Source of the DNA: a virus
Reading direction: 5' to 3' (one strand)
Length of the DNA stretch: 64,000 nucleotides
IMG/VR virus record: IMGVR_UViG_3300027977_000008
Span: 1 to 64,000 of that record
Part shown: piece by piece, positions 1 through 64,000 of the stretch
Position numbering within the stretch: position 1 is the first letter of the stretch
Layout: every line of letters begins with the position of its first letter
Made by a program: the position numbers and the translations under genes
The notes under the pieces: model-generated
Database searches by the model: none
What the model was told of the DNA's origin: nothing
What the model saw: only the letters and a program-made list of their open reading frames with translations

Positions 1-143
1 TGGAAGGATATTTACTCCAAACCAGAGAACAAATTCAGCAGGATCTTCTCACTCTCATTGATAGTGATGATCAGGAATTAAATGATAAGATGTGCCAAAT
101 TGTAGTAGACAACTTTGACAAATTCTTCACTTCAACAAAATGA
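1..143 (+). CDS. Small hypothetical early protein, 5'-partial
   Basis: Open frame EGYLLQTREQIQQDLL...FFTSTK ends in TGA at 141-143, overlapping the ATG at 140 (ATGA coupling). Confidence 0.6.
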   Translation, partial: EGYLLQTREQIQQDLLTLIDSDDQELNDKMCQIVVDNFDKFFTSTK

Positions 144-379
144 CACTCACCCCAGCACAATTCAACCAGTTCGTTGAGAACTATGTTTCAGAGATTATAA
201 AGGGATTGGATATTGACAGTATGGAAAGTATGCTTTTTGATGTACTCACTCGTGAGTATGAGACGTATACTGAAGAGCATATCTTAGGTGAGATCAAAGA
301 TCTCTATAATGAAGAATACGCTCAGGAGTTGTTAGATTCCGTGGCGGATCCGTGGCATTGCCCTCAAGGCGCCAGATGA
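140..379 (+). CDS. Small acidic hypothetical protein
   Basis: 79-aa ORF, coupled to the upstream stop; E/D-rich. Confidence 0.65.
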   Translation: MTLTPAQFNQFVENYVSEIIKGLDIDSMESMLFDVLTREYETYTEEHILGEIKDLYNEEYAQELLDSVADPWHCPQGAR

Positions 380-393
380 AGGCGCCGGTTTGT

Positions 394-451
394 GTGCCAG
401 TTGAACAACTGTCCACTAAACCTACCAAAGGGGCCAGATCCGGTCTATATT
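394..451 (+). promoter_or_regulatory. Repeated early-gene leader, copy 1 (imperfect palindrome plus -10-like hexamer)
   Basis: GTGCCAGTTGA-N5-TGTCCACTAAACCTACCAAAG at 394-430, then TATATT at 446-451; same layout as the copy at 1378. Confidence 0.7.
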
Positions 452-481
452 ACTAAGGTAATCAAAACACCACTTCCACAA

Positions 482-775
482 ATGAACATCAACGACCTGT
501 TCGAATCTATCAAGTTGACCGAGAAACTTGCTCTCGAAAACTATAATGCTCGCAACGGAGTTGTTGACTATCGCCTTGACGGAGTTTGTAATCATTACTT
601 CCCACAGTATGACACACTTGGAGATCCTTCATTCAAAAATGGTGAAATCGTTCTGACCTGTAAAGTTATCAAGACTGTAAAAGGTCAACTTCGTTATAAC
701 TTTCTGGTGAACGGTAAGCGTGTTGCAGAGAAGGCAATTCCTTCCACATTCTTATCACTCGGTGCCTTTCGTTAA
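482..775 (+). CDS. Hypothetical early protein
   Basis: Likely start is ATG at 482 (MNINDLFESI...). The track's extension to 392 runs through the repeated leader. Confidence 0.7.
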   Translation: MNINDLFESIKLTEKLALENYNARNGVVDYRLDGVCNHYFPQYDTLGDPSFKNGEIVLTCKVIKTVKGQLRYNFLVNGKRVAEKAIPSTFLSLGAFR

Positions 776-818
776 GTAAGAAACAGTTCACTCCTACACA
801 TTCACTCAAACTCCTCCA

Positions 819-1076
819 ATGACTTCTGCAACTTATCAACTCAATGCCCTTGATGTTTCATACAATGGGTGGAACAATTATGAGACCTGGAATGTTGCAC
901 TGTGGATCAACAATGCAGAGGGTTTGTATCATCTGGCACAAGACTGTGGTGATTACGAAACCCTTGTAAAGTGTCTCTATGATGAGTATGGAGTGAATGA
1001 AACTCCTGACGGTGTTAAGTGGAACGATCCTAAGGTGAATGTGGTTCAGATTAACTCTGAAGTGTTCGACTTCTAA
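819..1076 (+). CDS. Phage hypothetical protein (YNGWxNYETW type)
   Basis: Motif YNGWNNYETWNVALWINN, recalled as typical of small phage early proteins. Confidence 0.75.
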   Translation: MTSATYQLNALDVSYNGWNNYETWNVALWINNAEGLYHLAQDCGDYETLVKCLYDEYGVNETPDGVKWNDPKVNVVQINSEVFDF

Positions 1077-1124
1077 GTAATACTTTTCCCGTACCTTCAC
1101 AACAACATTCTCCGCGAACAACTC

Positions 1125-1340
1125 ATGAAAATTTCAAACGGACTCAAACAGAAGTTAGTTGATGATATGAAGGAGACGTTATTTGATCAAATGATGTATC
1201 ACGGGAAGAAACAGAAGCAAGATCTGTTAGCTGCAAAAGCATTAATGGATGAATGGGTTGTTAGTTCAGAAGAGGAAGAAGAGCAGGAACCAATACTTTT
1301 TATTCAAGATCTTCGTATTAGTTTTGAGGAGGAAGTTTGA
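1125..1340 (+). CDS. Small acidic hypothetical protein
   Basis: 71-aa ORF, co-oriented with the array. Confidence 0.55.
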   Translation: MKISNGLKQKLVDDMKETLFDQMMYHGKKQKQDLLAAKALMDEWVVSSEEEEEQEPILFIQDLRISFEEEV

Positions 1341-1377
1341 GATGAGTAGGGAACAACGCCAAAGCAATCAAATCAAG

Positions 1378-1435
1378 GTGCCAGTTGACTAGGTGTCCAC
1401 TAAACCTACCAAAGCACCCCGAAACCTGTCATACT
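1378..1435 (+). promoter_or_regulatory. Repeated early-gene leader, copy 2
   Basis: GTGCCAGTTGA-N5-TGTCCACTAAACCTACCAAAG at 1378-1414; TG-N-CATACT extended -10 with the hexamer at 1430-1435, the same 52-nt offset as copy 1. Confidence 0.7.
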
Positions 1436-1462
1436 GTATTCACAAACCAAGGGAGAAAACCC

Positions 1463-1777
1463 ATGCGCAAGATCGAACGCCAAATGCTCGCTGCCATCAC
1501 GGCTAAAAAAGACTTTAAGGTTGCTAACACTGAAGTGATCGCATGTTCAAATGTCTCTGATGTTTACTTGCATGGTAATTTGATTGCTCGTATCGGTGAA
1601 ACTTGGATCGAATTGTTTGATGGCGGTTGGCAGACAGTAACAACTAAGTCTCGCCTAAATGCAATTCTTTCTGCATTCGGACTTCCTGGTGAGGGTGTGT
1701 TTCAAAAGAACTTTATTTGGTTTGTCAACTATAACGGGTTTTCAATTCCTTTCTTCTCAGGTATGCGACTGAATTGA
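1463..1777 (+). CDS. Cyanophage hypothetical protein (MRKIE...TTKSRLNA type)
   Basis: ATG at 1463 follows a GGGAG RBS; motifs LHGNLIA and GWQTVTTKSRLNA. Confidence 0.75.
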   Translation: MRKIERQMLAAITAKKDFKVANTEVIACSNVSDVYLHGNLIARIGETWIELFDGGWQTVTTKSRLNAILSAFGLPGEGVFQKNFIWFVNYNGFSIPFFSGMRLN

Positions 1778-1812
1778 TCTCACTCCCTAATCCAACATCC
1801 TCTTCTTATCAC

Positions 1813-1947
1813 ATGTTCCAAATCACTTATCAAGTTCCTTACAACGATTGCGAATGGCGTTATCAATCATTCCCCACACTTGATGCTGCTCAGAGAATGA
1901 TTGAGTTCTACAAATCTTGTGGATCTCCTGCTAAACTTGTAAACTGA
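1813..1947 (+). CDS. Small hypothetical protein (44 aa; absent from track)
   Basis: MFQITYQVPYNDCEWRYQSFPTLDAAQRMIEFYKSCGSPAKLVN fills the gap between neighbours. Confidence 0.65.
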   Translation: MFQITYQVPYNDCEWRYQSFPTLDAAQRMIEFYKSCGSPAKLVN

Positions 1948-1961
1948 ACTTACCTAAACAA

Positions 1962-2165
1962 ATGAAACTCCAAATCCTTGACATTGTATTTGACCTGAGT
2001 GATGATTGCGGAGAATACATTGATACTGACATGTTGCAATCTCAACTGCGGAGAGTTTATAAAGGACAATTTTGGGATGTAAACGAAACGAATGAACTTG
2101 CAGATCTAATTAGTGACGCATCAGGTTGGTGTGTTACTTCACTTGCTTATAGAACTATCAAATGA
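1962..2165 (+). CDS. Small hypothetical protein
   Basis: 67-aa ORF ending in a LADLISDASGWCV motif. Confidence 0.65.
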   Translation: MKLQILDIVFDLSDDCGEYIDTDMLQSQLRRVYKGQFWDVNETNELADLISDASGWCVTSLAYRTIK

Positions 2166-2341
2166 AGTATAAAACTTTTATCATGTACTTGACTGCTAAA
2201 GGATGTAGTTTGCATCGTACATCAGGTAAACATCATATCTACATTCATCCTAAGATTAATCGAAACATTGTAATCCCTAAACAGAAAGAAGTCTCCCAGG
2301 GCATTATCTACAGCACACAAAAACTCCTCCAAAACGTATAA
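2162..2341 (+). CDS. HicA-like toxin / mRNA interferase (59 aa; absent from track)
   Basis: MKYKTFIMYLTAKGCSLHRTSGKHHIYIHPKINRNIVIPKQKEVSQGIIYSTQKLLQNV matches the HicA pattern (L-x3-G, R-x2-G-x-H, HP, IP). ATGA-coupled to the upstream ORF. Confidence 0.65.
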   Translation: MKYKTFIMYLTAKGCSLHRTSGKHHIYIHPKINRNIVIPKQKEVSQGIIYSTQKLLQNV

Positions 2342-2344
2342 ATC

Positions 2345-2482
2345 ATGAACGAACTTGACTATCAACCAGACTTCGACTATAATGATACTCGATGGGAAGA
2401 TGATATTTTAACTATATTCAACGAAGAAACTATTCTTGAAAATCTTGACTACCAAACCAATGAACTTCTCAAAAACTTCTGA
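2345..2482 (+). CDS. Very acidic 45-aa protein (absent from track)
   Basis: MNELDYQPDFDYNDTRWEDDILTIFNEETILENLDYQTNELLKNF starts 3 nt after the HicA-like stop. Confidence 0.55.
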   Translation: MNELDYQPDFDYNDTRWEDDILTIFNEETILENLDYQTNELLKNF

Positions 2483-2534
2483 TAATTGTTAAAAGCGCAT
2501 AGTATAATAAAGATTAAAATAAACCATATTAGGT

Positions 2535-2824
2535 TGTGGAAAAGGTTGTGGAAAACTTTATAATCTACTGATATACTCCTAAATGTGATTTTATGCCTTA
2601 TAATGCCCGCTGCCGTTGTTGCCTAAGCGGTCGCACTATAAGACACGCCCATCTCAGAGTTCCTCCCCGTCCAATTATAAGACACACAGCACACTTTTCC
2701 ACAGCAAACTTATAAGTTTTCCACACGTTTTCCCCAGTTCCTTATAAGTTTGCCACAGGGCATTCGTGTTACATTAAGTGATACACAGTGTTCTTCGTTA
2801 TATCTGTGGAAAACTTATAAGTTT
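2535..2824. repeat. Cluster of cyanobacterial-type DnaA boxes with CTTATAAG palindromes (candidate origin or DnaA-binding locus)
   Basis: Perfect TTTTCCACA at 2695-2703 and 2717-2725 (+) and at 2535-2543, 2547-2555 and 2805-2813 (-). One-mismatch boxes at 2728-2736 and 2749-2757. Confidence 0.75.
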
Positions 2825-2888
2825 ACTTATGGGAATGACTTCGCCCTATAATAGACAGTCAACTTACACACCTTCGTTAACACTTAGC

Positions 2889-3050
2889 ATGTCCGTTGAA
2901 CTAATGGTAAATACACTTCGTCTCGGTAACACTGGGCGGGAGATCTTGCACATCCTGGACGCTGTTGCATCCAATGATCAGTTTACCACACCTAGCAGTG
3001 TTTGTCAAGTCGCTTATAAGCAACCCACAGCAGATGTGATCGACTTCTGA
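2889..3050 (+). CDS. Small hypothetical protein
   Basis: MSVELMVNTLRLGNTGREILHILD...; TATAAT at 2847-2852 upstream. The track's longer start at 2778 overlaps the repeat array. Confidence 0.55.
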   Translation: MSVELMVNTLRLGNTGREILHILDAVASNDQFTTPSSVCQVAYKQPTADVIDF

Positions 3051-3059
3051 TAGTTATTC

Positions 3060-3104
3060 ACCCCGTTCGTCATTGTCACTTATGGACAGTGATTTAACGG
3101 GGGT
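3060..3104 (+). other. Long GC-rich stem-loop
   Basis: Outer stem CCCCGTT/AACGGGG; inner stem TCATTGTC (3070-3077)/GACAGTGA (3085-3092). Confidence 0.55.
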
Positions 3105-3462
3105 TCCTTATATTTTGTGCGGGCGATGCCTAAAGCTAAAAACGCTAACTACCCTAACCTACAACGAACCAAAAGAGCGAACAAGATATAAGGCATTTCA
3201 AAAAATTTTTCAGGTATAAAAAGTCAAATTATAAAAATCATAAGAAGGTTTTAGTAATTCTGTAGATCTTTCAATATCATATTCTGACAACATTAATGAG
3301 TAAGACATAAGTAGCAACTTTCTTTTTCTATACCACAATGAATATATGAATTATATTTTTGCAAAATTCTATACAACATAGTTGTCCCCGATTTTGGGAT
3401 CCCAGGACAGATTAAAAATAAAGGTTTACTCATAAATATTTCTAAATATATTTGTACTAAAA

Positions 3463-4227
3463 ATGCATTATAATTTACTATTTAACGGTTGTAGTTTTAC
3501 TTATGGTTCCGAACTTGAAGGTATTAATAACGATAGAGAGCATCAAAGAACACATAGATTTTCTCATTTAGTTGCTGAGCACTATGGTAAAACTTATGAT
3601 AATATATCAATATCTGCAAAGTCCAATGATTGGATTGTAGAACAAACTATAAACTGGTTTGAAGAAGGTAATACTTGTGATTTAGCAGTTATACAATTCA
3701 CAGAAAATATAAGAACTATCATATATGGTGATGGTGATAAAAAAGATACACAACCAAAAGTATATGATATTCTAAGACCAGTATTAAGTACTGATAAATC
3801 TGTATGGGCACATTGTTTCTTAGAGGGCAAATGTATTGAACACCGCATTAAATCAAACATATATTATAAAAACATATACACTGAATATATGGGACAACAA
3901 AAGTATTATAAAAATTTATTTTTTCTTAATAATTATTTTAAAACTAAAAATATTCCTGCAATTTTTTTAAAAATGGAAAAAAATATAAGTGTCGATTTTG
4001 GATGGAAACTTCATTGCGAAAATATAAAAGTAAAAGATATGAAAGGAGATATTATACCGTTTTGGCGTGAAGATAAAGAAAAAATATATTACTGTAAAGA
4101 TTACAGTTACAAATACAAAGAGAAAAAAAATCCGTACTTAGTATTTTTAAATGGAGTTCATCCAAATGAATTTGGTCATCAAAAAATTGCAGATTATATT
4201 ATAGATAATATTTCTAATATATTTTAA
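3463..4227 (+). CDS. SGNH/GDSL-like protein (copy 1)
   Basis: Block I-like FNGCSFTYG and C-terminal GVHPNEFGH; ATAAATA late promoter at 3432-3438. Confidence 0.75.
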   Translation: MHYNLLFNGCSFTYGSELEGINNDREHQRTHRFSHLVAEHYGKTYDNISISAKSNDWIVEQTINWFEEGNTCDLAVIQFTENIRTIIYGDGDKKDTQPKVYDILRPVLSTDKSVWAHCFLEGKCIEHRIKSNIYYKNIYTEYMGQQKYYKNLFFLNNYFKTKNIPAIFLKMEKNISVDFGWKLHCENIKVKDMKGDIIPFWREDKEKIYYCKDYSYKYKEKKNPYLVFLNGVHPNEFGHQKIADYIIDNISNIF

Positions 4228-4229
4228 AT

Positions 4230-5153
4230 TCAAGGAAATAAATCAACAGGGTTTATGGAATGATTTGAAGGAATATTATGATATTTTACGCTATCAATAT
4301 TCCATTTATCATCACATTCCCATTGTTCTGGAAGAAATTTTTGAGTACGATGAAAATATGCATATTCTTGTCTTAATTTTTCTTTAGCAAATTTAATATC
4401 ATCATCAGTAAGTTTACTACTATAATTACCAGGTATCTCAATTTCTAACTTATCAATCGGCACATAAGGCAAATTAAGAAACTGGCACATAAAATTTAAT
4501 TCTGTATCATCATCAGCATTAAAAATTTTTTCGTATACAAAAACACTTGAGTTAGATACTCCCCAAATATCGATACTCCAATTTTGCATAAAATTTGAAC
4601 AAATTTTAGAATAATAATGATATTCTTTTTTATCAGTAAGAAGATGGTAAAAATATTCTTTTGCTTTTTCTTTTCCTGCTACCATGTTACAATAAGAATA
4701 TAATCTTCTAATAGGATCTCTTACCATTTGTATAATTTTAACATCAAAATATTCTGTAATATAATCTCTAAAATGTTTTATTTGATCTAAAGTTAATGTT
4801 TGATACGATTGTGAAAAATCTGCTACTCCATAAAACATTTGTTTCTTAGAAACATAATATTCATAAATTTCTAAAAAATAATTTTTATAATTTTCTAAGG
4901 TTCTTTCTTTATAATATGGTTCAAATGATTTAAACTGATAATTTTCTTTAAACATAAAAAATTTTTCATTTAAAAAATTATTTTTAAATTTTTTTTCGCA
5001 TGAATAATCATTTTGATAAATGTTATTCAAATAATAATGTTCTTTACCATGACCAAAATGAAGTAAGTAAGATTTATAAAAATGAAAATATAATGATGTT
5101 GTACCAGACTTCATCAATCCCGGACATATAACTAATAGAGGTTTCATACTCAA
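4230..5153 (-). CDS. PAPS-dependent sulfotransferase family protein
   Basis: Reverse complement of 5153 downward reads TTG AGT ATG AAA CCT...; the stop is TGA (tca at 4230-4232). It is on the minus strand although the track says +. Contains the 5'-PSB loop PGLMKSGTTSL and the 3'-PB motif RDPIRRLYS. Confidence 0.85.
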   Translation of the reverse strand: MSMKPLLVICPGLMKSGTTSLYFHFYKSYLLHFGHGKEHYYLNNIYQNDYSCEKKFKNNFLNEKFFMFKENYQFKSFEPYYKERTLENYKNYFLEIYEYYVSKKQMFYGVADFSQSYQTLTLDQIKHFRDYITEYFDVKIIQMVRDPIRRLYSYCNMVAGKEKAKEYFYHLLTDKKEYHYYSKICSNFMQNWSIDIWGVSNSSVFVYEKIFNADDDTELNFMCQFLNLPYVPIDKLEIEIPGNYSSKLTDDDIKFAKEKLRQEYAYFHRTQKFLPEQWECDDKWNIDSVKYHNIPSNHSINPVDLFP

Positions 5154-5166
5154 ATAAGAATTGCCT

Positions 5167-5174
5167 TATATATA
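5167..5174. promoter_or_regulatory. Candidate bidirectional late promoter (palindromic TATATATA)
   Basis: One mismatch to T4 late TATAAATA on both strands; about 20 nt from each divergent ATG (5147 minus, 5195 plus). Confidence 0.45.
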
Positions 5175-5194
5175 GAACTGATATAAAAGAAGTA

Positions 5195-5827
5195 ATGCAT
5201 ATCTTGTTTAATGGATGCTCCTTGACTTGGGGAGATGAACTAGAGAATAAATTGGAAGAACGTTTTAGTACGCTTGTTGCTAATCATTATCAAGCAGATT
5301 ATGAAAATATTTCTGATTGTGGTAGAAGTAATGATGCAATAACTCGAACCACGATGCAGTGGTTTGCGAATGGTAATAAAACAGATTTGGCAATCATTCA
5401 ATGGTCAGTCATTTCAAGACTTGAAGGTTATGATGATTTAAATAAAAGGTATATTAATATCACTGTCGATACAAAAACTAAATGGCAAGAATTTTATAGA
5501 AAATATTATCATAATCAACTTGGTGTTGATACACTATTCAAAAATTATTATTTGTTAGAAAATTTTTTCATTCAAAACAATATACCATACTTATTTCTTA
5601 TTCATGATTGTTGGGATAATACTGTTAAAAATACAAATAGTGTTTGGAAGGATTTTATTATAAAAAAAGATTTTCATATTTTACGTGATAATTTACGTGA
5701 TAATTTATGTGATAAAGAAAATATTTTAGACGTTGATATTCATATCAGACCAAACAAAGGTCATCCAAATCCATTAGGTCATCGTACAATAGCAGATTAT
5801 GTTATAGATACTATTGGAACTCTCTAA
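5195..5827 (+). CDS. SGNH/GDSL-like protein (copy 2, paralogue of 3463)
   Basis: FNGCSLTWG, RFSTLVANHY, GRSND and GHPNPLGH align by eye with copy 1. Confidence 0.75.
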   Translation: MHILFNGCSLTWGDELENKLEERFSTLVANHYQADYENISDCGRSNDAITRTTMQWFANGNKTDLAIIQWSVISRLEGYDDLNKRYINITVDTKTKWQEFYRKYYHNQLGVDTLFKNYYLLENFFIQNNIPYLFLIHDCWDNTVKNTNSVWKDFIIKKDFHILRDNLRDNLCDKENILDVDIHIRPNKGHPNPLGHRTIADYVIDTIGTL

Positions 5828-5836
5828 TAGAAATAA

Positions 5837-6226
5837 ATGTTACTCTCTTCTCCAGATGAGTATCTTTATCAATTACAAGCGAATAATAAAGCAGACGCAA
5901 TAAGATTATGGAGAAAAGCAATAAAGGAAACATGGAATACTTGTTGCGCGTATTGCGGTGAAAATAAAGATCTAATGACGATTGATCATATTATCCCACA
6001 ATCCTTAGGTGGCACAAATGAATTAATGAACGTTGTTTGTTGTTGTGAAGATTGTAACCGCGATAAGTCTCATACCGAAGTTGAGATCTGGTATTTTCAA
6101 CAATATTTTTTTGATCAAGAACGTTGGAATAAAATAGAAGAATGGCGAACACCAAAAACAATAGGTTCAAAGAAGAGATATATAAGAGGTAAGAATGGAA
6201 CTTCTACAAGATCAGTAATGCGATGA
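5837..6226 (+). CDS. HNH endonuclease
   Basis: CAYCG...TIDHIIPQSLGG...N...CEDCNRDK. Confidence 0.9.
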   Translation: MLLSSPDEYLYQLQANNKADAIRLWRKAIKETWNTCCAYCGENKDLMTIDHIIPQSLGGTNELMNVVCCCEDCNRDKSHTEVEIWYFQQYFFDQERWNKIEEWRTPKTIGSKKRYIRGKNGTSTRSVMR

Positions 6227-6381
6227 ATTATAACGTATACATCAATCAAATGATTGCATTTAAAAATCTTACAAAAGAAGATGCTGAACAGCGTGCAAAA
6301 GAAATTCAGCAGATGATCTTTGCTGGTATTCCTACTCAATATACAGTTAAACAAATTAAAGTTTTGGAAATTAAATTATGA
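6223..6381 (+). CDS. Small hypothetical protein (52 aa; absent from track)
   Basis: MNYNVYINQMIAFKNLTKEDAEQRAKEIQ...; ATGA-coupled on both sides. Confidence 0.6.
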   Translation: MNYNVYINQMIAFKNLTKEDAEQRAKEIQQMIFAGIPTQYTVKQIKVLEIKL

Positions 6382-6473
6382 ACCCTATTGCAAAACTTAT
6401 TATATGGATCAAAGGTGAATATAAGTTATGGAAACTTCGCAGGGAAGATCCTTACATTTATGAAGATGATTGA
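6378..6473 (+). CDS. 31-aa peptide ending in DPYIY, directly upstream of the carbamoyltransferase (SxtK/DUF5989-like motif)
   Basis: MNPIAKLIIWIKGEYKLWKLRREDPYIYEDD; stop lies 2 nt before the carbamoyltransferase ATG. Confidence 0.55.
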   Translation: MNPIAKLIIWIKGEYKLWKLRREDPYIYEDD

Positions 6474-6475
6474 TC

Positions 6476-7861
6476 ATGATTGGAATAAGTGAAGGTTTTC
6501 ATGATGCTGCAATATCAGTAGTTAATGCTGGTAAGATTAAGTTTGCTGCCCATGCAGAACGTTATTCTAGGGTAAAGCACGATAAGCATTTAAATCTATC
6601 AGTATGTGCAGAAGCATTACGTTATACTGAAGATGATATTGTTGCATTCTATGAACGTCCTTGGTTAAAGCGTACTCGTCATTTTTTTGCAGGACAGTAT
6701 AAGAGTGCATTCAAAGAAAGAAATATCTATCTCACCCCAAATCGATATTATTCACATCATCTCTCCCATGTTGCTGCAGCATTTCAGACATCACCATATT
6801 CAGATGCTGCATGTGTTGTCGTAGACAGTATTGGTGAGTGGGACACTGCTTCAATCTGGCACGCTCAGATGGTGGAGGGATGTGCTAAGTATAAGAAAGT
6901 ATGGTCTAAGAAATATCCAAATTCTATTGGTCTATGGTATTCTTCTTATACAAAATGGGCAGGTTTAAAACCCTTAGACGAAGAATACATCTTTATGGGT
7001 ATGGCAGCATTTGGTAAACCCTTATACGTCGAGCAAGCGCGTAAACTTCTCTCTAGAAATAACCACAAAGGCTTTCCCATCTCTATTGAAGGAAATCCAG
7101 AAGACAACTCAAAAAGCGCCGAGATTGTTCTCCATGAGGAACTGAGAAAAATTTTCAATAGGGCAAGGACAATTAGTAATAATATTTGTTATGGTGGAGG
7201 AGTTGCTCTAAATTGTGTGGTGAACGCTAAGTTACAAAAAGAACATCCGTTTATGTGGATTATGCCTAATCCAGGAGATGCTGGAGCTTCTTTAGGGGCG
7301 GCTTTGTTATCTTATGGTGGTAAAGTCATCTTCACCCCATATTTGGGTGAAACCATTCAAAAAACGATTGATCCAAAAGAAGTTGTTGACGCATTGCTTC
7401 ACAAAGGCATGTGTGGAATTGCGAATGGTCCTGCCGAGTTTGGACCACGGGCTTTGGGTAATAGAAGTCTTCTAGCGGATCCTAGGACGATTCAGATGAA
7501 GGATTTAGTCAATACCATTAAGAAGAGACAAAGGTTTCGTCCATTTGCCCCTGCCATATTAGAAGAACATTGTCAGGACTATTTTCGTATGCCACCAGAC
7601 AGTCGCTATATGTCCTTTGTATACGACTGTAAGCGTCCTGATGAGATCCCAGCATGTGTTCATGTAGATAATACCGCTAGGGTTCAAACAGTTCCTACAT
7701 GGTCTTCCAGCGTCCTTAGAGAAATACTTGAATGTTGGTATGAACGCACTGGATGCCCAGTTCTTCTTAATACATCATTAAATATTCGTGGTATGCCAAT
7801 TGTCAATACTTGGCAAGATGCTCAAGATTTTTCCAAAACTTATCTAGTTGACATATTCTAA
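6476..7861 (+). CDS. O-carbamoyltransferase (NodU/CmcH family)
   Basis: HDAA, ERYSRVKH, HHLSH, GGVALN, EFGPRALGNRS, RPFAP, HVDNTARVQTV and LNTSLN motifs. Confidence 0.93.
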   Translation: MIGISEGFHDAAISVVNAGKIKFAAHAERYSRVKHDKHLNLSVCAEALRYTEDDIVAFYERPWLKRTRHFFAGQYKSAFKERNIYLTPNRYYSHHLSHVAAAFQTSPYSDAACVVVDSIGEWDTASIWHAQMVEGCAKYKKVWSKKYPNSIGLWYSSYTKWAGLKPLDEEYIFMGMAAFGKPLYVEQARKLLSRNNHKGFPISIEGNPEDNSKSAEIVLHEELRKIFNRARTISNNICYGGGVALNCVVNAKLQKEHPFMWIMPNPGDAGASLGAALLSYGGKVIFTPYLGETIQKTIDPKEVVDALLHKGMCGIANGPAEFGPRALGNRSLLADPRTIQMKDLVNTIKKRQRFRPFAPAILEEHCQDYFRMPPDSRYMSFVYDCKRPDEIPACVHVDNTARVQTVPTWSSSVLREILECWYERTGCPVLLNTSLNIRGMPIVNTWQDAQDFSKTYLVDIF

Positions 7862-7876
7862 ATACCGTGGTATCAT
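7848..7876 (+). promoter_or_regulatory. Sigma70-type promoter with embedded late-type CTAAATA
   Basis: TTGACA (7848-7853)-17 nt-TATCAT (7871-7876), TG-extended. Confidence 0.65.
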
Positions 7877-7926
7877 GCCTTTGGGTGATACCCGTTTACG
7901 TAAACAAATCAAATTGAAGTATATTT

Positions 7927-8688
7927 ATGGCAAAAGGTTTTAGAGTGGTAACTAAACCACCAACATCATCTTCCGGTAGTACATCTAGTTTTAATATAGA
8001 AGAAGCAAAAAAAATGATTAAAGACAAGAGCATTGTCTTTTGTCTTCCTGGTAGAGGAGTTTCATATACATATCTCAAAAATTTTGTACAACTTTGTTTT
8101 GATCTTGTACAAAATGGTGCTTCAATCCAGATTTCACAAGACTATTCTTCAATGGTCAACTTTGCCCGTTGTAAGTGTCTTGGTGCCAATGTTCTTCGTG
8201 GTCCTAATCAACTTCCATGGGATGGTAAACTGAAATATGATTATCAACTTTGGATTGATAGTGACATCGTATTTGACACAGAATTGTTCTATCGTCTAGT
8301 ATGGATGGATAAGGATATCTCTTGTGGTTGGTATGCGACTGAAGATGGAGTAACAACATCAGTTGCACATTGGCTTGAAGAAGATGACTTCAAGAACAAT
8401 GGTGGTGTTATGAACCATGAAATGGTTGATGGTATTCAAAAGCGTCGTAAACCATTTACTGTGGATTACACTGGATTTGGTTGGACACTAATTAAGCATG
8501 GTGTGTTTGAGCATTCGGAGATAAAGTATCCTTGGTTTGCACCTCAGATGCAAGTCTTTGATTCTGGAGAAGTCCAAGATATGTGTGGTGAGGATGTTTC
8601 ATTCTGTTTAGATGCAATCAAGGCAGGATTTGAAATCTGGTGTGATCCAGTCTGCCGAGTAGGACACGAGAAGACACGAGTAATTTGA
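7927..8688 (+). CDS. GT-A fold glycosyltransferase-like protein (conserved in cyanomyoviruses)
   Basis: WIDSD DxD motif, GFGWTLIK, GEDVSFC and VGHEK. Confidence 0.7.
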   Translation: MAKGFRVVTKPPTSSSGSTSSFNIEEAKKMIKDKSIVFCLPGRGVSYTYLKNFVQLCFDLVQNGASIQISQDYSSMVNFARCKCLGANVLRGPNQLPWDGKLKYDYQLWIDSDIVFDTELFYRLVWMDKDISCGWYATEDGVTTSVAHWLEEDDFKNNGGVMNHEMVDGIQKRRKPFTVDYTGFGWTLIKHGVFEHSEIKYPWFAPQMQVFDSGEVQDMCGEDVSFCLDAIKAGFEIWCDPVCRVGHEKTRVI

Positions 8689-8720
8689 TATATAAAATTG
8701 GAATTTGTGTATAATTACAC

Positions 8721-8885
8721 ATGGAAAAATACGATATATACTGTCGGGGAGAAAAAATTTATTCTTCCGTTACAGAAGAAGAAATGTTGGATATCACGCA
8801 AGAATTTGCGGATCAATTTTATTCAAATGGAACTCCCCATCCTGACGATATTGTGGTAGAATATCTTGGTTACGATATTGAATAA
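8721..8885 (+). CDS. Small acidic hypothetical protein (54 aa)
   Basis: MEKYDIYCRGEKIYSSVTEEEMLDITQEFADQFY... Confidence 0.65.
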   Translation: MEKYDIYCRGEKIYSSVTEEEMLDITQEFADQFYSNGTPHPDDIVVEYLGYDIE

Positions 8886-8888
8886 ATT

Positions 8889-9032
8889 ATGGCAGTGAAA
8901 AATTCTTTGAGTGGTTCAAAAATTATTGAATCATCACCAAAAAATACTCGTCAGGGACGCTCCAAAAACACAAAAATTTCTGCTACAAGTAGAAATAGTT
9001 CTGGTAAGCGTTATAGAGGTCAAGGAAAATAA
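8889..9032 (+). CDS. Small basic protein ending in KRYRGQGK (47 aa)
   Basis: MAVKNSLSGSKIIESSPKNTRQGRSKNTKISATSRNSSGKRYRGQGK; the C-terminal motif is recalled as common in cyanophages. Confidence 0.7.
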   Translation: MAVKNSLSGSKIIESSPKNTRQGRSKNTKISATSRNSSGKRYRGQGK

Positions 9033-9081
9033 TTCATAATCAATCTTTTGGTTTGAATTCCACTTCACACCATTATCGAAG

Positions 9082-9216
9082 ATGGAGTTTACTCATACAG
9101 ACAATAAAATAGAGTTATCAACATTACTAATGTCCCTGATGGTAACATCAGCAGTGATCAAGTTGACTGATGCATCGATAACTATAGACAAATTATTATC
9201 AATCTACTCAAAATAA
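9082..9216 (+). CDS. Possible 44-aa protein
   Basis: MEFTHTDNKIELSTLLMSLMVTSAVIKL... ends just before the terminator. Confidence 0.35.
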   Translation: MEFTHTDNKIELSTLLMSLMVTSAVIKLTDASITIDKLLSIYSK

Positions 9217-9225
9217 CTTATAGAT

Positions 9226-9252
9226 AAGACAGGAGCAATCCTGTCTTTTTTT
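9226..9252 (+). terminator. Rho-independent terminator
   Basis: AAGACAGGA-GCAA-TCCTGTCTT followed by a T tract. Confidence 0.85.
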
Positions 9253-9276
9253 ATGGCATATTTAATATAGAATGCC

Positions 9277-9284
9277 TATAAATA
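9277..9284 (+). promoter_or_regulatory. T4-type late promoter
   Basis: TATAAATA upstream of gp25. Confidence 0.8.
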
Positions 9285-9312
9285 CGAATAAATAGACGAA
9301 GATCCTATAAAA

Positions 9313-9717
9313 GTGCCTCTTCAAAAAATCTCTAGGGCTTTCAAAGATATTTCTTTATCAATGAAACGTCATCCAGTTACAAACGATATTCTTCCACTGA
9401 AAAATGAAGATGCAATCAAACGTGCTGTTCAAAATTTAGTAAGAATTCGTATTGGAGAGGTATTTTTCAATAATTTAATTGGCACAAGAATTAGCGGAGC
9501 ATTATTTGAATTAGCAACAAGTGACTTTACTGCTCCGATAAAGACAGAAATTGAAACTGTTATTACAAACTTTGAACCAAGAGTTGTACTAAAAGGCGTT
9601 GAAGTTGATCCAGATCCTGATAATAATGCTTTAGAAATTACAATATCTTATGACATAGTTGGTTTATCAACGCCTACACAGACAGTCACTTTTATCTTAG
9701 AACCAACTAGACTATAA
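9313..9717 (+). CDS. gp25: Baseplate wedge subunit gp25
   Basis: FKDISLS, AIKRAVQNL and FEPRV motifs; precedes gp6. Confidence 0.9.
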   Translation: MPLQKISRAFKDISLSMKRHPVTNDILPLKNEDAIKRAVQNLVRIRIGEVFFNNLIGTRISGALFELATSDFTAPIKTEIETVITNFEPRVVLKGVEVDPDPDNNALEITISYDIVGLSTPTQTVTFILEPTRL

Positions 9718-11597
9718 TGGCACTAACACAATTTACAAATCTAAATTTTGAGGATATAAAAACCTCAATCAAAGATTATCTAAGAGCAAACACAAATTTT
9801 ACAGATCATGACTTTGAAGGATCCAACCTTTCAGTCATTGTAAATCTTCTTGCATATAACTCTTACATTACTGCCTACAACACAAATATGGTGGTAAATG
9901 AGACTTTTATTGATTCCGCGACTTTGCGCGAAAATGTTGTATCATTAGTACGCAATATTGGGTATGTTCCTCGTTCAAAACGTGCAGCAAAAGCAACTGT
10001 AAACTTTTTTGTTAGTGGATTTTCAACAACAACAGACACAATTTCATTTCAACCTGGAGTTTTTGCAAATGGAAGCGTTTCTGATGTCAACTTTATATTT
10101 TCTTTACCCGAAAAAGTTACTATAGCGGCAGATACTGGTACTTCACTTGGAAGTTTAGAGATTTATCAAGGGCAATATCTTGAAAATTCGTGGTTAGTCA
10201 ATAACTCTCAACCAAATCAACGGTATATCATTCCAAATGATAGCGTTGATACTTCAACTTTGCGTGTAAAAGTAAAAAATACGTCTACAGATACAACATC
10301 TATTGAGTATCAACTAGTAGATAATATTCTTGGCATCACCTCTACATCAAATATTTACCTAATTCAAGAAACAACTGACGAAAAATACGAAATTTTATTT
10401 GGTGATAATATTTTTGGTAAAAAATTACAGTCTGGGAATGTAATTACTGCATCTTACATCAAGACAAATGGTAAAGATGGTAATGGGGTGACTGATTTTA
10501 GGTTTGCAGGAACAATTTTTGATGAAAATAACGCAAATATAACGTCTTTCACTAGCGATTTGACATCACAGGTGCCATCTGAGAATGGTGATGAGATAGA
10601 ACCTGTTGAAAGTATTAAATACTATGCCCCTAGACTGTATTCATCGCAACATAGGGCAGTAACAGCAAGCGACTATGAGGCAATTCTACCAACTTTATAT
10701 CCAAATATAGAAAGTGTTAGTGCTTATGGTGGAGAAGATCTAGTTCCTCCACAATATGGAAGAGTTTTTATTGCAGCTAAACCTAGAAATGGATCTTTTC
10801 TATCTGAATTTACTAAAAAACAAATTTTACAGTCACTGAAGAATTATTCAGTAGCTGGAATTGTTCCTCAGTTTGAAAATTTAAAATATCTTTATGTGGA
10901 AATTGATAGTTATGTTTATTACAATACAAATTTTGTTGGTGATTCAAATAGTTTAAAAACAGATGTGATTTCTGCAATCACTTTTTATTCTAAAAGTTCA
11001 GAAATGAACCAATTTGGTGGAAGGTTCAAGTATAGTAAAATTTGTTCACTAATTGATAACGTTAATACCGCAATTACTTCAAATATCACAACTGTAAGGA
11101 TTAGAAGAGATCTTGTTGCAAGTATAGGACAACCAGCACAATATGAGTTATGCTTTGGCAATCAATTTTATAATGGAAAAACACAATATAATGTAAAAAG
11201 TACAGGATTTACTGTTTTTGGCATAGGAGAAACTTGTTATTTTTCAGATGCAGTTGTAAATGGATCTAATATTGGTAATCTGTTCCTATTCCAAGAAATT
11301 TCTGTTGAAGAAATCAATATTTTATCAACTAAGTTTGGAACAGTTAATTATGACACAGGTGAAATCCTTATAGATACTGTAAATATTACATCAACCAGTT
11401 TATCCGACAATATTATTGAAGTTCAAGCAGTTCCTTTATCAAATGATATTTTGGCGAGAAAGGAATTGTACTTACAGTTAGATGTTGCTAAAAGTAATTT
11501 CTATATGAAACAAGATAGCATCTCATCAGGTGCAAATACTTCTGGAACAAGATTTGATATTCAGTCAAGCTATCAAAACGGTAAGAAAACAAGATAA
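9717..11597 (+). CDS. gp6: Baseplate wedge subunit gp6
   Basis: LNFEDIK, DFEGSNL, DSATLRENVVS and RAVTASDY motifs. Confidence 0.93.
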   Translation: MALTQFTNLNFEDIKTSIKDYLRANTNFTDHDFEGSNLSVIVNLLAYNSYITAYNTNMVVNETFIDSATLRENVVSLVRNIGYVPRSKRAAKATVNFFVSGFSTTTDTISFQPGVFANGSVSDVNFIFSLPEKVTIAADTGTSLGSLEIYQGQYLENSWLVNNSQPNQRYIIPNDSVDTSTLRVKVKNTSTDTTSIEYQLVDNILGITSTSNIYLIQETTDEKYEILFGDNIFGKKLQSGNVITASYIKTNGKDGNGVTDFRFAGTIFDENNANITSFTSDLTSQVPSENGDEIEPVESIKYYAPRLYSSQHRAVTASDYEAILPTLYPNIESVSAYGGEDLVPPQYGRVFIAAKPRNGSFLSEFTKKQILQSLKNYSVAGIVPQFENLKYLYVEIDSYVYYNTNFVGDSNSLKTDVISAITFYSKSSEMNQFGGRFKYSKICSLIDNVNTAITSNITTVRIRRDLVASIGQPAQYELCFGNQFYNGKTQYNVKSTGFTVFGIGETCYFSDAVVNGSNIGNLFLFQEISVEEINILSTKFGTVNYDTGEILIDTVNITSTSLSDNIIEVQAVPLSNDILARKELYLQLDVAKSNFYMKQDSISSGANTSGTRFDIQSSYQNGKKTR

Positions 11598-11600
11598 CAG

Positions 11601-14600
11601 ATGATTGAAACCTCAATATTAAAAGTTAAAATCAATGAAATTATTCAGAGTCAAATCCCTGAATACATTGATGTCGAAAATCCTTATTTTGGAGAATTTT
11701 TAAAGCAATATTATTACTCTCAGGAGTATCAGGGAGGTCCCGTTGATATTGCAGATAACTTAGTTGAGTATAAAGGACTAGATTATCTAAACCCAAAAAA
11801 TCTTATTGGATTTACATCACTAACATCATACATTAGTGGTGTTGATGATACAATCTATGTAAGTTCAACAGATGGTTGGCCAACACAGTGGGGTTTATTG
11901 AAAGTTGATAATGAAATTATCACTTATACAGGTATTGGATCCACAGTATTTACTGGATGCGTTCGTGGATTTAGTGGAATTGAAAAAAATACAAAAACTA
12001 ATCACCCAGAGTATCTAACATTCACTTCTAGTGGAATTGCAACACATGCATCAAATGCAAAGGTTGAAAATCTTAGTAATGTTTTTCTAAATGAGTTTCT
12101 AAAGAAACTAAAGAAATTAGTTCTTCCCGGATTTGAAGATAGAAATCTATATGGTGATTTAAATGAAAGTAACTTTATTAGACAAGTAAAAGATTTCTAT
12201 AAATCAAAAGGAACAGAAGAAGCATTCAAAATTCTATTCAAAGCACTATATGATGAAGGGGTTGAAATGGTTCAACCTCAAAAATTTGTTATCAAACCAT
12301 CAGATGCAGATTATATTAAAAATGATGTTTTAGTTTGTGAGGTAGTTAGTGGAAATCCAATAAAAATTGAAGGACAAACTCTTTTCCAAGATACAACGCC
12401 ACTACAAACTAGTGGATCAATTTATAATGTAGAAAAGGCAATTATAAATGGTAGTACTTATTATAAAATTTCTATTTCAAAAGGAACTACAGTTGGTAAG
12501 TTTCTTCAAGTAGGAAAAACTTTTATTACAAAAACATCTGGTGCTGGATCTACTATTATCAACATTGATAGTACAGTAGGATTTGGTACAACAGGAAATC
12601 TAAATTATGAAGATCTTCAATTTTCGTATACTGATAAAAATTATACTCAGTTCCTTGGGGTTTCTGGTATTACGACAACTGTAGGTATTGGTTCAACTGT
12701 TTTTGCTTCTGGATTTCAAACATACTCGTATGAAGATGGAGATTTAAATACTCCAGTTTATTTAAACATTGTAGGAACAATTAGCAATTTCAATGGATCT
12801 GCAATAAATCAGCAAGAAGGAAGTAATATCAATGTAAAAACTTTAGGTATTGAACAAAAAGACATTAGATTTACTTCATGGATTTACAATATTCCAACAA
12901 AATATATTGTTAACAATATTATTTCATTGGGTTCCAATGTATATGAATTTGTATTTTTCTCGGATCATATTCTGTACGTTGGTGATATTCTTGATATTGT
13001 GGATGAAGATAATAATATTATTGTAGGAACTTTACTCCAAATCATTAATAATAAAACAATCCAAGTCAACTGCTCTGCTTTAAATTTATCTAAAAAACAT
13101 TTTATTAGAAGACAACTAAAAACAAATAAAGATTACACTGCAGATGTTCAAAACGTTTATTCTGCTGGTGCTGATGTATACGTCGCATCAAATAGTATTC
13201 CACACTGGACTATAAATCCTCAAAAGAGAATTAGAAACTTTACTACATCTGGAGTTGCAACAAGTACACAAATTTTAATTACAGATCATCATTTCAATGA
13301 TGGTGAACTTGTAGTATACAAACCATCAAGCACAAATGGTGCTGTATCTGGATTGAGCACTAATCAATCTTATTATATTCGTAAAATAGACGATAATACG
13401 GTTTCACTTGCATATTCACTAGAGAATGCTCGTAGAGGTCAACATATCACTATTTTTGGATCTAGTGATTTATCTGGAATTACCACACATTCTTTAACTC
13501 CAAGTAATGTTGGGTTTTCTACAATTGGAGCACAAAAATTACTCAGAAAGTTTTTAGTTCCTGAGTATAGTGAGACTAAAATTGAGACAATTCCAGGTGG
13601 AGTTGGATTATTTGACAACGGAGTAGAGATTTATTCTTATAAATCAACTGATCAAGTTTTCTATGGTCCAATTCAATCAGTTAGTGTTTTAAATGAAGGA
13701 TCGGACTTTGATGTAATCAATCCAACTAGACTTTCTGTTTATCAAGATGGGCATACTGGTGCAGGTTCATCTGTTATTGCACACGTATCAGGAACCATTA
13801 AAGAAATTCTTGTCGATACTGAAGGATTAGATTATACAAGCACTCCAACTGTTTATATTAGTGGTGGTAATGGTTCTGCAGTAGCAGAAGCAAAAATGAA
13901 GTTGGTTGCTCATCAAGTAGATTTTGATAGCACTAGCACTGGTGGTATTGTAGATACTGTTACTGATAAAATTACCTTCCCAGAAGCACATGGATTTAAA
14001 CATGGTGAAGAAATTGTTTACAACACTCGTGGAACAACTCCTATTGGTCTTGGAACAACTCCAGGAACACTTATTAACGGTTCTTCATATTTCGTCATCA
14101 AAAATAACGACTATACTATTTCATTAGCAGAAACAAGACAGAAATCTCTTGTTGGTATTGCAACTCTTGATATTACTTCCAATGGTCAAGGACTTCATGC
14201 TTTTTCAACTAAAGAAAGAAGACTAAAAGTTGATAAAGTTTATGTTATTGAAAATGGCACATTTTCCAATAAAGAAAATACGACAACTCCTGTTGGTATC
14301 AATACATTCACGGATGTAATCACAATTAGTAATCATGGATATACTTCTGGTGAAGAACTAAAGTATTCAACAACAGAATTATCAGTTGGTGGATTAAACA
14401 CAACCTCCAGATATTATGCTATAAAAGTCGATAACAACCAATTTAGAGTATCAATTTCTACTAGCCTAACAAATTACATTGGACTAACTAGTATTGGATC
14501 TGGATATCATATCTTCAATTATCCACCAATTACAATCACTCTAAATGGTCCTCAAGGTATTACAACGGCAAATGCTACTGTTACTCCAATTGTAAGAGGA

Positions 14601-17600
14601 TCTATATCTGATGTTCATGTAAAAGTTGGTGGGGATGATTTTGGATCGACAATCATCAATGATAATTATAGACCAGAAATAAGAATTATTGAAGGATCTA
14701 ACGCATCACTAAGACCATTGATTGTAAATGGTAGACTTGATAGTGTTATTGTAAAAAGTGGTGGTTCAAATTATTTTAGTATTCCAGACATCATTATTGA
14801 TGGTGATGGTTTTGGTGCAAAGGCAAAGGCAAATATATCTAATGGTCAAATTATAAGCGTTGATGTTATTGATCAGGGTGCTGGATATACAACCAATGGA
14901 ACAACAATTACTGCATCGACACCTGGACAAGGAGCAATATTCTCGTCCAATTTAAAAAAATGGACAGTTAATAAAGTTGAAAAATATGCAAAAATTGGTG
15001 ACGTAAGTTCTGATGATGGTTTCTATGAAACTGTAAGAAATACTAAACTTGGTAATCCATATGTTAATTACTACGTCCCAAGAATTCTGAGAACTTTCTT
15101 GGGAGATAATGGATCTCAACATTCTCCAATTTTAGGATATGCATATGATGGAAGTCCAATTTACGGACCATATGCATTTGCAAATTATACTGGAACTGGA
15201 GCACTAAAATATCTACAACCAAGTTATGCAAAGATTTCTGGTGCAAGAGTTAATGGTCCAAATATTTCACAATATCCAGCTGGATTTTTTGTTGAAGACT
15301 TTACATATGTTCAAGGTACTGGAGATTTAGATGAATATAATGGTCGCTTTGCAATTACGCCAGAATATCCAAATGGTGTTTATGCATACTATACAACAGT
15401 CTCATCCTCTGTTGTAAATGACAATGGTAGTCCTTTCAATGGAGTAAGACAACCAGTATTTCCATATGTAATTGGTAATTATTACAACTTCACTCCAAAC
15501 ATTTTCAACTACGATTATAATTCTACACAAGATATTGATCCTATTACTCTAAACTTAGTAAGAAACACTGATGCTTATAAGATCAATGATGGGTATGAAT
15601 TTATTTCAAATTCAAATAAGAATACAACTACACAATCTAAGATTTCTAAAATAAAATCTGGAAGCGTAGAACGGATTGATGTAATAGAAAGTGGTTTAGA
15701 TTATACTGTTGGAGATAGAATTGTATTTGATAATTCAAATACTTCTGGATTTGGTGCTATCGCAAAAATATCAAAAATTGTTGGTGTTGCAGTAACAGAC
15801 ATAACTTCATCAATAACAACTTTGAGTAATATTGATCTAGTATGCAACAATAGATCAGTAACTGCAATTTCAACAACCCCACATAATCTATCAGATGGTT
15901 CTTATGTAAGTATTGTTGGAATATCTTCTACATCATTTAATAATATAACGGGAACGTTTAGGATCGATGTAAAAGGTGTAACATCTGGTCTAGCAACTTC
16001 TATGCTAGCAACTGGACTTACAACTAGTGTTCAAATAATAGATCTTGCATCAAAGTTTTCTGTAAATGACATTATAAAAATTGATAGTGAGCAATTCCTA
16101 ATTATGGGAATTGATAAAGCAAATAATAAATTAAATCTACAAAGAAGATATAATGGAACAACAGGTGCTGCACATACAAATCGTTCAGAAATTGTTAATC
16201 TTGAAAGAGAATTTACTTACGAACTTGATAAGGTAGTTTCTCTGTCAACTCCTAAAAATGAAACAGTATTTTTTGATGCATCATCCTCTGTTGGTGTTGG
16301 ATTGACTTATGGTGTTGGTATTGGAACAACAATTTCTTACATTGGAGCGGGAAATAGTCAGAAATCGATCTTTATACCTACTAGAAGTATTTTCTTACCA
16401 AACAATCCTCTGCTTCATGGTGAGGAAGTTTTCTACAGTCCTGGTGCTGGTACTTCTTTGACATATTCATTGAATGGTAGTACAACATCTCCGATGCCAT
16501 CAAAGATGTATGTACAGAAACTTACAAAAGATTTGATTGCACTTACAAATGTAAAGACTGGTATCAATTCTGATTTATCACGAGTTTTCTTCAATGCAAA
16601 CATTGGAATTGGCAATAGTCATTCTTTTACAACTAGGAGAAATATTGTATCGTGTAGTGTAAAAACAGTAAATGTTGTTGTATCTACTGCATCTTCTCAT
16701 CGATTAAGACCAGATGATGTCATTGATATGACAGTTGTTTCCACTGCTACAAGTTCAGTGTCTGCAATATATGATCCTATTACTCGATTTGTAAGTATTG
16801 GTTCATCCATCAACCCTAGAATTAATATTGTTACCGGAGATTACTTAGAATTTGATGTTTCTAATGCAAGTTTACTAAACACTAAACTTGAATTTTTCTT
16901 AGATCAAAGTTACAATAAAACATTTGTTGGATCTGGTGTATCTGCATTAGAAATTACAAATCAATTTGCACCAGGAATTACATCCGCAAAAACAACAATA
17001 CATTTTACAGAACAGGTTCCTTCAATATTATACTACAAATTTACTTCTCAAACTCCTTCCAAAATTGTTGAAATTAATAAAGATATTAATGAATATTCAA
17101 AAATAGTTGTTCATAATAGTAAATTTACTGGAACACATTCACTAACAACAACAACAAATCAAACATTTACATATAATATATTTGAAATACCAGAAAGAGT
17201 AGGTTATACCAGCGCATCATATATCAATTACACAACAAATTCTACTAATACAAAGGGGTCTATTGCAAAAATTGATATTTTGGATGGTGGAAAAAATTAT
17301 AAATCTACACCTAAAGTATCTGCATCGTCCACAACAGGATCTTCTGCAACACTGAGGACATATGGATCAAATATTGGTTCTATTGATATTGTTCAAATTT
17401 TAGATTTTGGATATGACTATCTATCAGATAAAACACTACAACCACAAGCAGCAGTTCCTCAAGTTATTACACTTAAAGATAATTATAGTGTTGACACTGT
17501 TGCAATTACTTCTACTGGGTCAAAATATCTGTCTGCACCAAATCTAATTGTTTATAATAGAAAATCTGATATTGTCAATACTGAATCAAGTATTGTTGCT

Positions 17601-19799
17601 TCTCTATCTGGAAATAGTGTTGGAGCTGTAAGAATTATCAATGCTGGAGGAAATCTCAAGAGCACTGATAATGATCTTATTGCAGTCAATAATACTAATG
17701 GTGTTGGAATTATTAGTGCTACGTATTCTATACCAAATGTAACACTGAAATTACAAACACCATCTTCAGGATTTACTACATCCAATCCACTACCATTTAC
17801 CATTGGAGATCAAGTATTTGTTGAAAATATTGGGGTTTCTACTGGTAAAGGATATAACTCCGCACAGTATGATTATCGCTATTGGACAATTACTGGAGTA
17901 AACACTGCATTTGGACTAGTCAATCAAGCCACAATTTCTTATGCAGTAGATGAAAATCCTGGTGTTCATGATGGATTATTATACGGAAGTGTATCTAACG
18001 TAAAGGATCTTGCTACATTTAGTTTGACACTAAAAGAAGGTGATTTTTATAATGGTGAAGAAGTCTATACTAAAACGTCATCAGCAAAAGTTATTGCTGG
18101 AAATGGTTCCGTAACAGATGTATTGAGAATTGATAGTCTTGTTGGTCTCAATACTGGTGATTTGTTGAAAGGTAGAATTTCAGGTGCTTCTGGAATCATT
18201 GAAAGTATGCAGAGTTACTCTGGATACTTTGATGTTAATTCAACTATTTCAAAAGATTTTGGATGGGAAAGAGATACTGGAAAACTAAATGAATTTTTTC
18301 AAAGAATTCATGATAGTGATTACTATCAACAATTTGCATACTCCCTAAAGAGTAAAGTTGGTATCAGTAGTTGGAGTGAACCAGTTGATAGTTTGGCACA
18401 CATTGCAGGTTTCAAAAAACACTCAGATTTACTTGTCCCATCAGATAGTCTTGCTGGACTCGGTAGTACTAGTGTCTCAACTGGAATTGGATCTCAAGCG
18501 AGTACAATTATATTGGTCAATTCAGACGCTACAAAATTATATTGTAAACATAATTGGGATCTTGTTTATGAAAAAACAAATAGTGATGCAACAATCAGCG
18601 ATAAAATTGTATTCAATTCAAATAGATTTGGTAGTTCTCTAATTTGTAAGTCTAACAGAGTACTTGAAATTGATGACATTAGCCCACAATTTTATTCAGA
18701 TCCCGATATAAGTAGATCTATAGAACTTGATAGTTTTGACTTCAATCAAGCATCTGCAATTAAATATTATGCACAAGTCGTACTTGATACTTCGTTAGGA
18801 ATTGTTTTTAACGAAACACAATACACAGAATTTGTCGTTTCTCATAACGGCACGATATCGTTTAACAACCAATACTCGGATTTATCTGATGCATTTGATT
18901 TAGGTGATTTTAGTACTTCAATTTCTGGAACAACTGTATCAGTTCTATTCTCACCATACAATACAACATTTACTTACGACATAACTTTCTACAAAGAAAA
19001 AATTGAACCAAGTGTTGGTGTTGGAACTACTTCATTTGGACATATTCAGAAAATAGGTATTGCTTCTTTCATAGCAGCATCTGGATCTCCAACACAACAA
19101 ATTATTCAATCCATTAATGCAAACGAATTCAAAAGTGGTAGTGTAATTATTTCTGTTATAGGAGTAAATCAAAAAAATATTGTTGAAGCATCTTTCCTAG
19201 GAATAGGATCTACTGCTCAATATGTTGAGTTTGGTAAGATGGGCAGTGGAGTTGGACTTGGAACATTTAGTGTAGATATGACAGCAACAAATACACTTCA
19301 TCTAAAGTGGTTACCTGCCGCTGGAGTTGGTGTAACGGTTGCTATGCTATCTACCCTAGTTGGTGTTGCAACTACAGTTTCTAGCGGTATTCCAGGCACA
19401 TCCCGTGAAGTTGGAGATGCTTCTTTAAATTGTACTAGAACTACAATTTCTTCTTCGGCATCCCCATCAGCAGAAACTATATCAATTATTTCTTCCAACA
19501 ATTATGTTTCTGTAAAATACCTTGTTGAAATTCATAATACAACGGATAATGTATATTCATTCTTCCATGTTGCAGCAAACATTTATGGTGATGTGATAAA
19601 TTATATAAAATATAATAATCTTTCAACTTCAGTTGATCTTACAAGAGATATACAAAATACTGATATGGTTGTTTCAGGATCTAATGGATTATTGAGATTT
19701 ACTCCAAGAACAAATAAAGCATACATTGTAAGAACATCTGAAATTATGATTGATAACCCAGATGACGTAGCATCTGATGTTGTTATAACCCTTCCATAA
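11601..19799 (+). CDS. gp7: Large baseplate wedge initiator, gp7-like (N-terminal gene; contains a YHYH-like segment)
   Basis: FYKSKGT motif, HSPILGYAYDGSPIYGPY...DLDEYNGRF and DSDYYQQFAYSLKS; lies between gp6 and gp8. Confidence 0.8.
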   Translation: MIETSILKVKINEIIQSQIPEYIDVENPYFGEFLKQYYYSQEYQGGPVDIADNLVEYKGLDYLNPKNLIGFTSLTSYISGVDDTIYVSSTDGWPTQWGLLKVDNEIITYTGIGSTVFTGCVRGFSGIEKNTKTNHPEYLTFTSSGIATHASNAKVENLSNVFLNEFLKKLKKLVLPGFEDRNLYGDLNESNFIRQVKDFYKSKGTEEAFKILFKALYDEGVEMVQPQKFVIKPSDADYIKNDVLVCEVVSGNPIKIEGQTLFQDTTPLQTSGSIYNVEKAIINGSTYYKISISKGTTVGKFLQVGKTFITKTSGAGSTIINIDSTVGFGTTGNLNYEDLQFSYTDKNYTQFLGVSGITTTVGIGSTVFASGFQTYSYEDGDLNTPVYLNIVGTISNFNGSAINQQEGSNINVKTLGIEQKDIRFTSWIYNIPTKYIVNNIISLGSNVYEFVFFSDHILYVGDILDIVDEDNNIIVGTLLQIINNKTIQVNCSALNLSKKHFIRRQLKTNKDYTADVQNVYSAGADVYVASNSIPHWTINPQKRIRNFTTSGVATSTQILITDHHFNDGELVVYKPSSTNGAVSGLSTNQSYYIRKIDDNTVSLAYSLENARRGQHITIFGSSDLSGITTHSLTPSNVGFSTIGAQKLLRKFLVPEYSETKIETIPGGVGLFDNGVEIYSYKSTDQVFYGPIQSVSVLNEGSDFDVINPTRLSVYQDGHTGAGSSVIAHVSGTIKEILVDTEGLDYTSTPTVYISGGNGSAVAEAKMKLVAHQVDFDSTSTGGIVDTVTDKITFPEAHGFKHGEEIVYNTRGTTPIGLGTTPGTLINGSSYFVIKNNDYTISLAETRQKSLVGIATLDITSNGQGLHAFSTKERRLKVDKVYVIENGTFSNKENTTTPVGINTFTDVITISNHGYTSGEELKYSTTELSVGGLNTTSRYYAIKVDNNQFRVSISTSLTNYIGLTSIGSGYHIFNYPPITITLNGPQGITTANATVTPIVRGSISDVHVKVGGDDFGSTIINDNYRPEIRIIEGSNASLRPLIVNGRLDSVIVKSGGSNYFSIPDIIIDGDGFGAKAKANISNGQIISVDVIDQGAGYTTNGTTITASTPGQGAIFSSNLKKWTVNKVEKYAKIGDVSSDDGFYETVRNTKLGNPYVNYYVPRILRTFLGDNGSQHSPILGYAYDGSPIYGPYAFANYTGTGALKYLQPSYAKISGARVNGPNISQYPAGFFVEDFTYVQGTGDLDEYNGRFAITPEYPNGVYAYYTTVSSSVVNDNGSPFNGVRQPVFPYVIGNYYNFTPNIFNYDYNSTQDIDPITLNLVRNTDAYKINDGYEFISNSNKNTTTQSKISKIKSGSVERIDVIESGLDYTVGDRIVFDNSNTSGFGAIAKISKIVGVAVTDITSSITTLSNIDLVCNNRSVTAISTTPHNLSDGSYVSIVGISSTSFNNITGTFRIDVKGVTSGLATSMLATGLTTSVQIIDLASKFSVNDIIKIDSEQFLIMGIDKANNKLNLQRRYNGTTGAAHTNRSEIVNLEREFTYELDKVVSLSTPKNETVFFDASSSVGVGLTYGVGIGTTISYIGAGNSQKSIFIPTRSIFLPNNPLLHGEEVFYSPGAGTSLTYSLNGSTTSPMPSKMYVQKLTKDLIALTNVKTGINSDLSRVFFNANIGIGNSHSFTTRRNIVSCSVKTVNVVVSTASSHRLRPDDVIDMTVVSTATSSVSAIYDPITRFVSIGSSINPRINIVTGDYLEFDVSNASLLNTKLEFFLDQSYNKTFVGSGVSALEITNQFAPGITSAKTTIHFTEQVPSILYYKFTSQTPSKIVEINKDINEYSKIVVHNSKFTGTHSLTTTTNQTFTYNIFEIPERVGYTSASYINYTTNSTNTKGSIAKIDILDGGKNYKSTPKVSASSTTGSSATLRTYGSNIGSIDIVQILDFGYDYLSDKTLQPQAAVPQVITLKDNYSVDTVAITSTGSKYLSAPNLIVYNRKSDIVNTESSIVASLSGNSVGAVRIINAGGNLKSTDNDLIAVNNTNGVGIISATYSIPNVTLKLQTPSSGFTTSNPLPFTIGDQVFVENIGVSTGKGYNSAQYDYRYWTITGVNTAFGLVNQATISYAVDENPGVHDGLLYGSVSNVKDLATFSLTLKEGDFYNGEEVYTKTSSAKVIAGNGSVTDVLRIDSLVGLNTGDLLKGRISGASGIIESMQSYSGYFDVNSTISKDFGWERDTGKLNEFFQRIHDSDYYQQFAYSLKSKVGISSWSEPVDSLAHIAGFKKHSDLLVPSDSLAGLGSTSVSTGIGSQASTIILVNSDATKLYCKHNWDLVYEKTNSDATISDKIVFNSNRFGSSLICKSNRVLEIDDISPQFYSDPDISRSIELDSFDFNQASAIKYYAQVVLDTSLGIVFNETQYTEFVVSHNGTISFNNQYSDLSDAFDLGDFSTSISGTTVSVLFSPYNTTFTYDITFYKEKIEPSVGVGTTSFGHIQKIGIASFIAASGSPTQQIIQSINANEFKSGSVIISVIGVNQKNIVEASFLGIGSTAQYVEFGKMGSGVGLGTFSVDMTATNTLHLKWLPAAGVGVTVAMLSTLVGVATTVSSGIPGTSREVGDASLNCTRTTISSSASPSAETISIISSNNYVSVKYLVEIHNTTDNVYSFFHVAANIYGDVINYIKYNNLSTSVDLTRDIQNTDMVVSGSNGLLRFTPRTNKAYIVRTSEIMIDNPDDVASDVVITLP

Positions 19800-19814
19800 A
19801 TACTCTAAAAAGAC

Positions 19815-22800
19815 ATGGGATTTGAGTTAGGATCTGTAAATAAAAAATATAATTCAGCAACGGAAACCTTTAGGTATTCGTTCAATTTGACGCACGAAGG
19901 AGATCCTATTTTTCATAAAACATTTGACGGATCTAATACTTCTAAAGTTTTACTTAGTGCAGATACTTTTGTTATCAGCAATCATTTTTTTGTAACTGGA
20001 GAACCGCTTTATTATAATGCTGGTCCAGGAAATTCTGCTATTGGTATTGATCACACTAGCACTGGCGTAGGTGGTGCTACAACTTTACCACAAAAAGTAT
20101 TTGCAATAAAAATTAGCGAAAATAAATTCAAGGTTGCAGCTGCAGCAACTCTTGCAATTTCTGGAAATGCTATAGGTCTTACCACGGTTGGAGTAGGAAC
20201 AACTCATACATTTACAGCAGAAAAACAAAATATCAAATGTATTATTGCTCTCGATAATGTAATTCAATCTCCAATTTATAAAAGAATAGGTTCTGCAACA
20301 ACCCTATCATCAATAAACAATAGAATTATTCAAGTCAATGATATAAGTTTATTCAAGAATTATGATTTGATCCAAATCAATGATGAAATTATGAGGATCC
20401 AAATTGTAGGTTTCAATGCTAGTCCTAATGAAATGTTGGTTGATAGATCATGGATGGGAACATCTGTAGGAAGTCATTCTGTGGGAGACAATATTCAACT
20501 TGTATTTGGTGACTATAATATCAATAAAGATATAATCACATTTGCAGATGTTCCTTTTGGTGGTATTCGATATACTGTTGGATTTTCATCATCTAATGTA
20601 AATTTGATAACAACAAGTTTTACTGCTTTAGATGATATTTTTACAACAGGATCTAGAGTTCTTTTACGAAGTTTAACACCGCCAGCACCATTAGTTTCAA
20701 ATGAAAATTATTTCTTAATAAAACAATCTGCCAACAACTATTCATTTGCATCAAGTTTAGACGACGCAATCACAGGAATTGCAATTAGTCTTACTAACAC
20801 TGGTATTGGTACACACAATCTTGTTTATATTGATGTCACTAATGGAAGTTCTTTTCAAGGAAGATCTTTTATCCGATCTAATTATGAAGGAAATATTGTT
20901 ATTGATGATATCTCACAAAACTTTACTGGAATAGCAAAAACATTTACTATAAAAAGTTCTGGTGTAAATACAACTGGCATTACAAGCGATTTTGGTGTAA
21001 TATTAGTCAATAATATTTTTCAAAAACCAGAAGTAGACTATCAATTTTTAGGTGGAGCGTCAACAGGAATTACTTCAATAAGATTTACTGGTAATAGCAA
21101 TGCAGTTGTAGAAGCATATAGCACATCTGATGTAAATGCTAATAAATTGCCAAGAAAAGGTCTTATTGTTTCTTTAGCAAATTCTGAAGGTTATGGATAT
21201 CAACCAAGGTATGTCGGAACAGGAACCGCAGTGGTCTCTGGATTTGGAACAATCACAGTTGCACTGGGATACTCTGGCAGCGGATACAGAAACGGTCAAA
21301 CTACTTATAGAATTCATGTCAATGGCGGAAATCCTACGACTGGAGCTGCTGGCACGTTCACTGTCCTAAATGGAAACATTGATAAGATTTTTATTAATAC
21401 TCCAGGTGCAGGTTACACTTCAACAAATGTTCCTGCAATTTCTTTTGATGCTCCAATTTCATATGATGATATTCAATTGATTAGTTCTTCAACAGGTATA
21501 GGTGCTTCTGCATCTATTGTTGTTGGATCTGGATTAAGTATAACATCATTCCAACTAAACAATATTGGATACGGATTTACTGTTGGAGAACAACTAAGAA
21601 TTGCTGGAATTCCAACTGTTACTAGTATTGGATCTACTTTTGCAAATTCAATCTTTACAGTGGTTGAAACTAGAGATGATGAATTCGCTGGGTGGGTTCT
21701 TGGAAAATTACAAGTACTTGATGATTTTTCTTCAGAATTTGATAGCACTCAAACAACATTTACTATTACTGAAAATGGAATTCCTCTAAGTATTGAAAAA
21801 ACTGTAGGAGCACCAATCAATTTAGCAGATGTTTTATTGATATTTATTAATGATGTTCTTCAAAAACCAGAAGAATCTTATACTTTTGAAGGTGGAACTC
21901 AAATAACGTTTACAGAACCACCCGTTGCAGGATCTTCTTTACAGATACTATTTTATAGAGGAACAGATGCTGATATTGATACTACAACAGCACTCGATAC
22001 TATAAAAATTGGTGATGGTGTAACAATTCTTAAAAATCCAAATCAAATTATTCCTGTTGAACAAAATGAAAGAATTGTCAGAGCAATAGTTTCTAGAGAT
22101 ACATTACAAACCAACAATTATAATAAACAAGGAATTAGTCAATCAACATCTCCACTAAGACCTGTTGTTTGGTGTCAACAGCAAGAAGATTTGTTTGTTG
22201 ATGGTATCAAAGTGAGTAAAGCAAGAGTTGAGTATGCTGCAAAAATTAAACCAACTGCAAGAATTATCAAAAATGTTAGCACGTCTGATAGTGTTTTCTA
22301 TGCTGATGGAGGTAGTTTAGTATTCAGTAAAACAGAAGATCCAAATACAACATCATTTGATATTCAAATTATTGATAGTGATAAAGACAATACCGGATTT
22401 GGAACAACATCATTCATTAAACCTATAGAAACAGTTTCATCAGTTTCTATTTCTGGTGATGAAGGTATTATTACTGGAATTGGAACTACCAGTCAGGGAT
22501 TGCAGTTCAATTTCTTTATTCCTCTAAATTCACCACTAAGAGATGCATCTTTTGGTAACACATTAGTAACTGGCATTTCAACTGGTGACTATTTTATAGT
22601 ATCTAGATCCAATATTGGAAATGGAGTAACTGCTTTATCCCAAGATAGATCAAGTACTGTTGGTATCGCAACTCAACTCTTAGATGGCATCTACCAAGTA
22701 AGTCATATCAGTCCAGTTGGAACTGGTTTATCTATGAGAGTTCATGTCAATATCACAACTGGTCATGGACTGAACTTTAGTGGTTTAGGATCTGGTGGCG

Positions 22801-22952
22801 GTAATTTCTATGGTGAATACAGTTGGTCTAAATTTACATCATCAAGAGCAACTGGTCTTGCATTTACTTGCAATCCTCTAAATGGACTTACTGGAATATC
22901 AACTGCGCCACAAATTATTAGAACTACAAACTTATCTTTAGATTACTCATAA
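19815..22952 (+). CDS. Baseplate structural protein (gp7 C-terminal-like)
   Basis: Repeated LDDxSxxF and INxxxQxP modules, ending YSWSKF; ATAAATA at 19796-19802. Confidence 0.7.
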   Translation: MGFELGSVNKKYNSATETFRYSFNLTHEGDPIFHKTFDGSNTSKVLLSADTFVISNHFFVTGEPLYYNAGPGNSAIGIDHTSTGVGGATTLPQKVFAIKISENKFKVAAAATLAISGNAIGLTTVGVGTTHTFTAEKQNIKCIIALDNVIQSPIYKRIGSATTLSSINNRIIQVNDISLFKNYDLIQINDEIMRIQIVGFNASPNEMLVDRSWMGTSVGSHSVGDNIQLVFGDYNINKDIITFADVPFGGIRYTVGFSSSNVNLITTSFTALDDIFTTGSRVLLRSLTPPAPLVSNENYFLIKQSANNYSFASSLDDAITGIAISLTNTGIGTHNLVYIDVTNGSSFQGRSFIRSNYEGNIVIDDISQNFTGIAKTFTIKSSGVNTTGITSDFGVILVNNIFQKPEVDYQFLGGASTGITSIRFTGNSNAVVEAYSTSDVNANKLPRKGLIVSLANSEGYGYQPRYVGTGTAVVSGFGTITVALGYSGSGYRNGQTTYRIHVNGGNPTTGAAGTFTVLNGNIDKIFINTPGAGYTSTNVPAISFDAPISYDDIQLISSSTGIGASASIVVGSGLSITSFQLNNIGYGFTVGEQLRIAGIPTVTSIGSTFANSIFTVVETRDDEFAGWVLGKLQVLDDFSSEFDSTQTTFTITENGIPLSIEKTVGAPINLADVLLIFINDVLQKPEESYTFEGGTQITFTEPPVAGSSLQILFYRGTDADIDTTTALDTIKIGDGVTILKNPNQIIPVEQNERIVRAIVSRDTLQTNNYNKQGISQSTSPLRPVVWCQQQEDLFVDGIKVSKARVEYAAKIKPTARIIKNVSTSDSVFYADGGSLVFSKTEDPNTTSFDIQIIDSDKDNTGFGTTSFIKPIETVSSVSISGDEGIITGIGTTSQGLQFNFFIPLNSPLRDASFGNTLVTGISTGDYFIVSRSNIGNGVTALSQDRSSTVGIATQLLDGIYQVSHISPVGTGLSMRVHVNITTGHGLNFSGLGSGGGNFYGEYSWSKFTSSRATGLAFTCNPLNGLTGISTAPQIIRTTNLSLDYS

Positions 22953-22976
22953 ATAAAACAAAAAGTCTAGAAAATA

Positions 22977-24515
22977 ATGCCAGCGGTCATTACTGATCAG
23001 ATCAGAGTATTGAATTCATCAAATTTTGTCAGTGGTATTTCAACTTCTGATAATAGTTATTACGTGTTTATTGGTTTACCAAATGCAACTGAAGTAAGTG
23101 CAGATTGGAATACTAATACGCCATATCCAATTGATGGTTTTGATCAATATAACGATATTTACGATACTCTAATTTCTGCTAAAAAAATTACATCAAGTGA
23201 TGTTCTAAAAGTTATTAGAAAAATTTCTTGGACATCAGGTATAATTTATGAAATGTACCGTCACGATTACAGTATAAACAGAACTTCACCCCAAACTGGT
23301 GCAACTAGTTTGTACAGGTCAAATTTTTATGCAATGAACTCTGACTACAGAGTTTATGAGTGCATTTATAATGGTGCTGCTCCTTCTAATAGTGGAAACG
23401 GAATTATTTCTCTTGAAGAACCAACACATACTGATCTTCAACCAAGATTAGAAAGTGATGGGTATATTTGGAAATATCTATTTTCTATCAAACCAAGTGA
23501 TATTATTAAGTTTGATAGTGTTGACTATATTTCTGTTCCTGCTAACTGGAAAACAAACTCCGCTGTTGCTGATGTTAGAAACGCTGCAGTTGATGGAAGA
23601 ATTGAAGTTATTACTATCGAAAGTGTAAGTTCTGCTTCATATCAATACAGTGGAACAAAAAATAATGTACCAATTAAAGGTGATGGTCAAGATGGATTGG
23701 CATCAGTTACTTTTATTGATGGAAAACCAACAACTGTAACAGTAACTAATGGTGGGACTGGATATACTTTTTCTACACTAGATCTTGATAGTGTTGTTAC
23801 TGGATCTGGTGCAAGTTTTTCTGTAATTATTCCTCCTCCAGGTGGACATGGTGCAGATATTGATAAAGAACTTGGTGCCAATAGAGTTCTAATTTATTCA
23901 AGAATTGAAAATAGTGATGTAACAAATCCAGATTTTCCAACGGGAAATCAGTTTGCAAGAATTGGTCTAATCAAAAATCCTTTGGTCAATGGAACTTCAA
24001 ATTTATTGACAGCATCTTCTGCATCTGGTGTATATGGTCTTCGTTTGACTGGTGCTGCTACAACAACAATGAGTGTATCTGTTGATGGGCAAGTCAGACA
24101 AACAATTGGTGTTGGATCAACTGCGGTTGGGAAAATTATTTCATATGATCCTGTTACAAAAATTTTAAAATATTGGCAAGATAGAGATCTTGCTACTGAC
24201 AGTTCAACTGGATCAAAACCAACCTACGGATACCGTCTAAATAAGTTTACAAGTTCTCCAGGAACAGGCGGAGGTGTAAACGTAGTTGTAACAACAACTA
24301 CTGGCACTGAAACCGTAGGTATTGAAACAACATTTACTGGAGTTTCAACAACGGTCAACTCAAGAACTTATTACTTTGGACAAACATTTAATAATGGTCT
24401 TGCACAACCAGAAATTAAAAAATATTCTGGAGAAATCATTTACGTTGATAATAGACCAGAAGTAACAAGAGCTACAAACCAAAGAGAAGATATTAAAATT
24501 GTATTAGAGTTCTGA
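22977..24515 (+). CDS. gp8: Baseplate wedge subunit gp8
   Basis: YEMYRHDY, VYECIYN, DGYIWKYL, PPGGHG and EDIKIVLEF motifs. Confidence 0.92.
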   Translation: MPAVITDQIRVLNSSNFVSGISTSDNSYYVFIGLPNATEVSADWNTNTPYPIDGFDQYNDIYDTLISAKKITSSDVLKVIRKISWTSGIIYEMYRHDYSINRTSPQTGATSLYRSNFYAMNSDYRVYECIYNGAAPSNSGNGIISLEEPTHTDLQPRLESDGYIWKYLFSIKPSDIIKFDSVDYISVPANWKTNSAVADVRNAAVDGRIEVITIESVSSASYQYSGTKNNVPIKGDGQDGLASVTFIDGKPTTVTVTNGGTGYTFSTLDLDSVVTGSGASFSVIIPPPGGHGADIDKELGANRVLIYSRIENSDVTNPDFPTGNQFARIGLIKNPLVNGTSNLLTASSASGVYGLRLTGAATTTMSVSVDGQVRQTIGVGSTAVGKIISYDPVTKILKYWQDRDLATDSSTGSKPTYGYRLNKFTSSPGTGGGVNVVVTTTTGTETVGIETTFTGVSTTVNSRTYYFGQTFNNGLAQPEIKKYSGEIIYVDNRPEVTRATNQREDIKIVLEF

Positions 24516-24519
24516 TCAG

Positions 24520-27500
24520 ATGCCACAAAACACTAACCTCAACACAAATCCATATTATGATGACTTTGATCAAGCGAAGAATTATAATAAAATTCTTTTC
24601 AAACCTGGTGTTCCAATTCAAGCAAGAGAATTAACAACTCTACAGTCAATTCTTCAAGATCAGGTTGAGAAGTTTGGCAAGCATTTCTTCAAAGAAGGAT
24701 CAGTAGTAATTCCTGGATCTATTGCCTATGATGACAGATATTATGCAGTAAAAGTAGAACCAACTTTCTTTGGTGTTCCAGTTGAAAGATACTATGATCA
24801 ATTAGTTGGATTAACAATTCAGGGAAAAACTTCAGGTATTACTGCAGTAGTAAAAAAAGTTTTATCTAAAAATCAATCTATTGAAGGAGTTACAACATTA
24901 TATGTAAAATATCAGAAATCATCAGAACAAGATTATAGTACAGATCAGTTTCTTGATGGTGAAAATCTTGTAACTCTTACTACTTTTACTTACGGATCAA
25001 CAACAATTGCGGCTGGATCTGATTTTTCAACATGCATTCTTACAAAGGCTACTGCAACTGGATATTCTTTTTCTGTAACTGAAGGTGTATTTTTTGCAAG
25101 AGGTGCATTTATTGCAGTAAATGACGAAATAATTATTCTCGATCAGTATTCAAACACTCCATCATATAGAGTTGGATTTTTTGTAAATGAAGAGATTATC
25201 AGTGCTGTTGAGGATTCTTCATTATCTGATAATGCTCAAGGTTATTCAAACTACACTGCTCCTGGAGCAGATAGATTGAAAATTAGTTTGTCGTTAATTA
25301 AAAAAAACTTAGACGACTATCAAGATGAAAACTTCATTGAACTATTCAGAGTAAAGAATGGTGAAGTAAAAAAAATTATTAATAAAACTGTTTATAGTGA
25401 GATTGCTAAAGAACTAGCAAGAAGAACTTATGACGAAAGTGGAGATTATTATGTTAATCAATTTGATCTTCAAGCAAAAGAAAGTTTAAACGACAGATAC
25501 TCAACATTTGGTGTGTTTTTTCCAGAAGAAAACACCGATCAAGGAAATAAACCATCCAAAGACTTACTTGAAATTCAAATTGGTTCAGGAAAGGCATATG
25601 TTAAAGGTTACGAAGTAGAAACTATTGGAACAACTTTTTTAGATGTAGAAAAACCAAGAGAAACTACAACTGTTTTAGGTGCTGGAATTCCATTCCAAGC
25701 AGGCAATCTTCTCAGAGTAAATAATGTTTATGGTGGTGCAAGTGTTGGTCTTGCAACAACAGGATATGTAGATCTCCGTAGTCATAGACTTGGATCTAAT
25801 AAATCTGCCACTGCAGGACAAAGTGTTGGTAGAGCAAGAATATATGACTATAAGTGTACAAATGCAGATTATTCCAATAATGCCTCACAGTTTGACTTAT
25901 ATCTCTACGACATTCAAACTGACACAGAAATTACCCTAAACCAGACACTATCACTTAGTGCTCCTGCTTTAATTGAAGGTAAAAATTCTGGCGCTAAAGG
26001 ATATCTAAGATCTATATCTGGAAATATTCTAACTCTTCACCAAACTTCTGGTAATTTTATTGTTGATGAAGCAATCCTTGTAAATGAAATTGAAAATGGA
26101 AGAGTAATTACCAAAGTATTAGAATTTGATATTACTGATGTTAGATCTGTAAGATCTGAGGTTGGTATTACAACATTCAGTGTTGATACTGTTTTAGAAC
26201 CAAAAATTAATTTTGGCGCTAAACCATTTACAATTACATCTGGATCAGGTGGTGTTTCAACTGTTACAAGTTCTACAAGCGGTTGGACTGTAGGTATCAA
26301 AACTGGTGATATTGTTTCATACGCTAGAACTGATGTATCTGGATCTGTTTTTAATAGAGTAAAAACTATTACACCAACAGCACAGAGTTTGACTGTTGAA
26401 GCAGTAACCAATGTTGTTGGTGTAGCTACTGGAACATTACCACCTGGTGCTGTTAGTTTTTCTGGACTTCTTGTTGTTGCACCAAAAATCAGAAATTCAA
26501 GTTCTGGTTTTATGTACGCAGAGTTTCCAAATAAAAATATTGAAAGTGTAGATCTAACGACATCAGATATTTTTATTAGAAAAGAATACAGAGACAGAAG
26601 TTCATCATCTTTAGGATCATTAGATTTACCATCTTTAGCAGGAACAGATTTTGTTTATGCTCCATTTGATGAGGAAAGGTATTCAATTTTCTATATGGAT
26701 GGAACAGTTGAACCATTAACTCAAGATCAATTCCAACTAACTAATGGTGGAAAAGGTGCAACTATTTTTGGTTTATCTAAAGTAAATCAAACTGGTGTAG
26801 TTGCTGTAACAACTCAACAAAAATCAAAAGTTACATCCAAAAACAAAGTTTTAAACCGTTCAGCATCAGTTACTGTTTCTGGATCAAAATATAATTACTC
26901 AGGAATTTCAACTGGAGTTAGTGATGGTTTAATTTATACTAACGCATACGGTAAGCGTGTTCAAGATAAAGAAATTTCTTTAGATGTTGCTGATGTTGTC
27001 AATGTTCATGCAGTATTTCAGTCATCAACAAATGGTGCTCCAACAGTTCCAAGTTTAGTTCTTTCGTCACTAAATGGTCCAAATGGAACAAATCAAGATC
27101 TGATTAATAGTGAAATTTTAATTGGCAATACTTCCGGTGCTTCAGCATTAGTTCTTGGTAAAACAGCAACTAATCAAATTTATTATATTACTAAAAATAA
27201 TCAAAGTTTTCTTGAAACTGAACAAGTTACATTCCAAGAAAGTGGAGTAACCGGTAATATTTCACAAATCAATCTAGGAGATCCAAATATCTTAGATAAC
27301 TTTAGTTTTGATACAGGTCAACGACTTGAATATTATGATTTTGGTAGATTGATTAGAAAGTCTGGATCACAAGAACCTTCACGTCAACTAAAAGTATACT
27401 TTGATTATTTCACCATCAATTCTAGTGATAATGGTGAAATTATTACAACTAACAGTTATCCTGATTATAATGAAAATATTCAAACTTTTAATAACATAAG

Positions 27501-30500
27501 AAATACTGATGTTATTGACTTTAGACCACGAGTAGCAGACTATAGTGGAACATTATCACCATTTGAATTTTCATCAAGAAACTTTGGTGGATCTGGACAA
27601 ACTGTTCCAAATGTGATTGTTTCTGATGAAAATATTGTTTTAGACTATAATTTCTATACGGGAAGAATTGATAGACTATTCCTCAATCAGGACAATACAT
27701 TTACTATTGCAAAAGGTGTTTCTTCTCAACGTCCAGTTTTACCAGAAGCAATTAATGGGTCATTTGAACTTGCAACAATTACATACGCACCATATGTTTA
27801 TAACGTAGATACTGATATAACAATTGAATTTAAAGCGAATAAGCGTTATACAATGCTTGATATTGGAAAACTTGAGAATAGAATTGCTGGTTTAGAATAT
27901 TATACAAGCCTGTCCTTGCTTGAAGCAAAAACATCAAGTTTAGTTATTAAAGACCCAGATACAGGACTTGATAAATTTAAGTCTGGATTTGTTGTAGATA
28001 ATTTCAGCACATTTGATGTTGCAGATAAAACACTGCCTGTATTAAAGTATGATATTGAAAATAATGAAATGGTTGCAAGATCATATTATGATAGCATTGA
28101 CCTTTTAGTTGGATCACAATCTCTTATCGGTACAAATGGAGTATCAAATTTAAGTGTTGATGTACGTTATGTAAATGATCTTGGATCTACAAATATTAAG
28201 AAGTCAAAAAATATTGTAACTCTAGATTATTCTGAGGTAGAAGATTTTAAACAACCATTTGCAAGTAGAGCAGTAAATGTCAATCCATTTGATGTTGTTA
28301 CTTGGCGTGGTAATATGTCTCTTAATCCAACGCAAGATGTTTGGATTGAGAGAGAATATAAAACTATTGATGGTGGTTTTGGAACTACTGAAGTTATTAC
28401 AACTTCAACTGCAATTCCAAATCTGAGAGCACAGAATATTGAATTCAAAGCATCGAGACTAAAACCAGCAACTAAGTTCTTTAGTTTCTTCTCAAGAACA
28501 GATATGTCTGATAATAGGACGTTGACTGTTCCTAAACTATTAGAAGTAACACCAGTTCAAGGATCTTTCCAAGTTGGAGAAACAGTTGTTGGAAGACTTC
28601 TTTCTAACCAAAATACAACAACAAATCTAGAAATTAGATTTAGGCTTGCACAAGCAAACCATAAAGATGGTCCATATAATATACCAACAGCAGTTTACAA
28701 TAATAATCCATATTCAAATGTTGGATTAAGTTCTTTCTACAGTGATACAACTGAAGTATTGAATATTGATACTGCATCACTAAATCAAAAATCTGATGAA
28801 AGATTTTTTGGTTCCCTTGTTCAAGGAATGAAACTTGTTGGTGAAACGAGTAAAGCAGAAGCAACTGTAAAAGAAATTCGTTTAATTAGTGATGCAAATG
28901 GTGTTCTGATTGGAAGTATTAACATTCCAAAAACAAATCTAAAATTTGCAAACGGAACAAATACTGTTGAAGTATCTGCGGAAAAAACCCCATCAAATAT
29001 TCCTGGTGTGGTTGTAAGTAGAGCAGACGCAAACTTCTTCTCACAAGGAACATTACAAACACAAACAACTATTGTTCGTCGTCGTCCACCTCCCGCACCA
29101 TCAGACCCATTAGCACAATCATTCTTTGTTGAAGAAGATCCTGGTATTTTCTATACCTCAGTTGATCTTTATTTTGCAACAAAGAGTTCAATAATTCCTG
29201 TAGAACTTAGAATTGTAAATGTCGTAAATGGTTTTCCTTCTGGAACTATTATTGAAGGGTCTAGTGTTATCAAATATCCAAACGAAATTACAACTTCAAG
29301 TACAGGATCTTTAGAAACAACATTTACATTTGATGCTCCAGTTTATCTACCAAAAGGCGAATATGCATTTGTAATTCTTGCTGATACCGATGCATATAAT
29401 GTTTGGATTTCTCGTGTTGGAGAAGAAGATATTTCAACTGCAAACTTACCAGAAATTCAAAAAATTATTATCAATAAGCAACCATCATTAGGATCTTTAT
29501 TCAAGTCACAAAATGCATCTACTTGGGAAGCATCGCAACTTGAAGACCTAAAATATGTTGCACGTAAAGCAAAATTCAATACACAAAAGGGAACATTTAA
29601 GTTTTATAATCCAGAACTAAGGACATATAATTCTAGAAATATCCTACAAGCAAATCCAATTGAAGTATTTGCTAAAAAAGTAACCCTTGGGTTATCTTCT
29701 GCGATTACATCTCCATTTATTGTTGTTGGATCCCAAATTAAACAAGACAATAGAACTTCCAGTGGATTTGTAGAAAGTCTAGGTGGTGCTGTTGGACTTG
29801 CCAATACTGGATTAAGTGTTACTAATGTTGGTGTTGGATATTCTAATGGAATATTCCAAGGAGTAAACTTTACAACAGTTACTGGATCTGGATCTGGATC
29901 TACTGGTATCGTTACTGTCAGTGGTGGTGCTGTTTCTAGTGTATGTGTCACTGCTAGTGGTGGTGGATATGTAGTTGGTGATACGCTAACAGCTACGCTT
30001 GGTAGTAACACATTAGGTCAAAATTTAACCTTAACTGTAGGTGTTGTTACCTCAACAAATACTCTTGTTCTAACTAACGTAACTGGACAAGAGTTCAATA
30101 CATCAGATCAAATTCAGTATGTACCAACTGCAGGTGCTGGTGTTGGTGTTGGATCAACTCTATTCTCTATTGTTCCTTCTACTGCTACAATCAACACAGA
30201 TCAGTATGATGGAACATATTTCAAAGTAAACCATAAGAACCATGGAATGCACGCTGATAACAATATTGTCACAATTACTGGAATTAGTGGTGATACTGTA
30301 GCGACTTCAATTCAAGTTGGATATGCAGTAAGTTCTATTGCTAATATCAGTGTCGCAAGTAGCACAAATTTCAATATGTTTGAAGGTGTTCAAGTTTCTT
30401 CATCAAATCCAGGATTTGCTTTAGTTGGTGACGAAATTATTGCATATATTGGTGTTGGCAACAATATTCTAACTGGTATCACAACCAGAGGAGTTGATGG

Positions 30501-31506
30501 AACAACAGCAAGAACTTATGAAGCAAATACACCAATTCAAAAATATGAATTTGCTGGTGTATCGTTAAGAAAAATTAATACCACACACAATCTTATCAAT
30601 TCGTCAAATACAATTCAGGATAAAATAACCCTTGATCAATATCATGTAAAAATTTCAGGAGCAGAAGTATTCAACTCCAGTAAAATTGGTGGTGGATCAA
30701 ATGCTAAGGCAACTCAAAATATTCAATTTGAAAGTATTGTTCCTCACATTGATTATAATCTTCCAAATGGAACAAGTATTAGTGCTCAGGTAAGAACAAC
30801 ATCTGGAACAAGTATTGATGGAAGTGAAGTATCATTCCAGGATAAAGGATATGAACCAGTTTCGCTAACAAATGAAACAACTTTTAACGATCCAAGAATA
30901 ATTGCTTCTAGACCAAATGAAGAAGCAAAACTTCTTGCTCTTCCTGGTGCTAAATCATTTACTTTTGAATTGGAATTGAGTACAACCAATGAAAATGTGT
31001 CTCCAAGTATAAACGCATTTGAAAGTTTCGTTACTACTCAGTCTCATAGGGTAAACAGTCCAATTATAAATTATGCTACAGATAGAAGAGCAAATCTTCT
31101 TGTAGAGGATCCACACGATCTTTCGTATCTAACTAAGATAATTGCTCTAGAAGCACCTGCAACTTCACTCAAGGTCCTTTTAGATGCTTATAGGCAAACA
31201 TCAACAGATATTAGAATTCTATACCGATTGTTTAGAGTTGATGGTTCTGAACTTGATAAAGTGTTTGAATTATTCCCTGGATACGATAATCTTGATGCTA
31301 ACCAACAGGTTATCAATATTAAAAATAATAGTGGAAGATCCGATAGGAATATTTCCGCAAGTCTCAATAATCAGTTTGTAGAATATATTTGGACGGCAAA
31401 TAGTCTACCACAGTTTAGTGCATATCAAATTAAAATTGAATGTTCAACTACAAATCAAGCACAATCACCAAGGATTAGAAACTTTAGAGCAATTGCATTA
31501 GCGTGA
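24520..31506 (+). CDS. Large virion structural protein (DUF4815/VrlC-like)
   Basis: PYYDDFD, QARELTTLQ, APGADRL, ARRTYDESGDY, DPLAQSF and GSLFKSQN motifs. Confidence 0.85.
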   Translation: MPQNTNLNTNPYYDDFDQAKNYNKILFKPGVPIQARELTTLQSILQDQVEKFGKHFFKEGSVVIPGSIAYDDRYYAVKVEPTFFGVPVERYYDQLVGLTIQGKTSGITAVVKKVLSKNQSIEGVTTLYVKYQKSSEQDYSTDQFLDGENLVTLTTFTYGSTTIAAGSDFSTCILTKATATGYSFSVTEGVFFARGAFIAVNDEIIILDQYSNTPSYRVGFFVNEEIISAVEDSSLSDNAQGYSNYTAPGADRLKISLSLIKKNLDDYQDENFIELFRVKNGEVKKIINKTVYSEIAKELARRTYDESGDYYVNQFDLQAKESLNDRYSTFGVFFPEENTDQGNKPSKDLLEIQIGSGKAYVKGYEVETIGTTFLDVEKPRETTTVLGAGIPFQAGNLLRVNNVYGGASVGLATTGYVDLRSHRLGSNKSATAGQSVGRARIYDYKCTNADYSNNASQFDLYLYDIQTDTEITLNQTLSLSAPALIEGKNSGAKGYLRSISGNILTLHQTSGNFIVDEAILVNEIENGRVITKVLEFDITDVRSVRSEVGITTFSVDTVLEPKINFGAKPFTITSGSGGVSTVTSSTSGWTVGIKTGDIVSYARTDVSGSVFNRVKTITPTAQSLTVEAVTNVVGVATGTLPPGAVSFSGLLVVAPKIRNSSSGFMYAEFPNKNIESVDLTTSDIFIRKEYRDRSSSSLGSLDLPSLAGTDFVYAPFDEERYSIFYMDGTVEPLTQDQFQLTNGGKGATIFGLSKVNQTGVVAVTTQQKSKVTSKNKVLNRSASVTVSGSKYNYSGISTGVSDGLIYTNAYGKRVQDKEISLDVADVVNVHAVFQSSTNGAPTVPSLVLSSLNGPNGTNQDLINSEILIGNTSGASALVLGKTATNQIYYITKNNQSFLETEQVTFQESGVTGNISQINLGDPNILDNFSFDTGQRLEYYDFGRLIRKSGSQEPSRQLKVYFDYFTINSSDNGEIITTNSYPDYNENIQTFNNIRNTDVIDFRPRVADYSGTLSPFEFSSRNFGGSGQTVPNVIVSDENIVLDYNFYTGRIDRLFLNQDNTFTIAKGVSSQRPVLPEAINGSFELATITYAPYVYNVDTDITIEFKANKRYTMLDIGKLENRIAGLEYYTSLSLLEAKTSSLVIKDPDTGLDKFKSGFVVDNFSTFDVADKTLPVLKYDIENNEMVARSYYDSIDLLVGSQSLIGTNGVSNLSVDVRYVNDLGSTNIKKSKNIVTLDYSEVEDFKQPFASRAVNVNPFDVVTWRGNMSLNPTQDVWIEREYKTIDGGFGTTEVITTSTAIPNLRAQNIEFKASRLKPATKFFSFFSRTDMSDNRTLTVPKLLEVTPVQGSFQVGETVVGRLLSNQNTTTNLEIRFRLAQANHKDGPYNIPTAVYNNNPYSNVGLSSFYSDTTEVLNIDTASLNQKSDERFFGSLVQGMKLVGETSKAEATVKEIRLISDANGVLIGSINIPKTNLKFANGTNTVEVSAEKTPSNIPGVVVSRADANFFSQGTLQTQTTIVRRRPPPAPSDPLAQSFFVEEDPGIFYTSVDLYFATKSSIIPVELRIVNVVNGFPSGTIIEGSSVIKYPNEITTSSTGSLETTFTFDAPVYLPKGEYAFVILADTDAYNVWISRVGEEDISTANLPEIQKIIINKQPSLGSLFKSQNASTWEASQLEDLKYVARKAKFNTQKGTFKFYNPELRTYNSRNILQANPIEVFAKKVTLGLSSAITSPFIVVGSQIKQDNRTSSGFVESLGGAVGLANTGLSVTNVGVGYSNGIFQGVNFTTVTGSGSGSTGIVTVSGGAVSSVCVTASGGGYVVGDTLTATLGSNTLGQNLTLTVGVVTSTNTLVLTNVTGQEFNTSDQIQYVPTAGAGVGVGSTLFSIVPSTATINTDQYDGTYFKVNHKNHGMHADNNIVTITGISGDTVATSIQVGYAVSSIANISVASSTNFNMFEGVQVSSSNPGFALVGDEIIAYIGVGNNILTGITTRGVDGTTARTYEANTPIQKYEFAGVSLRKINTTHNLINSSNTIQDKITLDQYHVKISGAEVFNSSKIGGGSNAKATQNIQFESIVPHIDYNLPNGTSISAQVRTTSGTSIDGSEVSFQDKGYEPVSLTNETTFNDPRIIASRPNEEAKLLALPGAKSFTFELELSTTNENVSPSINAFESFVTTQSHRVNSPIINYATDRRANLLVEDPHDLSYLTKIIALEAPATSLKVLLDAYRQTSTDIRILYRLFRVDGSELDKVFELFPGYDNLDANQQVINIKNNSGRSDRNISASLNNQFVEYIWTANSLPQFSAYQIKIECSTTNQAQSPRIRNFRAIALA

Positions 31507-31697
31507 CAAAACGAGCAAAAGTAGAGGATTATTCAAATCTTGAAAGAGATTTACATACACAAGCAATCATAAACATGGATATGGTTGCTTATGAAAAATA
31601 TATCCATGAAAAAAATACTCGTTTACGTTATGAAACAGAACTCAAAGAACTAAGATCTGAGATTGAAGTTTTAAAGTCTCTTTTTCTCAATAAATAA
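31503..31697 (+). CDS. Small coiled-coil protein
   Basis: LERD..TQAIIN motif plus a C-terminal heptad pattern. Confidence 0.7.
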   Translation: MTKRAKVEDYSNLERDLHTQAIINMDMVAYEKYIHEKNTRLRYETELKELRSEIEVLKSLFLNK

Positions 31698-31717
31698 TTC
31701 TAGTATGGTAGTATGAG

Positions 31718-32059
31718 ATGGCAGTTCCAACAATTAATTTAGTCTTTGAACAAGGATCTGATTTTTCAAAAACTTTTTCTTTAAAAAAATCTGATGGTTC
31801 TCCTTTAGATTTGACTGGATATAATTTTGATGCAAAAATGAGAAAGTGGAGTGGTTCTGCTGGTCATATTAGTTTTGCTACAACATATAATGCAAATCCA
31901 TCTCAGGGTAAATTGACATTATCATTGAATAATTCTCAAACTGGTATTATCACTGGTGGTAGATATAATTATGATATTTTGGTTATTAATACTAGTCAAA
32001 ATAATGTAAAAACAAAAGTTATAACTGGTCAAATTACAGTAAACCCAACGGTTTCTTAA
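31718..32059 (+). CDS. Small virion structural protein (BppU-like)
   Basis: EQGSDF, PLDLTGY, GRYNYD and ITVNPTVS motifs; ATAAATA at 31690-31696. Confidence 0.7.
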   Translation: MAVPTINLVFEQGSDFSKTFSLKKSDGSPLDLTGYNFDAKMRKWSGSAGHISFATTYNANPSQGKLTLSLNNSQTGIITGGRYNYDILVINTSQNNVKTKVITGQITVNPTVS

Positions 32060-32060
32060 A

Positions 32061-32435
32061 ATGACAGATATTATAGTTACTATTGAAGATAGTAACGCAG
32101 AAATTATATCTACTATTGAAGATAGTAATGCAGATATTAATATTGGTATAGGAGAAATTCAAGTAGTTGTTACCTCAGCACAATCAAACGTGGCAAATTT
32201 AGCAGATATTTTAGACGTAGATACAACAAATTTAAATGGATCTACTAACAAATATGTTATGGTTTATGATGCCACAACACAAAAATATGTGTTTGTAAAT
32301 CCTGATACAGTAATAGATGCATCTGTTGGAATAACAACAACAGATCCTACTCCTGTAGGAATGTCAACCGCAACAATAAATTATTTGGACGATGTGTTAG
32401 ATAATAAAATAGATTTAGATGCAGGAGAATGGTAA
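32061..32435 (+). CDS. Fibre-associated hypothetical protein
   Basis: LADILDVD, MVYDATTQKY and C-terminal LDAGEW; internal TIEDSNA duplication. Confidence 0.65.
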   Translation: MTDIIVTIEDSNAEIISTIEDSNADINIGIGEIQVVVTSAQSNVANLADILDVDTTNLNGSTNKYVMVYDATTQKYVFVNPDTVIDASVGITTTDPTPVGMSTATINYLDDVLDNKIDLDAGEW

Positions 32436-32477
32436 ATATCTAAATAAACTTAGTTAACCATATTTCATATATATCAA

Positions 32478-35099
32478 ATGTCTGCTCCGGTAGTTCAGTT
32501 TAAAAGAGGTTTATTTAGTAATTTACCTGGTCTGAGAATAGGTGAACCCGGTTTCACTACTGACAAATATGATCTTTATGTGGGTATTGATAGTACAACA
32601 GAAAATAATAAATTCTTTGGTTCTCATCGTTATTGGACAAAGGAAACTACAACAGTAGGTTCTGGTGTAAATCTTGTTGAAGGTACTAATAATGGTGCCA
32701 ATTCAATTACATTAAAAGCACCTGCATCCATTGGATCAGATGTAACTTATACATTTCCAAGTTCTGCTGTAGATCAAGGATATCTAAGAACAAACTCCAG
32801 TGGAACTCTTACTTGGGAAAGTGGAGTAAACACTTCTGGCGTTTCTACAATTGCATTTCTACAGGCAACCACTACAAACGTTTCCGCTGCAGCTACTGTA
32901 GGGACTGATCTATCGGTAAATAGAGACCTAACAGTATCTGGTGGCATTACAGGAAACTTAAATGCTACTGGAGTATCAACAGCATCTCATTTACAATCAA
33001 CTACAGTTAATGTTTCCGCTGCAGCTACTGTAGGGACTGATCTATCGGTAAATAGAGACCTAACAGTATCTGGTGGCATTACAGGAAACTTAAATGCTAC
33101 TGGAGTATCAACTGCTTCCTTCTTACAAGCAACCACTACAAACGTTTCCGCTGCAGCTACTGTAGGGACTGATCTATCGGTAAATAGAAACCTAACAGTA
33201 TTAGGTGGCATTACAGGAAACTTAAATGCTACTGGAGTATCAACTGCTTCCTTCTTACAAGCAACCACAGTTAATGCAACTGGCATTATTACAGCATCAT
33301 CTTTCCGTGGTGCAGATTTCCGTGATACTGATGGGTCATTAGTTCCTCTAGTTGGTGTTCAAACTGGTGGTGGTCATAACGGTCTTGTAACAGCATTTAA
33401 GTTTACTGGAACAGGTTTAGAAAATTATCAAGTTATCAATGAAGTTGCAGTCATTACAATATCTGGTGTTGCAGCATCTACATATACAACTTCAGAACTT
33501 ATAAGTGCAACACAAAATCAGGCAGCATTTACAGTTTCTGCTGGTTATCAAGAAGGATTTGTTGATGTATATTTAAATGGTCTAAGACTAGTAACTAATA
33601 CGGACTATACAGCAACTGATGGATCACTTGTAAATTTAACAACAGGTGTTAATGCAGGTGATGAACTAGAAATTGTTACCTTCAAATCACTTGGTGATGT
33701 TGTTGCAGTCCAAAACTTTAAGACTGCTGGAAATATCCTAATGACAGGATTTTCTACCTCAACTAAGGTATTTGAAGCTTTAGGTGGAGCAAAACTTGCT
33801 GGAATTACAACTACTTCACAACTTACAGCAACCACTACAAACGTTTCCGCTGCAGCTACTGTAGGGACTGATCTATCGGTAAATAGAAACCTAACAGTAT
33901 CTGGTGGCATTACTGGTGCAGTAAATAACGCTGGTGTTGGTACTGTAGCATTTCTACAGGCAACCACTGCAAACGTTTCCGCTGCAGCTACTGTAGGGAC
34001 TGATCTATCGGTAAATAGAGACCTAACAGTATCTGGTGGCATTACAGGTAATATTAATGCCTCTGGTGTTTCTACAATCACTCAAATTCAAGCAACTACA
34101 GTAAACGCTGTGGGTGTTATTACTGCATCATCTTTCAGTGGTTCTGGTGCTGGTATTTCATCCAATACCATTCCAATTCTTGCCCTTGATATTGCTGGAG
34201 GCACTGCGCTTTCATCTTTAACACAGAATGATTTATTAATTATTGCAGATGAAGGTACTGGCAATATTAGAAAAATTACTGCGGATCAAATGTCGCAGTA
34301 TGTTCTTGGTGGCGCTGGTGGTGCTACATTACCAGCGTTAAAAATCACAGGTCTTTCAACTTTTGTTGGTAACGTTAGTGCTGAAGAAAACTTAACGGTT
34401 GCTGGTGGTATTACTGGTAGATTAAATTCTGTTGGTGTTTCTACAATTTCGTTCTTACAATCAACTACAGTAAATATTTCTGCTGGTGCAACTGTAGGTG
34501 GAACTCTAAATGTAAGTACTGGTGCAAATATCACTGGTGGCGAAACAACGCTATCATCGGCAACAGTTAGTGATTTAACTTCAGGTCGTGTTGTTATTGC
34601 TGGTGCTGCAGGTGCTCTGACAGATAGTACAAATCTAACCTATAGTAATAATGGTTTGATTGTTGGTTCTGGCGGTGCAAATATTACTGGTATTTCTACA
34701 TTCTCAAGTAACGTTATTATTGGTGGTGATTTGGTTGTAAACGGAACAACAACACAAATCAATACTGTACAAACCACAGTAGAAGATACTTTACTTGAAC
34801 TTCAAATGGTTGATGGATCTGCTCCATCTTCTGACACCAACAAAGATGTTGGTTTAATCATGAATTACTATGATACCCAAGCAAGAAAAGCTGCTTTCTT
34901 CTGGGATGATAGTGCATCATTATTTGTCCTTGCAGCAACCGTTTCAGAAAGTAGTGGTGTTGTTACACCATCAACATATGGTGGATTACAAATCGGTTCT
35001 CTTTATGTAAATGACTGTGCAGGTGCTTCTCAAGTAATTTCTTGCAGTGGAACTACAAGATCTCTTGAGAACATCTCAATAGATGGTGGTTCATTCTAA
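32478..35099 (+). CDS. Tail fibre protein with 44-aa repeats
   Basis: N-terminal QFKRG...GEPGF (Mtd_N-like), GDLVVNGTTT and C-terminal IDGGSF. Confidence 0.8.
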   Translation: MSAPVVQFKRGLFSNLPGLRIGEPGFTTDKYDLYVGIDSTTENNKFFGSHRYWTKETTTVGSGVNLVEGTNNGANSITLKAPASIGSDVTYTFPSSAVDQGYLRTNSSGTLTWESGVNTSGVSTIAFLQATTTNVSAAATVGTDLSVNRDLTVSGGITGNLNATGVSTASHLQSTTVNVSAAATVGTDLSVNRDLTVSGGITGNLNATGVSTASFLQATTTNVSAAATVGTDLSVNRNLTVLGGITGNLNATGVSTASFLQATTVNATGIITASSFRGADFRDTDGSLVPLVGVQTGGGHNGLVTAFKFTGTGLENYQVINEVAVITISGVAASTYTTSELISATQNQAAFTVSAGYQEGFVDVYLNGLRLVTNTDYTATDGSLVNLTTGVNAGDELEIVTFKSLGDVVAVQNFKTAGNILMTGFSTSTKVFEALGGAKLAGITTTSQLTATTTNVSAAATVGTDLSVNRNLTVSGGITGAVNNAGVGTVAFLQATTANVSAAATVGTDLSVNRDLTVSGGITGNINASGVSTITQIQATTVNAVGVITASSFSGSGAGISSNTIPILALDIAGGTALSSLTQNDLLIIADEGTGNIRKITADQMSQYVLGGAGGATLPALKITGLSTFVGNVSAEENLTVAGGITGRLNSVGVSTISFLQSTTVNISAGATVGGTLNVSTGANITGGETTLSSATVSDLTSGRVVIAGAAGALTDSTNLTYSNNGLIVGSGGANITGISTFSSNVIIGGDLVVNGTTTQINTVQTTVEDTLLELQMVDGSAPSSDTNKDVGLIMNYYDTQARKAAFFWDDSASLFVLAATVSESSGVVTPSTYGGLQIGSLYVNDCAGASQVISCSGTTRSLENISIDGGSF
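32880..34019 (+). repeat. Five intragenic repeats with a 132-nt period
   Basis: Identical 45-nt core GTTTCCGCTGCAGCTACTGTAGGGACTGATCTATCGGTAAATAGA at 32880, 33012, 33144, 33843 and 33975. Confidence 0.9.
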
Positions 35100-35121
35100 A
35101 TCTAAATAAAATCCAATAAAT

Positions 35122-35150
35122 AGGGGAAAGTTTAAAACTTCCCCTTTTTT
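35122..35150 (+). terminator. Rho-independent terminator-like hairpin
   Basis: AGGGGAAAGTT...AACTTCCCCT followed by a T tract. Confidence 0.7.
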
Positions 35151-35156
35151 ATTGCT

Positions 35157-35342
35157 ATGAATGAACAAGAACTAAAGTCATTAATTAATGTGTATCAAAG
35201 AAGATTGAATGAAGCAAATGCACAATCTATTGCGTTTGAAGTAAGAACATTAATTCAACAAGAACTGATCAATGACTTACAACGACAATTAGAAGAAGCA
35301 CCAAAAAGGAGTACAAAAAAAGTTGATACTGCTGAATTTTAA
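35157..35342 (+). CDS. Small coiled-coil protein (possible fibre chaperone)
   Basis: 61 aa, heptad pattern, located between fibre genes. Confidence 0.65.
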   Translation: MNEQELKSLINVYQRRLNEANAQSIAFEVRTLIQQELINDLQRQLEEAPKRSTKKVDTAEF

Positions 35343-35489
35343 ATAAAAAATATCAACCTAAATAATACCAACTTAGAGACAACATTCAATCTAAACAATC
35401 ATTCGTAAAGAGAGTATATACTATTTCTGACGGCGATTATATGAATGGAAAAAAGTCTCTGCTTTATAGCAGATTTTTTATTTTTGTAA

Positions 35490-36689
35490 ATGGTAAGTCC
35501 TACAATCAAGTTTAAAAGATCAGCTGTGTCTGGGAAAATTCCCACGACATCGCAATTGGATCTTGGAGAATTATCAATCAATACATTTGGTGGTAAAATT
35601 TATATTAAACAAGACCAATCATCAGTTGGAGTTGGTACAACAGTTGTTGTTGTTAATCCTTGGAATGTTGGTACAGGAACAAATACATATAATACTTTCT
35701 TTACTGCTGGTAATGTTGGTATAGGTTCTACATTACCAACATCAAAACTAGATGTTGTAGGAGATGTTAAATTTAGCGGTGTTGTTACTGCAACAACTTT
35801 TATTGGTAAACTAACTGGAGATATTACTGGTAATATCAACTCATCAGGCGTTTCTACAGCAACATATTTAAAAGGAACAAACGTAAATGTTACTGGATTA
35901 GTCACTGCAACTACTTTTTATGGTAGCATTTATTCAACAGGAATATCAACAATTTCTGGGTTTAAGTTTCCTTCATCTGATGGAACTTCTGGTCAGTTTT
36001 TAAAAACTGACGGATTTGGAAATTTATCATTTGCCACCGCTTCTGGTGGATCCGAAAGTGTTGGTTCTGCTACAACAATTTCGGATGACTATATTACTGC
36101 AACGCAAGGACAAACAGTTTTTACGTGCAGTCAAAACTTTACTGGAAAATCTGTTCAAGTTTTTCTTAATGGCATAAAACTTAGAACAACTACAGATTTC
36201 ACAATAACTGCACCATCAACTGTTACGCTAGTTAGTGGTGCAACTGCTAATGATCGTGTCAATATTATAGTTTCCTTTGGAAATACTTTAGAAGAACAGA
36301 TATTTACTGCAACGCAAGGACAAATAATAATTAATCCAAGCGGATCTTTTGCATCTGCTTCAAACATCAAAGTATATGTCAATGGTATCAAGTTACGAAA
36401 GACTATAGATTATGGAGCATCTTCATCTGTTGCATTTATAATTCCAACAACCGCTGGAGATGAAGTTGACTTGGTTTGCGATACTGCTGAAGATTATTTC
36501 ACATCAATTCAAGGACAAACAGTATTTACCCCAACAAGTGCTGATATTACTTCAAGCAATCTTCAAGTATTTTTAAATGGTTTTAGATTAGAAAACACAC
36601 AAGATTATACAATTGGATCCCCTGCTATTAACCTTGTTTCTGCATTGACAGATGGAGATGAAGTTGATGTCGTTATTACAAGAACATAA
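35490..36689 (+). CDS. Fibre/structural protein
   Basis: IKFKRS...LGELSIN N-terminus, GNVGIGST and three ATxGQT...VxLNG...GDEV-type modules. Confidence 0.8.
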   Translation: MVSPTIKFKRSAVSGKIPTTSQLDLGELSINTFGGKIYIKQDQSSVGVGTTVVVVNPWNVGTGTNTYNTFFTAGNVGIGSTLPTSKLDVVGDVKFSGVVTATTFIGKLTGDITGNINSSGVSTATYLKGTNVNVTGLVTATTFYGSIYSTGISTISGFKFPSSDGTSGQFLKTDGFGNLSFATASGGSESVGSATTISDDYITATQGQTVFTCSQNFTGKSVQVFLNGIKLRTTTDFTITAPSTVTLVSGATANDRVNIIVSFGNTLEEQIFTATQGQIIINPSGSFASASNIKVYVNGIKLRKTIDYGASSSVAFIIPTTAGDEVDLVCDTAEDYFTSIQGQTVFTPTSADITSSNLQVFLNGFRLENTQDYTIGSPAINLVSALTDGDEVDVVITRT

Positions 36690-36714
36690 TAAATAGAAAA
36701 AAGTAGATATATCA

Positions 36715-37560
36715 ATGGCAAACCCTGCTTCTAGACAGGAATTAGTAAACTACGCAAAAAGACAACTTGGGTATCCTGTATTAGAGATTAATCTTGCCGA
36801 TGAGCAAATTGAAGATTTGATTGATGATGCTATTCAAATTTATCAAAATCGACATATGGATGGTGTCGAATTGATGTATTTGAAATTTAAAATTACTCAA
36901 AATTTTATCGATTCAATTCAAGCAAGAGGATCAAATAAATCAATAGGAATTACTACATCAACAGGGACATCAAATATAACTGGCATAGGAACAACTACAT
37001 TCTCCTTTGAAGAAAATCAAAACTTTATTCAAGTTCCAGATGCAGTTATTGGAATTGAAAAAGTTTGGAAATTAGATAATCGTGCAATTAGCACGAATAT
37101 GTTTAGTGTAAACTATCAATTATTTTTGAATGATATTTATTGGTTTAGTTCTACTGAACTATTGAACTATACTATGACAAAAAGATATTTGGAAGATATA
37201 GATTTTATTCTACATCCAGATAAACAAATTAGGTTCAATAGAAGACAGAATAGATTATACCTAGACACAGATTATTCTAGTATGAAGGTTGATGATTATA
37301 TTATTATTCAATGCTATAGAGTTCTAAATCCAAATGAATTTACAAAAGTTTATAATGATCCATTTTTGAAGAAGTACTTTACTGCTTTGATGAAAAGACA
37401 ATGGGGGCAAAACCTAATCAAGTTTAGGGGAGTAAAACTTCCAGGTGGAATTGAGTTGAATGGTCGTGAAATTTATGAAGATGCCTTAGGAGAATTAGAA
37501 AAACTAGAAGAAAGAATGACTTATGATTATGAACTTCCTCCATTAGATATGATCGGATAA
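36715..37560 (+). CDS. gp13: Neck protein gp13
   Basis: RQLGYPVLEIN and KRQWGQNLIKF..VKLPGG motifs. Confidence 0.93.
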   Translation: MANPASRQELVNYAKRQLGYPVLEINLADEQIEDLIDDAIQIYQNRHMDGVELMYLKFKITQNFIDSIQARGSNKSIGITTSTGTSNITGIGTTTFSFEENQNFIQVPDAVIGIEKVWKLDNRAISTNMFSVNYQLFLNDIYWFSSTELLNYTMTKRYLEDIDFILHPDKQIRFNRRQNRLYLDTDYSSMKVDDYIIIQCYRVLNPNEFTKVYNDPFLKKYFTALMKRQWGQNLIKFRGVKLPGGIELNGREIYEDALGELEKLEERMTYDYELPPLDMIG

Positions 37561-38942
37561 TGCTTAATCCATTTTTTACGCAAGGAACTAAATCAGAACA
37601 AACTCTTGTGCAAGAGTTGATGGATGAGCACATCAAAATTCATGGTATTGAATTTATTTACTTACCAAGAATTTTTGTAAATACCAAATCTATAATGCGT
37701 GAAGTTTCGACTTCAAAGTTTAATAAATCTTTTCCTATTGAAGGATATGTTCAGAGTTATGAAGGATTTGGTGATCCTGGAAGCATTTTAACAAAATTTG
37801 GTGTTAGAACAACTGCAGAAATGCAAATTGTTATTTCACAAAGAAGGTTTGAAGATAGCATTACTCCATTGCTAGAAAATGTAACTAATTTACCAAATAA
37901 TCCATCTAGACCATTAGAAGGAGATTTATTATACTTCCCATTATCAGATACTCTTTTTGAAATCAAATTTGTTGATAATGATCAACCAGCATTTTTTCAA
38001 TTACAAAAAAATTACACATACCTTTTGAAGTGTGAAGCATTTGAATATGAAGATGAAATTATAGATACTCAAATTACTGAAATTGATAATGAATTTGGAT
38101 CGTTTGGATATAATGCAATTCTTACTTTTGTTGGTATTGGATCAACTGCTGCTGCATTTACATCTCTAGTTAATGGTGGCGTTCATACGATTAATATCCT
38201 TAATGAAGGAACGGGATATACTGCAGATCCCACAGTTAGAATTGCTCCTCCAGGTATAGGTAGAACAGCGCAAGCAGTTGCAATTACTACAGAAAATAGT
38301 AGTGGTACAAGATCACTACAAGCGATTTATGTTACAAATACTGGATATGGATATACAACAATACCAAAAGTTCAAATTATTTCTACAGATGGAAATGGAA
38401 CTGGTGCGGTTGCGGTAGTTGGAATTGGAACGACTGGTTCTGTTGGCGTCGTAACAATAACTACTAGTGGTAAAAACTATGTCTTACCACCAACAATTAC
38501 ATTTACTAATGCACCTTCTGGTGGAGTTACCGCTATTGGAACTGCAGTTCTTAATACGCAAAATAATCTATCAGCAATCAGAATTATTAATGCGGGTTAT
38601 GGATATACGCAAGTACCCACAATTACAGTATCTGCTGCAGGAACTATTGGTGTGGGAACATATATGTTTGGAGATATTATAAGGGGAGTTTCTACTGGTA
38701 CAACTGCAATTACAGCATCTTGGGATAAACCAACTCTAACAATGAGAGCACGTAGTTTGACTGGTAAATTTGCTCCAGGTGAAATGATCATTGGTGCAGG
38801 AACTACATTTGGTAGTGTTGCGTACATCCTAAATACAATCAACTATGATGATGACGATCCATTTGAGCAAAATCAAGAAATTCAATCCGCAGCAAGTACA
38901 ATTCTTGATTTCTCTGAAAACAATCCATTTGGTGAGATATAA
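37560..38942 (+). CDS. gp14: Neck protein gp14
   Basis: YLPR, RPLEGDLLYFP and DFSENNPFG motifs. Confidence 0.92.
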   Translation: MLNPFFTQGTKSEQTLVQELMDEHIKIHGIEFIYLPRIFVNTKSIMREVSTSKFNKSFPIEGYVQSYEGFGDPGSILTKFGVRTTAEMQIVISQRRFEDSITPLLENVTNLPNNPSRPLEGDLLYFPLSDTLFEIKFVDNDQPAFFQLQKNYTYLLKCEAFEYEDEIIDTQITEIDNEFGSFGYNAILTFVGIGSTAAAFTSLVNGGVHTINILNEGTGYTADPTVRIAPPGIGRTAQAVAITTENSSGTRSLQAIYVTNTGYGYTTIPKVQIISTDGNGTGAVAVVGIGTTGSVGVVTITTSGKNYVLPPTITFTNAPSGGVTAIGTAVLNTQNNLSAIRIINAGYGYTQVPTITVSAAGTIGVGTYMFGDIIRGVSTGTTAITASWDKPTLTMRARSLTGKFAPGEMIIGAGTTFGSVAYILNTINYDDDDPFEQNQEIQSAASTILDFSENNPFGEI

Positions 38943-38945
38943 TAA

Positions 38946-39986
38946 ATGTTAGGAGCATATTTCTATCACGAAATTATTAAAAAGACAGTTATTGCTTTTG
39001 GAACACTGTTCAATAATATTGAAATTAAACACAAAGCAGATGACACAGATCAAACGCTGAGTATTATCAAAGTTCCAATTGCTTATGGACCAATTCAAAA
39101 ATTCTTAGCAAGAGTTGAACAGCAACCAAACTTTGATAGAACTGTTGCTATTACATTACCAAGATTAGCATTTGAAATTATATCATATCGTTATGATCCT
39201 TCTAGAAAGGCATCTCCAATAACAAAATTTTGTGGAGTAGAGAATAATAAAATTAAAAAAGTATTCATGCCTGTTCCATATGATATTGGATTTAGGTTGA
39301 GTTTTGCATCTAAACTGCAAGATGATGCTCTACAAATTTTAGAGCAAATTCTACCATTCTTTCAACCATCATTTTCAGTTTCAGTAAAACTAATTGATGA
39401 AATTAACGAAGTAAGAGATATTCCATTTACATTAAATAATATTTCATTTAAAGATGAATATGAAGGATCTTTTGATAAAAGAAGATTTATTCAGTATGAT
39501 TTAGATTTTACTGCAAAGACATATTTCTATAGCGAATTACCAACTGACGAAAGTGGTGGTATCATCAAACGAGTTCAGATTGATTATGCTTCTGCAATTA
39601 GAGCACCAAGAGAAATTAGATATGTTGCAACTCCTGCTGCAACAAAAGATTATACTAATGATCAAACAACTGCATTGACAGCAACACTAGAAACTTCTAA
39701 GACATTAATGAAGGTTACAAGTTCTGCTTCATTAGAAGTTAGAAAATATATTCAAGTCAATGAAGAGGTAATGCGAATTGAAGAGATTGATGGAACAAAC
39801 ATTATTGTATCCAGAGGACAATATGGTTCATCAATTCAAGAACATTACATTGGTGATAAAGTTGATCGCATTACAATTAATGATGACGCTTTGATTGATA
39901 TTGATGATGACTTTGGTTTTAATGAAACTAGAACATTCTTCCAAGATTTTAAGTCATTTAGTTCAAGTCAAGGAAATGATGTATAA
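38946..39986 (+). CDS. gp15: Tail sheath stabiliser gp15
   Basis: FGTLFNNI, VPIAYGP, LPRLAFE and EQILPFFQP motifs. Confidence 0.93.
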   Translation: MLGAYFYHEIIKKTVIAFGTLFNNIEIKHKADDTDQTLSIIKVPIAYGPIQKFLARVEQQPNFDRTVAITLPRLAFEIISYRYDPSRKASPITKFCGVENNKIKKVFMPVPYDIGFRLSFASKLQDDALQILEQILPFFQPSFSVSVKLIDEINEVRDIPFTLNNISFKDEYEGSFDKRRFIQYDLDFTAKTYFYSELPTDESGGIIKRVQIDYASAIRAPREIRYVATPAATKDYTNDQTTALTATLETSKTLMKVTSSASLEVRKYIQVNEEVMRIEEIDGTNIIVSRGQYGSSIQEHYIGDKVDRITINDDALIDIDDDFGFNETRTFFQDFKSFSSSQGNDV

Positions 39987-39989
39987 TTT

Positions 39990-40397
39990 ATGGAAAAATC
40001 TTTCGATGCTATTGATAAGGCGCTTGACATAAAAGCGGAGATAGTGGAGACTGTTAAAGAAAAACCACCAGTAGAAACTCCTGATGATCCACAAAAAGAT
40101 TATGAATATAGTAGAAAACAATTATATACTCTTATTGAAAAAGGTCAAGAAGCAGTTAATGGAATACTTGAATTAGCTCAAGATAGTCAACACCCAAGGG
40201 CATTTGAAGTTGCAGGACAATTGATCAAGTCTGTTGGTGACGTAACGGACAAGTTGCTTGAACTTCAAAAGAAAATGAAAGATATTGAAAAACCACAAAG
40301 TAATGGTCCAAAAACAGTTAATAATGCACTCTTTATTGGATCAACTGCAGATCTTCAAAAGATGTTAAAGCAAGGGTTTCTAAATAATGATAAGTAA
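39990..40397 (+). CDS. gp16: Terminase small subunit
   Basis: DYEYSR, HPRAFEVAGQLIK and FIGSTADLQK motifs. Confidence 0.92.
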   Translation: MEKSFDAIDKALDIKAEIVETVKEKPPVETPDDPQKDYEYSRKQLYTLIEKGQEAVNGILELAQDSQHPRAFEVAGQLIKSVGDVTDKLLELQKKMKDIEKPQSNGPKTVNNALFIGSTADLQKMLKQGFLNNDK

Positions 40398-40412
40398 TAC
40401 TTAGTTTTTATT

Positions 40413-41927
40413 GTGAAGGATCACGAAGTTTCAATGGCGAGTAGTCAACTTGACAATGCTATTGCCAATGCTAAAAAACTAAAATCAAAACTTGGCAAGA
40501 AAGAAAAAGATATTCCTGCTTGGATTCAAGCAAAGATTACTGACACTGATCATAATATGGATGCTGCTGCAGCATACTCAGTTAAAGAAGATTTGAGAAA
40601 GTGGTTTGGAACGGGTGGTGAGGGTGGAGTAGGTGGTGGTGGATGGGATAAATATAATACAAAAGGTGAAAGAATTGGTAAATGTGCTCGTGAACCTGGT
40701 GAACCAAAACCAAAATGTTTGTCTAAAGAAAAAGCATCTCAAATGGGTAAAAATGAGATTGCTACAGCAGTCAAAAGAAAACGTAAAGAAGATCCAGTAG
40801 CAGACCGTTCAGGAAAAGGAGGAAAACCAATCATGTCATCTAACAAAATTGATGAGCAATCGGAGCAAGAATATCAAAAATTTGATCGTAGAGTAAATAC
40901 TGCAATGTCAGCAAAAACTCCAGATTTAAAAATCAAATTATTAAAACTTGCTGGACAATCACATCCGGTCAAAACTGCAGAAGAGTTTATGGAAGCTTGT
41001 TGGAAAGGATATAAACAAGTTGGATTAAAGAAGAAAGGAACAAGAACAGTTCCTAACTGTGTCCCTGAAGAAACAGAACTTGATGAAATGATTGCACTTG
41101 CTGCTCCAATTGTAAGGGGAATTTCAGCAATATCAAGAATTGCACAAGGTGTTGCAAAGGCAGGACAAGCAGTAAAATCTGGTATTGGAGTAGTTAAAAC
41201 AGGAGTTCAGGCAGCAGGACAAACAGTAAAATCTGGTGTTGATACAGTTAAAACAGGAGTTCAGGATGTTATTAAAAACGTTCCGGGTGAAACAAATAAA
41301 CAACCGTTTAATACAAAAAAACCAGGAGAACCAGAATGGAAAAAGGGACTAAAGAAATCTGGTGAAACTGCAAAGTCTGCAGTAAAAACTACAGTGAGTG
41401 GTTTTACTTCAATGTATGAACCAAGAGAAGAATATATTATGGAAAAAAATGTTCCGACCAATCCTTCTCTATGGTCTAAAGCAAAATCCCAGGCAAGAGC
41501 AAAATTTGATGTATATCCATCCGCTTATGCTAATGGATGGGCTGCCAAATGGTATAAATCCAAAGGTGGTGGATGGAAGACCTCTACAAAGGAAAGTTAT
41601 GACACACAACAATTACTTTCTTTTAGTGATTTTAGGCAGATCAGTAATGATAGCATCGGCAATGAGGAAGAAAAATTAAACGAAGTTGCTGCTTGGCAAC
41701 GTAAAGAAGGAAAAAATCAAAAAGGTGGTCTCAATGAAAAAGGTCGTAAATCATACGAACGTGAGAATCCTGGTAGTGATTTGAAAGCACCTCAACCAGA
41801 AGGTGGTTCACGTAGAAATTCTTTTTGTGCCAGAATGAAAGGTTTAAAGAAAAAACTTACTAGCAAGAAAACAGCAAACGACCCCAATAGCAGAGTGAAT
41901 AAAAGTTTGAGAGCCTGGAACTGTTAG
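40413..41927 (+). CDS. Modular basic protein between gp16 and gp17 (probable internal head protein)
   Basis: Mosaic of short modules (DLRKWF, ACWKGY, PTNPSLW..YPSAYA, AAWQRKEGK..SFCARM). Confidence 0.65.
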   Translation: MKDHEVSMASSQLDNAIANAKKLKSKLGKKEKDIPAWIQAKITDTDHNMDAAAAYSVKEDLRKWFGTGGEGGVGGGGWDKYNTKGERIGKCAREPGEPKPKCLSKEKASQMGKNEIATAVKRKRKEDPVADRSGKGGKPIMSSNKIDEQSEQEYQKFDRRVNTAMSAKTPDLKIKLLKLAGQSHPVKTAEEFMEACWKGYKQVGLKKKGTRTVPNCVPEETELDEMIALAAPIVRGISAISRIAQGVAKAGQAVKSGIGVVKTGVQAAGQTVKSGVDTVKTGVQDVIKNVPGETNKQPFNTKKPGEPEWKKGLKKSGETAKSAVKTTVSGFTSMYEPREEYIMEKNVPTNPSLWSKAKSQARAKFDVYPSAYANGWAAKWYKSKGGGWKTSTKESYDTQQLLSFSDFRQISNDSIGNEEEKLNEVAAWQRKEGKNQKGGLNEKGRKSYERENPGSDLKAPQPEGGSRRNSFCARMKGLKKKLTSKKTANDPNSRVNKSLRAWNC

Positions 41928-41971
41928 TTTTCATACCTTTTCATTAATAAAACAAAATAAAATGGTATAAA

Positions 41972-42388
41972 GTGTTGGAAAAAATTTGCACTAGATGTAA
42001 GAATTTAAAACCAAGAACATCCGAATACTTCCCACTTCATAATAAATGTAAAGATGGTTTAGATAGTTGGTGTAGAGTTTGTAGAGCTACATATAGAAGT
42101 GAAATAAACTGGGGTAAGTTTAGGGGGCAACTTACAGACGATGAGGTGCGAAAATTAAAACAACAAACCAAATGCAATATATGTGGTAAAGAAGACACTG
42201 GTGGTACTAAAAACAATAAGCATGTTGGTAAAACAAAATCTTTAGTTATGGATCATGACCACAATACAGGAAAATTTAGAGGAATGCTTTGCAATCACTG
42301 TAACAGAGGATTAGGTAATTTTTTCGATGATGTAAATATTTTGGAGAAATCTATTTCTTATTTAAAAATGGAACTACTAATACAATAG
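41972..42388 (+). CDS. Endonuclease VII-family (probable homing) endonuclease
   Basis: CTRC...CRVC Zn-binding N-terminus; CNIC...DHDHNTGKFRGMLCNHCNRGLG. Confidence 0.85.
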   Translation: MLEKICTRCKNLKPRTSEYFPLHNKCKDGLDSWCRVCRATYRSEINWGKFRGQLTDDEVRKLKQQTKCNICGKEDTGGTKNNKHVGKTKSLVMDHDHNTGKFRGMLCNHCNRGLGNFFDDVNILEKSISYLKMELLIQ

Positions 42389-42397
42389 AGATATATT

Positions 42398-44047
42398 ATG
42401 GCAGCTGATATCTATCTTGGTAATCCCAATTTAAAAAAAGCAAATACTGCAATTGAATTTACTGAAGAGCAAATTCTTGAGTTTCTTAGATGTAAACAAG
42501 ATCCAGTATATTTTGCTAGAAATTATATTAAAATTGTTTCTCTTGATCATGGTCTAGTTCCTTTTGAGATGTATCCTTTCCAAGAGAAACTTATTAGGAA
42601 CTTCCATGCTCACCGTTTCAATATTTGTAAGATGCCTCGTCAGACAGGTAAATCTACAACTTGTGTTTCTTATCTTCTACATTATGCTGTCTTCAATGAT
42701 AATGTAAACATTGCAATTCTAGCAAACAAAGCATCTACTGCTGGTGATTTACTAAGTAGACTTCAACTTGCTTATGAAAATCTTCCAAAATGGATGCAAC
42801 AAGGTATTATTGCCTGGAACAAACGATCTATGGAGTTAGAAAATGGTTCAAAAATTATTGCTGCTTCTACTTCTGCCTCTGCTGTTCGTGGGGGATCTTA
42901 CAATATTATATTTTTGGACGAATTTGCGTTCATTCCTAACCATATTGCTGACGAGTTCTTCGCTTCTGTCTATCCTACTATTTCATCTGGTCAATCTACA
43001 AAGGTAATTATTGTTTCTACCCCTCACGGTATGAATCACTTTTATCGGTTGTGGCATGATTCCGAAAGAGAGCGAAATGAATATATTCCAATAGAAGTTC
43101 ATTGGTCAGAAGTTCCAGGTAGAGATACAAAATGGAAAGCATCTACAATTGCAAATACTTCAGAACAACAATTTAGGGTTGAATTTGAATGTGAATTTTT
43201 AGGATCAGTTGATACTTTGATTGCACCATCTAAACTAAAATCAATGGTTTATGATGATCCAGTAAAAACTAACGGAAGTCTGTATGTATATAATGAACCA
43301 GATAAAATTCGAGATTATATTATTACTGTTGACGTTGCTCGTGGAGTATCAAAAGATTATTCAGCATTTATAGTATTTGATATTACTACGTTCCCATATA
43401 AAGTTGTAGCAAAATATAGAAATAATGAAATTAAACCAATGCTATTTCCATCAGTCATTGAAGAAGTAGCAAGAGCATATAATAATGCATACATTTTATG
43501 TGAAGTTAATGATATTGGAGATCAAGTTGCTTCAATTTTAAATTTTGATCTTGAATATGAAAATATATTAATGTGTTCTATGCGTGGACGTGCTGGACAA
43601 ATTGTTGGAACTGGATTTTCCGGAAAGAAAACTCAACTTGGAGTAAAGATGAGTTCGACTACAAAAAAAGTAGGATGTTCAAATCTAAAAACTTTAATTG
43701 AAGATAACAAACTTATTATAACAGATTATGAGACAATCAGTGAGTTAACTACATTCATTCAAAGAAAACAGTCATTTGAGGCTGAAGAAGGATGTAATGA
43801 TGATTTGGCAATGTGTCTTGTAATATTCTCATGGTTAGTTGCTCAAGAGTATTTTAAAGAAATGACGGATCAGGATATTCGTAAAAGAATTTATGAAGAT
43901 CAAAGAAATCAAATTGAACAAGATATGGCACCATTTGGGTTTGTTAGTGATGGGTTAGATATTTTTGATAATGAAATTGATAAAAATGGTGATGTGTGGA
44001 AAGTTGATGAATATGGAGACAAATCTTACATGTGGGAGTATGAGTGA
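42398..44047 (+). CDS. gp17: Terminase large subunit
   Basis: PRQTGKS Walker A, IIFLDEFAF Walker B, VDVARG and NDDLAM motifs. Confidence 0.97.
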   Translation: MAADIYLGNPNLKKANTAIEFTEEQILEFLRCKQDPVYFARNYIKIVSLDHGLVPFEMYPFQEKLIRNFHAHRFNICKMPRQTGKSTTCVSYLLHYAVFNDNVNIAILANKASTAGDLLSRLQLAYENLPKWMQQGIIAWNKRSMELENGSKIIAASTSASAVRGGSYNIIFLDEFAFIPNHIADEFFASVYPTISSGQSTKVIIVSTPHGMNHFYRLWHDSERERNEYIPIEVHWSEVPGRDTKWKASTIANTSEQQFRVEFECEFLGSVDTLIAPSKLKSMVYDDPVKTNGSLYVYNEPDKIRDYIITVDVARGVSKDYSAFIVFDITTFPYKVVAKYRNNEIKPMLFPSVIEEVARAYNNAYILCEVNDIGDQVASILNFDLEYENILMCSMRGRAGQIVGTGFSGKKTQLGVKMSSTTKKVGCSNLKTLIEDNKLIITDYETISELTTFIQRKQSFEAEEGCNDDLAMCLVIFSWLVAQEYFKEMTDQDIRKRIYEDQRNQIEQDMAPFGFVSDGLDIFDNEIDKNGDVWKVDEYGDKSYMWEYE

Positions 44048-44058
44048 TTTTGAGAATT

Positions 44059-44066
44059 TATAAATA
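44059..44066 (+). promoter_or_regulatory. T4-type late promoter
   Basis: TATAAATA upstream of gp18. Confidence 0.8.
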
Positions 44067-44105
44067 ATTTTAGATTAAAATTAGGGTTACTGTAGGGAGT
44101 ATAGA

Positions 44106-46310
44106 ATGGCACTTCAGTTAGCATCTCCAGGTATTCGTGTAAGAGAGGTAGATCTAACCCGTGGCGGCGTAAATGCAACACTAAACGTCTCTGCAGGTAT
44201 TGCTGCACCTTTTAAAAAGGGTCCTGTCAATGAAATAGTAAGAGTTACAAACGAAAAGGAATTAGTAGAAGTTTTTGGTGGTCCTGGTGTTGGTCTAACG
44301 GACTATCATTACGAAAGTTGGTACGCAGCATCAAACTTCTTATCGTATGGTGGTCAGTTAGATGTAGTTAGAGCAGGCGGTGGACAACTAACCAATGCAA
44401 ACGCTGGTGTTGGTATTGCATCAACAACATCTCTAAGTATTAATAATTTTGATGATTACAATAACAACCACACTTCAGATACTTCTTTTTACTGGGCAGC
44501 AAAGAACCCAGGAAACTGGGCAGAAAATCTCAAAGTTTGTGTAATTGATGCGGCGGCAGATCAAAGAATTTCTGGAATTTCAACTACAGTTGTTGTAACT
44601 ACTGGTATTACTACCGCTTTTCATGGAATTCAAGTTGGTTATGCAGTAACTCAAACATTGAGTGGTGTTTCAATTGGTATTGGTACAACTGCAGCGGCAA
44701 GCGGATATCTAAAGGGTGTTGTTACTGCAATCGGAGCAAGTTTTGTTGATGTAAAAGTTGTAACTTATGTATCTGGATTTGGAACTGAAACTGCAGTAGA
44801 TTATCAATCTGGTTCTCTATATCAATTCACTACTGCTAACATTGGTTTCTCATCTTCTACCATAGGTGATGTTGGCATCATGACTGGTGGCAAATCACTA
44901 ACTGATTGGTATGATCAACAGAACGTTTTAACGAGCGTTGCTGATGGTGGTTCTGATGCAGTAACAGTATCTTGGAGATCGGTTCTTGCAAAACCAGGAA
45001 CTAACTCATATGTTGCTCAAAGAAACGGACGCAACGATGCACTAAATGTAGTTGTCATTGATGCTTCTGGTTCTGTAACAGGTGCTGTTGGATCAATTTT
45101 AGAAAAATTTGGTAATCTTTCAAAAGCAAAAGATGCTGAAGTTTCTCCACAGAAGTCAATTTACTATGAAGATTATCTTGCAGTAAATTCTGAGTATATC
45201 TACGCTGGTCTATCTCCAGTGAATGCAACTGATACTTACTGGGGAACAAGATCACGTCCTAGTGGATTTAGTACTGGTGTTATTGCAATAACAGCATCTG
45301 CTGGTTCGTGGGGACAGGAAGCAAAAAACATTACATTCTCCTCACTGGGAAATGCTAATTACAGCCTAACAGGTGGTAAGGATTATCAAGGAGTTGGATA
45401 TTATGATGCTCCACTTGGAGATCTTCTAACTGCATATGATTTGTTATCAGATCCTGTAAATAGTGATATTAGGTTCTTATTACAGGGCGGTGCTTATAAA
45501 TCTAAGGAAGAAGAACAAGCAAAAGCAAATAAACTAATTTCAATATGTGAAGAACGCAAGGATTGTGTCGCATTTATTTCACCAAATAGAGATAGTGTTG
45601 TAAACGTTACAAACACAAGTACACAACTAACGAATGTTCTATCATTCTTTGCTCCACTTTCATCGTCTTCTTACGTCGTATTTGATAATAGCTATCAATA
45701 CGTTTATGATCGTTTCAATAAGAGATTTATATATATTCCTTGTTCAAACGATATAGCAGGTCTATGTGTAAGAACTGATAGAGATCAATTCCCTTGGTTC
45801 TCACCAGCAGGAACAAGCAGAGGTTCTCTAAACTTTGCAGTCAAACTTGCGTTTAACCCAGGACAAGATGCAAGAGATAGATTGTATTCAAACAGGATCA
45901 ATCCAATTATCGCATCACCTGGTTCTGGAATTATTCTCTTCGGAGATAAGACTGGACTAGGATTTGAAAGTGCATTTGATCGCATCAATGTAAGACGCTT
46001 ATTCATCACCATTGAAAAAGCAATTGAAAATGCTGCTAAAGCACAATTATTTGAACTCAATGATGCTGGAACAAGATCTAACTTTGTAAATATCGTTGAA
46101 CCATATCTACGTGATGTTCAAGCGAAACGAGGTGTAACTGAGTTCCTTGTTGTTTGTGACGAAACAAATAACACACCTGACGTAATTGATCGTAATGAGT
46201 TTATCGCTGACATCTACGTGAAGCCAGCAAGATCGATTAATTTTATCGGTCTAACGTTCGTCGCCACGAGAACGGGAGTTTCGTTCTCCGAAATCGTCGG
46301 CACCGTTTGA
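44106..46310 (+). CDS. gp18: Tail sheath protein
   Basis: SPGIRVREVD, PWFSPAG, FDRINVRRLF and KPARSINFI motifs. Confidence 0.96.
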   Translation: MALQLASPGIRVREVDLTRGGVNATLNVSAGIAAPFKKGPVNEIVRVTNEKELVEVFGGPGVGLTDYHYESWYAASNFLSYGGQLDVVRAGGGQLTNANAGVGIASTTSLSINNFDDYNNNHTSDTSFYWAAKNPGNWAENLKVCVIDAAADQRISGISTTVVVTTGITTAFHGIQVGYAVTQTLSGVSIGIGTTAAASGYLKGVVTAIGASFVDVKVVTYVSGFGTETAVDYQSGSLYQFTTANIGFSSSTIGDVGIMTGGKSLTDWYDQQNVLTSVADGGSDAVTVSWRSVLAKPGTNSYVAQRNGRNDALNVVVIDASGSVTGAVGSILEKFGNLSKAKDAEVSPQKSIYYEDYLAVNSEYIYAGLSPVNATDTYWGTRSRPSGFSTGVIAITASAGSWGQEAKNITFSSLGNANYSLTGGKDYQGVGYYDAPLGDLLTAYDLLSDPVNSDIRFLLQGGAYKSKEEEQAKANKLISICEERKDCVAFISPNRDSVVNVTNTSTQLTNVLSFFAPLSSSSYVVFDNSYQYVYDRFNKRFIYIPCSNDIAGLCVRTDRDQFPWFSPAGTSRGSLNFAVKLAFNPGQDARDRLYSNRINPIIASPGSGIILFGDKTGLGFESAFDRINVRRLFITIEKAIENAAKAQLFELNDAGTRSNFVNIVEPYLRDVQAKRGVTEFLVVCDETNNTPDVIDRNEFIADIYVKPARSINFIGLTFVATRTGVSFSEIVGTV

Positions 46311-46328
46311 TACTAGGAGAATAAAACA

Positions 46329-46961
46329 ATGCCATTACAGAACACAAACATCTTTAATACTCCTAATAATGGAAGAACAATTGACAATTTCAAGTCAAGA
46401 CTTGTTCAAGGTGGTGCTAGAGCAAATCTTTTTGAAGTAGAAATGAATTTCCCATCAGGGAATGGAATTTTTGATGAGATTGGTGACACTTCATATAGAA
46501 TGCTCATCAAAGGTGCTCAACTTCCAGCATCAAATATTGCTGAAGTTATTGTTCCTTTTCGTGGTAGACAACTCAAAGTTGCTGGTGATAAAAGAATTGA
46601 TCCATGGACAATTACAGTCATCAACGATGCTGACTTCAAACTAAGAGAAGCATTTGAAAAGTGGTCAAACTACATCACCAAAATTTCTGATGGTTCGGGT
46701 ACAATAAACCCAGCAGATTATTTTGCTGATTGGGTTGTATCTCAACTAGGACGTGCAGAAACCGTTCCTACTCCTGGTTCTCAAAATGCTACACCAATTC
46801 CAGTAAAGCGTGCATACAAGATGCACGGATGCTGGCCAAGTTCAGTTGGTGCTATTGAACTTTCTTACGACACTGCTGACGTTATTGAAGAATTTTCGGT
46901 AACACTGCAAGTTCAATGGTGGGAAGCTTATACGGGTTCAAATACAGATTCCGTAGTCTGA
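46329..46961 (+). CDS. gp19: Tail tube protein
   Basis: GGARANLFEV, PFRGRQLKVAGD and WTITVIND motifs. Confidence 0.95.
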   Translation: MPLQNTNIFNTPNNGRTIDNFKSRLVQGGARANLFEVEMNFPSGNGIFDEIGDTSYRMLIKGAQLPASNIAEVIVPFRGRQLKVAGDKRIDPWTITVINDADFKLREAFEKWSNYITKISDGSGTINPADYFADWVVSQLGRAETVPTPGSQNATPIPVKRAYKMHGCWPSSVGAIELSYDTADVIEEFSVTLQVQWWEAYTGSNTDSVV

Positions 46962-46989
46962 TAAATAGTCAAAACAGTTTATTATATTG

Positions 46990-48636
46990 ATGGCGAAACT
47001 TTTTGGTTTTTCAATTGACGATCAGGAAAATAAGTCTAAAGGCATAGTCAGTCCAGTTCCTCCAAACAATGAGGATGGATCTGACTATTATCTTTCTTCA
47101 GGTTTCTATGGACAATATGTAGATATTGAAGGTGTCTTTAGAACAGAATTTGATATTGTTAAAAAATATCGTGATATGTCATTGCATCCAGAATGCGATA
47201 CTGCAATTGAACATGTTGTAAATGAAGCAATTGTTTCAGATTTAAATGATAGTCCTGTTGAAATTGATTTAGATAATCTTCAAATCGGTGCTTCACTCAA
47301 AAAAGTAATTAGACAAGAGTTCAAGTACGTAAAAGATTTACTTGAATTTGATAAAAAATCACACGAAATTTTTCGCAACTGGTATGTTGATGGTAAAATT
47401 CATTATCACAAAGTAATTGATTTAGAAAAACCTGATGAAGGTATCAAAGAAGTAAGATATATTGATGCTTTAAAGATAAAATTTATGCGAGTTCGTCCCA
47501 ATGATAAAAAAGCATTGCCAGCAAGACCTTATAGTGAAGATGTAACAACTACTAAAGATGCTGATATAGTAGAATTTTATACATATTATCCAGAAGGTGT
47601 TGCCCAACAATATGGATCAATTACCGGAAAGGGTATAAAAATTGCAAAAGATGCAATTACACATGTAACTTCAGGACTTGTAGATAGAAATAAACATTTA
47701 ACACTATCATATTTACATAAAGCAATTAAATCTCTCAATCAACTTCGCATGATTGAAGATAGTCTTGTAATTTATAGATTGTCTCGTGCTCCAGAACGTC
47801 GTATTTTTTATATTGATGTTGGCAATTTACCAAAAGTAAAAGCAGAACAATATCTTCGTGATGTTATGAGCCGTTATCGTAACAAACTTGTTTACGATGC
47901 AAACACTGGTGAAATTAAAGATGATAAAAAGCATATGTCCATGCTAGAAGATTTCTGGCTACCTCGTCGTGAAGGTGGACGTGGAACAGAAATTACTACG
48001 CTTCCTGGTGGACAAAATCTTGGTGAACTTACTGACGTTGATTATTTTCAAAAAAAACTTTATAGATCTTTAAATGTTCCTGATAGTAGAATTGGATCTG
48101 ATAGTGGTTTCAATCTAGGACGTTCATCAGAAATTCTTCGTGATGAATTGATGTTTAGTAAGTTTGTAGGTCGTTTAAGAAAACGTTTTAGTGCATTATT
48201 CTTAGATCTTCTTAAAACACAACTTATTCTAAAAAATATTGTAACTCCAGAAGATTGGGAGGTAATGGCAGAACATATTCAATTTGATTATATTTACGAC
48301 AATCATTTTGCCGAATTAAAAAATACAGAATTAATGAATGAACGTCTCAATCTTATGGTTGCTATTGAACCATATATTGGAACTTATTATTCTAGGGATT
48401 ATGTAAAACGTAAGGTTCTTCGTCAAACTGATGAAGAAATTATAGAAATGGAAGGAGAGATGGAAAATGAAAATCAAATAGGTATTGGAATTCCATTAGA
48501 AACTCAAAATACAATTATGCAAGGTCAAATGCAAAATGATCTTGGTATGAAACAAATGGAACCAAATCTAGATAACAAGAAAGACGGTGGATCAACTAAA
48601 GCACCGTCAATAAATATCAAAAAAGCTAAGATATAA
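46990..48636 (+). CDS. gp20: Portal protein
   Basis: YRLSRAPERRIFYIDVGN and EDFWLPRREGGRGTE motifs; ATAAATA at 46961-46967. Confidence 0.97.
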   Translation: MAKLFGFSIDDQENKSKGIVSPVPPNNEDGSDYYLSSGFYGQYVDIEGVFRTEFDIVKKYRDMSLHPECDTAIEHVVNEAIVSDLNDSPVEIDLDNLQIGASLKKVIRQEFKYVKDLLEFDKKSHEIFRNWYVDGKIHYHKVIDLEKPDEGIKEVRYIDALKIKFMRVRPNDKKALPARPYSEDVTTTKDADIVEFYTYYPEGVAQQYGSITGKGIKIAKDAITHVTSGLVDRNKHLTLSYLHKAIKSLNQLRMIEDSLVIYRLSRAPERRIFYIDVGNLPKVKAEQYLRDVMSRYRNKLVYDANTGEIKDDKKHMSMLEDFWLPRREGGRGTEITTLPGGQNLGELTDVDYFQKKLYRSLNVPDSRIGSDSGFNLGRSSEILRDELMFSKFVGRLRKRFSALFLDLLKTQLILKNIVTPEDWEVMAEHIQFDYIYDNHFAELKNTELMNERLNLMVAIEPYIGTYYSRDYVKRKVLRQTDEEIIEMEGEMENENQIGIGIPLETQNTIMQGQMQNDLGMKQMEPNLDNKKDGGSTKAPSINIKKAKI

Positions 48637-48639
48637 ATA
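48632..48639 (+). promoter_or_regulatory. T4-type late promoter
   Basis: TATAAATA overlapping the gp20 stop. Confidence 0.75.
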
Positions 48640-48661
48640 AATATAGGCATTTTTACAAATT

Positions 48662-48853
48662 ATGAATTCTGCAGAATTAGTTGATATTTTAGTTTCTGAT
48701 GCTCCGTCATCAGAAATTTCCGATTACATTAAAAGTCTTTTGTTTGCAAAAACAAGTGAAAAAGTTGATACTTTAAAACCAGCAGTTGCTTCTGGTCTAT
48801 TTGGAGAAGATGATAATATTGAAGATGAAATCGAAAACGAAGAGGAAGCATGA
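48662..48853 (+). CDS. Small acidic prohead-core-like protein
   Basis: Position after gp20; acidic tail. Confidence 0.6.
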   Translation: MNSAELVDILVSDAPSSEISDYIKSLLFAKTSEKVDTLKPAVASGLFGEDDNIEDEIENEEEA

Positions 48854-49416
48854 GCGCATCTCAACCATTAAAGTTATATCAAACTGTTGGAAAGTTATCT
48901 GCCGCTAATGCAAGTTCAGTAACTTCAAATCCATTTATTATTAGAACTGGTACAATTTTATCAGTAGCTTCGACAACAAGAGGTGGTGGTAGTATTGGAA
49001 TTTGCAATACAACAACAGATGCTGGAATTGGATCTATTTTTGTAAACAGAGAAGATTCAATTCTTTATCGTTATGGACATCCAGCACAATCGACAGTTAT
49101 TGGCATAACTACTGGAGCATCAACAGTTCTAACATTAGATCATCCAGATACTAAATTGAGAGTTGGTGATTATATTCAACTAGTAGGCGCTGGATCTACA
49201 TATATAACATCACTTTTACATAAACAAATCACTGCAATTTCAAGTCCGCAACAGTGGAATAACTACACAATGGCGGTTACAGTGAATGCAAATACAAGTT
49301 CTGGTCATCATGCGTTTGTTGGTTTTGCAACTGCAGCAAAATCAGTAGTTTTTGTTCTTGCACCAGAAAATGTTTCTGGATGTGATATGTTCATCCACGA
49401 GGTTCAAATAGCATGA
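48850..49416 (+). CDS. Hypothetical (probably virion) protein
   Basis: Lies between portal and protease; C-terminal EVQI; carries G-I-x-S/T motifs. Confidence 0.65.
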   Translation: MSASQPLKLYQTVGKLSAANASSVTSNPFIIRTGTILSVASTTRGGGSIGICNTTTDAGIGSIFVNREDSILYRYGHPAQSTVIGITTGASTVLTLDHPDTKLRVGDYIQLVGAGSTYITSLLHKQITAISSPQQWNNYTMAVTVNANTSSGHHAFVGFATAAKSVVFVLAPENVSGCDMFIHEVQIA

Positions 49417-50060
49417 AATTAATCTCCGAAGAAATCGAAGCAGTAGAAGTTATTACCGAAGAAAAAAATGGTAAGAAAATTCTTTACATTCAAGGTCCAT
49501 TCCTTCAAGCTGAAGTAGTTAATCGCAACAAACGTTGCTATCCACTTCAGATAATGATGAATGAAGTAAAGAGATATACTGAATCCTTTATTAATAAAGG
49601 TCGTGCTCTTGGAGAACTTGGACATCCTGATGGTCCACAAATTAATCTTGATCGTGTATCACATAAAATTGTTGCACTAACACAAGAAGGAAATAATTTT
49701 GTTGGTAAAGCACAAATCCTGAGTACACCAATGGGGAAGATTGCATCTTCACTTATTGGTGAGGGTGTAAAACTAGGAGTTTCTTCTAGAGGAATGGGAT
49801 CCATTTATATGAAAAATGGTATCAATTACGTTGGTGAAGACTTTATGTTAGCGACTGCTGCTGACATTGTTTCAGATCCTTCTGCACCTGATGCATTTGT
49901 TAATGGTATTATGGAAGGTAAAGAATGGGTATGGGACGGTGGAGTATTACGTGAACTTCATTGTGAGCAAATAAAGAAGACAATAAATACTTTAGTAGAT
50001 CAGGACATTTTAGAGGCAAATAAACTACGTCTCTTTGCAAACTTCCTATCAAATCTATAA
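49413..50060 (+). CDS. gp21: Prohead protease
   Basis: GELGHP, LGVSSRGMGS and DIVSDPSAPDA motifs. Confidence 0.96.
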   Translation: MKLISEEIEAVEVITEEKNGKKILYIQGPFLQAEVVNRNKRCYPLQIMMNEVKRYTESFINKGRALGELGHPDGPQINLDRVSHKIVALTQEGNNFVGKAQILSTPMGKIASSLIGEGVKLGVSSRGMGSIYMKNGINYVGEDFMLATAADIVSDPSAPDAFVNGIMEGKEWVWDGGVLRELHCEQIKKTINTLVDQDILEANKLRLFANFLSNL

Positions 50061-50062
50061 TT

Positions 50063-50070
50063 TATAAATA
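50063..50070 (+). promoter_or_regulatory. T4-type late promoter
   Basis: TATAAATA upstream of gp22. Confidence 0.8.
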
Positions 50071-50105
50071 ATAACAGAAATTCTAGGTATTCTTGGAAAG
50101 AAAAA

Positions 50106-51203
50106 ATGACCGTTAATAACGAACTACATGAGATGGAAAACCAGGTAACCCGTGGTGCTAAGGCTGCTGATTCGATGCCAAAAGCGTCTAACTATGTACC
50201 TGATACTAGTTCTATCGAGAATCTTGGTGGTCCAACTCCGCAAAATTCAAGACCAACTGACGATAGCAATAAGATGAAAACACCTTCTGCATCTTTTGCT
50301 CAATCTGGTGATGTTCAATTCAAAGGTGCTTCTGGAAAAATACAACTACCTGGTCCTGCTGCTTTAAAAGCAACTGGATATGGTCGTGGTGCTAATGAGG
50401 AAGTTGAGCAAGAAGACGAAAGTGTAATTGCTGAAACCGAAGAATTAGAAGATCAAGTTGAAGAAGAAATTGAAGAGGAAGAAGAAGAAGAAGAACTAGA
50501 TCTTGAAGAGGATGTAAAAGCACTTCTAAAAGGCGAAGATCTTTCCGAAGAATTTCAAAATAAAGCAAAGACAGTTTTTGAAGCAGCTGTTCGTTCAAAA
50601 ATCGGTTCTCTGAAAGAAACTTTAGAAAACCGTTATGCTACAGTTCTTGTTGAGCAAGTAGAAGCAATCAAGAGCGAACTAACCGAGCGTGTTGATTCAT
50701 ATCTAGAGTATGTTGCTAATGAGTGGATCAACGAAAACGAATTACAAGTTGAGACAGGACTAAGAGGTGAACTCTCGGAGTCCTTTATGACTGGTCTTAA
50801 GAACCTTTTTGAAGAACATTATGTAGAAATCCCTGAAGATAAATATAATGTTCTTGAGGCTATGGTCGAGAAACTTGATGAAATGGAGACAAAACTCAAC
50901 GAACAGATCGACACCAATATTGCTCTAACCAAGCGTTTATCGGAATCTGTTTCTGACAACATCCTAGATGAAGTAAGTGGAGGTCTTGCTCTTTCCCAAA
51001 AGGAAAAACTAGCAAGTCTTGCTGAAGGTGTTGAGTTTGATAGTGAAGAACAATATCGTGAAAAACTTGCTACGCTACGTGAAGCATATTTTGCTTCTAA
51101 GCCTGTATTAAATTCACAAGAAGTCATTTCAGAGGATGCACTTGCTGATGATGTATCACCAGTAATGTCTGCATATCTCAATGCATTGACTAAGTTCAAC
51201 TAA
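50106..51203 (+). CDS. gp22: Prohead core scaffold protein
   Basis: LSEEF..KAKTVFEAAV and VDSYLEYV motifs; acidic coiled coil. Confidence 0.93.
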   Translation: MTVNNELHEMENQVTRGAKAADSMPKASNYVPDTSSIENLGGPTPQNSRPTDDSNKMKTPSASFAQSGDVQFKGASGKIQLPGPAALKATGYGRGANEEVEQEDESVIAETEELEDQVEEEIEEEEEEEELDLEEDVKALLKGEDLSEEFQNKAKTVFEAAVRSKIGSLKETLENRYATVLVEQVEAIKSELTERVDSYLEYVANEWINENELQVETGLRGELSESFMTGLKNLFEEHYVEIPEDKYNVLEAMVEKLDEMETKLNEQIDTNIALTKRLSESVSDNILDEVSGGLALSQKEKLASLAEGVEFDSEEQYREKLATLREAYFASKPVLNSQEVISEDALADDVSPVMSAYLNALTKFN

Positions 51204-51259
51204 TTGATTTTTTTGTAAACACTAAACACTAAACACTTTCCAAAACGGAGTAAACTATC

Positions 51260-52663
51260 ATGTTCAATTCTGCTGCACTGCAGAAGAAGTGGGCTCCTCT
51301 TCTAGAGGCACAAGGTCTTGATTCAATCAAAGACAACCACAGAAGAGCAGTTACTGCCCAACTTCTTGAAAACCAAGAAAGATTTCTAAGAGAAGAGCGT
51401 GCTTTTCTAACTGAAGGACCTCCAACAATTAACACCGACCCTTCTGCAACAGGTAATGCAGGTTTCAGTGGTTCTGGTGCATCACCTGTTGCTGGTTTCG
51501 ATCCAGTTCTAATCTCATTGATTAGACGTGCAATGCCTAACTTGGTCGCCTATGACCTAGCAGGTGTTCAACCAATGAACGGTCCAACAGGTCTTATCTT
51601 TGCGATGAGAACCCGTTACGACAACCAGAACGGTACTGAAGCATTCTTCAACGAACCAGATTCTGCATTCTCTGCACAAAACTCTGCAGCAACTCTTACC
51701 CAAGGCGACTACACTGGTGGTTCCGATGATGGCACCAACGTTGGTTTTGGTACAACTGCACAGTCAGGCACCAATCCATCGATCCTAAATGGTGGCGTAA
51801 ATAATACCTACAACCTAGGTCAAGGTTTTAACACCCAATCACTAGAAACACTTGGTGATAATAGTGCTACTAACGACTTCCGCGAAATGGCTTTCTCTAT
51901 TGAGAAAGTTAGTGTTGCCGCAAAGTCAAGAGCACTTAAAGCTGAGTACTCGCTAGAACTAGCACAAGACCTTAAGGCAATCCACGGTCTTGATGCTGAA
52001 GCTGAACTAGCAAATATCCTCAGCACTGAAATTCTTGCTGAGATCAACCGTGAGATCATCCGTACAATCTACAAGGTTGCTAGAACAGGTGCTCAAACCA
52101 ACGTTGCAACCGCTGGTATATTTGACCTAGACGTTGATTCCAACGGTCGTTGGATGGTTGAGAAGTTCAAGGGACTAATGTTCCAACTTGAGCGTGATGC
52201 AAACGCTATTGCACAAGAAACTCGTAGAGGAAAGGGCAATATTATCCTTTGTTCTGCTGACGTTGCTTCTGCACTTGCTGCTGCTGGTCAACTGGATTAC
52301 ACTCCAGCACTTTCAGCAAACCTACAGGTTGACGACACTGGTAATACCTTCGCTGGTGTTCTAAACGGTCGCTTCAAGGTCTATATCGATCCATTCGCTG
52401 CAAACCTAACCGCAGATCAGTACTACGTCATGGGTTATAAGGGTTCAACTCCTTATGATGCAGGTCTATTCTATTGCCCATACGTTCCTCTTCAGATGGT
52501 TCGTGCAGTTGGTCAGGATAACTTCCAGCCTAAGATTGGATTTAAGACCCGCTACGGCATGGTCGCAAACCCATTCGCTGAAGGAACTGGTGCTGGCGCA
52601 GGTCGCATTGCTGAGAACACCAACCGTTACTACAGAAGAGTAAAGGTACAAAACCTAATGTGA
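51260..52663 (+). CDS. gp23: Major capsid protein
   Basis: LIRRAMPNL, GVQPMNGPTGLIFAMR, KSRALKAEY and FYCPYVPLQ motifs. Confidence 0.98.
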   Translation: MFNSAALQKKWAPLLEAQGLDSIKDNHRRAVTAQLLENQERFLREERAFLTEGPPTINTDPSATGNAGFSGSGASPVAGFDPVLISLIRRAMPNLVAYDLAGVQPMNGPTGLIFAMRTRYDNQNGTEAFFNEPDSAFSAQNSAATLTQGDYTGGSDDGTNVGFGTTAQSGTNPSILNGGVNNTYNLGQGFNTQSLETLGDNSATNDFREMAFSIEKVSVAAKSRALKAEYSLELAQDLKAIHGLDAEAELANILSTEILAEINREIIRTIYKVARTGAQTNVATAGIFDLDVDSNGRWMVEKFKGLMFQLERDANAIAQETRRGKGNIILCSADVASALAAAGQLDYTPALSANLQVDDTGNTFAGVLNGRFKVYIDPFAANLTADQYYVMGYKGSTPYDAGLFYCPYVPLQMVRAVGQDNFQPKIGFKTRYGMVANPFAEGTGAGAGRIAENTNRYYRRVKVQNLM

Positions 52664-52681
52664 TCTTGGATCACATTCATT

Positions 52682-52712
52682 AGGATCTTCTTTTGTAAGG
52701 AGATCCTTTTTT
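52682..52712 (+). terminator. Rho-independent terminator after gp23
   Basis: AGGATCTTCTT-TTGT-AAGGAGATCCT plus a T tract; a smaller hairpin TGTGATC/GATCACA lies over the stop codon. Confidence 0.85.
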
Positions 52713-52718
52713 ATTGCC

Positions 52719-52726
52719 TATAAATA
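52719..52726 (+). promoter_or_regulatory. T4-type late promoter
   Basis: TATAAATA upstream of gp3. Confidence 0.8.
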
Positions 52727-52747
52727 ATCCTAGCTTGGGAAGTTGAC

Positions 52748-53314
52748 TTGTCAAATAATCCGTGTACCCTACATCAAGTTTCAAATAAAAACTTTCTGTC
52801 ATTGGGTGGATTCAAACTTATTATCAATAGGTGTCCAAAGGTAGATTTTCTTTGCAACAAAGCAAATTTACCAGGTCTGACATTGGGTAGTTCAACGCAA
52901 TCAACATATCTAAAAGACATTCCTGTTCCAGGAGACAAACTTAGATATGAAGATCTGTCAGTCAATTTTATTGTAGATGAGGAATTGGAAAATTACCATC
53001 AAATCTACCAGTGGATGACATCATTAGGATATCCACAATCAATTGCACAATACTCTGAATTACAAACAAAAAACAGATTTTATCCAAATACAGATGCAAA
53101 TGATCCGTACAGCGAAAGGTCTGATGCTACATTATTAATTTTGAATAGCAATTATCAAACTGCTGGAAAGGTAGTCTTTAAAGATATATTTCCAATATTT
53201 CTTTCAGGAATTCCTTTCGATGCAACGTTGCAAGAACAGCAATACTACACTGCAACTTGCACATTCCGTTATACTATTTTTGATTTGATTGACATTGATG
53301 GAAAAAAAGTTTAG
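52748..53314 (+). CDS. gp3: Tail completion protein gp3
   Basis: NFLS, ANLPG, PGDKL, FIVDEELENY and SDATL motifs; TTG start. Confidence 0.88.
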   Translation: MSNNPCTLHQVSNKNFLSLGGFKLIINRCPKVDFLCNKANLPGLTLGSSTQSTYLKDIPVPGDKLRYEDLSVNFIVDEELENYHQIYQWMTSLGYPQSIAQYSELQTKNRFYPNTDANDPYSERSDATLLILNSNYQTAGKVVFKDIFPIFLSGIPFDATLQEQQYYTATCTFRYTIFDLIDIDGKKV

Positions 53315-53747
53315 TGTTTCTCTGGAAGTAATCCAGGAAATGTGGCAAAAAGATAGTGTGGTAAATCAAGACGAACTTGATACTGAAAGTCTAAAGATAC
53401 CTCAATTACACGCTAAATATTACCAACTATATAATACTATACTGTTGCTTCGCAAACAAGCAGAGCATCAACATAGCAGTATTCTTTTAGAACGTAGAAA
53501 ATTTTACATGGGGAAAGCGGAAACGCAAGTTTATATTGACGAACCATTTCCATATAAAGTCAGAGACAAAGAAGATTTAAAACTTTATCTTGAAGCAGAC
53601 GAAAAAATTAGCAAGATAAGATTAAAAATCGATTATTACGACACAATGCTGAAGTATCTTGAAGAAATCTTAAAACAAATTTCTAACAGAACTTACCAAA
53701 TCAAAAATGCAATTGATTTCAGAAGATTCACTGCCGGGTATGGTTGA
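53298..53747 (+). CDS. uvsY: Recombination mediator UvsY
   Basis: ESLKIPQLHAKY and RTYQIKNAID motifs; precedes uvsW. Confidence 0.88.
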   Translation: MEKKFSVSLEVIQEMWQKDSVVNQDELDTESLKIPQLHAKYYQLYNTILLLRKQAEHQHSSILLERRKFYMGKAETQVYIDEPFPYKVRDKEDLKLYLEADEKISKIRLKIDYYDTMLKYLEEILKQISNRTYQIKNAIDFRRFTAGYG

Positions 53748-55188
53748 TTTAATTATAAGTAAGAAGAATGAAGTTTGGTTGAATATTGAATGTGATCCTC
53801 ATATCAAGTATGAGTTGCAGGATCATTTTACATTCGATGTTCCTAATGCAAAATTTATGCCTCAGTATCGCAACAAATACTGGGATGGAAAAATTAGATT
53901 GTTTAATATTGAAAAGTCTGAAATTTATGCAGGACTGATTGATAAATTACAAGTTTTTTGTGAAAGATATAATTATACCTTTGAATTTGAAAATAATAAA
54001 TTTTATGGACTACCATACGAGGAAAATGATATGGTGTCTGAAGAGGGCGTTAAAGATTATGTTACAAGCGTCTCTAAGCACCCTCCACGGGATTATCAAC
54101 TAGAGGGCATTTATGATGCCTTAAGACGTAACAGACGCCTTCTAATCAGTCCTACGGGGTCTGGTAAATCTTTAATGATCTATGCTGTCTGTAGATATCA
54201 TGCAGAAGCAGGACGAAGAATTTTAATCATTGTTCCTACTACATCACTTGTAGAACAGATGTACAAGGACTTTGAGGACTATGGATGGGATGCAGAAGAA
54301 AACTGCCACAAAATCTATTCGGGTAAAGAAAAAATAACAGATAAAAATGTTGTTATTACAACTTGGCAATCAATTTATAAATTAGATCGTAAATGGTTTA
54401 CACCTTACCAAGTGGTTATTGGTGATGAAGCACATCAATTTAAGTCTAAGTCATTGGTTAGTATTATGACAAAACTTGATGCTGCAAAATATCGTTATGG
54501 ATTTACAGGAACACTAGACGGTACACAAACTCATAAGTGGGTACTTGAAGGATTGTTTGGTCCATCTTACAAAATTATTAATACAAAAGAATTACAAGAT
54601 GCTGGATACTTAGCTAAACTAGGTATTAAAGTTATTCTCCTAAAACACGATTCACAAAAGTTTGAAACTTATGAAGACGAAATTCAGTATTTGATTGGGC
54701 ATGAAAAAAGAAACAAATTTATAAAAAATCTTGCTCATGATTTAAAAGGAAATACTTTAGTACTTTTTAGTCGGGTTTCTACACATGGGCAAGTTCTTTA
54801 TGACCTCATAAATACTAGTGATAGAAGAGTATTCTTTGTTCACGGTGGCGTGGACGTTGAAGAACGAGAAGAAGTTAGAAAAATTACTGAAAAAGAAAAT
54901 AACGCAATCATCATTGCTTCTTTTGGAACATTCTCAACTGGCATCAACATCAAGAACTTACATAATGTTATTTTTTCATCTCCAAGTAAGTCCAGAATTA
55001 GAACACTACAATCAATTGGTAGAGTACTAAGAAAAAGTGAAAACAAACTCAAAGCAACATTATATGATATAGCAGATGATTGTAAAAAAGGATTAAAATC
55101 AAACTATACACTCAACCATCTCATCGAACGTATAAGATACTATAACGAGGAGAAATTTAATTATGAAATTATTCAAATCAAAATCTGA
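53740..55188 (+). CDS. uvsW: SF2 helicase UvsW
   Basis: WDGKIRLF, SPTGSGKS, DEAH and QSIGRVLR motifs. Confidence 0.96.
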   Translation: MVDLIISKKNEVWLNIECDPHIKYELQDHFTFDVPNAKFMPQYRNKYWDGKIRLFNIEKSEIYAGLIDKLQVFCERYNYTFEFENNKFYGLPYEENDMVSEEGVKDYVTSVSKHPPRDYQLEGIYDALRRNRRLLISPTGSGKSLMIYAVCRYHAEAGRRILIIVPTTSLVEQMYKDFEDYGWDAEENCHKIYSGKEKITDKNVVITTWQSIYKLDRKWFTPYQVVIGDEAHQFKSKSLVSIMTKLDAAKYRYGFTGTLDGTQTHKWVLEGLFGPSYKIINTKELQDAGYLAKLGIKVILLKHDSQKFETYEDEIQYLIGHEKRNKFIKNLAHDLKGNTLVLFSRVSTHGQVLYDLINTSDRRVFFVHGGVDVEEREEVRKITEKENNAIIIASFGTFSTGINIKNLHNVIFSSPSKSRIRTLQSIGRVLRKSENKLKATLYDIADDCKKGLKSNYTLNHLIERIRYYNEEKFNYEIIQIKI

Positions 55189-55585
55189 TGATTTATACGA
55201 TGAGTTTTACGCTTCAGTAAAACTTATTAGTGGTGAAGAAGTTCTTTGTATGTTAGTTATTGATAGAACAAATTCCGAACATGTAATATTAGATAATCCT
55301 ATTATATGTTTAGATATTCGTTCCAGAGGAACGAATATAATTTCTGGGTATAAATTTGAACCATGGATAAAGTTTTCTGATGATCAAACTTTTATTCTAG
55401 AAACTTCAAAAATTATAACAGTTAGTAAAATCAAAGATGAAGATATTATTAAAATGTACAAACATGTTCTAAATGTAGGTTTTAAACAGTCTCATCCAGA
55501 CATCAGTAAGGAAATGGGATATGTTTCTTCCGTAGATAATGCTAGAGTTCTTTTAGAGAAACTTTATAACATTAAAAGTATCTAA
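55163..55585 (+). CDS. Conserved hypothetical protein (Sm-like VKLxSGEE motif)
   Basis: VKLISGEEVL motif; lies between uvsW and gp55. Confidence 0.65.
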   Translation: MKLFKSKSDDLYDEFYASVKLISGEEVLCMLVIDRTNSEHVILDNPIICLDIRSRGTNIISGYKFEPWIKFSDDQTFILETSKIITVSKIKDEDIIKMYKHVLNVGFKQSHPDISKEMGYVSSVDNARVLLEKLYNIKSI

Positions 55586-55614
55586 GATATATTGATTTCA
55601 ACCCTAACAGAGTT

Positions 55615-55643
55615 ATTATACAGGCATTTGAATATCTTGTCAA
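55615..55643 (-). promoter_or_regulatory. Perfect-consensus sigma70 promoter, antisense to the uvsW region
   Basis: Minus strand reads TTGACA (55643-55638)-17 nt-TATAAT (55620-55615). Confidence 0.7.
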
Positions 55644-55656
55644 GATATGCTATAAT
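55628..55656 (+). promoter_or_regulatory. Sigma70-type promoter for gp55
   Basis: TTGAAT-17 nt-TATAAT with TG extension. Confidence 0.7.
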
Positions 55657-55672
55657 GAATTGTTGATTTGTA

Positions 55673-56146
55673 ATGATAATGACACAAAAAAAATCAGAAC
55701 ACTATGTAAATAACAAGGAATTTTTAATTGCAATTGTTGCTTACAAACAAGATATTAAAGATGCTGAATATCTAGGAAAACCAAAACCAAGAATTACCAA
55801 TTATCTTGGAGAATGTTTCCTAAAGATTGCAACACACTTATCATATAAACCAAACTTTGTGAACTATATTTTCAAAGACGATATGATTTGTGATGGTATT
55901 GAAAATTGTGTTCAGTACATCAATAACTTCAATCCAGAAAAGTCCAGCAATCCTTTTGCATACTTTACTCAGATTATTTACTTTGCTTTCCTCCGTCGTA
56001 TCCAAAAAGAAAAAAAACAATTAGAGATCAAACAAAAAATTATTGAACAATGTGGATTTGACGAAGTTTTTGTTGCAGATCAAAATGGTAAGTCATCTGA
56101 GTATAATTCTATCAAAGATGCAGTACAGTATCGCTTCAACCTATGA
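55673..56146 (+). CDS. gp55: Late-transcription sigma factor
   Basis: HYVNNKEF, DMICDGIENC and NPFAYFTQI motifs. Confidence 0.96.
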   Translation: MIMTQKKSEHYVNNKEFLIAIVAYKQDIKDAEYLGKPKPRITNYLGECFLKIATHLSYKPNFVNYIFKDDMICDGIENCVQYINNFNPEKSSNPFAYFTQIIYFAFLRRIQKEKKQLEIKQKIIEQCGFDEVFVADQNGKSSEYNSIKDAVQYRFNL

Positions 56147-57183
56147 AGGTAGCTATCATTACAGATCAACACTTTGGGTTCAAAAAAGGATCCAAACTAT
56201 ATCATGATTTTTTTCTTAAGTTCTATGATGAAGTTTTTTTTCCAGAACTACAGAAACGTGATATTACAACTGTTATCGACATGGGTGATACTTTTGACAG
56301 TCGTAAGACTATTGATTTTTGGTCTTTGGATTGGGCAAAGAAAAATTACTTTGATCGTCTTCAAGATATGGGAATTGAACTTATTTCAATTGTTGGAAAC
56401 CATACCGCATTTTATAAAAATACTAACGAAATCAATACTATCAATCTTCTTTTACGAGAGTACAATAATATTAACATTATTGTTAATGCAAAAGAATTGA
56501 CTGTTGGTGGTTTAAATATACTATTTGTTCCTTGGGTAAACACTGATAATACTGAGTTTACTTACAATATTATTAATAATACTAAGGCAAAAATTGTCAT
56601 GGGACATTTAGAACTTAATGGGTTCTATGCACATTACGGATATACTATGGAAGATGGTGCAGATATTCTTCCTTATGAAAAGTTTGATCGAGTATTCTCT
56701 GGGCACTATCATACTAGATCTAATAATGGTAGAATTTTTTATCTAGGCAATCCTTACCAAATGTTTTGGAATGATGTTAATGATGCTAGGGGTTTTCATA
56801 TTTTTAACACTGAAACTTATGAGTTAGAAGCAGTTGATAATCCATTCTCACTTTATGAGATTATCTACTATAATGATACTCCTAGACAAATGTTTAAGTT
56901 TAAGAATTATACAAATAAGATTGTCAAAGTTATTGTCAAGCAAAAGAGTAATGAAAAGGAGTATGATCGGTTCTTAGATGCTCTGATGAAAGTCAATCCA
57001 TATGATGTAAAGATTGTAGAAAAAATTGATAATATTTCTTTTGATGATGAGATTGTCAATCAAACAGAAGATACAATGACACTTCTTGATAAGTATGTTG
57101 ATGATTTGGAGACAAATCTAAATAAATCTAAGATTAAAAATCTAATTAAAAATATCTATCAGGAAGCGTGTGAGGTTATGTAG
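56143..57183 (+). CDS. gp47: Recombination nuclease subunit (Mre11/SbcD-like)
   Basis: TDQHFG, GDTFD, GNH and SGHYH motifs. Confidence 0.95.
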   Translation: MKVAIITDQHFGFKKGSKLYHDFFLKFYDEVFFPELQKRDITTVIDMGDTFDSRKTIDFWSLDWAKKNYFDRLQDMGIELISIVGNHTAFYKNTNEINTINLLLREYNNINIIVNAKELTVGGLNILFVPWVNTDNTEFTYNIINNTKAKIVMGHLELNGFYAHYGYTMEDGADILPYEKFDRVFSGHYHTRSNNGRIFYLGNPYQMFWNDVNDARGFHIFNTETYELEAVDNPFSLYEIIYYNDTPRQMFKFKNYTNKIVKVIVKQKSNEKEYDRFLDALMKVNPYDVKIVEKIDNISFDDEIVNQTEDTMTLLDKYVDDLETNLNKSKIKNLIKNIYQEACEVM

Positions 57184-57446
57184 TGTATATCATTACAATC
57201 AAAAAAAAAGAAGATGAAGGAGCATATTCAGTAAAAGATGAATTTGGAGAAAGGATTGTATTTTTGTTTGAAGAAAAAGATGATGCTATAAGATATGCTA
57301 TACTAATGGAAGAAGATGGATCTCCAGAAATGAATGTTATCAAAGTCAATGATAATATTGCAATTGCAGCATGTGAAAACGCAGGAATAAGATATACTAT
57401 AATTACTGAAGATGACATTGTAATTCCACCACGAGATAATGATTGA
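57183..57446 (+). CDS. Conserved hypothetical protein
   Basis: GAYSV..FEEKDDAIRY..DIVIPP; lies between gp47 and gp46. Confidence 0.75.
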   Translation: MYIITIKKKEDEGAYSVKDEFGERIVFLFEEKDDAIRYAILMEEDGSPEMNVIKVNDNIAIAACENAGIRYTIITEDDIVIPPRDND

Positions 57447-59151
57447 GTTTAAAAAAATTTGTTATAAGAATTTTCTTTCATCAGGAAACCAGTTTACATC
57501 AATCAAACTAAACCAAAATACCAACACTTTAATTGTTGGACAGAATGGTGCTGGTAAGTCAACTATTCTTGATGCTTTGTGTTTTTCGTTGTTTAATAAA
57601 CCATTCAGGAAGATCAACAAAAATCAAATTATCAACTCATCCAATGAAAAAGATTGTGTAGTTGAGATTAATTTTAATGTAAACAATAACGAATATAAAG
57701 TTGTTCGTGGCATCAAACCTGGTATTTTTGAAATTTACCAGAATGGTAAAAAGATGAATGAAGATGCTTCTGCACAGGATCAGCAAAAGATGCTTGAGAA
57801 TAATATTCTCAAGTTAAACTACAAGTCATTTACTCAGATCGTTATTCTTGGTAGTGCCTCGTTTGTCCCATTTATGCAGCTTCCTGCAGCACATAGACGA
57901 GAAGTGATTGAGGACCTTCTTGATATCAAAGTTTTTTCTTCAATGTCTGAGATCTTGAAGAACAAGATTAAAGAATCTAAAGAAACTGTCAAGACATTGG
58001 AGTTGAAAAAAAAAGGGATTGCTGATAAAATTATTATGCAGCAAAACTTTATCAAGCAAATTGAAGAGACTGGGCAGAATGATATCAAAAATAAACAAAC
58101 CCAAATTACTGAGTGTGAAAGTGAAGTTTCTAAGTACAATGAAAGTGTCTTCAGTCTTTTACATGAAGTTGAAAACAAACAACAAGAAATAGAAAAGTAC
58201 TCGGATGCTTCAGATACTCTTCGTAAACTTGGAACTTTCCGAGGTAAGATTGGAAATAAGAAACAAAACTCCAGTGATGTTTTGGAGTTTTTTAAAGAAC
58301 ATTCGGTTTGCCCAACATGTACACAAACAATTGAAGAAACGTTTCGTGTAAATAAAACAGAAGAGCTCCAGCAAGTCCTAAGTTCTTATGAAAGTAATCT
58401 TCAAGAAATTGAAGACACAATCAAAAAAGAAGAAGAACGTGAAAAAGCATTTTTCGGACTTCAAATGGAGATTACAAAACTACAAAATGAAATTTCTCAG
58501 ATCAACATTCGTATTGCTAACTCAACTAAATCAAAATCAATTATTGAGAAAGAAATTCAAATTATTACCACAAGACTTGAAAATAAAAATACTGAACACG
58601 AAAAACTAAGCGAATACAAATCCAATTTAAAACAACTACTGATAGACCTTGAACATCTCAAAGATGATTATGGATACTATATTCAAGCAAATGTTCTACT
58701 CAAAGATGATGGTGTAAAGAGTAGTATTATTAAAAAGTATTTGCCACTAATCAATCAGCAAGTCAATAAGTATTTACAGATGATGGACTTCTTCATAAAC
58801 TTTACGTTAGATGAAGAATTCAACGAAAAAATTAAAACTCCAATTCACGAAAACTTTTCTTATCCTTCTTTTTCTGAAGGTGAAAAGATGAGAATTGATT
58901 TATCATTATTGTTTACTTGGCGAGAAATTGCAAGATTGAAGAACAGTGTTTCCACAAATCTTTTGATCATGGACGAAGTATTTGATAGTTCTCTAGATGG
59001 TTTGGGAACAGATGAATTCTTCAAAATTATTCGACATGTGGTTAGCAATGCTAATATCTTTATCATTTCTCATAAAAATGAATTGCACGAAAAGTTTGAA
59101 AATGTGCTAGAATTCCATAAGGTCAAGGGTTTCAGTCAATTGAAACCTTGA
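57439..59151 (+). CDS. gp46: Recombination ATPase subunit (Rad50/SbcC-like)
   Basis: GQNGAGKS, CPTC zinc hook, FSEGEK and MDEVFD motifs. Confidence 0.96.
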   Translation: MIEFKKICYKNFLSSGNQFTSIKLNQNTNTLIVGQNGAGKSTILDALCFSLFNKPFRKINKNQIINSSNEKDCVVEINFNVNNNEYKVVRGIKPGIFEIYQNGKKMNEDASAQDQQKMLENNILKLNYKSFTQIVILGSASFVPFMQLPAAHRREVIEDLLDIKVFSSMSEILKNKIKESKETVKTLELKKKGIADKIIMQQNFIKQIEETGQNDIKNKQTQITECESEVSKYNESVFSLLHEVENKQQEIEKYSDASDTLRKLGTFRGKIGNKKQNSSDVLEFFKEHSVCPTCTQTIEETFRVNKTEELQQVLSSYESNLQEIEDTIKKEEEREKAFFGLQMEITKLQNEISQINIRIANSTKSKSIIEKEIQIITTRLENKNTEHEKLSEYKSNLKQLLIDLEHLKDDYGYYIQANVLLKDDGVKSSIIKKYLPLINQQVNKYLQMMDFFINFTLDEEFNEKIKTPIHENFSYPSFSEGEKMRIDLSLLFTWREIARLKNSVSTNLLIMDEVFDSSLDGLGTDEFFKIIRHVVSNANIFIISHKNELHEKFENVLEFHKVKGFSQLKP

Positions 59152-59176
59152 CAACTTTTTAGATTTGTAATATAAT
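59148..59176 (+). promoter_or_regulatory. Perfect-consensus sigma70 promoter for hli
   Basis: TTGACA (59148-59153)-17 nt-TATAAT (59171-59176). Confidence 0.8.
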
Positions 59177-59203
59177 ATTGTTGTAAAACTTTATGATACT
59201 CAA

Positions 59204-59413
59204 ATGACGATCACAACCAACGAACGCGGCGAACAAAATGTGTTTGCCCAAGAACCTAAAATGTACATTACGGAGAAAGACATGCAACAAAATGAAGTTG
59301 AAACTTATGCTGAACGTGCCGAAAAATTAAATGGTCGTCTAGCCATGCTAGGTTTTATTGCTGCTGTTGGTGCTTATGCATTGACTAAGCAAATTATTCC
59401 TGGAGTTTGGTGA
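59204..59413 (+). CDS. hli: High-light-inducible protein
   Basis: AEKLNGRLAMLGF chlorophyll-binding helix and QIIPGVW tail. Confidence 0.95.
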   Translation: MTITTNERGEQNVFAQEPKMYITEKDMQQNEVETYAERAEKLNGRLAMLGFIAAVGAYALTKQIIPGVW

Positions 59414-59431
59414 TAGCGTAGATATATTTTT

Positions 59432-59459
59432 AAAGGAGGTAAAAAATACCTCCTTTTTT
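59432..59459. terminator. Terminator hairpin between the convergent hli and radical SAM genes
   Basis: AAAGGAGGTA-AAAAA-TACCTCCTTT plus a T tract. Confidence 0.8.
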
Positions 59460-59460
59460 A

Positions 59461-60135
59461 TTAACTATACCAGGGATGTTCAGGATCTTTTTTCAACATA
59501 TCTTGAGTATAACTTCTTGGTTTAAAACGTAACTCCGAGTTTTCTGCTTGCATTGATTCACAATTCTCCCACCATCTACTAGAAATTTTTTTGTTTATTT
59601 TGATACCATATTTATTTGCAAGAATTTCACATTCCTGCAAATTATGTTCATTGTAATTAAAAATTATACAATCCCATTCTGTTTTTATTCCCATTTGAGC
59701 ACACATTTTCATTATTTCAAACAGTTTCTCTCCATTTTGATTTTTTCTATACAAATGACTTTGACTTGGTAATCCATCCAACGCAAAAACCCATTTAACA
59801 TTACCCCTTTTAGAAAGTAAAAACGGTTTTAGGTATTGTTTCCTATCTTTTAAAACTGAGGAATGATATACTATAGATGATTTTTTATTATCCACACATA
59901 TTTTTAATAGTTCATAAAACTTTGGGTGGTATAGAGGATCTGAAACTTGACCACAGAATGTTATATTATCAAAATAATCTACAATTATTTTCATCTGTGC
60001 TATGGTTATATCTCTTCCTGGAATTTTTTTAGCATCTCCATCATAATATTTTTGTCTATTGCATCCTGGACATGCTAATCCACATTTATTAGATATGTCT
60101 AAATTAATTTGCTTAAGAAGTTTTTCTGGTATCAT
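59461..60135 (-). CDS. Radical SAM enzyme (core domain only)
   Basis: CGLACPGC (CxxxCxxC), FCGQVSDP, FALDG and FNYNEH motifs. Confidence 0.88.
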   Translation of the reverse strand: MIPEKLLKQINLDISNKCGLACPGCNRQKYYDGDAKKIPGRDITIAQMKIIVDYFDNITFCGQVSDPLYHPKFYELLKICVDNKKSSIVYHSSVLKDRKQYLKPFLLSKRGNVKWVFALDGLPSQSHLYRKNQNGEKLFEIMKMCAQMGIKTEWDCIIFNYNEHNLQECEILANKYGIKINKKISSRWWENCESMQAENSELRFKPRSYTQDMLKKDPEHPWYS

Positions 60136-60419
60136 TTTACAACCATGTTAGGTGTTGAAGTATCACTACAATAATAATGGCAAGGATAAGGCAAACTTTC
60201 ACTTTTATTTTCTAATTGTTCAAAAAATTTTTGCCACGTTTTTGAGTTGAACACTTCTTCAATTGAATTTACATTATTTAAATTTAATTTTTCTTCAACA
60301 AACTGAAGAGCATCATATTTTAATGAGTATTCGTTGTCGTAATAACAACATGGCAAAATAAATCCCCGCGAAGAGAACCCAAAACATTGCTGTTTTTTTA
60401 AACACTTTGGATCAATCAT
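60132..60419 (-). CDS. Stand-alone SPASM/Twitch-like Fe-S protein
   Basis: PKC...GFILPCC...IEEVFNS...CHYYC; ATGA-coupled to the radical SAM gene; ATAAATA on the minus strand just upstream. Confidence 0.75.
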   Translation of the reverse strand: MIDPKCLKKQQCFGFSSRGFILPCCYYDNEYSLKYDALQFVEEKLNLNNVNSIEEVFNSKTWQKFFEQLENKSESLPYPCHYYCSDTSTPNMVVK

Positions 60420-60490
60420 AGTAAATGATATTTTTTGTATTTATTTTTATTTTCTTGACAATTGTGCTATAATCTAAATTGAACTTTATT

Positions 60491-60808
60491 ATGATGGAGA
60501 TGTCTGACAACGGTTTTTGGAAATATAGTGAGGATCTAACACTCAAAGTATTGGAAGAGTATCTTGCAAGTACTTACAATTCTCATTACACTTCGGAGCA
60601 ATCAAAAACTCAAACTCTAGATTTAATTGAAAGTATTGGAGACGCTGAACCGTTTACTCGATCCAATGCAATAAAATATCTTTCCCGTTTTGGAAAGAAG
60701 AATGGCAAGTCTAAAATGGATATACTAAAAGCAATTCATTATTGTATTCTTCTGTATCACTTTTCAGGTCTTCATAACCAACCTACTCAACCTTATATTG
60801 AACGATGA
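60491..60808 (+). CDS. DUF3310-like conserved phage protein
   Basis: TYNSHY, NAIKYLSRFGKK and DILKAIHY motifs; TGCTATAAT upstream. Confidence 0.75.
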   Translation: MMEMSDNGFWKYSEDLTLKVLEEYLASTYNSHYTSEQSKTQTLDLIESIGDAEPFTRSNAIKYLSRFGKKNGKSKMDILKAIHYCILLYHFSGLHNQPTQPYIER

Positions 60809-61479
60809 AATTTTCTGATAAGACAATCAAAATTCTTCAAAACTTTACTTCAATCAATCAGTCTCTATCCTTCAAAGAAGGTAAAAAACTTCGGACTATT
60901 TCTCCGATGCAGAATGTATTTGCGGAAGCTGAGATTGAAGAATATATTCCAAAAAACTTTGCGATCTATGATCTTCCTCAGTTTTTAAACACAATTTGTA
61001 TTTACAAAGATCCTGATATTGATGTGTCTAGCGAAGAAAGTTATGCTTCCCTTAAAGAAGGTAAAGCAAATCGTTCTAAGTATTTTTTCTCAGATCCTAG
61101 TGTAATTATTGCACCACCAGATCGTGAGATGAAACTTCCTTCTGAAGATGTTTGTTTTATTCTTCAGGAAGAGCAACTTCAAAAGATTTTGAAATCTTCT
61201 TCAATTCTAGGACTTCCTGATCTTGCTGCTGTTGGTGAAGCAGGAGTTATTAAAGTTGTTGTCAGTGATCGTAAAAACGATACCTCTAATGAGTATTCAA
61301 TTGTTGTTGGAGAAACTGACGCTGAGTTTTCATTTAATTTCAAGATTGAAAATATTAAATTAATTCCTGGCAGTTACGAAGTTGTAATCTCAAAGAGCAA
61401 ACTTGCCAGGTTCTACAGCGAGCGTTATAATCTTACTTACTTTATCGCACTTGAACCCGATAGTGTTTATGGATCGTAA
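60805..61479 (+). CDS. gp45: Sliding clamp
   Basis: LQNFTSINQS, FAIYDL and YFIALE motifs. Confidence 0.94.
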   Translation: MKFSDKTIKILQNFTSINQSLSFKEGKKLRTISPMQNVFAEAEIEEYIPKNFAIYDLPQFLNTICIYKDPDIDVSSEESYASLKEGKANRSKYFFSDPSVIIAPPDREMKLPSEDVCFILQEEQLQKILKSSSILGLPDLAAVGEAGVIKVVVSDRKNDTSNEYSIVVGETDAEFSFNFKIENIKLIPGSYEVVISKSKLARFYSERYNLTYFIALEPDSVYGS

Positions 61480-62419
61480 TGACTTTCTTTGGGTAGAAAA
61501 ATATCGACCCAAAAAAATTGATGATTGTATTCTTCCTGATGCAATCAAATCTACTCTAAAGGACTTTGTGACTAAAGGAGAAATTCCAAATCTTCTTCTT
61601 GCAGGTCCTCCTGGTATTGGTAAAACGACTGTTGCTAAGGCATTGTGCTATGAACTAAAAACAGACTGTTATGTAATTAATGGATCAGATGAAGGACGAT
61701 TTTTGGACACGGTTAGAAATCAAGCAAAGAACTTTGCTTCGACCGTATCGCTTTCGTCAATGGACGCAAAGCACAAAGTCATCATTATTGATGAAGCTGA
61801 CAACACAACCCACGACGTACAACTCCTCTTACGGGCAAATATTGAGGCATTTTATAACAACTGTCGCTTTATCTTTACCTGCAATTACAAAAACAAAATC
61901 ATCGAACCCCTACACTCAAGATGTGCAGGGATTGATTTTACCATCAATGGGAAAGAAAAACCTGCAATCGCAGCACAGTTCTTCAAGCGTCTCGGGACTA
62001 TTCTTGAGACAGAAGGTGTCAAACATGATCCAAAAGTTCTTGTTGAAATAATCAATCAACACTTTCCAGATTGGCGTCGTATTCTAAATGAATGTCAACG
62101 ATATTCTGCTGGTGGATCTATCGACACTGGCATTCTTAGTTTATTGTCTAATGTTAATACAAAAGAACTTGTTGGATACCTTTCTAAAAAAGAATTTGCC
62201 AATGTTCGTAAGTGGATTGTACACAATTTGGATAACGATCCAAACACAATTCTTCGTAATATTTACGATTGTATTTTTGATACACTAAAATCAAATTCTA
62301 TTCCTGAAGCAGTTTTAATTATTGCTAAGTATCAATATCAAACTGCATTTGTTGCTGATCAAGAAATTAATTTACTGGCAGCACTAACTGAAATTATGTG
62401 TAATTGTGAATTCAAATGA
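61469..62419 (+). CDS. gp44: Clamp loader large subunit
   Basis: WVEKYRP, GPPGIGKTT, IIDEAD and SRC motifs. Confidence 0.96.
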   Translation: MDRNDFLWVEKYRPKKIDDCILPDAIKSTLKDFVTKGEIPNLLLAGPPGIGKTTVAKALCYELKTDCYVINGSDEGRFLDTVRNQAKNFASTVSLSSMDAKHKVIIIDEADNTTHDVQLLLRANIEAFYNNCRFIFTCNYKNKIIEPLHSRCAGIDFTINGKEKPAIAAQFFKRLGTILETEGVKHDPKVLVEIINQHFPDWRRILNECQRYSAGGSIDTGILSLLSNVNTKELVGYLSKKEFANVRKWIVHNLDNDPNTILRNIYDCIFDTLKSNSIPEAVLIIAKYQYQTAFVADQEINLLAALTEIMCNCEFK

Positions 62420-63051
62420 CTATTGAACCTGGATATATTATTCGTCCTTTTGGACCAGTAATTTATAAGAACAAAGTATCAGAACAATTGCGGCAAGTTA
62501 TTATTGATGCTGCAGAAAATTCAAATATTGAAAACAATCATCTTCTTGCAGGCAACATTGATCGAGAAGTTGCTTTTCATACTGAAATTGATACTGTCAA
62601 CGAACTTCAAGAGTATCTTGGAGATTGCCTTATTCAAATGGGTAAAGTTGGATTATATAACCCACCAGAAGATCATAAATTGGATAGTATTGAACTTGAT
62701 CGTCCCTGGGTCAATGTTCAACGTAAAGGCGAATGGAATCCACCTCACATTCATGCAGGGGATTTTTCGTGCATAGTTTATGCACAAGTTCCACAGGAAC
62801 TAAAAGATGAATGGAAACATCCTACACAACGAGGAAGAAATCCTACTGCTGGTATGGTAGAATGGCAATATGGTCAATGGGCTCCTCATAATATGCATAC
62901 TTTTGGTCCTGTTGCACCAGAAGAGGGTGATATCTATTTGTTTCCAGCATGGTTGATTCATTATGTGTATCCCTTTAATGCTGATGTAGAAAGAATTAGT
63001 TTTTCTACAAATTTCTTTTTACATTACGGACAAAAAGAAACTAATTCTTGA
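62416..63051 (+). CDS. 2OG-Fe(II) oxygenase family protein
   Basis: WVN..GEWNPPHIH, FPAWLIHYV and RISFSTN motifs. Confidence 0.85.
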   Translation: MTIEPGYIIRPFGPVIYKNKVSEQLRQVIIDAAENSNIENNHLLAGNIDREVAFHTEIDTVNELQEYLGDCLIQMGKVGLYNPPEDHKLDSIELDRPWVNVQRKGEWNPPHIHAGDFSCIVYAQVPQELKDEWKHPTQRGRNPTAGMVEWQYGQWAPHNMHTFGPVAPEEGDIYLFPAWLIHYVYPFNADVERISFSTNFFLHYGQKETNS

Positions 63052-63053
63052 TT

Positions 63054-63899
63054 ATGGCAAATCTGAAAACACCTCTTCGTTATCCTGGAGGAAAGTCAAG
63101 AGCAACAAATAAAATAAATCAGTTCTTTCCAGATTTTTCTAAGTACCAAGAGTATCGTGAACCGTTTCTTGGAGGAGGATCTGTTGCACTTTATGTTACT
63201 CAACAGTATCCTAATCTTAATATTTGGGTCAATGATCTTTATGAACCACTGGTAAATTTTTGGCAAACTCTTCAAGATGAAGGAGAAGAGTTATCAAAAG
63301 AACTTTTGAGTTTAAAAAAATCTTATTTTAATCCAGATAAGGCAAAAGTTTTATTTTTAGAAGCAAAAGACTGTCTTGCTCACAAGAAGTCAAAGGACTT
63401 TGATAGGGCAGTATCTTTTTATATTTTGAATAAGTGTTCTTTTAGTGGACTAACTGAAGCATCAAGTTTTTCTGCTCAGGCATCAGTCAGTAATTTTTCA
63501 GAAAGAGGGATTGAAAAATTACCAGAGTACTCTAAAATAATTGAAAAGTGGTGGATAACTAATTACTCTTATGATTGTTTGATTGATGGAAACAGATGTT
63601 CTTTTGTGTATCTTGATCCTCCTTATGATATTAAGGATAATCTCTATGGCAATAGAGGAGCAATGCACAAAGGATTTGATCACGATAAGTTTGCTGTTGC
63701 TTGTGATATTATTAATATGGATATGATGATTAGTTATAATTCATCACAATTGGTCAAAGATAGATTTTCTAAATGGTCTGTAGTTGAATTTGATCATACA
63801 TATACTATGAGATCAACTGGAGATTACCTAATGAATCAGAAAGATCGAAAAGAACTTATTCTTCTAAATTACTTTGATGGGCAAGCATTATCTACTTAA
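63054..63899 (+). CDS. dam: DNA adenine methyltransferase (D12/Dam class)
   Basis: LRYPGGKS, EPFLGGGS and YLDPPY motifs; target site unknown. Confidence 0.9.
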   Translation: MANLKTPLRYPGGKSRATNKINQFFPDFSKYQEYREPFLGGGSVALYVTQQYPNLNIWVNDLYEPLVNFWQTLQDEGEELSKELLSLKKSYFNPDKAKVLFLEAKDCLAHKKSKDFDRAVSFYILNKCSFSGLTEASSFSAQASVSNFSERGIEKLPEYSKIIEKWWITNYSYDCLIDGNRCSFVYLDPPYDIKDNLYGNRGAMHKGFDHDKFAVACDIINMDMMISYNSSQLVKDRFSKWSVVEFDHTYTMRSTGDYLMNQKDRKELILLNYFDGQALST

Positions 63900-64000
63900 T
63901 TTGTATGGATGTTCATTTGTTCTTTTGGACGATGAACAATACCTTATAGAATTATTAAAAAATGCTGCAATAGCAAGTGGTGCTACTGTACTTCAAACTA
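63877..64000 (+). CDS. speD: S-adenosylmethionine decarboxylase, 3'-partial (absent from track)
   Basis: MGKHYLLNLYGC...LLKNAAIASGATVLQT matches the SpeD proenzyme N-terminus; overlaps the dam stop. Confidence 0.8.
   Translation, partial: MGKHYLLNLYGCSFVLLDDEQYLIELLKNAAIASGATVLQT

Follow-up and report, generated by a model that had tools for sequence, protein, structure and literature searches.

Clustered DnaA boxes in a T4-like cyanomyovirus and their probable recognition by host DnaA

Textbooks present the T4-type phages as viruses that replicate without regard to the host initiator. The review of T4 replication describes the origins as promoter-primed R-loops and does not mention DnaA anywhere (PMC3016281), which agrees with the statement of the sequence-only reading of the present DNA that T4 initiates without this protein. 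In oriF and oriG of T4 a promoter is accompanied by a downstream unwinding element and replication is primed from an R-loop, and oriE consists of iterons (PMC3016281). Clusters of DnaA boxes are well known on chromosomes, on plasmids and on P1 (PMC4980987, PMC5835720). Boxes for the host DnaA are found in the origins of iteron replicons, such as oriR of the phage-plasmid P1 and the origins of F, RK2 and pSC101 (PMC4980987), while datA and DARS are non-origin clusters, which titrate DnaA or alter its nucleotide state (PMC5835720). The datA locus of E. coli, which titrates DnaA, has two consensus boxes and four boxes with one misfit, and its extra copies delay initiation (PMC5835720). In cyanobacteria the DnaA box is TTTTCCACA (PMC4674748), the same consensus that the sequence-only reading had named. 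Unwinding of the oriC type involves a box or a pair of boxes, followed by at least three DnaA-trios (3′-GAT-5′ type) within 16 bp (PMC8287927). No paper on cyanophages and DnaA boxes was found in the literature.

The phage array described here resembles picocyanobacterial oriC, which is located between thrC and dnaN and contains the boxes and DnaA-trios of the "basal unwinding system" (PMC8287927), in its TTTTCCACA boxes, the ..CCACAGG flanks, the abutting or 11-bp-phased tandem boxes and the mixed orientations. On the other hand, oriC has from zero to two exact boxes, and its trios form a clear CTACTACTAC run into an AT-rich stretch, while the phage array has five exact boxes but neither conserved trios nor a distinctive AT-rich element, and is not located beside dnaN or dnaA. 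The array is like datA in that consensus and one-misfit boxes, in comparable or higher number, are clustered apart from an unwinding element; however, datA is located on the chromosome and needs an IHF site, while the array is carried by a lytic phage. Similarly to P1 oriR, F, RK2 and pSC101, it places host DnaA boxes on a mobile element, and the position and orientation of the boxes matter in those origins. In contrast to the array, which has neither separate iterons nor a nearby Rep-like gene, in those origins the boxes are accompanied by iterons, a Rep protein encoded by the element and a DUE. With the T4 origins the array shares the virus type and the replisome genes, and both are non-coding, bear promoters or promoter-like sites, are dispensable and are not conserved across relatives, but the T4 origins have MotA-dependent promoters and no DnaA boxes.

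Genomic context and layout of the array

The DNA analyzed here, called the window, comprises the initial 64 kb of an IMG/VR record of 171,943 bp. The proteins of this record include T4-type baseplate, sheath and major head proteins and a gp46-like protein, as well as those of psbA and psbD, and the GC content of the phage genome is ∼33–35%, which identifies it as a T4-like cyanomyovirus. The boxes occupy a non-coding gap of ∼400 bp, with a HicA-like ORF and a 45-aa ORF ending at 2482 on the left and a small ORF starting at 2889 on the right. The placement of the array at the early/late boundary in the sequence-only reading was right only roughly, because the array indeed follows a run of small early-type ORFs, but the gp25/gp6 baseplate genes are located ∼6.5 kb further downstream, and a hypervariable island lies between them:

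3463–7861: hypervariable island
3463–4227 and 5195–5827: DUF6071-like paralogs, of which one relative (L010) has up to six in tandem
4230–5153, minus strand: sulfotransferase-like gene, within a 26% GC patch of the island
5837–6226: HNH endonuclease gene of the island
6470–7861: carbamoyltransferase gene of the island

The ORFs neighboring the array are HicA-like, Kyano_Gp96, DUF7249 and DUF6071-like, with no Rep-like gene among them. Searches of the window for tRNAs and Rfam families gave no matches, and Megablast against isolate phages gave almost no matches for the array region. The ORF at 2162–2341 is similar to HicA toxins (PF07927, E=1e-8; phrog_353 "toxin"), and the acidic 45-aa ORF at 2345–2482 begins four bases after it and has no family match. 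Both are kept in close relatives, and in this lytic cyanophage they may form a small pair of a toxin and its partner. On the other side of the array, two ORFs were considered as partners of the boxes and were rejected, as neither tracks them: the ORF at 2889–3050, whose match in S-PM2 is weak (E=0.005) and whose codon-position conservation (0.876/0.903/0.849) is weakly coding-like, and the ORF at 3073–3219, which is also present in the array-less S-SSM7. In and around the latter ORF, at 3112–3225, there is a block of ∼90–110 bp, which is conserved at the DNA level across cyanomyovirus genera. This block is present in S-SSM7, P-TIM68, Sf-FS3, S-SCSM2R and Bellamy, mostly without annotation there. 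Its translation gives a short peptide, ..LTYxxxKERxxY.., in which CGRC weakly resembles a zinc ribbon.

The array and the elements around it are as follows:

2479–2508, plus strand: rightward sigma-70-like promoter-like site, CTGATA-18-TATAAT, a consensus match only, with the TATAAT kept in relatives
2484–2530: AT-rich stretch beside the left sub-array, with eight NTN triplets in a row, starting 11 nt from box 2535
2535–2555, minus strand: left sub-array, two exact tandem boxes (AGGTTGTGGAAA twice), 12 bp from start to start
2607–2646: conserved block between the sub-arrays, with a short inverted repeat (CCGCT...AGCGG) and TATAAGACAC; alignment columns ∼160–200 kept in six relatives
2695–2757, plus strand: central sub-array, exact boxes at 2695 and 2717 and one-mismatch boxes at 2728 (TTTTCCCCA) and 2749 (TTTGCCACA), all in one orientation, with spacing of 22, 11 and 21 bp
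2709–3020: companion motif CTTATAAG, starting at 2709, 2741, 2814 and 3013, in a TATAAG-rich zone
2805–2813, minus strand: exact box opposing the central sub-array, with CTTATAAG directly after it; part of a 23-nt inverted repeat whose other arm is 2703–2725
2980–3008, minus strand: leftward sigma-70-like promoter-like site directed toward the array, TTGACA-17-TAAACT with TG, a strong match but a consensus match only
2982–2990, plus strand: outlying one-mismatch box TTTACCACA, within ORF 2889–3050 and within the −10/spacer of the leftward promoter-like site

The five exact boxes (2535 and 2547 on the minus strand, 2695 and 2717 on the plus strand, and 2805 on the minus strand; span 2535–2813) and the three boxes with one mismatch (2728, 2749 and 2982) were all found at the positions at which the sequence-only reading had placed them. 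Beyond the array there is no further exact TTTTCCACA in the 64-kb window, and there are two in the 171,943-bp genome (72753 and 153123), each isolated and located in coding sequence. As for the genome-wide count against expectation, which that reading had proposed as a check, the chance of finding at least five exact boxes in any 290-bp window genome-wide is ∼1e-9 by a Poisson estimate. Over the whole window, 41 one-mismatch boxes were found versus 37.7 expected, which is no enrichment and indicates that the signal is in the cluster and not in the genome. Among phage boxes, same-orientation neighbors showed spacing peaks at 11–12 and 21–22 bp, as expected for DnaA oligomers along one face of the helix. 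Abutting pairs of boxes are also present in phage loci, and tandem, convergent and divergent orientations all occur.

The palindrome CTTATAAG immediately precedes two boxes of the central sub-array, and overall it abuts three boxes of the array. The region 2480–3250 contains four of the 11 copies of CTTATAAG in the genome (0.05 expected) and 13 of the 137 genomic TATAAG sequences (0.61 expected). In independent loci (L225–L303) TATAAG was enriched 3.8-fold near arrays, as compared to ∼2-fold for TATAAT and TATAAA. The CTTATAAG/TATAAG motif could be a −10-like element or a site for another factor.

Host DnaA boxes and the candidate binder

The host-family genomes were fetched via psbA, and the thrC–dnaN gap was taken as oriC in four picocyanobacteria. 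The sequence-only reading had raised the question of whether the host might lack dnaA or use another box; the data showed that dnaA is present in the fetched host-family genomes and that the thrC–dnaN oriC has the same type of box with the same flanks. These gaps contain abutting pairs, such as TTTTCCACG/aTTTCCACAGG, and downstream of these pairs come CTACTACTAC trios and then an AT-rich run. The phage array matches this oriC in its extended motif AGTTTTCCACAGG, in its abutting pairs and in its phasing of 11–12 and 21–22 bp. The number of exact boxes per thrC–dnaN gap was from zero to two, versus five exact and two near-exact boxes within 280 bp in the phage. The host genomes contained 16–29 exact boxes in total, which is about equal to a control word, and no dense cluster of exact boxes was found in the sampled host genomes. 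The count of perfect boxes in the phage array exceeds that of every sampled host locus. Capture of a host locus by the phage was considered and rejected, because no comparable array is present in the sampled host genomes.

The picocyanobacteria also have a conserved convergent pair of exact boxes with a 35–36 bp spacer (L215 2002–2054 in G001, L217 1947–1999 in G002, G017:C1:91503–91556 and G020:C5:315243–315295). In G001 this pair is flanked by genes of the DUF2811 and DUF1818 families, distant from oriC, and it may be a conserved DnaA-regulated site of the host.

The features of the boxes suggest that host DnaA is by far the likeliest binder of the array, and we consider this assignment highly probable. 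The match of the boxes and their flanks to host oriC, the absence of a DnaA domain IV among the proteins encoded in the phage genome and the absence of a phage ORF that tracks the arrays all point to this protein. The extended consensus of phage boxes is A-G-TTTTCCACA-G-G (139 distinct instances), and little information lies beyond it, which fits a monomeric reader of 9–12 bp and the flanks in host oriC. Alternatively, a phage factor or another host regulator could bind the repeats, and the match to the DnaA box would then be coincidental or convergent. Direct repeats with an 11-bp period would also suit response regulators of the OmpR type, and the second motif, CTTATAAG, co-clusters with the boxes. 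However, nine of nine positions are those of the cyanobacterial DnaA box, the flanks and abutting pairs are as in host oriC, and the boxes occur in tandem, convergent and divergent arrangements. When the ORFs of four array-bearing genomes were compared with those of three array-less ones, no phage ORF tracked the arrays, and only psbD pieces and antisense shadows did, which makes a phage-specific binder unlikely; the small ORFs neighboring the array also gave no matches to DNA-binding domains. Recognition of the repeats by a protein other than DnaA is thus improbable. Hence, these data suggest that the array at 2535–2813 is very probably a docking site for the host initiator, in which domain IV of host DnaA would bind the boxes and phased oligomers would form.

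Conservation and spread of the arrays among viruses

A scan of viral contigs with CTTATAAGTTTTCCACA returned 36 contigs, most of which have three to nine exact boxes spread over only a few hundred bases, and tblastn showed that they are syntenic cyanomyovirus loci. In the alignment of the gap from seven close relatives, the box columns were 94.7% identical and 79% of them were invariant, while the corresponding values for the remaining gap were 84.3% and 50%. The block 2689–2760 was nearly invariant across the seven relatives, all nine columns of box 2805 were invariant, and the left boxes were shifted in two relatives yet were still boxes. Perfect boxes also recur in divergent lineages, though their surroundings cannot be aligned. 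Small arrays are present in the equivalent region of the isolates S-PM2 (19231–19264), Syn9 (52553–52597) and P-TIM68 (58194–58216), while P-SSM2, P-SSM4, P-HM2 and S-SSM7 have no arrays anywhere in their genomes. In an unbiased sample anchored on a neighboring conserved gene, two or more boxes occurred together in six of the 46 loci with enough upstream sequence. These data show that the array is conserved and syntenic in related cyanophages, which was among the checks proposed in the sequence-only reading, and that it is widespread but optional among relatives.

The patchy distribution of the arrays could suggest a chance cluster, or a neutral remnant of captured host DNA without function. 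This explanation can hardly be correct, given the chance probability of ∼1e-9, the stronger conservation of the boxes than of their flanks, their turnover during which they stay perfect, and the recurrence of arrays in divergent genera whose surrounding sequences do not align.

The convergent pair TTTTCCACA-N2-6-TGTGGAAAA was found in more than 120 viral contigs, and 54 of the 79 contigs fetched were relatives of the phage. In the host-family genomes, a convergent pair with N of up to 30 was found in one of 81, and that one was an unrelated long palindrome. Convergent TTTTCCACA pairs, some of them with three to five boxes, were also observed in viral contigs unrelated to the phage, which were L237, L250, L255, L259 and L297, with 55–63% GC, and L241. 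Among these unrelated box-bearing contigs, one has a portal gene and another, of 176 kb, has HNH/NUMOD and MIF4G-domain genes. DnaA-box arrays may therefore not be confined to cyanomyoviruses.

In S-PM2, short direct and inverted repeats (GATTTCTTAAGATTTAA units; L051 2950–3130, corresponding to ∼19450–19630) are located in a gene-free region ∼200–350 bp downstream of the boxes. The tRNA features placed over the boxes of S-PM2 in RefSeq also overlap CDSs in that table, and are probably unreliable. Lineage-specific direct repeats beside arrays were also observed in L015, L098, L101 and L116.

Origin, DnaA sink and promoter gating

The sequence-only reading had described the array as oriC-like, and this description was not supported, because the array has no DnaA-trios and its AT-rich flank is unexceptional. 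The trios, which are plain in host oriC, were not enriched beside 371 phage boxes (mean run of 2.22 versus 2.35 on the control side), and the run of eight NTN triplets beside box 2535 is loose, contains only two strict trio triplets and is not conserved. The AT-rich stretch at 2484–2530 noted in that reading does exist, and its AT content reaches 82.5% over 40 bp, but it is ordinary for this genome (empirical p=0.31). The array region contains no separate iterons (at least three direct repeats of ∼17–22 bp), and only box-containing units repeat. The GC skew, which had also been suggested as a check, was uninformative, as no switch was seen and the cumulative skew rose monotonically in the phage and in six isolates, which were Syn9, S-PM2, P-TIM68, P-SSM4, P-HM2 and S-SSM7. 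Because nearly all genes run one way, such a monotonic skew is weak evidence either way. Parts of a true oriC-type origin are missing from the array.

The array could instead act as an accessory, non-canonical origin, in which DnaA oligomers would distort or open nearby DNA, or would cause transcripts of the flanking promoters to stall as an R-loop, and gp59, gp41 and gp61 would then assemble, as at T4 oriF and oriG. Several features are consistent with this explanation. The array is a single-copy and syntenic locus free of genes, its boxes are helically phased, and their abutting pairs resemble those of oriC. Promoter-like sites are directed toward the array from both sides. An unusually AT-rich flank (p≤0.05) was found in 14% of 119 clusters as compared to 5% expected, and a recurring AAATGTATTAAAAAA-type AT-rich element or iteron-like direct repeats are located by the boxes in several other lineages, which favors an origin there. 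The T4 origins are likewise dispensable and not conserved (PMC3016281), and the cyanomyovirus origin is unmapped, the single theta origin of Syn9 being a prediction only (PMC2984593). On the other hand, the trios are not enriched at the phage boxes, the AT-rich flank in the window is ordinary, the GC skew gives no origin signal, and the arrays are absent from four isolates and present in only six of 46 unbiased syntenic loci. In addition, DnaB, which is the partner normally recruited by DnaA, is not used by T4-type replisomes. An accessory origin is therefore rather doubtful, and it is possible, though unlikely, that in several genera of T4-like cyanophages the phage's own replication is started or timed via host DnaA at the array.

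The explanation that we favor, to which we give about an even chance, is that the array is a non-origin DnaA-box cluster, similar to datA in its logic, which would serve as a DnaA sink, in promoter gating, or in both. The lack of DnaA-trios and of a distinctive unwinding element, and the optional presence of the array among relatives, suggest a non-origin cluster, and boxes without an unwinding module are the mark that distinguishes the datA type from origins, which favors the sink or regulatory role. The most informative comparison is that with the host, whose oriC combines few exact boxes with a clear unwinding module, while the array has many boxes and no such module. Of the two alternatives offered in the sequence-only reading, which were an origin assisted by host DnaA and a datA-like decoy, the datA-like or regulatory one is somewhat better supported. 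The tests of the origin were negative or uninformative.

As a sink, the array, whose boxes are more numerous and better than those of host oriC, would draw DnaA away from the host origin as phage genomes multiply, and the delay in host initiation proposed here is the same effect as that of extra copies of datA. A single infecting genome has few sites, however, so that a sink would matter only after replication, which argues against it. A pure sink also needs neither a constant syntenic location nor boxes in ordered phase, and these features of the array likewise count against it.

In promoter gating, DnaA bound to the array would control the promoter-like elements that overlap or flank it, which are TGGAAA-16-TATAAT, CTTATAAG together with a box, and the sites at 2479–2508 and 3008–2980, and early phage transcription would thereby be tied to the level of the host initiator. 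The rightward site at 2479–2508 would put boxes 2535 and 2547 at about +20 to +40, the TTGACA block of the leftward site is invariant in relatives, and in some promoter-like sites the box itself is the −35-like hexamer (TGGAAA-16-TATAAT, a pattern match only). However, the overlaps of boxes with promoters are lineage-specific, TATAAG accompanies only 40 of 381 boxes at the fixed offset, and the TATAAT at 2559 is not conserved in the aligned relatives, which argues against promoter gating. The orientation of promoters around 43 arrays, judged by consensus matches, followed no single pattern. The leftward site at 2980–3008 on the minus strand is located inside ORF 2889–3050, though nearly all genes run rightward. 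A non-coding RNA starting from this site was considered and rejected, as the fold of 2975–2815 on the minus strand was no better than that of shuffled sequences (z=−0.85).

In Prochlorococcus and Synechococcus, DNA replication is coupled to the alternation of day and night. The conserved array of perfect boxes, which is richer in consensus sites than host oriC, implies that many abundant ocean viruses probably engage DnaA physically, and its candidate uses are to starve the host origin, to gate early phage promoters or to help phage replication start. The array is short and single-copy, and it is present in the cultured S-PM2, Syn9 and P-TIM68, which makes these uses directly testable. If the origin explanation were true, a T4-type virus would for the first time have an origin that depends on DnaA; the origin of the most abundant myoviruses of the ocean would thereby be located, and phage replication would be linked to the light-gated cell cycle of the host. 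Each of the candidate uses would constitute a new contact between phages and the host cell cycle in Prochlorococcus and Synechococcus.
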